Assembly: GCF_001194135.2 (NCBI RefSeq)
Contig: NC_068998.1
Location: forward strand, 35,591,841 to 35,631,282
DNA from: Octopus bimaculoides
Lineage: Eukaryota
DNA length: 39,442 nucleotides
Direction: 5' to 3'
The position numbers and the translations under genes are program-made. This document shows, piece by piece, positions 1 through 39,442 of this stretch (positions within the stretch are counted from its first letter, which is position 1; every line of letters starts with the position of its first letter). The notes beneath the pieces were generated by a model. It made no database searches. It was not told the origin of the DNA and was given only the letters and a program-made list of their open reading frames with translations.

Positions 1-48
<48 letters not shown>
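1..48. repeat. (TA)n microsatellite; representative of dozens of TA/CA/GA/TATG/GATA/GACA tracts across the window
   Basis: Direct reading. Similar tracts border nearly every N gap. Confidence 0.99.
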
Positions 49-50
<2 letters not shown>

Positions 51-64
51 TGTATATGTATGTA

Positions 65-525
65 CTACTTGATGTAGCCGGTAATTCCCGGGAAAGCGGG
101 GCTTAAACCTTGGTTCCGTTCTCATAACTGTTTCGTTAATCCAATAACAACAATACAAAAACGGTTTTTGTGAATTTAAAGAGAATACCGAACTGTCTTA
201 CACAGGATCTTGTTTTTAGGAATACCCAATAAGTTATGAATACCCAAATTGTGAAGTCAGTTATGTAATAACTCTGAAAAGGGCTTTTGTGCATTCCCAG
301 AGAATATTACCCTCAGGGGCGCTAGTGTTTGTACATTCGTGAATAAGTCACTAACCGAAATAAGTGGATCTATTGTTTAGGAAAATACTATTTATATGTT
401 TAAGGGTTGTACTGGATAAAATAATTCTAACAGTTTAAATATTAAGAAATAAGCATACGCAATTTCATTTTTACCAAATAATTTAGGAAAATGAATGAGC
501 TATTTTCCTTGGCTATATATAAGGA
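65..525 (-). mobile_element. Putative complete non-autonomous Helitron (~461 bp)
   Basis: On the minus strand it starts A|TCCTTATATATAG (525) and ends with a CCGG-gaatta-CCGG hairpin (91-78), then GTAG|T (68-64). Canonical Helitron ends are A|TC and hairpin-CTAG|T, so there is one mismatch. Confidence 0.55.
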
Positions 526-1595
526 TGTATATATGTATGTATGTATGCATGTATTTGTGTGTGTGTATGTATGGATGCATGTATGCATGTATGTATGTAA
601 TTATGTATGTATGTTTGTATGTATGGATGTATCTATCTATCCATCTATCTATATATATGTAACTACCAACCATTCTGTACGTATGTATATAAATTTGTGT
701 GTATTTATGTGAGAGAGTGTATAGTGCGATGATATACTCACGCATACATATTTCTCTTTGTATAGAGTGTATATTTGTATGCACAAGTAAAAAAAAATTA
801 ATACAGACATTTGCACATACAAACACACACTCAAACATAAAGCACACATACATAAATATATACATGTATATATATACATGTATATATATATATATATANN
901 NNNNNNNNNNNNNNNNNNNNNNNNNNNNNNNNNNNNNNNNNNNNNNNNNNNNNNNNNNNNNNNNNNNNNNNNNNNNNNNNNNNNNNNNNNNNNNNNNNNN
1001 NNNNNNNNNNNNNNNNNNNNNNNNNNNNNNNNNNNNNNNNNNNNNNNNNNNNNNNNNNNNNNNNNNNNNNNNNNNNNNNNNNNNNNNNNNNNNNNNNNNN
1101 NNNNNNNNNNNNNNNNNNNNNNNNNNNNNNNNNNNNNNNNNNNNNNNNAAAAGAAAATACAACTCAAACAAAGATAGAGAGAAAATGGAAACGAGGAAAG
1201 AAAGGAAGAAAGATAGAAAGCAAACAAACGAAAAGGGGCGATTGAGTCTTAAGCTGGCTTCCACTGAGGGGTATGTTATGATGTTGTATTTATTTATTCT
1301 CTTGTAAGAGTTCTCAGGTTTCTGGTTCAGCGTCGGAAGGGACCCTTGCGCTATCAGATCACAAAGAAAGCCACCCGGGTTAGCATTCGGGGCGAGATAT
1401 ACATCGCTGTGTGATCATATTTACAAAACTCTAGCAATGTATGTATGTACGTATGTATGTTTGTGTATTTGTGTGTGTTGTGGGTGTGTTCGTGAATATG
1501 TGTGTTGTATTTTTATATATATTTTTTTACGGGTTCAACTAGTGACAGTGTGTAAGAATGTATGTATGTATGTATGTATGTGCATGTGTGTGTGC

Positions 1596-1628
<33 letters not shown>

Positions 1629-1786
1629 TGTGAGTGAGTGAGAGATAGTGTTTATACGTGCATATGTCAGTATGATTCTCCGTCTGCCTGTGAATGTGTA
1701 AGCGCATATGTATGTATGTATGTATGTATGTAGGTAGGTAGGTAGGTATCTATATGTACTCATATCCGAAGAATCCGGAGAAGAAA

Positions 1787-1791
1787 AATGA

Positions 1792-1825
<34 letters not shown>

Positions 1826-1928
1826 TGTGGTGGTGATGATGATGATGATGATAGTGGTAGTCGTCATAGTGGTGGTGATATTACTGTTATTGACGATGAC
1901 TACAGCGCTGCTACTGCTGCTGCTGCTG
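1787..1928. repeat. Compound trinucleotide repeat (GAT)n/(GGT)n/(GCT)n
   Basis: Direct reading. It produces the spurious poly-D/G/A start of ORF 1754..2890. Confidence 0.95.
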
Positions 1929-2079
1929 ATGTTTTGAGAGAGTTCTGTTTATTATCATATATTAGATTATATAAAAACAGCATTTTATGCATGCATGTAT
2001 ATACATATGTACGTACGTACGTATGTATATATGCTTGTATTTATTTATGCGTGTATGCATATATATATATCACCCTCAG

Positions 2080-2132
<53 letters not shown>

Positions 2133-2289
2133 GTATATATATANNNNNNNNNNNNNNNNNNNNNNNNNNNNNNNNNNNNNNNNNNNNNNNNNNNNNNNNN
2201 NNNNNNNNNNNNNNNNNNNNNNNNNNNNNNNNNNNNNNNNNNNNNNNNNNNNNNNNNNNNNNNNNNNNNNNNNNNNNNNNNNNNNNNNA

Positions 2290-4147
2290 CCCCAGAGTTT
2301 TCTACAAGTTTGCTAAAGAAACAGCTTCAATGCACTGCAGGACAGGGCCACTCCTCGAAAAAGATGGTACACTCACTGGAAACCTAATGAGGATAAGTGA
2401 AATACTAAATGAGCGATTCAAAAGTATTTTCACTCCACCCCTAGGGCACTTTCAAGTCACCAATCCAACTGACTTTTTTACCACTGCAGATGTAAAAACA
2501 GAGCCAATGATGATCGATTACATCAATATAAAGGAAGACGATGTAATAAGGGCTATAGATGAAATGAATCCAAACTCAGTTACTGGCCCAGATGGATTCC
2601 AAGCAATCCTTCTAAAAGTATGTAAGCGAGTTCGAGCAAGACCACTGCAGTCCCTCTTTCAGAGCTTCCTTGCAACTGGCAAACTTCCAAGGAAACTGAA
2701 GGAGGGTAAAATATGCCCTATTTATAAAGGATGTAGCAGAGCGGGGGTCAAGAACTACAGACCTATCTTTCTGACCTCGCACATCAGCAAGGTCATGGAA
2801 CGAATAGTCAGAAGAAAACTAATCGCCTTCCTTGAAGAAAATGACTTTCTGACACCCAACATGGTTTCCGACCAGGAAGAAGCTGCCTGAAACAGCTGCT
2901 CAACCACTCAAATGAGGAAGTGATATATCTCGACTTTGCAAAGGCCTTTGATAAAGTCGATCATGGAATGACATGTCACAAACTGCGTGATCTCGGCATA
3001 GTTGGAAAATTGGGAGAATGGCTTTCTGAAGGATAAAAGTCAGGTGGTACTAGCCAATGGGGCCACCTCCAATGACACGCAAATAGTGAGCAGTGTTCCG
3101 CAAGTCACTGTTTTGGGACCACTACTGTTCATGATGGCCCTCTCAGACATGCCCTCAGCCACACAGAGAGCCATGATCACAAGTTATGCAGATGATACAA
3201 ATGTCTCACAAATAATACAGAACCCTGAAGACACTATGCACCTGCAATGTGAGCTGGATGAAATATACAAGAGGGCTGAAAAGAATAACATGCAGTTTAA
3301 TGCTGAAAAGTTTCAAGCCTTGTGCTATCAGTATGCAAAATTNNNNNNNNNNAATGCTGAAAAGTTTCAAGCCTTGTGCTATCAGTATGCAAAATTAAAT
3401 GTAATACTCATTAAATACACTGAACCTGGAGGGATTGCAATCCCAGAGGCACAGTCAGTGCGAGACCTGGACATTTACATGAGTAATGATGCATCCTTTC
3501 ATGCGCATGTTGATAAATTGGCGGTACTTGTCTTAAGCCACTTTGACTATTGCTCTCAGCTATGGTCACCATCCAGTGTCAAATTAATCTCAGAACTTGA
3601 GGCAATCCAACGAAGCTACACGAAGAAGATAGCCTCTATGCAGCATATAAGCTACTGGGAAAAACTCAAGAGATTAAGACTCTATTCCTTAGAGCGTAGG
3701 CGAGAAATATAGGCCATAATATACATCTGGAAGATCCTGGAAGGACTTGTCCCAAACTTTGGCATCGAGAGTTACACAAATACTAGAACTGGGCGCCACT
3801 GCATAGTGCCGAAGACTCCAAATTTGCCATCAAGATGTAGGACAAGATACTGCAATAGTCTGGGCTTCAGAGGTCCACAGCTCTTCAATATCCTCCAAAA
3901 GGACCTGAAAGACTTGCATGGGGTGGATATAGGTGTCTTCAAGATGAGGTTGGACCTCTTCCTGTCAAGTGTCCCAGATGAACCAACTTCGCAGTAGGAG
4001 GTGGAGATGAGGGCACCTGCATCAAATTCTCTCATGCACCAAATGTTTATTCCTGAAAAATATTCGTGAAGTAAAATTATGTAGCAACACCAAATGGCGG
4101 TGCCACAACATGGCCACAGCTCGTGAGCTGAAACTAGATACAGTAAA

Positions 4148-4150
<3 letters not shown>
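2290..4150 (+). mobile_element. Decayed non-LTR retrotransposon (CR1/L2 group, CR1-like): RT domain, C-terminus and 3' tail
   Basis: RT motifs GPDGF, YRPIFLTSHISKVMERIV, VIYLDFAKAFDKVDH, VPQVTVLGPLLF, SYADDT, then DYCSQLWSP and NSLGFRGPQLFN...FKMRLDLFL. Several frameshifts and stops. The 5' part is lost in the gap at 2143-2288. The 3' stem-loop tail runs into (TA)n. Confidence 0.9.
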
Positions 4151-4193
<43 letters not shown>

Positions 4194-4418
4194 GTAAACA
4201 CAAATTGCGTTTAAAATTTACGACAGCTGTTTAGGTAGAAATTTATTTGACTTTGAGCCCTATGCAATCATACTAAGCCATTTCTGGTGGCCTATATTTT
4301 GATGTGCCTTAATCCTTAACAAGCTTCATAACTAAATTATATATACATAAACATACATATATATATGCATATACATATGTATGTGTATATATATACATAC
4401 ATATATATATACATATAT

Positions 4419-4484
<66 letters not shown>

Positions 4485-5758
4485 NNNNNNNNNNNNNNNN
4501 NNNNNNNNNNNNNNNNNNNNNNNNNNNNNNNNNNNNNNNNNNNNNNNNNNNNNNNNNNNNNNNNNNNNNNNNNNNNNNNNNNNNNNNNNNNNNNNNNNNN
4601 NNNNNNNNNNNNNNNNNNNNNNNNNNNNNNNNNNNNNNNNNNNNNNNNNNNNNNNNNNNNNNNNNNNNNNNNNNNNNNNNNNNNNNNNNNNNNNNNNNNN
4701 NNNNNNNNNNNNNNNNNNNNNNNNNNNNNNNNNNNNNNNNNNNNNNNNNNNNNNNNNNNNNNNNNNNNNNNNNNNNNNNNNNNNNNNNNNNNNNNNNNNN
4801 NNNNNNNNNNNNNNNNNNNNNNNNNNNNNNNNNNNNNNNNNNNNNNNNNNNNNNNNNNNNNNNNNNNNNNNNNNNNNNNNNNNNNNNNNNNNNNNNNNNN
4901 NNNNNNNNNNNNNNNNNNNNNNNNNNNNNNNNNNNNNNNNNNNNNNNNNNNNNNNNNNNNNNNNNNNNNNNNNNNNNNNNNNNNNNNNNNNNNNNNNNNN
5001 NNNNNNNNNNNNNNNNNNNNNNNNNNNNNNNNNNNNNNNNNNNNNNNNNNNNNNNNNNNNNNNNNNNNNNNNNNNNNNNNNNNNNNNNNNNNNNNNNNNN
5101 NNNNNNNNNNNNNNNNNNNNNNNNNNNNNNNNNNNNNNNNNNNNNNNNNNNNNNNNNNNNNNNNNNNNNNNNNNNNNNNNNNNNNNNNNNNNNNNNNNNN
5201 NNNNNNNNNNNNNNNNNNNNNNNNNNNNNNNNNNNNNNNNNGTATGTATATATATATATACATACACACAAGTGCGCGCGCAAACATACATACTGCGACC
5301 AAGTGTAAGATGGAAATGGTCTTATGTTATTGTGACTACGCATAAGATATTGTTTCGTAGTTTCAAGTCCGTTGCAAACATTTCACTGAATCGTAGTGTA
5401 TAGTAGAATAGTTATTATAATTAGCTCTTGCTTCCTATTTTCCCGTCTATATCACAAATCGGCTTTTGATACTTCCTTGACTATTCACCGGCTTAACGAG
5501 CCTCAAGCATCTACACGACATATCAGGAAAGACGCTAATGAATGTACGTAAGGATATATATGCGTGCGTATGTTTGGTGCCTCTATTTACTGTAAAACGC
5601 CGTTGTGTCAACAACCTTACAAATCAACTACGGAAGTATCACTACAAGTTCAGCAATATACTCCAAGTGAACAACCTACGAATAGCATAACTAGATTCCA
5701 ACGTAGTTTCTTGGAGTCACGAACAGCTATCATTAAATTGCCTTATTAGAATCTCTGC

Positions 5759-5789
<31 letters not shown>

Positions 5790-6637
5790 NNNNNNNNNNN
5801 NNNNNNNNNNNNNNNNNNNNNNNNNNNNNNNNNNNNNNNNNNNNNNNNNNNNNNNNNNNNNNNNNNNNNNNNNNNNNNNNNNNNNNNNNNNNNNNNNNNN
5901 NNNNNNNNNNNNNNNNNNNNNNNNNNNNNNNNNNNNNNNNNNNNNNNNNNNNNNNNNNNNNNNNNNNNNNNNNNNNNNNNNNNNNNNNNNNNNNNNNNNN
6001 NNNNNNNNNNNNNNNNNNNNNNNNNNNNNNNNNNNNNNNNNNNNNNNNNNNNNNNNNNNNNNNNNNNNNNNNNNNNNNNNNNNNNNNNNNNNNNNNNNNN
6101 NNNNNNNNNNNNNNNNNNNNNNNNNNNNNNNNNNNNNNNNNNNNNNNNNNNNNNNNNNNNNNNNNNNNNNNNNNNNNNNNNNNNNNNNNNNNNNNNNNNN
6201 NNNNNNNNNNNNNNNNNNNNNNNNNNNNNNNNNNNNNNNNNNNNNNNNNNNNNNNNNNNNNNNNNNNNNNNNNNNNNNNNNNNNNNNNNNNNNNNNNNNN
6301 NNNNNNNNNNNNNNNNNNNNNNNNNNNNNNNNNNNNNNNNNNNNNNNNNNNNNNNNNNNNNNNNNNNNNNNNNNNNNNNNNNNNNNNNNNNNNNNNNNNN
6401 NNNNNNNNNNNNNNNNNNNNNNNNNNNNNNNNNNNNNNNNNNNNNNNNNNNNNNNNNNNNNNNNNNNNNNNNNNNNNNNNNNNNNNNNNNNNNNNNNNNN
6501 NNNNNNNNNNNNNNNNNNNNNNNNNNNNNNNNNNNNNNNNNNNNNNNNNNNNNNNNNNNNNNNNNNNNNNNNNNNNNNNNNNNNNNNNNNNNNNNNNNNN
6601 NNNNNNNNNNNNNNNNNNNNNNNNNNNNNNNNNNNNN

Positions 6638-6648
6638 AGAAGCCCGTC

Positions 6649-6684
<36 letters not shown>

Positions 6685-6751
6685 ACCATCGCTTAACAAC
6701 CAATATTGGTGCGTTTGCGTGCCTGTAACATAGCGGTTCGGCAAAAACGAC
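6638..6751 (+). mobile_element. tRNA-derived SINE family A, central fragment
   Basis: agaagcccgtcgta-(TG)n-ccaccatcgcttaacaacc...gtaacatagcggttcggcaaaa matches the copies at 25105-25434 and 17670-17918 in reverse complement. Confidence 0.85.
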
Positions 6752-7360
6752 TACTTTAGAAATTTTGACCATTATATCTTATTATTCTTCCCGTCTTTTT
6801 TAAGGTTTACTACTCACTTTAGTTCATACCCCCGTACCATTTTCTTTGCCTATCTACCCACCTTAGTGCCTTTCTAACATATCACCCCTCCCACTTCTCA
6901 CACACATTCCATCCTTGCATTCTTATGTCTTCGTTCTATCCCTCCCCTATTCCTTTTAACTTGATAGCTCTCCTCTCCCATCCTCCTCACAATATCTTGA
7001 CCATTATCTAGCACTGCTTTTTTCATTGTTCTTTCTTTCTTCTATCCTTCCCTATTCCTTTTGACTAATACCATCCTCCTCCTAACATACATATCTATTC
7101 TCTTCTCTCAAAGTGTCTACCCCTACCAGCACGTTCTCAAAATTTCATTCGCACCACAATGTTCGAACAACACATGGAATTTATATCTCCACACTATTCA
7201 CTTGTAATAACAAAATATGAACTCCTATTGAAATCTACATACCATGGATAAGAAACATTTCTACCCATTCTACACAGCACTTTTTTTGGATAATAGAACT
7301 GCAACTGTAACATCCTATATATATTTTATTTTTATTTCTATTCTCTTATGCATATCGTGT

Positions 7361-7403
7361 ATGATGACGGGATATCTCTAATATTCCAGAAACAGCCGTA
7401 AGA
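7361..7403 (+). ncRNA. Degenerate minimal type I hammerhead-ribozyme-like motif (probable Penelope-like repeat end)
   Basis: aTGATGA-c-[gggatat/ctcta/atattcc stem II]-a-GAAAC-agcc-GTA. The first core base is A rather than C, and helix I is not recoverable. Confidence 0.4.
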
Positions 7404-7593
7404 CTACCTTTCTCTTTATAAATGTCCTATAAATTCCACACAGCCTTGGCTTTGTTGTCTCATTTTATTTAACATATTCATGCTCACACAAGACCCGCAT
7501 TAGACTCCTCACTCGTATAATTATCGAACTGAGAGTCTAACTACGCTCCTTCCGTAGCACTCGGCTTTACCTGCCAACTTGGGTGTTCCTCTC

Positions 7594-7665
<72 letters not shown>

Positions 7666-7778
7666 ATATACGCATACATACATATATGCATATATGTGTG
7701 TATATATAAGAGAAATAGAGGATTATAATGACAATCTTTTACTGTTTGTTCTAATTTATAACACATACACTCACTCAT

Positions 7779-7821
<43 letters not shown>

Positions 7822-7831
7822 NNNNNNNNNN

Positions 7832-7875
<44 letters not shown>

Positions 7876-8007
7876 GTCGATCTTGCAATATACGCCACTG
7901 GTTCCGCCCACATGTGTGTGCATGCATGTATATAGATTGATACAGACAGATAGATTGACGGATAAATAGATACATAGATAGACAGATAGATAGACAGACA
8001 GACAGAC

Positions 8008-8045
<38 letters not shown>

Positions 8046-8990
8046 ACATATACATACATACGTACATACACACAAACATACACACATATGTATATAATCC
8101 CGTCACTCCTTTTTTGTCTCCCTCTCTCCCTCTCATTTTTTTCCCCTTTCATCCCTTTCTATCGAAGAGTGTAGGCTCAAAACGTCAAAAACTTTCATCT
8201 TTCCCGAACGTCAAACTGATACAACCGCATGCATGCATACATACATAATACATACATACATACATACATGTGTGTGTGTGTGCTTGTGTTTGTTTGTGTC
8301 TGTGAGTGTGTGTACATACGGACAACTCACACAAATACATGCAAATATTCGTATCCATATTTAGAGGTGTAAACAAGAAAAGATTATTTAACGGATGAAG
8401 TTCACTTTATCTATTTGTGTAAAGCTACTGATTCACTAAGATGCTACTCGGTGTTTTACGTGTGATCATTCAAGCCGTATTGGAGTAAATGAAGAAAAGC
8501 GAAGAGTGATCGCATTTGTAATTAATATTGGTCCCTGACTCCCATTGGTTGTCAGAGGTTCATTGGGTTGCTATGGCGTTGGTGGATGTCGAAAGGAGAA
8601 AAAAATTCTTGAACCATAGGCAGTAGCTTCTCCTCAATCTTTAGAAAACACTAAGTTTCCGGTGGTCAAAGATAAAGCATTCACATTCGAATGTGAATAG
8701 TTTCTGTCTCACTAGCTGAAGGTTTAATAAATACATTTGGCCATTGGAAAGTTTAGCATATAAAGTTGCCCCTTGTTTTGACAATTTCGTTTTTTCTGTT
8801 CATTAAGTGTGGTTAATGAGATAGGATATAACACTTCTCCACTATGTATAATGTATATATATATATTTTAGTCCATTAGCGTACGGGCGAAAGCAGTGTC
8901 TATACTTCAGGCTGCAGAAATGTTGGCATCTCCACTAACTTTCAGGTTTCAAGTGTACCATGACAAACCGGTGACATTGAATCTATCTCT

Positions 8991-10625
8991 GGAATGGTAC
9001 TTGGACAAAATCCCGCCCAGGACAAAATCCCTCCAAGACAAAATCCCTCCAAGACAAGATCCTCCACCACACCACCACCACTACCGAACAAAATCCCCCG
9101 AGCTATTGTTTTTTCTTTAGAATAAAAATATTTTAAGGAAGTGAAATTTTATTAAAAATTTTTAATTTTTAGTTGATATTTTTGTGTAAAATTTAGGAAT
9201 AGATATAATAATTGAGAAACTTCATATGAAAATGCCAAACATTTATCTAAAACGCTAAATTAAATCTAATGCCTCTAATAAAATCTAAATATGTTGTTTC
9301 TTGGTATTTTTGCACAACTGATAAGATTCGCGATGCTGCATCCTTATATTTCTTTCTCGGTGGCTTCGTAGCGATACCAGCAATAATCTGAGTCATTTGA
9401 ATATTTTGAAAATTAATTTCTCGTTCTAAAATTCTCCTAAACTTCCAGATGGCTGGATGGAAACACCCGACAAAATGATACAAAGCGCCGGCACCATCCT
9501 TCGACAGAATTATTCGTACGATGAAGTTCAGCGTTTGTTCTTGCGTTCATATTCCAAAGAGATATGCTAAATATTGGTTCTCGAAGTCCTAGTCGACATG
9601 GCCAGCCGATATAAGTATCTTCGAAGTAATCCAAAACTGGCAAAGCTTCTTCTAGCATAATATCATAGAACTTTTCAAAAGCTTTCTGAACAGATTCAGG
9701 AGGTATAAAGGCATCCTCATTTTGGGAGAAAATTCAGTATTGTCTTGATAATGCTTTTGAAAGCTAAACTCCTGCATTCTCCTATATACTTTTTGACACA
9801 AATAAAAGACGCAACCTTTAAAGTCAGTTTCAGTAAAGTGCACAAATAAAGTATTCAGCGTTTCTTTGTCAAAATCTATCATTGCACTCACAGGAGTGCA
9901 ATTTGTCAAGTCCTTTACTTCCCGAATTAATTTGTTATGAGTCATCTGAATCTTATCCGGCAAGAGTGCATAGATGCAGGGTATAGTGTGTTGATCTACT
10001 ACGACATGATTAGTATACAACTGGCTAAAAATTTCAAGAACTACTTTAAATGTTCCATCATAGCACCAACGAGGAGAGATTTTTTTTTAGAAATTCTATG
10101 CTTTTAGCCCTTCCAAATACCAAAATCATCTTACCGCCAAACGTTCATTCATGCAACAAATAATTTTCCCTATTGGCTGTTTTTTACACATATTTCAGGT
10201 ATAATAAGATCTTGAGCACATGATGAGAACGGCAAATGATTTCTTTTCTTCTGTTTATAGCGTCTTACATCTCGTCGAAGGATATGGAGGAATGGTAGTT
10301 TTGTAGCTATCTCTTCCGATATAGATGTACAAACTTCGGAGATGATTTGTTGTGTAGCCTCTTCAGTTTCTGCTGAAGGTTTTTTTAATTTCTTGAAACA
10401 CTTTTGCAGCTTCACACTTCGGTGATTTGGTGCGTGTGTGTGACTCTGTAATAGTTCGATAATCTCACCTTGCCGTATTTCTACCTTTGGTTTACATGAT
10501 TCCTTAGACCTCCGTCGTTCACATTCGTAAGATACCACATCATCTGCCAAATCTTTCTGCTTTACGTAAACATATCCCTCGTGAAATAATTTCACCTTTC
10601 CTTTGTTACTCTTCACAAGCTCCAT
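8991..10625 (-). mobile_element. MULE/Mutator DNA transposon; transposase pseudogene with FLYWCH-like N-terminus
   Basis: GYVYVK...YECERRR..C...SHTH (FLYWCH-like), WCYDGTFK...SQLYT (first D, ~10048-10059), CIYALLPDK, MIDFD, GCVFYL, YFEDTYIG, SLWN, RTNNSVEGW (E), spread over frameshifted ORFs 10170-10625, 9652-10020, 9437-9658 and 9247-9483. The left boundary is approximate. Confidence 0.85.
9003..9066. repeat. Subterminal tandem repeat, ~4 copies of 14-17 bp GACAAAATCCC(T/G)CC
   Basis: Copies at 9003, 9020, 9037 and 9053, plus a variant near 9087, just beyond the MULE stop codon. Confidence 0.85.
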
Positions 10626-10810
10626 CTTCTATGGATGGACTTTTAGTGGGTTAAAAAACACTTCAACGCCTTCAAGACAACTATATAAACCTTAAAAAAT
10701 AGATAAAACAAGCAAGCGACTGTACTACTATTTTAATAAGAAATTTTAAAAAAGTAAGGCAATTCATCAGTTTATAACGAACAAGGTAATTCATCAATTC
10801 TTCAACATTC

Positions 10811-11473
10811 CAGAGAACTTGCATCAAATTTTGCCAAAAGCTTGGCGATATTTGTTCAGTATCACCTACGCAAAGTTTAAAAGAACTTTTCATGGTTCTC
10901 GACACAATCAAGGAGATTTTGTGCCACTGTCTTTTTGGTCAGCTGAAAGCAGTTTTGGCACAAACTTGGCAGACACGCGTCTTCTACCCAAATCTTCAAT
11001 GATAATGGACTGAACTAAACTGCAACTAATCTGCACATCCTCTGACAACTCACGGATGGTGATTCGACAAGTTCCCCTCCATCTGCGATGTTTTCCTCAG
11101 TTCTGTTGGTTGCGGGTCTCCCGGAACGTTCGTTGCTATCGACATTTTTAGGCCATCTTGGAAACGTCTGAACCACTCGTACACTCGTGTGCGGCTCATA
11201 CACTCCTCTCCATACACTTTCTGCGACTTTGCGTAGGCCTTTGAGCAGGGTATCACCATGACAACTTTTTCTTTCGTGGTCAATGCGACGATCACACGTT
11301 ACACACGTTACTTCGAAGCACTGCTGTAAACAGCACGAGTAAGCTAGAACGTTAAAATGTAATGCACATACACAGCAGAGATCAAGGTCAATTTGTGCCA
11401 AGTGGCTTTACTCTTCGTACTTCAGTTTCGTCGCTTTGGCAACAGTCCCGATACTTATTGATCAGACCTCGCA
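10811..11473 (-). mobile_element. Truncated, rearranged mariner element (one TIR and N-terminal half of transposase)
   Basis: TIR-like (cgaggtctgatcaataagtatcgggactg, minus strand) at ~11443-11472. HTH VYGEECMSRTRVYEWFRRF, then ERSGRP, TIRELSE and VSAKFVPKLLSADQK (WVPRLL-type motif). No second TIR found. Confidence 0.85.
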
Positions 11474-11653
11474 TATATGTATATATATTATATATGCATA
11501 TTTGAATGTAAGAATGTGTGCGTGGATGTATTTATACATATATGTATGCATCTATGCTTGTATGTATGTATGCATGCTTGTTAAAAAAGCAGTTACATAT
11601 ATGAGCATGTATGTTCACGTTGACTTGCGCGAAAGAGTGTTTGAATGTATATT

Positions 11654-11685
<32 letters not shown>

Positions 11686-12351
11686 TGTATGTATGTATGA
11701 GCATCACTGTATTTCTGTTCGTGCGTGTGTTTGTGTGTGTGTGTGTGTGTGTTACTGCAAATGTAAATATGTGTATGCATACATATCCAAGCTGTTATTT
11801 GTCTTGGAATGTGTAGGTATGTATGCATATGCAAGTTTCAGTATAAGTGCGCGTGTTTGTGCGTGCATCTTTGTGTGTGTCTGTGGCACGTTGTGCGTAT
11901 GTGGAGTGTGTGGTGTGGGTGCATATTTGACTTTTATTGCCCATAAAATGGTGTAAGAATATATGTCTGCAAATATACCTATCTATTACTATGTTCGCTA
12001 AAGCATGTAAATCAGGGAATACAAGTGCACAAAGGTGTAAACGGATACACACATACATACACACATACAAATGCACACAAACGCACACAATCACCCACAC
12101 ACATGTATATGCATATATGTATGTATCAATGTATCTATGAATGTATGTATGTATGTATGTATGTATATGCCTGAATACTGGTACATGTACGTCTGTGTAT
12201 GTATAGAAGTGGGGTTAATATATAGCATTTCTTCTTATGTACCTGAGTAGTATATATGTCTGACTGTATATATATGTATTTACGTACGTATGTATATATG
12301 TATATACATATATATATATATGAATGTGTATGTGTGCGTATGTATAAGTAC

Positions 12352-12385
<34 letters not shown>

Positions 12386-12634
12386 NNNNNNNNNNNNNNN
12401 NNNNNNNNNNNNNNNNNNNNNNNNNNNNNNNNNNNNNNNNNNNNNNNNNNNNNNNNNNNNNNNNNNNNNNNNNNNNNNNNNNNNNNNNNNNNNNNNNNNN
12501 NNNNNNNNNNNNNNNNNNNNNNNNNNNNNNNNNNNNNNNNNNNNNNNNNNNNNNNNNNNNNNNNNNNNNNNNNNNNNNNNNNNNNNNNNNNNNNNNNNNN
12601 NNNNNNNNNNNNNNNNNNNNNNNNNNNNNNNNNN

Positions 12635-12674
<40 letters not shown>

Positions 12675-12754
12675 AATATATATATATATAAGCATATATA
12701 GAAGCACAAAGAATATATAAATATAATATACATATATATGTATATATGTGTATG

Positions 12755-12797
<43 letters not shown>

Positions 12798-13557
12798 GCA
12801 CCATATGCAAAACCAAATGATAATGCTAAATACACTGTCTTTACGACAGCGTGTTCGCGCCACTACACACACACACACACATATCATATATATGTGCTTA
12901 AGTATATTTGTCGTATAGCACGCGTATCTATTTACTCACTATAATGTTATTTTATATGATATAACCCTCATTAAAAAAAACATACTCATATGCACAACGA
13001 ACGGTATCATCGACAAACAAAAGTATCGTATTATCAGAATGTCTGTTGAAAGAAACACTAAAATGTCTAGAGGAGGATGTTTATCAGGTAACAATAATCT
13101 GAAAGGGCATCATGTTATCTAAAACCTTGAATATGTAGGGGTTACACATTCGTTAGCATAGATTAAATGCTACTTTTAGCCCGCTACCGTCTGCTAGCAT
13201 TTGCTGTTGCTGTTACTTAATTTCAAGTTCAAACTTGATTGAATAAACCTGCAATTAAAGTCCTTTCCGGCGCTGATTATCTCGCTTATTTGCATACAAA
13301 GTACTACTTTGTCCAATCCGTCCTTCTTTTTCAAGACAGTAGTGTGTAAATTGAGGGAAATCTGGCTGCTGTTTCTAGTATGTGGTAAAGCGATCCTGTA
13401 GGGGCTAACTTATTGCCTCGCTGTAGCTGCTGTTGTTACATCTAAAGAAGAATGACATCGACTCCGTTCATCATCAAACTTTATTTATGTAATGGTCATT
13501 TGAATCATTCTCCTTAACTCATTTTCTTGTTTATTTTAATCATACAAATTGGCCATA

Positions 13558-13772
13558 CGAGGGTGTGCTGAAAAGTTGTTGACTTTAAGGGTGTTGCGAA
13601 AGGCCTGGTTGGAGGCTGAACCTTCCGGGTTCTTTTACAGGACTTAGAAAAACTGAAGGACCGCTGCAATAAGTGTGTGAATCTGAGAGGGGAATATGTT
13701 GAATAAAATCAATTAATTTATCTTCCTATATTTTCTTTTACCCAAAGCCACAAACTTTTCAGCGCCCCCTCG
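13558..13772 (+). mobile_element. Mariner deletion derivative (215-bp MITE)
   Basis: TIRs ta|cgagggtgtgctgaaaagtt and aacttttcagcgccccctcg|ca. Internal remnant DLEKLKDRCNKCVNLRGEYVE* (13641-13706) is a mariner C-terminus. Confidence 0.85.
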
Positions 13773-14137
13773 CATATCCAAAAAATTGGTTAACTGATGA
13801 GACAGGTTTGCTTAAAATGTACTTTTCTGTTAAGGACTTTTGTCAGTAGAATTTTGGGGATTGATTTGAAATATTTAGTTCTCTCCAAACAAATAAATGT
13901 GCCTAATAAAAACTTTAAATTCGTTATTATTGATTTCTAGTTCACCTGAAGCTAGAAGTGCCATAATCCGTGAGAGTTAACCAACATTTGGTCATTGATG
14001 ATTAAGAATTGTATGATGGAATCCGGTGACTAAAACAACGATACCGTACAAAATGTTTCCTAAAAAAGACTGGTTAAAAAATATCAGGAATCTAGAAAAT
14101 AACACCTTCACATTTGCACGCGCTCTTTCCTTTCCAG

Positions 14138-14206
14138 TCCTAGAACCACAGTCTTTAGAGAAACTTTTGTTTTCAAAGCCAGTCTCGATCCATTGGCAAT
14201 GACAAG
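14138..14206 (+). CDS. Candidate 69-nt internal exon (phase 2-2), peptide PRTTVFRETFVFKASLDPLAMT; product unknown
   Basis: Acceptor ctctttcctttccag|, donor caag|gtaaac. Only one of three frames is open and the length is divisible by 3. Confidence 0.4.
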
Positions 14207-14399
14207 GTAAACAGAGGTTATTAGGAGTCTGTTGAACTAAGGTTTAGTGCTGGAGTATCTTCTTCAGGTCCGAAGGAGAAATTGAACTAAAAACATTGTA
14301 CATTTAGGAAATAGTATTGAAGTCTATTTTAAGACTGCGCTAAGTTGTTTTTAAATTATATAAAGTAACCTGTAGCTCTTGGTGAAACCTGTTTTTCAG

Positions 14400-14490
14400 T
14401 CAACTTGTGCGAGTCGTACACCGCCACCCAGAAAACCGCCAAGTGGAACAATCTATAAGGACATTTAATGGCTGGTGTCATACTGAGTGA
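14400..14490 (+). CDS. Candidate next exon, peptide (S)QLVRVVHRHPENRQVEQSIRTFNGWCHTE*; 3' end uncertain
   Basis: Acceptor cctgtttttcag|, phase-compatible with 14138-14206 across a 193-nt intron, and locally GC-richer. It could end at a weak donor (after 14474 or 14486) or at the TGA at 14488. Confidence 0.33.
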
Positions 14491-14681
14491 TATCTGTAAA
14501 CTGCAGCCATAAAAACTCTCGTGAAATTTCGGGAATCAAGGCAATTGATGTTTCAAGGCAATTTCCAAAATCTATTATTGTAGTGTTCTTTTATAAACCA
14601 AGCAATGATCACCTACACTGTTGTGTACCAGGTAGGAGGCTAGCTGATAGAAGTAATGGAATAATAATGAAAAAAGAAAAT

Positions 14682-14987
14682 AACTGGCGGTCAGTTGGTT
14701 ACGGCGACGAATGTTCCAGTTGGTTCGTTCAGCGGAATAGCCTGCTCGTGGAATTAACGTGTAAATGGCTGAGCACTTCACAGACACACGTAGTTTTCGG
14801 GGATATTCAGAATGTGACAAGGCTGGCGCTTTGAAATACAAGTACTACTCATTTTTTGTCAGCTGAATGGAGTGAAGCAACGTGAAATAACGTGTCTTGT
14901 TCAAGGCACAACGCGCCACCATGTATCAAACTCAGGACCTTGTGATCATCAGCCGAATGTCCTAACTATTTAGCGACGCGCCTTCAC
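14682..14987 (-). mobile_element. tRNA-derived SINE family C (CORE-like; probably the octopus OR1/OR2 type), near full length
   Basis: Minus strand: tRNA-like head gtgaaggcgcgtcgctaaatagttagg...gagtttgat, then ccttgaacaagacacgttatttcacgttgc...cagctgacaaaaaatgagtagta (resembles the MIR CORE domain) and a 3' tail. Confidence 0.8.
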
Positions 14988-15839
14988 AGAAGTCAAATAT
15001 AGAGCAAACGCTATTGAACTAAAATTTAATAACAGTAATAATAAAACAGTATTTATGAGTTAAGTTAAGATCTCCCTGACATAAACATTAAGGAACTTTA
15101 TGGTTGAGCCTCTTCATGTGACCTGAAGAGATGTGTGGCATATTTCATCTGTTTTATTTATTTATTTATTTATTTATTTAGAGTTTACAATTATTTATCT
15201 CGAATGTTCGGTCATTCAGTATAGCTTGAAATTACTTCTGCACAAGCCACGAGGTTTATTTCAACGAGTTCTTGTTTCTGTTCTACAGTGTCTGTCAGGA
15301 ACATGTAAAGTAATTCAACTCCATCAGTTTATTCTTGTATACAAATACATTTAAAATTCCAGCTTACAAGATGGCGGTGCTAGTAGTAGCAATGACTGTG
15401 TTTACTAAATTGTTTTGTCTTTTTAACAGCACTTAAAGAATGATTTACATTCACTAAGTGCAACAACTTTGGACATTTAAGAGGGAACATAGGATTCTAT
15501 AACATTCAGAGTTTTGTCAAGAACATTAGTGACATAACTGAAAGAAACTGGGTACACAGAAGATTATCTTATGATTTATGCTGTCTGCTGTTAATTAATC
15601 TATCCGAAAGAATGATATTCGTTCTTTCAGTTTATAGTACCAATTCCCAAAAGGCAAAAGAAAATGAGTTGTTGAAGTATTTAATGTTGGTTTTACACTG
15701 TAGAGAGTAAAAGAGTAAATATCCATCACAAGTGCGTTGTCATTCATAATTAAAGACAACGTTACTTCCTTGAGACGTACTTAATTGGTGTTGGACAAAT
15801 TAGACATTTGATTGCTGCAGACCATATTATAAGCAACGT

Positions 15840-15975
15840 TGGAGGCGCGTGGCCTGGTGATAATGCGTTTCATTTACGATCGCAAGATCGTGGCTTCGAT
15901 TCTCGGACCGGGGTGTGCATTATGTTCTTGAGCAAAACACGTCATTTCAGTTAACTCCAGTCTACTAAGCCGTAA
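15840..15975 (+). mobile_element. SINE family C, 5' part
   Basis: ggaggcgcgtggcctggtg...gcttcgattctcggaccggg...gttcttgagcaaaacacgtcatttc matches 14682-14987 and 16063-16182 in reverse complement. Confidence 0.8.
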
Positions 15976-16062
15976 TCGAGTGATCCTGGGACGGAGTGAC
16001 GTCTCGTTTAGAAGGAATAGTGATCTCGGTCAATTACAAACAATGGAAACAGCTGCATGAAC

Positions 16063-16182
16063 TTGAGCAACGTGAAATAAAGTGTCTTGCTCAAGAACAC
16101 AGCACAGCCCGGTCCTGGAATCGAACTTACTACTTCATGATTGTGAGCCCGACGCGCTAACCACTGCGCCATGCGCCTTCAC
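16063..16182 (-). mobile_element. SINE family C, 5' part
   Basis: Minus strand gtgaaggcgcatggcgcagtggttagcgcgtcgggc...agttcgattccaggaccgggc...gttcttgagcaagacactttatttcacgttgc, with clear A and B boxes. Confidence 0.85.
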
Positions 16183-16192
16183 TATTTATATA

Positions 16193-16229
<37 letters not shown>

Positions 16230-16812
16230 ATGTATGTATGTATGTATGTATGTATTTATGTATGTATGTATGTATGTATGTAATACTTTAAGGGATGCTA
16301 GCATCCTAGTTCTACGGTTTATACCAGTGTTCAGTTTACAAAGGAAAATAGATATTATGATATTATTAACCCCAGGTTTCTTAAAATTGGTTATTCCGTA
16401 TCTAATAATTTACGCCAGATTATATTTTCAATTAACGAAAGAAAATTATCTAACTTTTGTAATAATTGAAATAGTAGTAAACACCATAACAGTAATACTA
16501 ATGGATTAAACGCTAGTAATGAAAGTAAATTTGAGACGTCTAGTGTACAGGGGGAAGCAACCCGTGTCAAATCCCATTACAACCTCTTGAATGTAGATAA
16601 AATGACAAGTAGCAATTATACTGAATGCTATGTGAAACTTTTTTTGTGATTGCTGGGTTAGAAGTGAATGTTTATTTAAAAATTATTGTAAATAAAAACA
16701 ATATTGTTTACAGATATAAGGTGATATTTGAGGGTAAAAGTTTCTTCTACATAGGGGCTGCGCAAAAGTTTGTTAAGAAACGCGTCTCTAACCATATTTA
16801 CACCTTTGATAA

Positions 16813-16982
16813 TGTTATATTGCAATACTACACAGTGGTTGTGTGAGCTGCGAATCCTCGTCGCCACTGTTATATTGCAATACTACACAGTGCTTGTGTG
16901 AGCTGCGAATCCTCGTCGCCACTGTTATATTGCAATACTACACAGTGGTTGTGTGAGCTGCGAATCCTCGTCGCCACTGTTA
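16813..16982. repeat. 55-bp tandem repeat x3 (plus 5 bp)
   Basis: Units start at 16813, 16868 and 16923 and differ at one base (gtggtt vs gtgctt). Unit: tgttatattgcaatactacacagtggttgtgtgagctgcgaatcctcgtcgccac. Confidence 0.97.
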
Positions 16983-16999
16983 GTATAGCAATATAACAG

Positions 17000-17069
17000 T
17001 GGCAACGAAGATGAGATTCGAACTCACGGGGGAACATCCCTTGCATTCCTCTCGGAATATATCTTCGTA
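17000..17069 (-). pseudogene. tRNA-Ser-like sequence with encoded CCA, lacking the anticodon arm
   Basis: Acceptor stem acgaag (17068-17063) pairs with cttcgt (17010-17005). A-box-like ttccgagagg, variable arm ggga-tgt-tccc, T arm gtgag-TTCGAAT-ctcat, discriminator G, then CCA. Confidence 0.65.
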
Positions 17070-17669
17070 TCGTTTCTAATAGCACCAAAAATGGAAGAGT
17101 TACTGAAAGCAGTAGCTTGAGACATAACAGATAATATAAACATGTCTTCTACCAACCTCATTAAATTTATTTGGGACTTGAATGACAAGAAAAAAGTTTT
17201 TTTCTGGAAGTGGGAGGTTATAAGCAAGGCACTGCTTATAAGCTTGGATGCTCTTTTGCTTTCTCTGTCTAGAAGAATTATTTTTGATCTTATATTCTAG
17301 GAGACGTCTCTTAAATGCTAAAATAGAGATTGGTTTTTCATGTGTTCATGTATGTAAACGAACTCTTAGAAACTACCATTAAATATATAATCATCATTGA
17401 TGCTAAACGTTAAAAAATGGTTAGTAGGTGTAATATTGATGAAAAATATATGATGGACGTTATGTCTTTTACACGTGGCAATCTATTGGTATTTTACTGT
17501 AAATTTAATAAAGCACGTTTCTTATAAATATAACGTTGAACTTCTTATAATAATGTATAAAGCTAAATTTGAGATAAAACATATTATCTTAATAGTAATT
17601 ACAACTTTAGTCTACTTAGTTTAAATATAAATTATCTATCAATAGTATCTGGTAATGTCCAAGTTTTGC

Positions 17670-17885
17670 TTTTACTCTTTTACTCTTTTACTTGTGTCAG
17701 TCATTTGACTGTGGCCATGCTGGAGCACCGCCTTTAGTCGAGCAAATCGACCCCAGGACTTATTCTTTGTAAGCCTAGTACTTATTCTATCGGTCCCTTT
17801 TGCCGAACCGTTAAGTTACGGTGACGTAAACACACCAGCACTGGTTGTCAAGCGATGTTGGGGGGGGACAAACACAGACACACAA

Positions 17886-17918
<33 letters not shown>
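17670..17918 (-). mobile_element. SINE family A, 3' two-thirds (head lost in gap)
   Basis: (TTTTACTC)n tail, cagtcatttgactgtggccatgctggagcaccgcctttagtcgagcaaatcgacccc...gccgaaccgttaagttacgg...gtcaagcgatgttgggg. Confidence 0.92.
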
Positions 17919-18376
17919 NNNNNNNNNNNNNNNNNNNNNNNNNNNNNNNNNNNNNNNNNNNNNNNNNNNNNNNNNNNNNNNNNNNNNNNNNNNNNNNNNN
18001 NNNNNNNNNNNNNNNNNNNNNNNNNNNNNNNNNNNNNNNNNNNNNNNNNNNNNNNNNNNNNNNNNNNNNNNNNNNNNNNNNNNNNNNNNNNNNNNNNNNN
18101 NNNNNNNNNNNNNNNNNNNNNNNNNNNNNNNNNNNNNNNNNNNNNNNNNNNNNNNNNNNNNNNNNNNNNNNNNNNNNNNNNNNNNNNNNNNNNNNNNNNN
18201 NNNNNNNNNNNNNNNNNNNNNNNNNNNNNNNNNNNNNNNNNNNNNNNNNNNNNNNNNNNNNNNNNNNNNNNNNNNNNNNNNNNNNNNNNNNNNNNNNNNN
18301 NNNNNNNNNNNNNNNNNNNNNNNNNNNNNNNNNNNNNNNNNNNNNNNNNNNNNNNNNNNNNNNNNNNNNNNNNNNN

Positions 18377-18431
<55 letters not shown>

Positions 18432-19108
18432 CTCTCTATAACATCTATTTCGCCCTAATTACCACACCACCGCTAATAAAAAAAACCCCATCTTGTATTA
18501 CATATGCACGCGCACAAATATATCAATAGTATTTTTTTATATGTCGATATATGAAAATGACGGGTTTTAGAAAAAAACGCACACATCTGAGTTTGTCGTA
18601 GGTCAACCAACACGTTGAATTGTAACTCTCTTTTGGGGAAAATTCTACCCTGATGAAATACTCAATTAACTAGTTTCAATATGAAAACTTAATTTAACTT
18701 AATTTCTGTAATCGAACTAATTGGATATGGAAACATCTGTAGGACTGGAATTTCATTATATAGATTTGAATATCATTGAATAAACTGATGTCTGCATGTC
18801 AATTTCTCCATTCTCTTCTGTTTCCTATTCACACACACACACACACGCGCGCGCACACACAAACACACACACACACTTACATACATACATACATACAAAC
18901 ATACATACATGCGTACATACATATATACATACGTACATACATACGTGAGTGTCTTTGAATTTGGCCTCATATCGCTTGACACGTGATATTGGTTTGTTTA
19001 CATCCTCGTAACGTAGGTTTGGGACAATAAACAAATAGAATAAGCATTATTTACATTATTTACATTTGACGGATATTTGTCCTCATCTCTTAAATATAGA
19101 ACTGAAAT

Positions 19109-19217
19109 AGAATAAGTGCCAGACTTAAAAAATGTACTGGCAGCGATTTATTTGGCAAAAATCCTTGACGGCGTTGGCCGAGCGTGGCCGCTGTCCAATG
19201 ACTGAAGCAATTACAAA
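19109..19217 (+). mobile_element. Degenerate SINE family A 3' tail
   Basis: agaataagtgccagactt...ggcgttggccgagcgtggccgctgtccaatgactgaagcaa aligns to the tail at 31290-31401. Confidence 0.6.
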
Positions 19218-19512
19218 ACTTGAAATATGAAAAATGAGATGGACAATTGTCGTATTGGAAAATAAATAAATACAAAACGTTCTGAAAGATAGAATTAGTT
19301 GACATCTTTAGAAGAAGATGATCCAAAGATAAGGAAATGGTTTACTTAATAAAATTAAGTTCATAGGATAATCAAATCAAAGCAGATTTGAGATTTCTCT
19401 CCATTGGGATATTAATCTATTTTTAAGAAATACATTTAATCTGTGTGTAATTTGTTTAAATAAATGTTGGCAGTTGTCGATAATAGATACGCACTCGCGC
19501 GCGCGCACACAC

Positions 19513-19610
<98 letters not shown>

Positions 19611-19674
19611 TATGCATACATACATGTAAGTATATGTATGTATACACACACATACATACACGTCTATCTAAATA

Positions 19675-20455
19675 CGAGGTGGTATCAAAACGTTCCTGGA
19701 CTAGTTATGTTTAATAAAAAATAACTTATTTACCTAAGTTTTAATACCATCTCCTTCAAAATAGTTATCTTGCGCAGCAATACACCGGTCCCAGCGTTCC
19801 TGACACTTTTGGAATCCGGCCTGGAAGTCGTTTTTCGTGAGTCGAAGACCTTCTGCGATTTGTTCTTGATCACGACAACGGTGTTAAAACGGTGACCTTT
19901 GAGCTGCATTTTCGTCTTATGAAAGAGATGTAAGTCCACAGGTGCTAAATCTGGCGAATAGGGCGGGTGCAGAAGGGATACATAAACATCCTTGATTGTC
20001 CTCAAACGATCCTCATGCAAACTTGATGAATTTTCTCTACATTTCCGGGATTGACACTCAAGACAAGCCTTCCAGATCGCTCATCGTTTTCCAGAGATGT
20101 TGTTCCACTTTTGAAGCGCTCGTGCCACTCGAAACATTGCGTACAACCCATTGCCTCGTCTCCGTAAGTTTGCTGGAGTACATTCAATGTAACTGTAGCA
20201 GACTTCCCAAGTTTAACGCAAAATTTCGCGTTGGCTCTTTGTCCCAACTTCCTGTCTATGACAAGAATCGCACACTACAGCATACACGTGATCACAAAAA
20301 ACACTAATTTCACAACTTGCAAAGTACACATACCAATGTCACTCTGCACACTGCTCAAGAAGGACGCTACTAGCTCTCACTGCGCATGCAACAGTGTGCT
20401 GCCATCTGTTGGTGCACTTAGAGAACTAGTCCAGGAACTTTTTGATACCACTTCG
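19675..20455 (-). mobile_element. Internally deleted mariner (781 bp) with both TIRs and TA target duplication
   Basis: 32-bp TIRs match at 30/32 (19675-19706, 20424-20455) with TA on both sides. N-terminus MGQRANAKFCVKLGKSAT...YGDEAM...FEWHERF...DERSGR is joined to C-terminal HPPYSPDLAPVD...LKGHRF; the middle of the catalytic domain is missing. Confidence 0.95.
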
Positions 20456-20529
20456 TATATCCATATGATTGTATGCATGTGTGTAATAGGTTACTAGGTT
20501 ACGAGTACGATATGTAGTAGATACGTACG

Positions 20530-20898
20530 GAAGATCCTGGAGAGACTCGCATCAAAGTTTGGCTTCGAGAGTTATACCTATCCCCAAACAGGACGCCACA
20601 GTGCAGTAACAAATGTCCTAATCGCACAGTCTAGAGTAAGGATCAGCTACAGCAATAGCTTGTGTTTCAAGGAATCAAACCTGTTTAATAGCTTGCTAAA
20701 AATATCTCTGCTGTACGAGATCTCATTTGAACCTATTTTAGGGAAGTGATTTGACCAAATGAGGGTGGCTATATTAAATTTCCTCTTTCATCGAAATCCA
20801 ACTACATGAGAATGGCATTTAAAAAAGTGATGAAAATGCTGGTGTCCCAGCGTAGCCACATCTATTTGGGCAGGAACGCATAAAGGAATAAAGGAATA
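20530..20898 (+). mobile_element. Second, older 3' fragment of the CR1-like LINE family
   Basis: gaagatcctggagagact...tttggcttcgagagtta...aggacgccac... aligns with 3730-3890. Tail remnant ggtgtcccagcgtagccacatct (20841-20863) is followed by (AAAGGAAT)2. Confidence 0.7.
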
Positions 20899-20899
20899 C

Positions 20900-21015
20900 A
20901 TACACGACTATGAATTCTCATTTGTACCTGTCATCATAGGTGCATTAGGCTATATACCAACAAATATGCACAAAAACCTAGAAATACTCGGTTTCACGGA
21001 AAAAGTGCAAAAGAA
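20900..21015 (+). mobile_element. Fragment of an RLE-type non-LTR retrotransposon C-terminus (Dong/R4-like)
   Basis: IHDYEFSFVPVIIGALGYIPTNMHKNLEILGF matches the typical VP(I/V)xIGALG motif of restriction-like endonuclease domains. Confidence 0.6.
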
Positions 21016-21074
21016 ACTGAACCCAGAACCATGTGATTGGGAAATGAACTTCTTACAACTCAGTCACACCTGCG
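21015..21074 (-). mobile_element. SINE family A tRNA-like head fragment
   Basis: Minus strand cgcaggtgtgactgagttgtaagaagttc...atcacatggttctgggttcagtt; compare the head at 33075-33140. Confidence 0.65.
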
Positions 21075-21405
21075 AATATCTTCAATTTTTAATCGGTAGA
21101 AATTGCAAGTCGACTCAAGGTCCGAGCCAAGCATGAAACTGTTGGTCCTTGAATCACATTGTAAAGTCAGCCGATTATAAACTGTGTGTGCGCGCGCGGA
21201 GGTGTGTATGTGAACTATTAAAGCTATAGTCTAAATTGGAGTTCTGGTGAAACCGGATCACTTTCACAGGAACAATCTTATTGAACATTCCGTAGTTATA
21301 TCAAAGATCTTCGTTACTCCTGTTCATATCGTAAATATTGTTATGAATACTACAGACGAATATTAGATAATATAACGTGAAAGCAAATCGACATAATTAA
21401 TAATA

Positions 21406-21438
21406 TTGCGTCGGTGCAACGTTAATTGCGGTTTTTCC
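21406..21438 (+). mobile_element. Isolated mariner-type TIR
   Basis: ta|ttgcgtcggtgcaacgttaattgcggtttttcc resembles Hsmar1/MADE1-type TIRs (ttaggttggtgcaaaagtaattgcggttttt). No partner TIR seen. Confidence 0.4.
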
Positions 21439-23034
21439 TATTTCATAGAATAACGGAGATCGCGAATAATCTTGCAGCAAAACATAACTTTTAGTGCTTG
21501 TAGTCTAAATTTAAAATGGACGCAGACATTATTAATACTGGAATTCCTGGGCTGAAATGCATGAAGATAAGTTTTGTCTAGGTAATTATGTACGAATGTG
21601 TATGAATGTGCATAAGTCCATAAAAACATATACAGATAATTAACTTTCTATACTTGTAATGTAAACATAGTTATGAGTGAACGGAATATGGATTTATGAT
21701 TTTTATTTTAAGCCGGTATCTTATAAGGTAAACACGCTTATTTTACAAATACTTGATTATTCGCCAGTTAGTGTGAAAGATTATACGGTATAGTATACCC
21801 CAGTTTTTGAATACTCTCCCTTAGAAATATTTTTCAAAAATAAATTTTGATATGTTGTGATAAAGCGTTTATACGCCGGGTTTTATCATGGGTCATGTAG
21901 CAAAATCAATTATATTTCTCAAGCTATGACTTTTAACCCGGCTAACAAATATAACTCTTCAAGAACTTGAACTCCTAATTTTGAGTGCATACAAACATAC
22001 ATACAGACAGACAGACAGAGAGACAGACAGACAGACATGCATACGTACGTATGTATACATCTATGTATGCTGAAATCGCTGTATCCCTATTAATATAAAA
22101 CTATGTCACTGCGAAGACGTTCTCTTCAAGATAGCGTGTTAGTACTATACTATTGTAAATATAACTTATCGTGTATTCCAGAAAAATCTGTGATGATATT
22201 TCAGATGCTGAATGGATGAAAGAGATAAGCAGATAAATAAATATTTCTTGCTCAGCGGGTATCTGAAAGTAGGTGATATTATATACAAGAATATTCTGAC
22301 ATAATTATATTTAATATTGCTTCCAGCGAAGTTTGTAAAACAGTTTCAAACATGCTAAGAAAATGATTACTTCTCTCTACATGGAGGTATTTGTATAAGG
22401 TAAATTTTAAGGTCGGCTACGAAAATGAATTACAGGGAATGTAAAAAGCTGAGCGGGTAGGAAAGTATGTATAAGTTTTCAGTAAGTCTTCACTTCGTAT
22501 TTTTAGTGTAGATGAAAGGCAAATGATTAGCAGAATCAGTAAGTGCCGCTTCGTAGTCTTTGCGGTTATTTTTATTCGTTTGCTCTGGAACCAGGAGTTA
22601 TGTATATTCATTGTCTCCGCCTGGTCTTTCGCTATCATTGAAATCGATGCAATTAACATTCTTCTTGAATAATTAAGTTTCTTTTCATTCGGAGTTCAAA
22701 TACTGCCGGAGTCGTCTTTGTCTTTCATCCAACCGAGGAACGATAAAACATGTATCAGCCAGCGGATCTTTTTTAAAACGGGGGCCACATTTTTCATTAA
22801 TGTTTTACGTAGTGTTTTTGGTACCGAAAGACTTTCAAACTTCGTATACTTATCTATTTTGTGTTATAGAACAGAAAAATATTTTTGTATTCGAATTTAT
22901 TTCATGTAAAAAATTGTCTTATTTCGATAATTTCAACCAATCACTGACGTCCACTCAGCCGATATACATTAAGTGCCGACCACATAAACAAACGATTCTT
23001 CGTTTTATTTGCTTTTTTCATTTTAAATTTGCTT

Positions 23035-23109
23035 TAACCCTAAACCTAAGCCTAACCCTAACCCTAACCCTAACTCTAACCCTAGGGTTAGGGTTAGGGT
23101 TAGGGTTAA
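23035..23109. repeat. Interstitial telomere-like repeat: (CCCTAA)n directly followed by (TTAGGG)n
   Basis: About 8 imperfect CCCTAA units, a palindromic centre ccctaggg (23080-23087) and 4 TTAGGG units, then a ~990-N gap. Confidence 0.9.
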
Positions 23110-24102
23110 NNNNNNNNNNNNNNNNNNNNNNNNNNNNNNNNNNNNNNNNNNNNNNNNNNNNNNNNNNNNNNNNNNNNNNNNNNNNNNNNNNNNNNNNNNN
23201 NNNNNNNNNNNNNNNNNNNNNNNNNNNNNNNNNNNNNNNNNNNNNNNNNNNNNNNNNNNNNNNNNNNNNNNNNNNNNNNNNNNNNNNNNNNNNNNNNNNN
23301 NNNNNNNNNNNNNNNNNNNNNNNNNNNNNNNNNNNNNNNNNNNNNNNNNNNNNNNNNNNNNNNNNNNNNNNNNNNNNNNNNNNNNNNNNNNNNNNNNNNN
23401 NNNNNNNNNNNNNNNNNNNNNNNNNNNNNNNNNNNNNNNNNNNNNNNNNNNNNNNNNNNNNNNNNNNNNNNNNNNNNNNNNNNNNNNNNNNNNNNNNNNN
23501 NNNNNNNNNNNNNNNNNNNNNNNNNNNNNNNNNNNNNNNNNNNNNNNNNNNNNNNNNNNNNNNNNNNNNNNNNNNNNNNNNNNNNNNNNNNNNNNNNNNN
23601 NNNNNNNNNNNNNNNNNNNNNNNNNNNNNNNNNNNNNNNNNNNNNNNNNNNNNNNNNNNNNNNNNNNNNNNNNNNNNNNNNNNNNNNNNNNNNNNNNNNN
23701 NNNNNNNNNNNNNNNNNNNNNNNNNNNNNNNNNNNNNNNNNNNNNNNNNNNNNNNNNNNNNNNNNNNNNNNNNNNNNNNNNNNNNNNNNNNNNNNNNNNN
23801 NNNNNNNNNNNNNNNNNNNNNNNNNNNNNNNNNNNNNNNNNNNNNNNNNNNNNNNNNNNNNNNNNNNNNNNNNNNNNNNNNNNNNNNNNNNNNNNNNNNN
23901 NNNNNNNNNNNNNNNNNNNNNNNNNNNNNNNNNNNNNNNNNNNNNNNNNNNNNNNNNNNNNNNNNNNNNNNNNNNNNNNNNNNNNNNNNNNNNNNNNNNN
24001 NNNNNNNNNNNNNNNNNNNNNNNNNNNNNNNNNNNNNNNNNNNNNNNNNNNNNNNNNNNNNNNNNNNNNNNNNNNNNNNNNNNNNNNNNNNNNNNNNNNN
24101 NN

Positions 24103-24163
<61 letters not shown>

Positions 24164-24383
24164 AAGAGAGAGAGGGAGAGGGTTAACTTTTTCTGACAGG
24201 GCAAGAATGCATCCGGATAAATGTCAGAGAAGTATTTGACAGCTCCGCTAAAATATATCACAATTCACACAATTAAAGGCGTTGAGAAAAAAAATCTGTT
24301 TTCGACAAAGTCATAATCGGTATATTGTCGATAAAAGAATGTAATAGATGGATAGCAGCTTTAGCATCTATTTGGGTGGCAAC

Positions 24384-24420
<37 letters not shown>

Positions 24421-24481
24421 GTAAAAAAAGTAAATAAACTTGATAGGCCTATACATAACATGAAGGTGTAATTTGGACAAT

Positions 24482-24632
24482 TGAATTGGTAGAGTGCTTG
24501 GCTCAATGTCTTGCACTGTTTATTTATGCCTCTATTCTACATTATGAGCTCAAAAAACCTGTCGAGATCGTGTTTTTTTTTAATCCTCCACCTATATTTT
24601 ATTCCTCCGGCGATGATAAAATAAATACAGTG
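24482..24632 (+). mobile_element. Degenerate SINE family B
   Basis: gaattggtagagtgcttgg...atgagctcaaa...tcctccggcgatgataaaataaatacagt resembles the family B head and central domain. Confidence 0.5.
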
Positions 24633-24675
24633 GATTGACTAGGAGGCTTTTTAACGCACATGTAAGAAATTTCTG

Positions 24676-24734
24676 CCACCACCACCACCACCACCACCAC
24701 ATTTACCACCACCACATTTACCACCACCACCACC

Positions 24735-24825
<91 letters not shown>
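24676..24825. repeat. Compound trinucleotide repeat (CAC)n-(CTA)n-(TAA)n
   Basis: Direct reading. It explains the poly-V/L/G/S/I ORFs 24599..24835 and 24651..24839. Confidence 0.97.
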
Positions 24826-24828
<3 letters not shown>

Positions 24829-24913
24829 GTGGCAAGCAAATAGAAAAATGCTTATCATTCTGCTACTGAACATTAAAAAAATATTTTGCATTCATTACTG
24901 TTACTGACAAAAT

Positions 24914-25103
24914 GGCGGCGAGGTGGTAGAATCGTTAGCGCATCAAAAAACGTACTTTTGGGTGCGTTCCTTTTGGACTTTATATATTTCGTGTTCAAAT
25001 CTCACTGAGATCAACTTGTCCTTTTACCATTTTGGTAACGATAAAAGAGAAGCATGGTCAAATAGTGAGGTCGATGATATCGACTAATTACCTCCCTCTC
25101 ACC
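24914..25103 (+). mobile_element. tRNA-derived SINE family B (probable Meta-domain SINE)
   Basis: ggcggcgaggtggtagaatcgttagcg (A box), gtgttcaaatc (B box), then ...gataaaag...gaggtcgatgatatcgact. Confidence 0.75.
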
Positions 25104-25104
25104 C

Positions 25105-25434
25105 TTTTGTTTTACTCTTTCATTTGTTTCAGTCATTTGACTGCGGCCATGCTGGAGCACCGCATTTAGTCGAGCAAATCGACCCCAGGACTTATTCTGT
25201 GTAAGCCTAGTAATTATTTTATCGGCCCCTTTTGCCGAACCGTTAAGTTACGGGAACGTAAACACACCATCATCGGTTGTCAAGCGATGTTGGGGGACAA
25301 ACACAGACACACAAACACACACGCACACACATATATATATATACATATACATATATATGACGGGCTTCTTTCAGTTTCCGTCTACCAAATCCACTCTCAA
25401 GGCTTTGGTCGGCCGGAGGCTATAGTAAACACTT
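25105..25434 (-). mobile_element. SINE family A lacking most of the tRNA head
   Basis: Continuous match from the tail (ttttactc) through cagtcatttgactgcggccatgctggagcaccgc and the internal CA/TA repeat to gacgggcttctttcagtttccgtctaccaaatccac...gaggctatagt. Confidence 0.92.
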
Positions 25435-25669
25435 TCATAAGTTTGTCTTTGCTTGTTTTCAGACTATTAGTTAGCTCTTGTTCCATACGCTCTGAGTAAT
25501 ATAATGCTTTCGTTTCTTATCTCCCAAGTTTACTCTGATGGTTGAAATTAAATTAGGAATGTCTATCATATATAATGCATGAACACCAGAGAAATATGTT
25601 CTGTATCACATATGATACACATGCCAGGCAAAAGGTTAAAAATTAAACAATGAGTATTCCTTTGCCTTA

Positions 25670-25770
25670 TCGATGCCATCGATTCAGTATTTGACTGATA
25701 CATTGATTTTGTCGATCCTGAAAGGTGTTGGAATAAATACCGCAAAGCATTTTCAGAGGGTCTCACGGCA
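25670..25770 (-). mobile_element. Degenerate SINE family B fragment
   Basis: tcgatgccatcgattcagtatttgactgatac...tgtcgatcctgaaagg...aataccgcaaagcatttt is the reverse complement of the family B centre. Confidence 0.4.
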
Positions 25771-25788
25771 ATCATTATTTTTATGTGA

Positions 25789-25871
<83 letters not shown>

Positions 25872-26026
25872 ATCACTTTTACGTCACGTGTCACGTGATT
25901 ATGCTTAGTTGATGCTCGTATGTATGCATATGTATGTATGTATATANNNNNNNNNNNNNNNNNNNNNNNNNNNNNNNNNNNNNNNNNNNNNNNNNNNNNN
26001 NNNNNNNNNNNNNNNNNNNNNNNNNN

Positions 26027-26077
<51 letters not shown>

Positions 26078-26097
26078 ATGTATGTATGTATGTATGC

Positions 26098-26129
<32 letters not shown>

Positions 26130-26448
26130 GTATGTATATAAATACATATGCTGTGAGCATACATGTGCATATCCATAGATGTTGATATGAATAAATACAC
26201 ATTGGCATGCGTATAAATAAATATATATAAGGTGGGTGTAACCCTGACAAGTAAAATGATAAGTGAGAACGCAAGTATAAAAATCAAAGCCATATAATTG
26301 AAATGGAGTCCATATTGCATGTGTATACTCTTACCAGTTATATCTCATTAAACGCAAAATATATATCGAAAACAGTTATTTATGCACTTTGTAAAAGCAT
26401 GCCTTACAGTAATGCAGGAACGCCAGCATGTATGTATGTTTATATATG

Positions 26449-26498
<50 letters not shown>

Positions 26499-27634
26499 TA
26501 CACATATATATGTATGTATATATAAATGTGTGTGTGTGTGTGTGCAAAACGGTAATTTCTGGGGAAAATCTGGGTGATACAATCAACAACACTTTATTTA
26601 CAATTGCATAACGATAAGTCTCGGTAGATTTCATGATACCGTGTTAACATATTTTTACATGTGATGCAACTGTATGTTTGGTTAATTTAGGTTTGAATGT
26701 TGCTATGTTTGAATGTTTAGTTTTGAATGTTTCGTAGTTATTCCTTTTATCTCTCTATTTATCTATTTACTTATGCATTTATTTATTTTTAGAATTCTAT
26801 CAAAAATTATATTGTTGTGAACTAGATATTTTCTATCCAATTATATTTTATGGACTACATTGTAATGCGTTACGACAGCTCCTTGTTGTTAATGCATGAT
26901 CAACCAACGAAAAGTCATCCTTTTCGTACGTCTAATATAAAGGTTTGAGTCATGAAGCTTATAATTTATTTATGTAAAAATCTGAACATTACATTAGTTC
27001 TCTGAAGTACTTTCTGTGGTTAAATTGTTTGTGGTTTCGTGCTGATAAAGAGATTTTTCTTCCCGTGTTATTATAATGGTTGTTTATATATATACTATAA
27101 TATTATTATAATGTATTTTAACTATAGGTTTGGTGTTTGGTATGGTACAACAACTCGTGTTCCACTTTATTAGTTTTTTTAATGATATATTTGGCAGCTG
27201 TATTTTATAACTAGCGTGTATCTGGTCCTTTTGTATAAGACATGCGCGGTTTGTGTTGATTGGAAGGGTTAAACTAAACATCAAGAACTGGTAAGGACGT
27301 ATAAAAAATCTTTGATAAAGAAAAAAGAAAATTATCGAACTTAAGCACAATCGTGGTTTTAATACAAGACACATGCATATACACAGGCAGACATATCTGC
27401 GTGTGAGTTTGTATATATATAATTCTCTAAGTATATGTGTGTATGTGTGTGTGCGTAAAGAGAAAAATGCATAAATCTATCTACCCATCTATCAAACCAT
27501 CCATGTGTGTATGTATGTGTATGTCTGCGTGCATGCGTGTATGCGTGCGTGTGTGCGTACGTGTGTGAGTATGCGTGTTTGTATGTGTACAAATATGTGT
27601 GCGTTTACGTGCGTGTATGTGTATAGAGAGAGGG

Positions 27635-27679
<45 letters not shown>

Positions 27680-28347
27680 AGAGAAAGAGATCAGGGATTA
27701 ATAAATAGATAGATGTATTCATCCATTAACCCATCCATTCATCTACCCATCTATTTATCTATCGTTCTCTCTTCTGCCTGTATGTATACATGTGCGCGCG
27801 CGTATGTGTGTATGGCTGTATATGTGTTTCTATATAACCTCACTCCGTCTTTTTTCCCGTTGTAAGTGTTATGTGATGGTATTTCGCATTTGATTGTGTC
27901 TTGCGTTGCTACTAGAAGTATTGCGGCACTTCAGTCTACTTATCGGCGTCACTGGTAGAAATATGATTATTTTCATTCCTGACTAAACTATTGCCAACTG
28001 CAACATTATTCTATGTTAATGATTTCCACAGAAACTTCCAGTGTTGCCTCCCAGACACCTCTCCTATGTGTCGTTGGCTCACTGAATATCTGTCGCCTGA
28101 GCATTGAAGGGAAAAACAGATTGCCACGTCCTAAAAAAACACACAGACAGACACACAGACAGACTGACTGACTGACTGACTGAGAGATAGCATACACACA
28201 CAGTCAAATGATAACATGGAAGTTTGCCTGTCTGTTAGCCAGCCTCTCTATCTATCTATCTATCTATCTATCTGTCTGTCTGTCTGTCTGTATGTCTGTC
28301 TGTATGTCAGGCTGGTTGTCTGTCTGTCTGTCTGATTGTCTGTATGT

Positions 28348-28386
<39 letters not shown>

Positions 28387-28567
28387 CCTGTTTGTTTAAT
28401 TGTCTGTTTGTCTATCTTTCTGTTTGTATGTCTGTGCATGTATGTATGTATGTATGTATGTATGTCACGGTTCAGTTTATTTCAAGATTCCTTGCCAATA
28501 GAGAAAGAGCCGGTTTCTAACCTTGATTCAAGGCTCCTTCATTGGAATTTCAACATCAACAGCAGGG

Positions 28568-28601
<34 letters not shown>

Positions 28602-28914
28602 TGTATGTATGTATATGTGCAGATCTGTATGTTTTGCTTTATCTATGTATTCTCATGCATATAATTGCATATCTAGACAAGCTCATATATATTCAAATGA
28701 TAAATGAAAGTTTTACAGAAGGAAAGTGTTACAGATTTGTGCAGTTCCAGTGATGGATTGGATCTGTAGTCTTCGAATTAGCTTTTTTCGTTCTGGTTTT
28801 ATGAAACCTAATTTCTCAAGATTGGAATTTAGGCAGTGTGTTACATATTAAGCATGCACGTATGTATGTATGTATGTTATCAATCAGTTTCATTACGAAG
28901 GTAATATCAACGAT

Positions 28915-29224
28915 TAGCTGGAGATGATTTTTAAAATGAGAATATCTGAAATAAACTCGACTGCCACAAACGAGAATATTAATAATGAACCTGACCGCTC
29001 TCAAAAATTAAGTAAGAAAAAGACGGGAAAATAATCCAGAATCCTTGTCCAGTACCAAATCCATACCAAAATCTAATCAGTTCGTGCCAGTCACGAGGCT
29101 AAACATTCCTGAATGTTTCATCCGAATCCATCCAGCGGTTCTTGAGATATCTTGTCCACGGACAAACAAACGAAGAAACACGACTGAAAACAACACCTCT
29201 GCCTTCTCTAAGGCGGAGTTAATA
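28915..29224 (+). mobile_element. Helentron/HINE (DINE-1-like) non-autonomous element, 3' portion
   Basis: tttcatccgaatccatccagcggttcttgagatatcttgtccacggacaaacaaac... ends in the hairpin ctctgcctt-ctct-aaggcggag (29197-29218) followed by ttaataa. The 5' boundary is approximate. Confidence 0.55.
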
Positions 29225-29334
29225 AAAAATCTTATATGCACAGCGTTGTTCTGGAAGAAGTTTCGGTTGGTTCATGTCCATTCACAAATACAACCAAGTC
29301 TGTGATGTCATAATTTGTTTCTCTTGAAATTAAA

Positions 29335-30345
29335 TCACTAATTTGACGCTTTGTTTTTGGCAGTCCAGAGCCAGACTCTTGCGAATGTTTGTCTCCCATG
29401 GCCAAAACTTGATCCTGTAAAAAGATTTACAGAGAACTGAATATTGATATCTGGGTTTACCTATTGAGCTGCATACTTTAAGTCTTCAGCCATGTCCTCG
29501 TGATGTTTCATCCAAAGGTGTAAGAGACTGCCAAGTTGACACATGTTCAGTATAATTGCAAAAAGGTTACGGAGTTTCCTTGGAGAATCTGATATTGATG
29601 CTTCTGTTCATGCAAGGTCCCAATCTTCATCACTTTCTAAAAAGGACCTTGTTGAAAGCATACTTCCTTATAATTTTCACACACATAACATCCACCTTTC
29701 TTGAATCTTGGAATGATTTGGGACCACGTACTTCATGCAAAAAGAGGAGTAAGTAGTAGCATTCTGCTTGGCTTGGGGGGGGGGAAGACACTGTAAACTC
29801 TTGCATGAGCATCAGCCCCACATTTCCTCTTGTGCCATTTATTGCTTCTCCAAGTGTAATTCTTGTGCAGCTGTAGTTAAAGGAGTTTTCTTGCATCTTC
29901 TTCTACTTGACACAACTTTAAAAAGACAGTGATGGTAGTTTCTTTTGAAGAAAATGCTTGTTGCAAGGTTGTTTGTTTTCTAAAGATAACCCTGTTGTCA
30001 TTCTCTAGATGGACACTCAGATGAATGATGGCTGGGTGCCTCTCTTGAATGGGAAAATTGAAGATGCGCCTAAAAGTCTCATTAGTACTAATGCATCCTC
30101 CTCTGTCATATTGTGCATCTTCATCATTTTTATTTATCTGCTGACTGCCGTTCTGCATAAGAGCGTATGTTGCAGCATCTAAACCTTTGTTTATATATTT
30201 GCAAACATACTTGATAGAGTTAACAGAGTTGCAGACTCCAGCATTGATTCTGGCTACCTGTACTTATCTTTGCTTCACAGTAGAATACTGATTAACTTCA
30301 TCGACCCCGTCTCCTTTTGTACAGTGAGAACATTGTTCTCGGAAA
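29335..30345 (-). mobile_element. Helitron RepHel pseudogene fragment (end of Rep domain and linker)
   Basis: INAGVCNSVNSIKYVCKYINKG (two-Tyr motif, ~30195-30212), RIFNFPIQERHPAIIHLSVHLEN, TTITVFLKLCQ, ECYYLLLFLHEVRGPKSFQD, PRKLRNLFAIIL, LWMKHHEDMAED. Multiple stops and frameshifts. Confidence 0.9.
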
Positions 30346-30568
30346 CTTCTACCAAAATTTAAATGGGGTTAAATGAAAAAATGAGCTACGTGAATATCTT
30401 CGCAAGAGTAATTGAAATAAATGGTGATTGTGGAACGCCCCCCACACACACACAAACATGTGCGCGTGCAGAGTATCAAACATCAGATGAAATAGACGTG
30501 TGTGTAAGAGAGAGAAAGAATGTGTTGTCAAATATACGTACATACATAAATAAGTATACATACATCTT

Positions 30569-30614
<46 letters not shown>

Positions 30615-31274
30615 TGTGTGTGTGTGAGTGCATGAGAGAGGGAAAGAGAGAGAGAGAGAAGGAGTGAATGCCACTTAGACATCTCTCTTTCTTACTCTGT
30701 CTCACACACACATGCACACACGTACACATACTACATACAAAAAAGTTGTATGCATATGTATAATGTATGTACATATACATGGCAACACACCCCTTGACTC
30801 ACTCACTCACGCTCTCTCTCACAAACACACACACACACATACACAAATGTATACAAACGTACTTACAAAATCACAAGTGTACGTGTATGACTGATTTGTG
30901 TGTATGAAAGAGGTGAGAGAGAATATTGCGAACAATGAATGGAATAAACATGAAATGAAAAAGACGTATAAATAAAAGCTCTTGTACGGAATGTTCAAAT
31001 TTGTGAACTTAGTAAATATTTCTGTCAGTAATTTATCGTAGTTGTTTGCAAATAGTGAAGTAAAACTTGAAATGAGAGCGTCAAAATAGAGAGAGAAGCT
31101 TTTTGCCGTTGATACGTCAATACTAGAAGTTGACATTGAAAAACCTTTTTAAAGAAGTGAATCATATATATAAAGCAGTATTATTTATTTTTTATAAAAA
31201 ATCAAACGAAGAGCCTAATATTTGTCCGAGGTCAAATTATTCATGCATCACAAAGTATATTTTATATATTAGAT

Positions 31275-31401
31275 TGGCAAAAGAGACCGATAGAATAAGT
31301 ACTAGGCTTCCAAATAATAAGTCCTGGGATGGATTTGATCGACTAAAGGCGGTGCTCCAGCATGGCCGCAGTCAAATGACTGAAACAAGGAAAAAGAGTA
31401 A
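31275..31401 (+). mobile_element. SINE family A 3' part
   Basis: ggcaaaagagaccgatagaataagtactaggctt...gactaaaggcggtgctccagcatggccgcagtcaaatgactgaaacaag...aaagagtaa. Confidence 0.92.
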
Positions 31402-32041
31402 CAACATAAACAAGATCTGTCACCAGTCCTACACTTCCACTTCACTCTAATCATTATCATCATCATCATCACCATCACCAACATCATTAGCAGCAGCATC
31501 ATTACCCTAATCGTCATCGTCGTCATCATCATCCCATCGTAAAACCATCTTTGTCATTAATAAATATGTAAAAAGTATAAAGGAAAAGGAATACAAGTGT
31601 GTGCGTGTGCGTATGGGTACGTGTGTATACGAAATTGTTTTATGTTCAATGTATGTCTTCGTAAGTGTGCATATATATATATATATATATATANNNNNNN
31701 NNNNNNNNNNNNNNNNNNNNNNNNNNNNNNNNNNNNNNNNNNNNNNNNNNNNNNNNNNNNNNNNNNNNNNNNNNNNNNNNNNNNNNNNNNNNNNNNNNNN
31801 NNNNNNNNNNNNNNNNNNNNNNNNNNNNNNNNNNNNNNNNNNNNNNNNNNNNNNNNNNNNNNNNNNNNNNNNNNNNNNNNNNNNNNNNNNNNNNNNNNNN
31901 NNNNNNNNNNNNNNNNNNNNNNNNNNNNNNNNNNNNNNNNNNNNNNNNNNNNNNNNNNNNNNNNNNNNNNNNNNNNNNNNNNNNNNNNNNNNNNNNNNNN
32001 NNNNNNNNNNNNNNNNNNNNNNNNNNNNNNNNNNNNNNNNN

Positions 32042-32072
<31 letters not shown>

Positions 32073-32267
32073 CATACATATATACACATGCACAAGTACC
32101 CCATCTCACATTATATATATGGGTGGGGTGAATATATTATTATAAGCACAGATTATCATCATTTCATTCATATATATATATATAGACATATATACATACA
32201 CACTATATATATATATGTATGTATGTGCATATATATACATATATACACGTATATGTATCTATATCTA

Positions 32268-32301
<34 letters not shown>

Positions 32302-32713
32302 AACGTGTGTGTATATATACATGCACACACATACACACAAACACAAACACAAACACATGAACACAAACACACACACACAAACACACATGTACTTGTACAC
32401 ATACATGCACTCATACATAACATTTACACACTCTTATAATTATCATACCATAATTCTTTCATCTAATAACTTTTTTTCTTGTTTGGCATGAAGATTCTGG
32501 CAAATGGCTCAGGTTACAACAATGATTTTGTCTGCCTCTGGCGGAGCCGAAGATAAGGATGAAATCCCGCTGTGTACATTGTGTATACAGCAATGAATGT
32601 TTGAAATTTCATTTCATCCTTTAGTGGGGAGGGAACATTCCCTTTTCTATCTTGTTTTGTTTTTGTATTTTTGTTTGTTGTTGTCTCTTTTTTTCTCCTT
32701 TGTTTGTCATTAG

Positions 32714-32785
32714 ACAAGGGATCTGTTAGTGAGGCTCGGCCCGAAAATGGTCTGATACACATTTTGTTTGTTATGACTGTCTGCG
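32714..32785 (+). CDS. Candidate 72-nt internal exon (phase 1-1), peptide (D)KGSVSEARPENGLIHILFVMTVC; product unknown
   Basis: About 70 nt of T-rich tract ending tcattag|, donor tgcg|gtatgt. Only one frame is open and the length is divisible by 3. Confidence 0.45.
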
Positions 32786-33074
32786 GTATGTATATCCAAT
32801 TGTATGCTTAACAATGGTATGCTGACAACAATAGACGAAATACAAAATGAAGACTTTATAATATACATATAACAATCAGTTAACTGTAAAATAAAAAAAG
32901 CCCCCTTCTGAATTTCTCCCTAATTCAATCACTTTGTAACTTATCCTAAAATGGCATATTATCTTTAAAACATTTTATAATTCTTTTCCACCACCACGAC
33001 ACCACCATAAAAAAAAAAAAAGAAAGACCATTGATTTTCAACAAGATAATTAGTTTTGAGTATCAAAGGCTACC

Positions 33075-33332
33075 AAGCATGACTGTCTGGTATGAAGCTT
33101 GCTTCCTATCCACATGATTCTGGGTTCAATATCACTGCGTGAGATCTTAGGTAAGTGTCTTCTACTACAGCCTCGGGCCGATGAAGATCTTGTGAGAGGA
33201 TTTAGTATTTGGTAGACGAAAACCGAAAGAAACCCATTGTGTATACACACACACGAACAAACATACACACACATATATATATACACGATGTGTGTGTGTG
33301 TGTGGGTTGGGTTGATCCCACCATCGCTTAAT
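33075..33332 (+). mobile_element. SINE family A 5' two-thirds, degenerate
   Basis: ctgtctggtatgaagcttgcttcc...ctgggttcaat...aagtgtcttctactacagcctcgggccga...tttggtagacgaaaaccgaaagaaaccc...ccaccatcgctta. Confidence 0.8.
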
Positions 33333-33819
33333 AAATATGGCTGTAGTCCAATGCCTGAAACAATTAAACACTAAAAGTTGTTTAAATATCTGCAGTGAGC
33401 TTCGATCGAGTCGATCTCCAATCATGATGGCATATATGTTGATTGAAGATGAAACCGATCGAACGTTGTGTTAGTTTTTTTTTTCTTCTTTTAATAAAAA
33501 AACCGATTGCTTTTGATTACCAACAAGTTATCCTTTAGTTGATATTAATTCATTGAAATATCAAATCTTTGTACGATTTCGAATGCTTTCGAAAGATAAT
33601 ATTATAGTCAAAAGAATTTGTAATCTTACTCAATAGTTTTATTACTTTACACATAATGTATTATTTTACGAACAGTTCTACCATAAATTATCGTATAAGC
33701 ATATCTTTACGCATTTGTTTTTCATACAAAAGGCTGGTGTTGGTGGTGATGGTGGCAGTGGCGATGGCCGTCGTCGTCGTCATGGAGGAAGAGTAACTCT
33801 GAGACGATTTGTTGTAACT

Positions 33820-34028
33820 AATTTTCTAATTTTTGGCATAGAGTTGGCAGTTTAGGTGAGAGGGTGAAGTCGATTACATTGACCTCAATGTTCAACAGGT
33901 ACTTATTTCATCGCTCTCGAAATGATGAAAGACAAAGTCAACCTCGGCGACATTTGAAATAAGAGCGTAAAACCGGAAGAAACGCTACTAAGCATTTTGT
34001 CTAGCGTGCTAATAATTCTGCCGCCTTA
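33820..34028 (-). mobile_element. SINE family B
   Basis: Minus strand gtaaggcggcagaattattagcacgc...gaggttgactttgtctttcatcatttcgagagcgatgaaataagtacc...gaggtcaatgtaatcgact. Confidence 0.75.
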
Positions 34029-34293
34029 CGATCTGTAATAATCTTATAAATAAAATATGTAGAGCATTTTCCGCTAAAATTTCATAGAAATTAATTGGCT
34101 CAACGTTACATTTCCAACCCACCTAGTGTACTTGAATGTAGCACAATTACTATACGGAATACTTGTTAAATACACACTTCTCCCATGGTTTATAGCGCTG
34201 GCCTGAATTTCTATAAACATGATATATCTTTGAAGTGAAGTGAATGTAACCAGTGTGGGAGTTAACAGTATTGGTTAGAGACAATATTGTGCT

Positions 34294-34469
34294 AGTGTCT
34301 TCTACTAAGATTCCTGGCCAATGAGCTTGTGAATGAATTTGGTTGATAGAAACTATGTAGAAGCCCATCGTATATGTGTGTGTGAGAGTGGGTGAGTTTT
34401 TTGTGTTTGTCTCTCAACCACTTAACAAACAGTGTCGGTTTGTTTATGCCCCCGTAACTTAGCGGTTCG
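34294..34469 (+). mobile_element. SINE family A central part, degenerate
   Basis: agtgtcttctact...gcttgtgaatgaatttggttgatagaaact...agaagcccatcgtata...cccgtaacttagcggttcg. Confidence 0.75.
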
Positions 34470-34593
34470 ATTTTTATAAAAGTACCGGACTTTTATAAAA
34501 GTTCATAATAAACAGGTATTCTTTAAAAGTTATATCGAAAATATGTTGTAAAAACTTTGTGGGGTGGGCCTTTATGCCAATAATAATGACATG

Positions 34594-34831
34594 CAATGGC
34601 TGAATATTATTTCTTTATTGATTGTCAGTCGGTTGAATATCTAACCAACTTACTAAGCGATCATTTGATTAATGTGCTGGTTAAACAATCAACATGGCAG
34701 TCCTTTTGTTCCTATTCACACCTAATCAATGACATATCTCCTCTCTTCAAGGTCTGCCTAACGATCGATTAGTTATTTGGTTAGATATTTAACCAACTGA
34801 CTAACAATAAATAAGTGATATTGAACCAGTG
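34594..34831. mobile_element. MITE-like element with ~60-70-bp imperfect terminal inverted repeats
   Basis: 34603-34662 and the reverse complement of 34763-34822 match at 50/60 positions. The match extends weakly to caatggctg / gaaccagtg. No clear TSD. Confidence 0.6.
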
Positions 34832-34936
34832 TGTATATTATTATAATTGGTGTAATGATCCTCCCGAGATACAACATAATTTGTTTCAACATACAAATTC
34901 ACATCAAGAATCTTGTAAACCAAATACGAAAACAAA

Positions 34937-34977
<41 letters not shown>

Positions 34978-35184
34978 AGAAATATGCCTACATTAAGTAA
35001 TAGAGCACAGAAACTTATAGTCCACGACACTAACAAGAATGGAACTTGCAACACTAAGAACAACAATAATAATAGAAATACAACTTGAACGATGAGAACT
35101 AAGCAAATAGAACGATGAGAACTAAGCAAAGCATGAATGATTCCAATGAATTCACTAATTACGATGACAAGAGCAATAACTCAA

Positions 35185-36140
35185 AACAGTATATGCAGAA
35201 TCTGAGTCCTAGCATCACTAATAGCGGTATTTACGCGTATATCTTAGATAATAAGATTAATACTTATAAACATATACACCACATGCATCACTCCAACAGC
35301 AATAAAATGTTGTCGTTTGGCAAGATAACCAAAAGAACGAAAGACATTAATTGGCTTATACTCCCGTATGCCATGAAAATTAAAACGGACTTAGCTAAAT
35401 CAATATTTAAAGTTATAAATGAATACTTTGATAAGAATAGCAGGTATTCGGAAATTATTAATAGTAAAGTAATAAAGGTAGGTTACAGTCTCACGCATAA
35501 CTTAGCTAGAATCATTTTCTCCCTAAATAACAAAAGAACTAAACATTTTCTTTTGAGATAGAAGTAACAATAACAACAACAACAGTAATAGTAAGAATAA
35601 AAATAATAACCCCCATAAGCACCCCAAACTTAATAACGATAACGCTCAGAACCATAATAACCCTTTCAACCTTAATACACATAGCACCAACCCACTAGTA
35701 AGTAATTATCCCCAACAGCACGACCTTTATGACTGTAGAAATAAAAATAATTGCGCCCTTGGAAATACTTGTAAAAGAAAAGATGCAATTTACCAGTGCA
35801 CAGTCACAACGTAGTTTAGTAAAAAGATATACATAGGAGCTCCCCAAAATGAAATGAAACGAAGACTAACAGCACACCAACACTATTTCAGAAACAGAGA
35901 TATGCTTAATTCGACTGGGTTAAGTAAATATATTCGGGAGCTTAAAGATAAAGATATTAGATTCGTTTTAGAATGGAAATTCTTCGCCTCCGCACCTTCC
36001 TACAATGTAAAAAATAAGAAATGTCATCTGTTAATCAATGAAAGATTTTTGACACTAGCGGCACACACCCATTACTTAACTTGAGGGAAGAGAGAAACAG
36101 AGCTTGCCAGCACAAGGATAAGTTTACAGCATTAGAGCCC
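35185..36140 (+). mobile_element. Penelope-like element, 5'-truncated (post-RT linker and GIY-YIG endonuclease pseudogene)
   Basis: INWLILPYAMKIKTDLAK...YSEIINSKVIKVGYSLTHNLARII, CRNKNNC...C....AIYQCTV, IYIGA...KRRLTAHQHYFRN...STGLSKYIRELKDK...EWKF...CHLLINE, LLNLREERNRACQHKDKF. The AT-rich 3' region to ~37700 may belong to it. Confidence 0.88.
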
Positions 36141-37562
36141 CTTTGCATCATCCCCACAAATAGCACCCAGAGCTCTTCACCACAGAAATAGCTCTAATAC
36201 TAAATGATGGCATATACCAACTTCCGAATTAAAGCTAGTTTAATAGTTTTACCCACCTAGGTCTCTTATAGGTAATCCAAGATTAATATCCCTGCACCAA
36301 CATATCCGAGTTTAAATCCCACCTCCCAGACATAACTAAATACATTTATTAATTTATCTCTCCTTAATATAACCTTCTCACTCCCTGTAATAATACCAGT
36401 TCTTTCAACTATAAACCTAATTTAGAATACAGAGGGCATAAGTACTCAATCCCCCACAAGTGAGCCTGTATCTGCCATCTCACCAATGGCTTTATTTGTA
36501 ACTAACTTTACTTTCTATACCATGTGTTAGCTTGTTTAACTTAGCTTAATTCCATTCTGGGCCTAATTTTTCAGTCAGCATATGGGTGTACTTCCATTTA
36601 TTGATGACCCCATTAGATTTACTTATTTCAGAAACCCCCCACCCCGAATAACATAACTTAACAACTTAATATTAACTTCATAGCTCTTCAGATTGTATTT
36701 GCTTGTACTGTGTACTGCAAAAGGCGCTTTCCTATGAAATATTATTGCCCTTAGGCATATTTTTGTATGAATGGAAGTGTAATTCGTGGTAGGCCCCATA
36801 TGTATGCACCCAAGCAAAGGTTGATATATCGACAAGGTTAGTAATATTAACAATATAATAATAATAATATATATTAAGTATGATTGAGCAAACTGTAGTA
36901 GGACCCGGTATCTGTAACTAAGGTGAATGTATTTAGAAATGTTTAGACAATTACTGTTTGTCTAAAGACCACTGCTTGGGTACTGTGGCTGTTACTTCAG
37001 AAGATAGCTTTAGTATTATAATTCTATAATGGAAATTCACTGTGTTAACCATTACCCCTCTTACTTTTTATTTACTTTTTTTATTTACATCTACTCGTAA
37101 AACAGTCTTAATAGCTTGCCCTTTGTTTTTAAATTTAACTGACCAATTATTATGAAAGCTTGACTTTGGTCACTCCCATTACGGACAATAGGTGGTTGGT
37201 TTTTACAATATAACAGTAAGTAAATAAATGTAATTAATTTATGGGCATGTTATTTGGATTAATATTAATTAGTACTATTGACATAATCTTAAGATCTATT
37301 ATGATTACTTCTAAACGTTATGGCACTATCACTCCCTCGTTTTCTAGACCTATTGGCGTATCCCGTTATGCTAAAGTACTTACTTATTTCACTTTGTTAT
37401 TATTTATACGCTCTATTACCCCTAAAGAAAGATTAACCCACCAATTAGTATTTCTAGTTTCGTCATTTACTCAACGGCCTGAAACGTTACGCTGCAAAAA
37501 TATATTAAGCCTTCACTCCTCTTCTCGAGACTCTTCTCTTTTCTTTCATTGTATGTATTTTT

Positions 37563-37685
37563 CTTCATTCTGATGAAGCTCCATGTTCCAGATCGGATGT
37601 TTTACAAAATACGACGAATATTATTCTCAGAATCTTCTTTGGCAACAGTGGAGGACATTGGAAGCAGAAACGGCTGTTAGATGGG
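37563..37685 (+). ncRNA. Minimal type I hammerhead-ribozyme-like motif
   Basis: CTGATGA (37570-37576), a, stem II gctccatgttcc (37578-37589) / ggacattggaagc (37653-37665), a, GAAAC (37667-37671), ggct, GTT. Helix I (ttcatt / agatggg) is weak. Confidence 0.55.
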
Positions 37686-39384
37686 ATAAAGTTTTGTATT
37701 AAAAAATAATAATAATCGATGGTAGTCAATTGATGTTGATCAAGATTTTCTGCATTTTCTGCTTAATTTAAATTTGCATATACATACATACATACATACA
37801 TANNNNNNNNNNNNNNNNNNNNNNNNNNNNNNNNNNNNNNNNNNNNNNNNNNNNNNNNNNNNNNNNNNNNNNNNNNNNNNNNNNNNNNNNNNNNNNNNNN
37901 NNNNNNNNNNNNNNNNNNNNNNNNNNNNNNNNNNNNNNNNNNNNNNNNNNNNNNNNNNNNNNNNNNNNNNNNNNNNNNNNNNNNNNNNNNNNNNNNNNNN
38001 NNNNNNNNNNNNNNNNNNNNNNNNNNNNNNNNNNNNNNNNNNNNNNNNNNNNNNNNNNNNNNNNNNNNNNNNNNNNNNNNNNNNNNNNNNNNNNNNNNNN
38101 NNNNNNNNNNNNNNNNNNNNNNNNNNNNNNNNNNNNNNNNNNNNNNNNNNNNNNNNNNNNNNNNNNNNNNNNNNNNNNNNNNNNNNNNNNNNNNNNNNNN
38201 NNNNNNNNNNNNNNNNNNNNNNNNNNNNNNNNNNNNNNNNNNNNNNNNNNNNNNNNNNNNNNNNNNNNNNNNNNNNNNNNNNNNNNNNNNNNNNNNNNNN
38301 NNNNNNNNNNNNNNNNNNNNNNNNNNNNNNNNNNNNNNNNNNNNNNNNNNNNNNNNNNNNNNNNNNNNNNNNNNNNNNNNNNNNNNNNNNNNNNNNNNNN
38401 NNNNNNNNNNNNNNNNNNNNNNNNNNNNNNNNNNNNNNNNNNNNNNNNNNNNNNNNNNNNNNNNNNNNNNNNNNNNNNNNNNNNNNNNNNNNNNNNNNNN
38501 NNNNNNNNNNNNNNNNNNNNNNNNNNNNNNNNNNNNNNNNNNNNNNNNNNNNNNNNNNNNNNNNNNNNNNNNNNNNNNNNNNNNNNNNNNNNNNNNNNNN
38601 NNNNNNNNNNNNNNNNNNNNNNNNNNNNNNNNNNNNNNNNNNNNNNNNNNNNNNNNNNNNNNNNNNNNNNNNNNNNNNNNNNNNNNNNNNNNNNNNNNNN
38701 NNNNNNNNNNNNNNNNNNNNNNNNNNNNNNNNNNNNNNNNNNNNNNNNNNNNNNNNNNNNNNNNNNNNNNNNNNNNNNNNNNNNNNNNNNNNNNNNNNTA
38801 TATATATATATATATGTATACACGAATGAGTGGACAAACGAAACAAAAGGGCATTTAACACATTTAGTAGGAGTTACAAGTATTATTTAAAGCAGTTTTA
38901 TTTGGTTCCATGCGGCTTAAGTTTCGCAGACCCCTAAGAGAACCCTATCTCTTTCAGGCTTGAGCAAACTGTTTTAAATGTGTGTGTGTGTGCGCGCGCG
39001 CGCATCCATGTATGTGTCGCAATTTTGCAGTTTATGATATAGTTTGTGATGAGTGTCATGCACAAAACTTGCGGGCGTTGGATTATTTAGATTCACAGTT
39101 AAATAATATTTGCGCGCGCATGTGGTGGGGTGCGTGCATGCCGTAATTTGAAAGGTCAAGCAAAGAGAAGACATAGTCATATAGACAAGAGTCATTCAGA
39201 CAAACGCATTAATGTTACTATTTCTAATAGAAGTTCTGTATGTAACAGAAGTACATACACACGTACACACACCGATGCTCGCACGCGCGCACACACGCAC
39301 ATAAGCACATAAAGGACATATGATCCAATGCGCACTCGTTTACATACGCACATACAAGTTGAGAGAAAGATGTATCTGTGGGCT

Positions 39385-39422
<38 letters not shown>

Positions 39423-39442
39423 TGTGTGTGTATGTGTGTGTG

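What the first reader, a model, noticed from the sequence alone, without database searches (positions are those of the whole stretch)
16813..17129. TSD-flanked LTR/TRIM-like mini-element carrying both a CCA-ended tRNA-Ser mimic and a PBS for that tRNA (possible self-priming or Pol III-driven element)
Seen in sequence: a 317-bp insert splits a Penelope GIY-YIG domain, and removing it plus one GATAA copy restores the frame (NHIYTF-DNINM-SSTNL). It has a 5-bp TSD and TGTTAT...ATAACA ends. On the minus strand, a 152-bp TG...CA block (17129-16978) contains a tRNA-Ser-like sequence ending in CCA. One nucleotide later comes TGGCGACGAGGAT, and the short AACA-g-PBS junction recurs in tandem. The tRNA-like 3' end and the PBS are near-perfect inverted repeats (16969-16982 vs 16994-17007, 13/14). 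Established: 4-6-bp TSDs with TG...CA ends mark LTR-integrase insertions; TGGCGACGAG is a common tRNA-Ser(GCU) PBS in animal Gypsy elements; eukaryotic tRNA genes normally do not encode CCA; Cassandra-type TRIMs (5S) and, as I recall, Helenus/Ajax carry small-RNA-gene parts in their LTRs; Tf1 self-primes. Inference: a non-autonomous LTR family whose LTR captured a reverse-transcribed copy of its own primer tRNA. This could give it an internal Pol III promoter and a fold-back primer in cis. I know of no such cephalopod family.
Basis: partly seen in the sequence, partly recalled or inferred. Interest (0 to 1): 0.72.

Follow-up and report, generated by a model that had tools for sequence, protein, structure and literature searches.

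The report
tRNA-Ser-derived mini mobile element insertion
A 317-base mobile-element insertion with the footprint of a retrovirus-type integrase is built from mirror-image modules copied from a mature serine tRNA; it resembles, but does not fit, the known tRNA-carrying miniature LTR elements, and I could not test whether it is a repeated family.

Summary
The sequence facts hold. A 317-bp insert (16813-17129) with TGTTAT...ATAACA ends and a 5-bp GATAA duplication splits a Penelope-type GIY-YIG nuclease ORF. Removing it restores a frame that 87 genuine homologues cross in one stretch.

The insert is not a two-LTR TRIM. It has no second LTR and no polypurine tract. It consists of inverted modules, each running from a TGTTAT terminus to a tRNA-Ser(GCU)-derived 3' end plus CCA plus C. 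They are three 55-bp skeleton modules on the + strand and one 131-nt module on the - strand, meeting at a 21-bp palindrome. The 131-nt module holds a fuller tRNA-like sequence that lacks the anticodon arm.

The fourfold CCA-C-TGTTA junction is the reverse complement of an LTR-end/1-nt/tRNA-Ser PBS junction. An identical 11-nt PBS is reported in two bivalve Helenus TRIMs.

Best reading: a non-autonomous, integrase-inserted element descended from a primer-tRNA/LTR-end cDNA junction.

Pol III drive and self-priming are untested. A T5 run and a 60-nt leader upstream of the tRNA-like part argue against simple Pol III propagation.

No second copy could be reached, because the source genome was not searchable. 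Interest is moderate.

The parts
16808..16812 (.). Left copy of the target-site duplication, GATAA (6 bp, GATAAT, if 16813 is counted)
17130..17134 (.). Right copy of the target-site duplication, GATAA
16813..17129 (.). Whole 317-bp insert with TGTTAT...ATAACA ends. It is the only copy in the window.
16813..16977 (+). Three tandem 55-bp modules (16813-67, 16868-922, 16923-77). Each is a 20-bp near-palindrome L (TGTTATATTGCAATACTACA), then a 34-nt skeleton of tRNA-Ser(GCU) ending CCTCGTCGCCA, then C. One substitution in 165 bp.
16843..16866 (-). PBS-like 24-mer TGGCGACGAGGATTCGCAGCTCAC, copy 1. It is the reverse complement of the module's tRNA 3' end and sits 1 nt after ...TAACA.
16898..16921 (-). 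PBS-like 24-mer, copy 2
16953..16976 (-). PBS-like 24-mer, copy 3. It pairs with the tRNA-like 3' end at 17012-17000: 13/13 as - strand RNA, including two G.U pairs.
16978..16998 (.). Central 21-bp palindromic block L' (TGTTAGTATAGCAATATAACA) shared by the converging modules. It forms the hairpin tip.
17000..17069 (-). tRNA-Ser(GCU)-like sequence lacking the anticodon arm. Acceptor stem 6/7. D-like hairpin with a partial A box (17057-17046). Variable-arm hairpin. T arm with a good B box (17025-17015). Discriminator G. Encoded CCA (17002-17000).
   Evidence: not found by ARAGORN
17070..17129 (-). 60-nt leader from the TGTTATGTCTCAAGC terminus to the tRNA-like part. It contains a T5 run (17091-17087).
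16625..16812 (+). Upstream half of the interrupted Penelope-type GIY-YIG ORF (...VYRYKV..YIG..KRVSNHIYTFDN)
17135..17300 (+). Downstream half of the interrupted GIY-YIG ORF (INMSSTNLIKFIWDLNDK... to the stop codon)

Best explanation
This is one insertion of a short non-autonomous mobile element, placed by a retroviral-type DDE integrase. The evidence for that enzyme class is the 5-bp target duplication and the TGTTA...TAACA ends.

The element is made of modules facing each other. Each module runs from a TGTTAT terminus to a 3' end derived from tRNA-Ser(GCU), followed by CCA, one C and a roughly 20-bp near-palindrome L. There are three skeletonised 55-bp modules on the + strand. One 131-nt module on the - strand keeps a three-armed tRNA-like fold. 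The modules converge on a shared palindrome.

The fourfold junction 'tRNA 3' end-CCA / C / TGTTA' is the reverse complement of 'LTR end ...TAACA / G / TGG-PBS'. That is the joint between a primer tRNA and the first DNA made by an LTR retrotransposon. I therefore infer that the modules descend from a reverse-transcribed primer-tRNA/LTR-end junction, not from a tRNA gene. I also infer that the palindrome allowed the module to be copied in both directions, by snap-back or template switching.

The apparent 'PBS' is the mirror copy of the module. It can still pair with cellular tRNA-Ser (11 nt perfect) and with the element's own tRNA-like end.

Shown: the anatomy, the insertion and the tRNA-Ser derivation.

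Inferred: the origin from a reverse-transcription intermediate, and mobilisation in trans by an LTR-retrotransposon integrase.

Not determined: whether this is a family or a one-off integrated by-product.
For: - Insertion and restored ORF.
- Ends and TSD.
- Tandem units.
- The unit aligns to both ends of the long module, in inverted orientation, z about 4.1.
- tRNA-clan architecture without the anticodon arm.
- Cloverleaf-like minimum-free-energy fold.
- Similarity to tRNA-Ser(GCU)+CCA, z 7.5 for the long module and 5.3 for the unit, with 3'-end differences all transitions.
- 32-nt inverted repeat at 91%.
- The whole element folds at -120.6 kcal/mol, z -7.9.
- The identical 11-nt PBS TGGCGACGAGG, 1 nt after the LTR, occurs in bivalve Helenus-3/6_PiIm and is assigned to tRNA-Ser-GCT.
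Against: - Only one copy is known. There is none elsewhere in the window, and no cephalopod genome could be searched.
- There is no second LTR and no PPT, so the route by which such a DNA would be made and completed is unclear.
- The 60-nt leader upstream of the tRNA-like part is not explained by a mature-tRNA primer.
- The two arms differ by about 20%, while the tandem units are nearly identical. The inverted duplication is therefore old relative to the tandem one, and the history has several steps.
- The symmetric arm structure fits a TIR DNA transposon equally well.
Confidence: 0.45

Rival explanations
1. This is a Helenus/TRIMp3-like miniature LTR retrotransposon whose 152-bp LTR captured its own primer tRNA. 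The tRNA-like part would act as an internal Pol III promoter. After 3' processing, its CCA end would fold back on the adjacent PBS and prime reverse transcription in cis.
For: - The 152-bp block has the layout of published Helenus LTRs: TGT, a short leader, a tRNA-like part, about 20 nt, then ACA. It is followed after 1 nt by a tRNA-Ser PBS.
- The B box is intact and the A box partial.
- The tRNA-like 3' end pairs 13/13 with the PBS-like copies as - strand RNA. Both differences are G.U pairs there and C.A mismatches on the other strand. The central hairpin is -38.5 versus -26.8 kcal/mol.
Against: - There is no second LTR and no PPT.
- The 60-nt leader and a T5 run lie upstream of the tRNA-like start, and no 3' copy exists to regenerate them.
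- There is no Pol III terminator inside the element downstream of the tRNA-like part.
- The 'PBS' extends past tRNA position 58 and co-aligns with the module, so it looks like a mirror copy.
- Described Helenus show no complementarity between the tRNA-like part and the PBS, and animal ones make 4-bp TSDs.
- Only two informative differences support RNA-level pairing.
Confidence: 0.12
2. This is a MITE-like deletion derivative of a cut-and-paste DNA transposon with an integrase-related transposase (Ginger2/TDD-like). The two arms would be degenerate long TIRs, and the repeated 20-bp L blocks would be transposase-binding sites. The tRNA-derived part would be a passenger.
For: - The termini fit TGTNR.
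- The arms are inverted and alignable at both of their ends.
- Terminus-like L blocks recur subterminally.
- A 252-bp non-autonomous Ginger2 with 52-bp TIRs is known, and TDD-4/5 make 5-bp TSDs.
Against: - Metazoan Ginger2 make 4-bp TSDs and have well-matched 50-180-bp TIRs. Here the ungapped terminal match is only 10/13 and the arms are 55 versus 131 nt.
- An encoded CCA joined 1 nt from a TGTTA block, four times, is the signature of a reverse-transcription junction. A DNA-transposon history does not predict it.
Confidence: 0.2
3. This is an ordinary solo LTR of about 317 bp from a Gypsy/BEL/Copia element, left by LTR-LTR recombination. Its interior would happen to hold tandem repeats and tRNA-derived sequence.
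For: - TG...CA ends, a 5-bp TSD and a length typical of LTRs.
- Solo LTRs are the commonest LTR remnants, and Helenus solo LTRs with 5-bp TSDs are reported.
Against: - LTR-end/PBS-type junctions lie inside the element on both strands, which a solo LTR does not predict.
- I saw no TATA box or AATAAA poly(A) signal when reading either strand. This was by eye, and no scan was run.
- No internal or coding LTR-element sequence with matching ends exists anywhere in the window.
Confidence: 0.15
4. This is a LINE-mobilised tRNA-derived SINE. The tRNA-with-CCA-then-TG arrangement recalls the Ohshima/Okada proposal that some SINEs arose from primer tRNA plus strong-stop DNA.
For: - tRNA-derived sequence with CCA followed by an LTR-end-like sequence.
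- The squid SINE paper exists (reference listed in PMC9223172). Its content I cite from memory only.
Against: - The tRNA-like part is 60 nt inside the element, not at its 5' end.
- There is no simple-repeat or A-rich tail on either strand.
- The symmetric TGTTAT/ATAACA ends and a short exact 5-bp TSD point to an integrase.
- A common SINE-like repeat has three copies in this window, while this element has one.
Confidence: 0.04

Closest known systems
Helenus (TRIMp3), Kojima 2024, PMC10886601
   Same: - A short non-autonomous element with a tRNA-like sequence between a TGT... start and an ...ACA end.
- A PBS 1 nt after that block. The identical PBS, TGGCGACGAGG (tRNA-Ser-GCT), occurs in two Pinctada families.
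- Integrase-type TSD.
- Tandem arrays are reported for one family.
   Different: - Helenus has two LTRs and a PPT. This insert has neither.
- Animal Helenus make 4-bp TSDs. This one makes 5 bp.
- Helenus tRNA-like parts show no complementarity to their PBS and are followed by a T-run. Here there is 13-32 nt of complementarity, an encoded CCA and no downstream T-run.
- Among molluscs, Helenus is known only in pteriomorph bivalves.
- No shared sequence words beyond the generic B box.
Strong-stop-DNA origin of tRNA-derived SINEs (Ohshima, Koishi, Matsuo, Okada, PNAS 1993; content from my own knowledge, reference confirmed)
   Same: A tRNA-related region retaining CCA is followed directly by sequence corresponding to the LTR (U5) end. 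That is a primer-tRNA/cDNA joint fixed in the genome.
   Different: - Those are LINE-type SINEs with the tRNA at the 5' end.
- Here the joint is present four times, on both strands, inside an element with integrase-type ends and a 60-nt leader.
Ginger2/TDD non-autonomous elements (Bao, Kapitonov, Jurka 2010, PMC2836005)
   Same: - TGTNR termini.
- Small inverted-arm elements, for example the 252-bp Ginger2-1N1_NV.
- 5-bp TSDs for TDD-4/5.
   Different: - Metazoan Ginger2 make 4-bp TSDs at RTATAY targets and have 50-180-bp matched TIRs.
- No tRNA-derived content is described for them.
Tf1-type self-priming LTR retrotransposons (my own knowledge)
   Same: A stretch of the element's own RNA is complementary to its PBS and could fold back on it.
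   Different: - In Tf1 the primer is the first 11 nt of the transcript, released by RNase H.
- Here the complementary stretch is an internal tRNA-like 3' end that would need separate 3' processing.
- Nothing was tested.
Cassandra / Ajax (5S-rRNA-bearing TRIMs)
   Same: [quoted passage not shown]
   Different: - They carry 5S rather than tRNA.
- They have two LTRs, a PBS and a PPT.

Membership tests
TRIM / Helenus (TRIMp3) | Two LTRs in direct orientation | tested here: not met
   The 152-bp block (17129-16978, - strand) occurs once. The only direct repeats are the 55-bp units.
TRIM / Helenus (TRIMp3) | tRNA-like sequence with conserved A and B boxes inside the LTR | tested here: inconclusive
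   The B box GAGTTCGAATC is intact. The A box is partial (TTCCGAGAGG). The anticodon arm is missing. Rfam tRNA-Sec gives 17 bits against a gathering score of 47, and ARAGORN finds nothing.
TRIM / Helenus (TRIMp3) | PBS complementary to a tRNA just downstream of the 5' LTR | tested here: met
   TGGCGACGAGG lies 1 nt after ...TAACA, identical to the Helenus-3/6_PiIm PBS. It is part of a mirrored tRNA-derived module.
TRIM / Helenus (TRIMp3) | Polypurine tract immediately upstream of a 3' LTR | tested here: not met
   On the - strand, ACAACCAC precedes each L block. On the + strand, AAAAATGGAAGAG is 4 nt from a TG and is not followed by an LTR copy.
TRIM / Helenus (TRIMp3) | 4-bp TSD (animal Helenus) or 5-bp TSD (fungal and plant Helenus) | tested here: not met
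   The TSD is 5 bp (possibly 6) in an animal genome. It is still within the 4-6-bp range of LTR integrases.
TRIM / Helenus (TRIMp3) | Repeated family with differing TSDs; sequence relation to described families | not testable with these tools
   The source genome was not searchable. The window holds one copy. Word searches of the Helenus consensus file found only the generic B box.
Retroviral-type integrase insertion (generic LTR-element footprint) | 4-6-bp TSD with TG...CA termini in short inverted repeat | tested here: met
   GATAA on both sides, TGTTAT...ATAACA ends, and the host ORF restored on removal.
Ginger2/TDD non-autonomous DNA transposon | TGTNR termini with 50-180-bp TIRs | tested here: inconclusive
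   TGTTA fits the TGTNR pattern. The arms align only at their two ends, with z about 4.1 and a large gap. The ungapped terminal match is 10/13.
Ginger2/TDD non-autonomous DNA transposon | 4-bp TSD at RTATAY (metazoa) or 5-bp TSD (TDD-4/5) | tested here: inconclusive
   A 5-bp GATAA in an AT-rich target. This matches only the Dictyostelium members.
LINE-mobilised tRNA-derived SINE | tRNA-derived head at the 5' end and a LINE-type or simple-repeat/A-rich 3' tail | tested here: not met
   There is a 60-nt leader before the tRNA-like part and no tail on either strand.
Functional tRNA gene | Complete cloverleaf with anticodon arm; CCA not encoded | tested here: not met
   The anticodon arm is absent and CCA is encoded. 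ARAGORN gives 0 genes and Rfam is below gathering score.
Self-priming LTR retroelement (Tf1 type) | The element's own RNA supplies the primer that anneals to the PBS | not testable with these tools
   Complementarity exists: 13/13 with two G.U pairs as - strand RNA. Transcription, cleavage and priming cannot be assessed here.
Penelope-like element (the host of the insertion) | Reverse transcriptase followed by a C-terminal GIY-YIG nuclease | tested here: met
   The window holds only the GIY-YIG end. Homologues P0194 and P0177 show RT motifs followed by this domain. Pfam support is weak.

The most novel reading that the evidence does not exclude
The element may be the founder-type copy of a cephalopod family of miniature retroelements that carry their own primer. 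In this reading, a Pol III-transcribed, tRNA-Ser-derived, CCA-ended module is released by tRNA-processing enzymes. It then anneals to the mirrored PBS copies a few nucleotides away. The 20-bp palindromic L blocks would serve as minimal repeat and attachment sites for a Gypsy-type RT and integrase.
Probability: 0.1. Interest if true: 0.8.

Novelty: new variant of a known kind. Interest (0 to 1): 0.45.

Why it matters
If it proves to be a family, three things would follow.

- It would extend tRNA-bearing integrase-mobilised mini-elements (TRIMp3/Helenus) to cephalopods.
- It would do so with a different architecture: inverted modules, an encoded CCA, and complementarity between the tRNA-like end and the PBS. 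The Helenus study looked for that complementarity and did not find it.
- It would be a concrete fossil of a primer-tRNA/strong-stop junction. That bears on the old proposal that tRNA-derived retroposons can arise from reverse-transcription intermediates.

If it is a one-off, it is a curiosity: an aberrant cDNA captured by an integrase inside a dead Penelope-like element.

Tried and rejected
Routes that found no further copies:
No read or genome-wide copy test was therefore possible, and I did not try to get round that.
- The longest open frame across the element (92 aa), used as a protein query, found nothing.
- The restored GIY-YIG ORF found nothing in the word-indexed search. It did find homologues in the full HMMER scan.
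- A metagenome scan with AACAGTGGCGACGAGGATTCG gave one chance hit inside a bacterial coding gene.
- Two viral-contig scans and one prokaryote-genome scan gave nothing.
- Exact look-ups of two window ORFs are not on record.
- Loci fetched through LINE-RT homologues (L002-L004) contain no copy.

Readings considered and rejected:
- A real tRNA gene.
- microRNA or snoRNA. The Rfam hits at E 0.8-8 merely reflect the hairpins.
- TSD readings of TA, TAA or TTAA, or 8 bp, as made by Tc1/mariner, PIF, piggyBac and hAT elements. Each breaks the end symmetry or does not match.
- Transib. It also makes a 5-bp TSD, but its ends are CAC...GTG (my own knowledge).
- A two-LTR parse with the + strand as sense. 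The candidate 3' 'LTR' of 24 bp is unrelated to the 5' end.

Literature checks:
- I could not retrieve the 1993 squid SINE paper.
- No paper describing such a cephalopod element was found.
Full report
**1. What is in the sequence**

The stretch 16813-17129 (317 bp) begins TGTTAT and ends ATAACA. It is flanked on both sides by GATAA, at 16808-12 and 17130-34. The next base on each side is also T. The duplication could therefore be 6 bp, but only the 5-bp reading leaves symmetric ends.

Deleting the insert and one GATAA joins ...KRVSNHIYTFDN to INMSSTNLIKFIWDLNDK... in one frame. A full HMMER scan of 1.84 billion representatives found 88 proteins with E<=0.001. The top hit, P0121, is a repetitive DUF7507 protein and is spurious. 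The others match in a single stretch, mostly about residues 7-80, across the junction at residues 45/46.

In the alignment the restored sequence follows the consensus C..C..VY..YIG..R..NH..SFRN..ST.LSK.IW.LKD with only a one-residue gap. Two homologues of about 700 aa show reverse-transcriptase motifs (FD..FYPSI, YRDD) upstream of this C-terminal nuclease. That is the Penelope-like arrangement. Pfam on its own is weak (GIY_YIG_2, E 0.053).

The window carries only this 3' end of the host element. The insertion and its boundaries are therefore real.

**2. Anatomy of the insert**

The + strand carries 3.5 tandem 55-bp units (16813-17002) that are 98-100% identical.

The - strand, from 17069 to 17000, reads TACGAAG-AT-ATATTCCGAGAGGAATG-C-AAGGGATGTTCCCCC-GTGAGTTCGAATCTCAT-CTTCGTT-G-CCA. 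It has these properties:
- ARAGORN calls no tRNA.
- Rfam finds nothing at gathering score anywhere in the window.
- In a narrow scan the tRNA-Sec model aligns end to end at 17 bits (E 0.25). Acceptor, D, long variable and T arms are in place, and the anticodon arm is replaced by one nucleotide.
- The isolated RNA folds into that three-armed shape (-19.3 kcal/mol).
The last 31 nt match 26/31. All five differences are G>A or C>T. A 17-nt gap removes the anticodon stem-loop.

The sequence is thus a decayed copy of a class-II serine tRNA with an encoded CCA.

**3. The 'PBS' is a mirror copy of the same module**

TGGCGACGAGGATTCG occurs three times on the - strand, each 1 nt after ...TAACA. The chance expectation is 0.05.

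The 55-bp unit on the + strand aligns to both ends of the 131-nt - strand module (17129-16999). The first ~20 nt align (TGTTAT.T..CAA..TACT), and so do the last ~28 nt (GTGAG.T.CGAATC....C.TCGT.GCCAC). The score is 41, against shuffles at 24.5 +/- 4.0 with a maximum of 37.9.

The unit also keeps AGTGGTT (D loop), CGAAT (T loop) and the exact CCTCGTCGCCA of tRNA-Ser(GCU) (z 5.3).

Each 55-bp unit is therefore a 20-bp near-palindrome L plus a skeleton of the same tRNA plus CCA plus C. The long module is a leader plus a fuller tRNA copy plus CCA plus C.

Three short modules read rightwards and one long module reads leftwards. They meet at a 21-bp palindrome (16978-16998). This accounts for the 32-nt, 91% inverted repeat and the very stable fold (-120.6 kcal/mol, z -7.9).

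The PBS-like copy extends into the T loop and stem, beyond tRNA position 58. A normal 18-nt PBS stops there (established knowledge of plus-strand strong-stop synthesis).

**4. What the junction means**

In all four modules the order is tRNA 3' end-CCA, one C, then TGTTA.... Read on the other strand this is ...TAACA, G, TGG-PBS. That is the border between the U5 end of an LTR and its PBS. Equivalently, it is the joint between a primer tRNA and the first DNA made from it.

Kojima's supplementary data list the identical 11-nt PBS TGGCGACGAGG, also 1 nt after the LTR. It belongs to the bivalve TRIMs Helenus-3_PiIm and Helenus-6_PiIm and is assigned to tRNA-Ser-GCT.

The element's own outer ends are versions of the same L block. 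Cephalopods carry Gypsy, Copia and BEL/Pao elements that could supply an integrase.

I infer that the modules descend from a reverse-transcribed primer-tRNA/LTR-end junction. I also infer that the palindromic L allowed copying in both orientations, by snap-back or template switching. The tandem triplication would be recent, with one change in 165 bp. The inverted copy would be older, with arms about 80-90% alike. These steps are inference and were not shown.

**5.

No second LTR exists in either orientation, and no polypurine tract sits before a 3' LTR.

The tRNA-like part begins 60 nt inside the element. A T5 run lies in that leader (17091-17087). No T4 occurs downstream within the element. 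The next one is 46 nt out in the flank, at 16767-16764. A Pol III transcript from the internal promoter would therefore lack the leader. With no 3' copy to restore it, such a transcript could not reproduce the element as found.

In favour of some RNA-level role, the tRNA-like 3' end pairs 13/13 with the PBS-like copies as - strand RNA. Both differences are G.U pairs there and C.A mismatches on the + strand. The central hairpin is -38.5 versus -26.8 kcal/mol. With only two informative sites this is a hint, not evidence.

**6. Comparison with known kinds**

Helenus/TRIMp3 (PMC10886601) is the closest described kind. It has a tRNA-like sequence within a TGT...ACA block, then a PBS. However:
- Helenus has two LTRs and a PPT.
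- Animal members make 4-bp TSDs.
- Its author looked for complementarity between the tRNA-like part and the PBS and found none.
- Among molluscs it is known only from pteriomorph bivalves.
- Word searches of its consensus file share only the generic B box with this element.

Ginger2/TDD elements share TGTNR ends and small inverted-arm derivatives. Metazoan members make 4-bp TSDs and have well-matched 50-180-bp TIRs.

A LINE-type SINE is unlikely. The tRNA-like part is internal, there is no tail, and the ends are sharp and symmetric.

The strong-stop model for SINE origin (Ohshima et al. 1993; reference confirmed, content from memory) is the closest idea for the origin of the tRNA-CCA-TG joint.

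**7. Limits**

The window holds only one copy. Protein-route and pattern searches reached no cephalopod genome. Family status, other TSDs, an autonomous partner and expression are therefore all untested. The window is a gapped draft, so the count of 55-bp units needs long-read confirmation.

**8. Verdict**

- Supported: an integrase-type insertion of a tRNA-Ser/CCA-derived element with LTR/PBS-type junctions.
- Not met: TRIM membership.
- Open: Pol III drive and self-priming.

This is a new variant of a known kind if it is a family. Interest is moderate (0.45). About a 10% chance remains for the self-primer-carrying mini-retroelement reading, which would be of high interest.

Noticed in passing
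window 17671-17759 (-), 25111-25191 (-), 31321-31410 (+); L002 1-89: A dispersed repeat of about 115 bp has three copies in the window. Its core is ...GTCCTGGGGTCGATTTGCTCGACTAAAGGCGGTGCTCCAGCATGGCCGCAGTCAAATGACTGAAACAAG, followed by an A-rich tail. One more copy lies on an ENA metagenome contig. It looks like the 3' part of a common SINE.
   Followed up: partly
L002 (ENA ERZ23499306, 796 bp) vs window 2711-3340: A metagenome contig is 76% identical at the DNA level to the window's LINE reverse-transcriptase fragment and also carries the SINE-like repeat. DNA from a related animal is therefore present in that metagenome assembly.
   Followed up: no
window 3002-3994 (+), 9250-10628 (-), 19733-20274 (-), 29880-30263 (-): The window is a mosaic of dead transposons. 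These include a jockey-like LINE RT fragment, a FLYWCH+MULE transposase and a mariner HTH fragment. A fourth ORF had no Pfam match, and I only guess that it is Helitron-like.
   Followed up: partly
window, 12 N runs (e.g. 4485-5241, 5790-6637, 17919-18376, 23110-24102, 37803-38798): There are 5,144 N in 12 gaps, one of them 790 bp downstream of the insert. This is a scaffolded draft, so tandem-repeat copy numbers may be collapsed or expanded.
   Followed up: no
window 16147-16506 and many other places: Long (TG/CA)n- and (TA)n-type microsatellites, which read as CVCVCV or YIYIYI in translation, lie immediately upstream of the Penelope-like fragment and throughout the window.
   Followed up: no
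P0121: The top hit of the HMMER scan is a 1,491-aa repetitive DUF7507 protein matched in 12 short stretches. It is a compositional or repeat artefact, not a GIY-YIG relative.
   Followed up: yes
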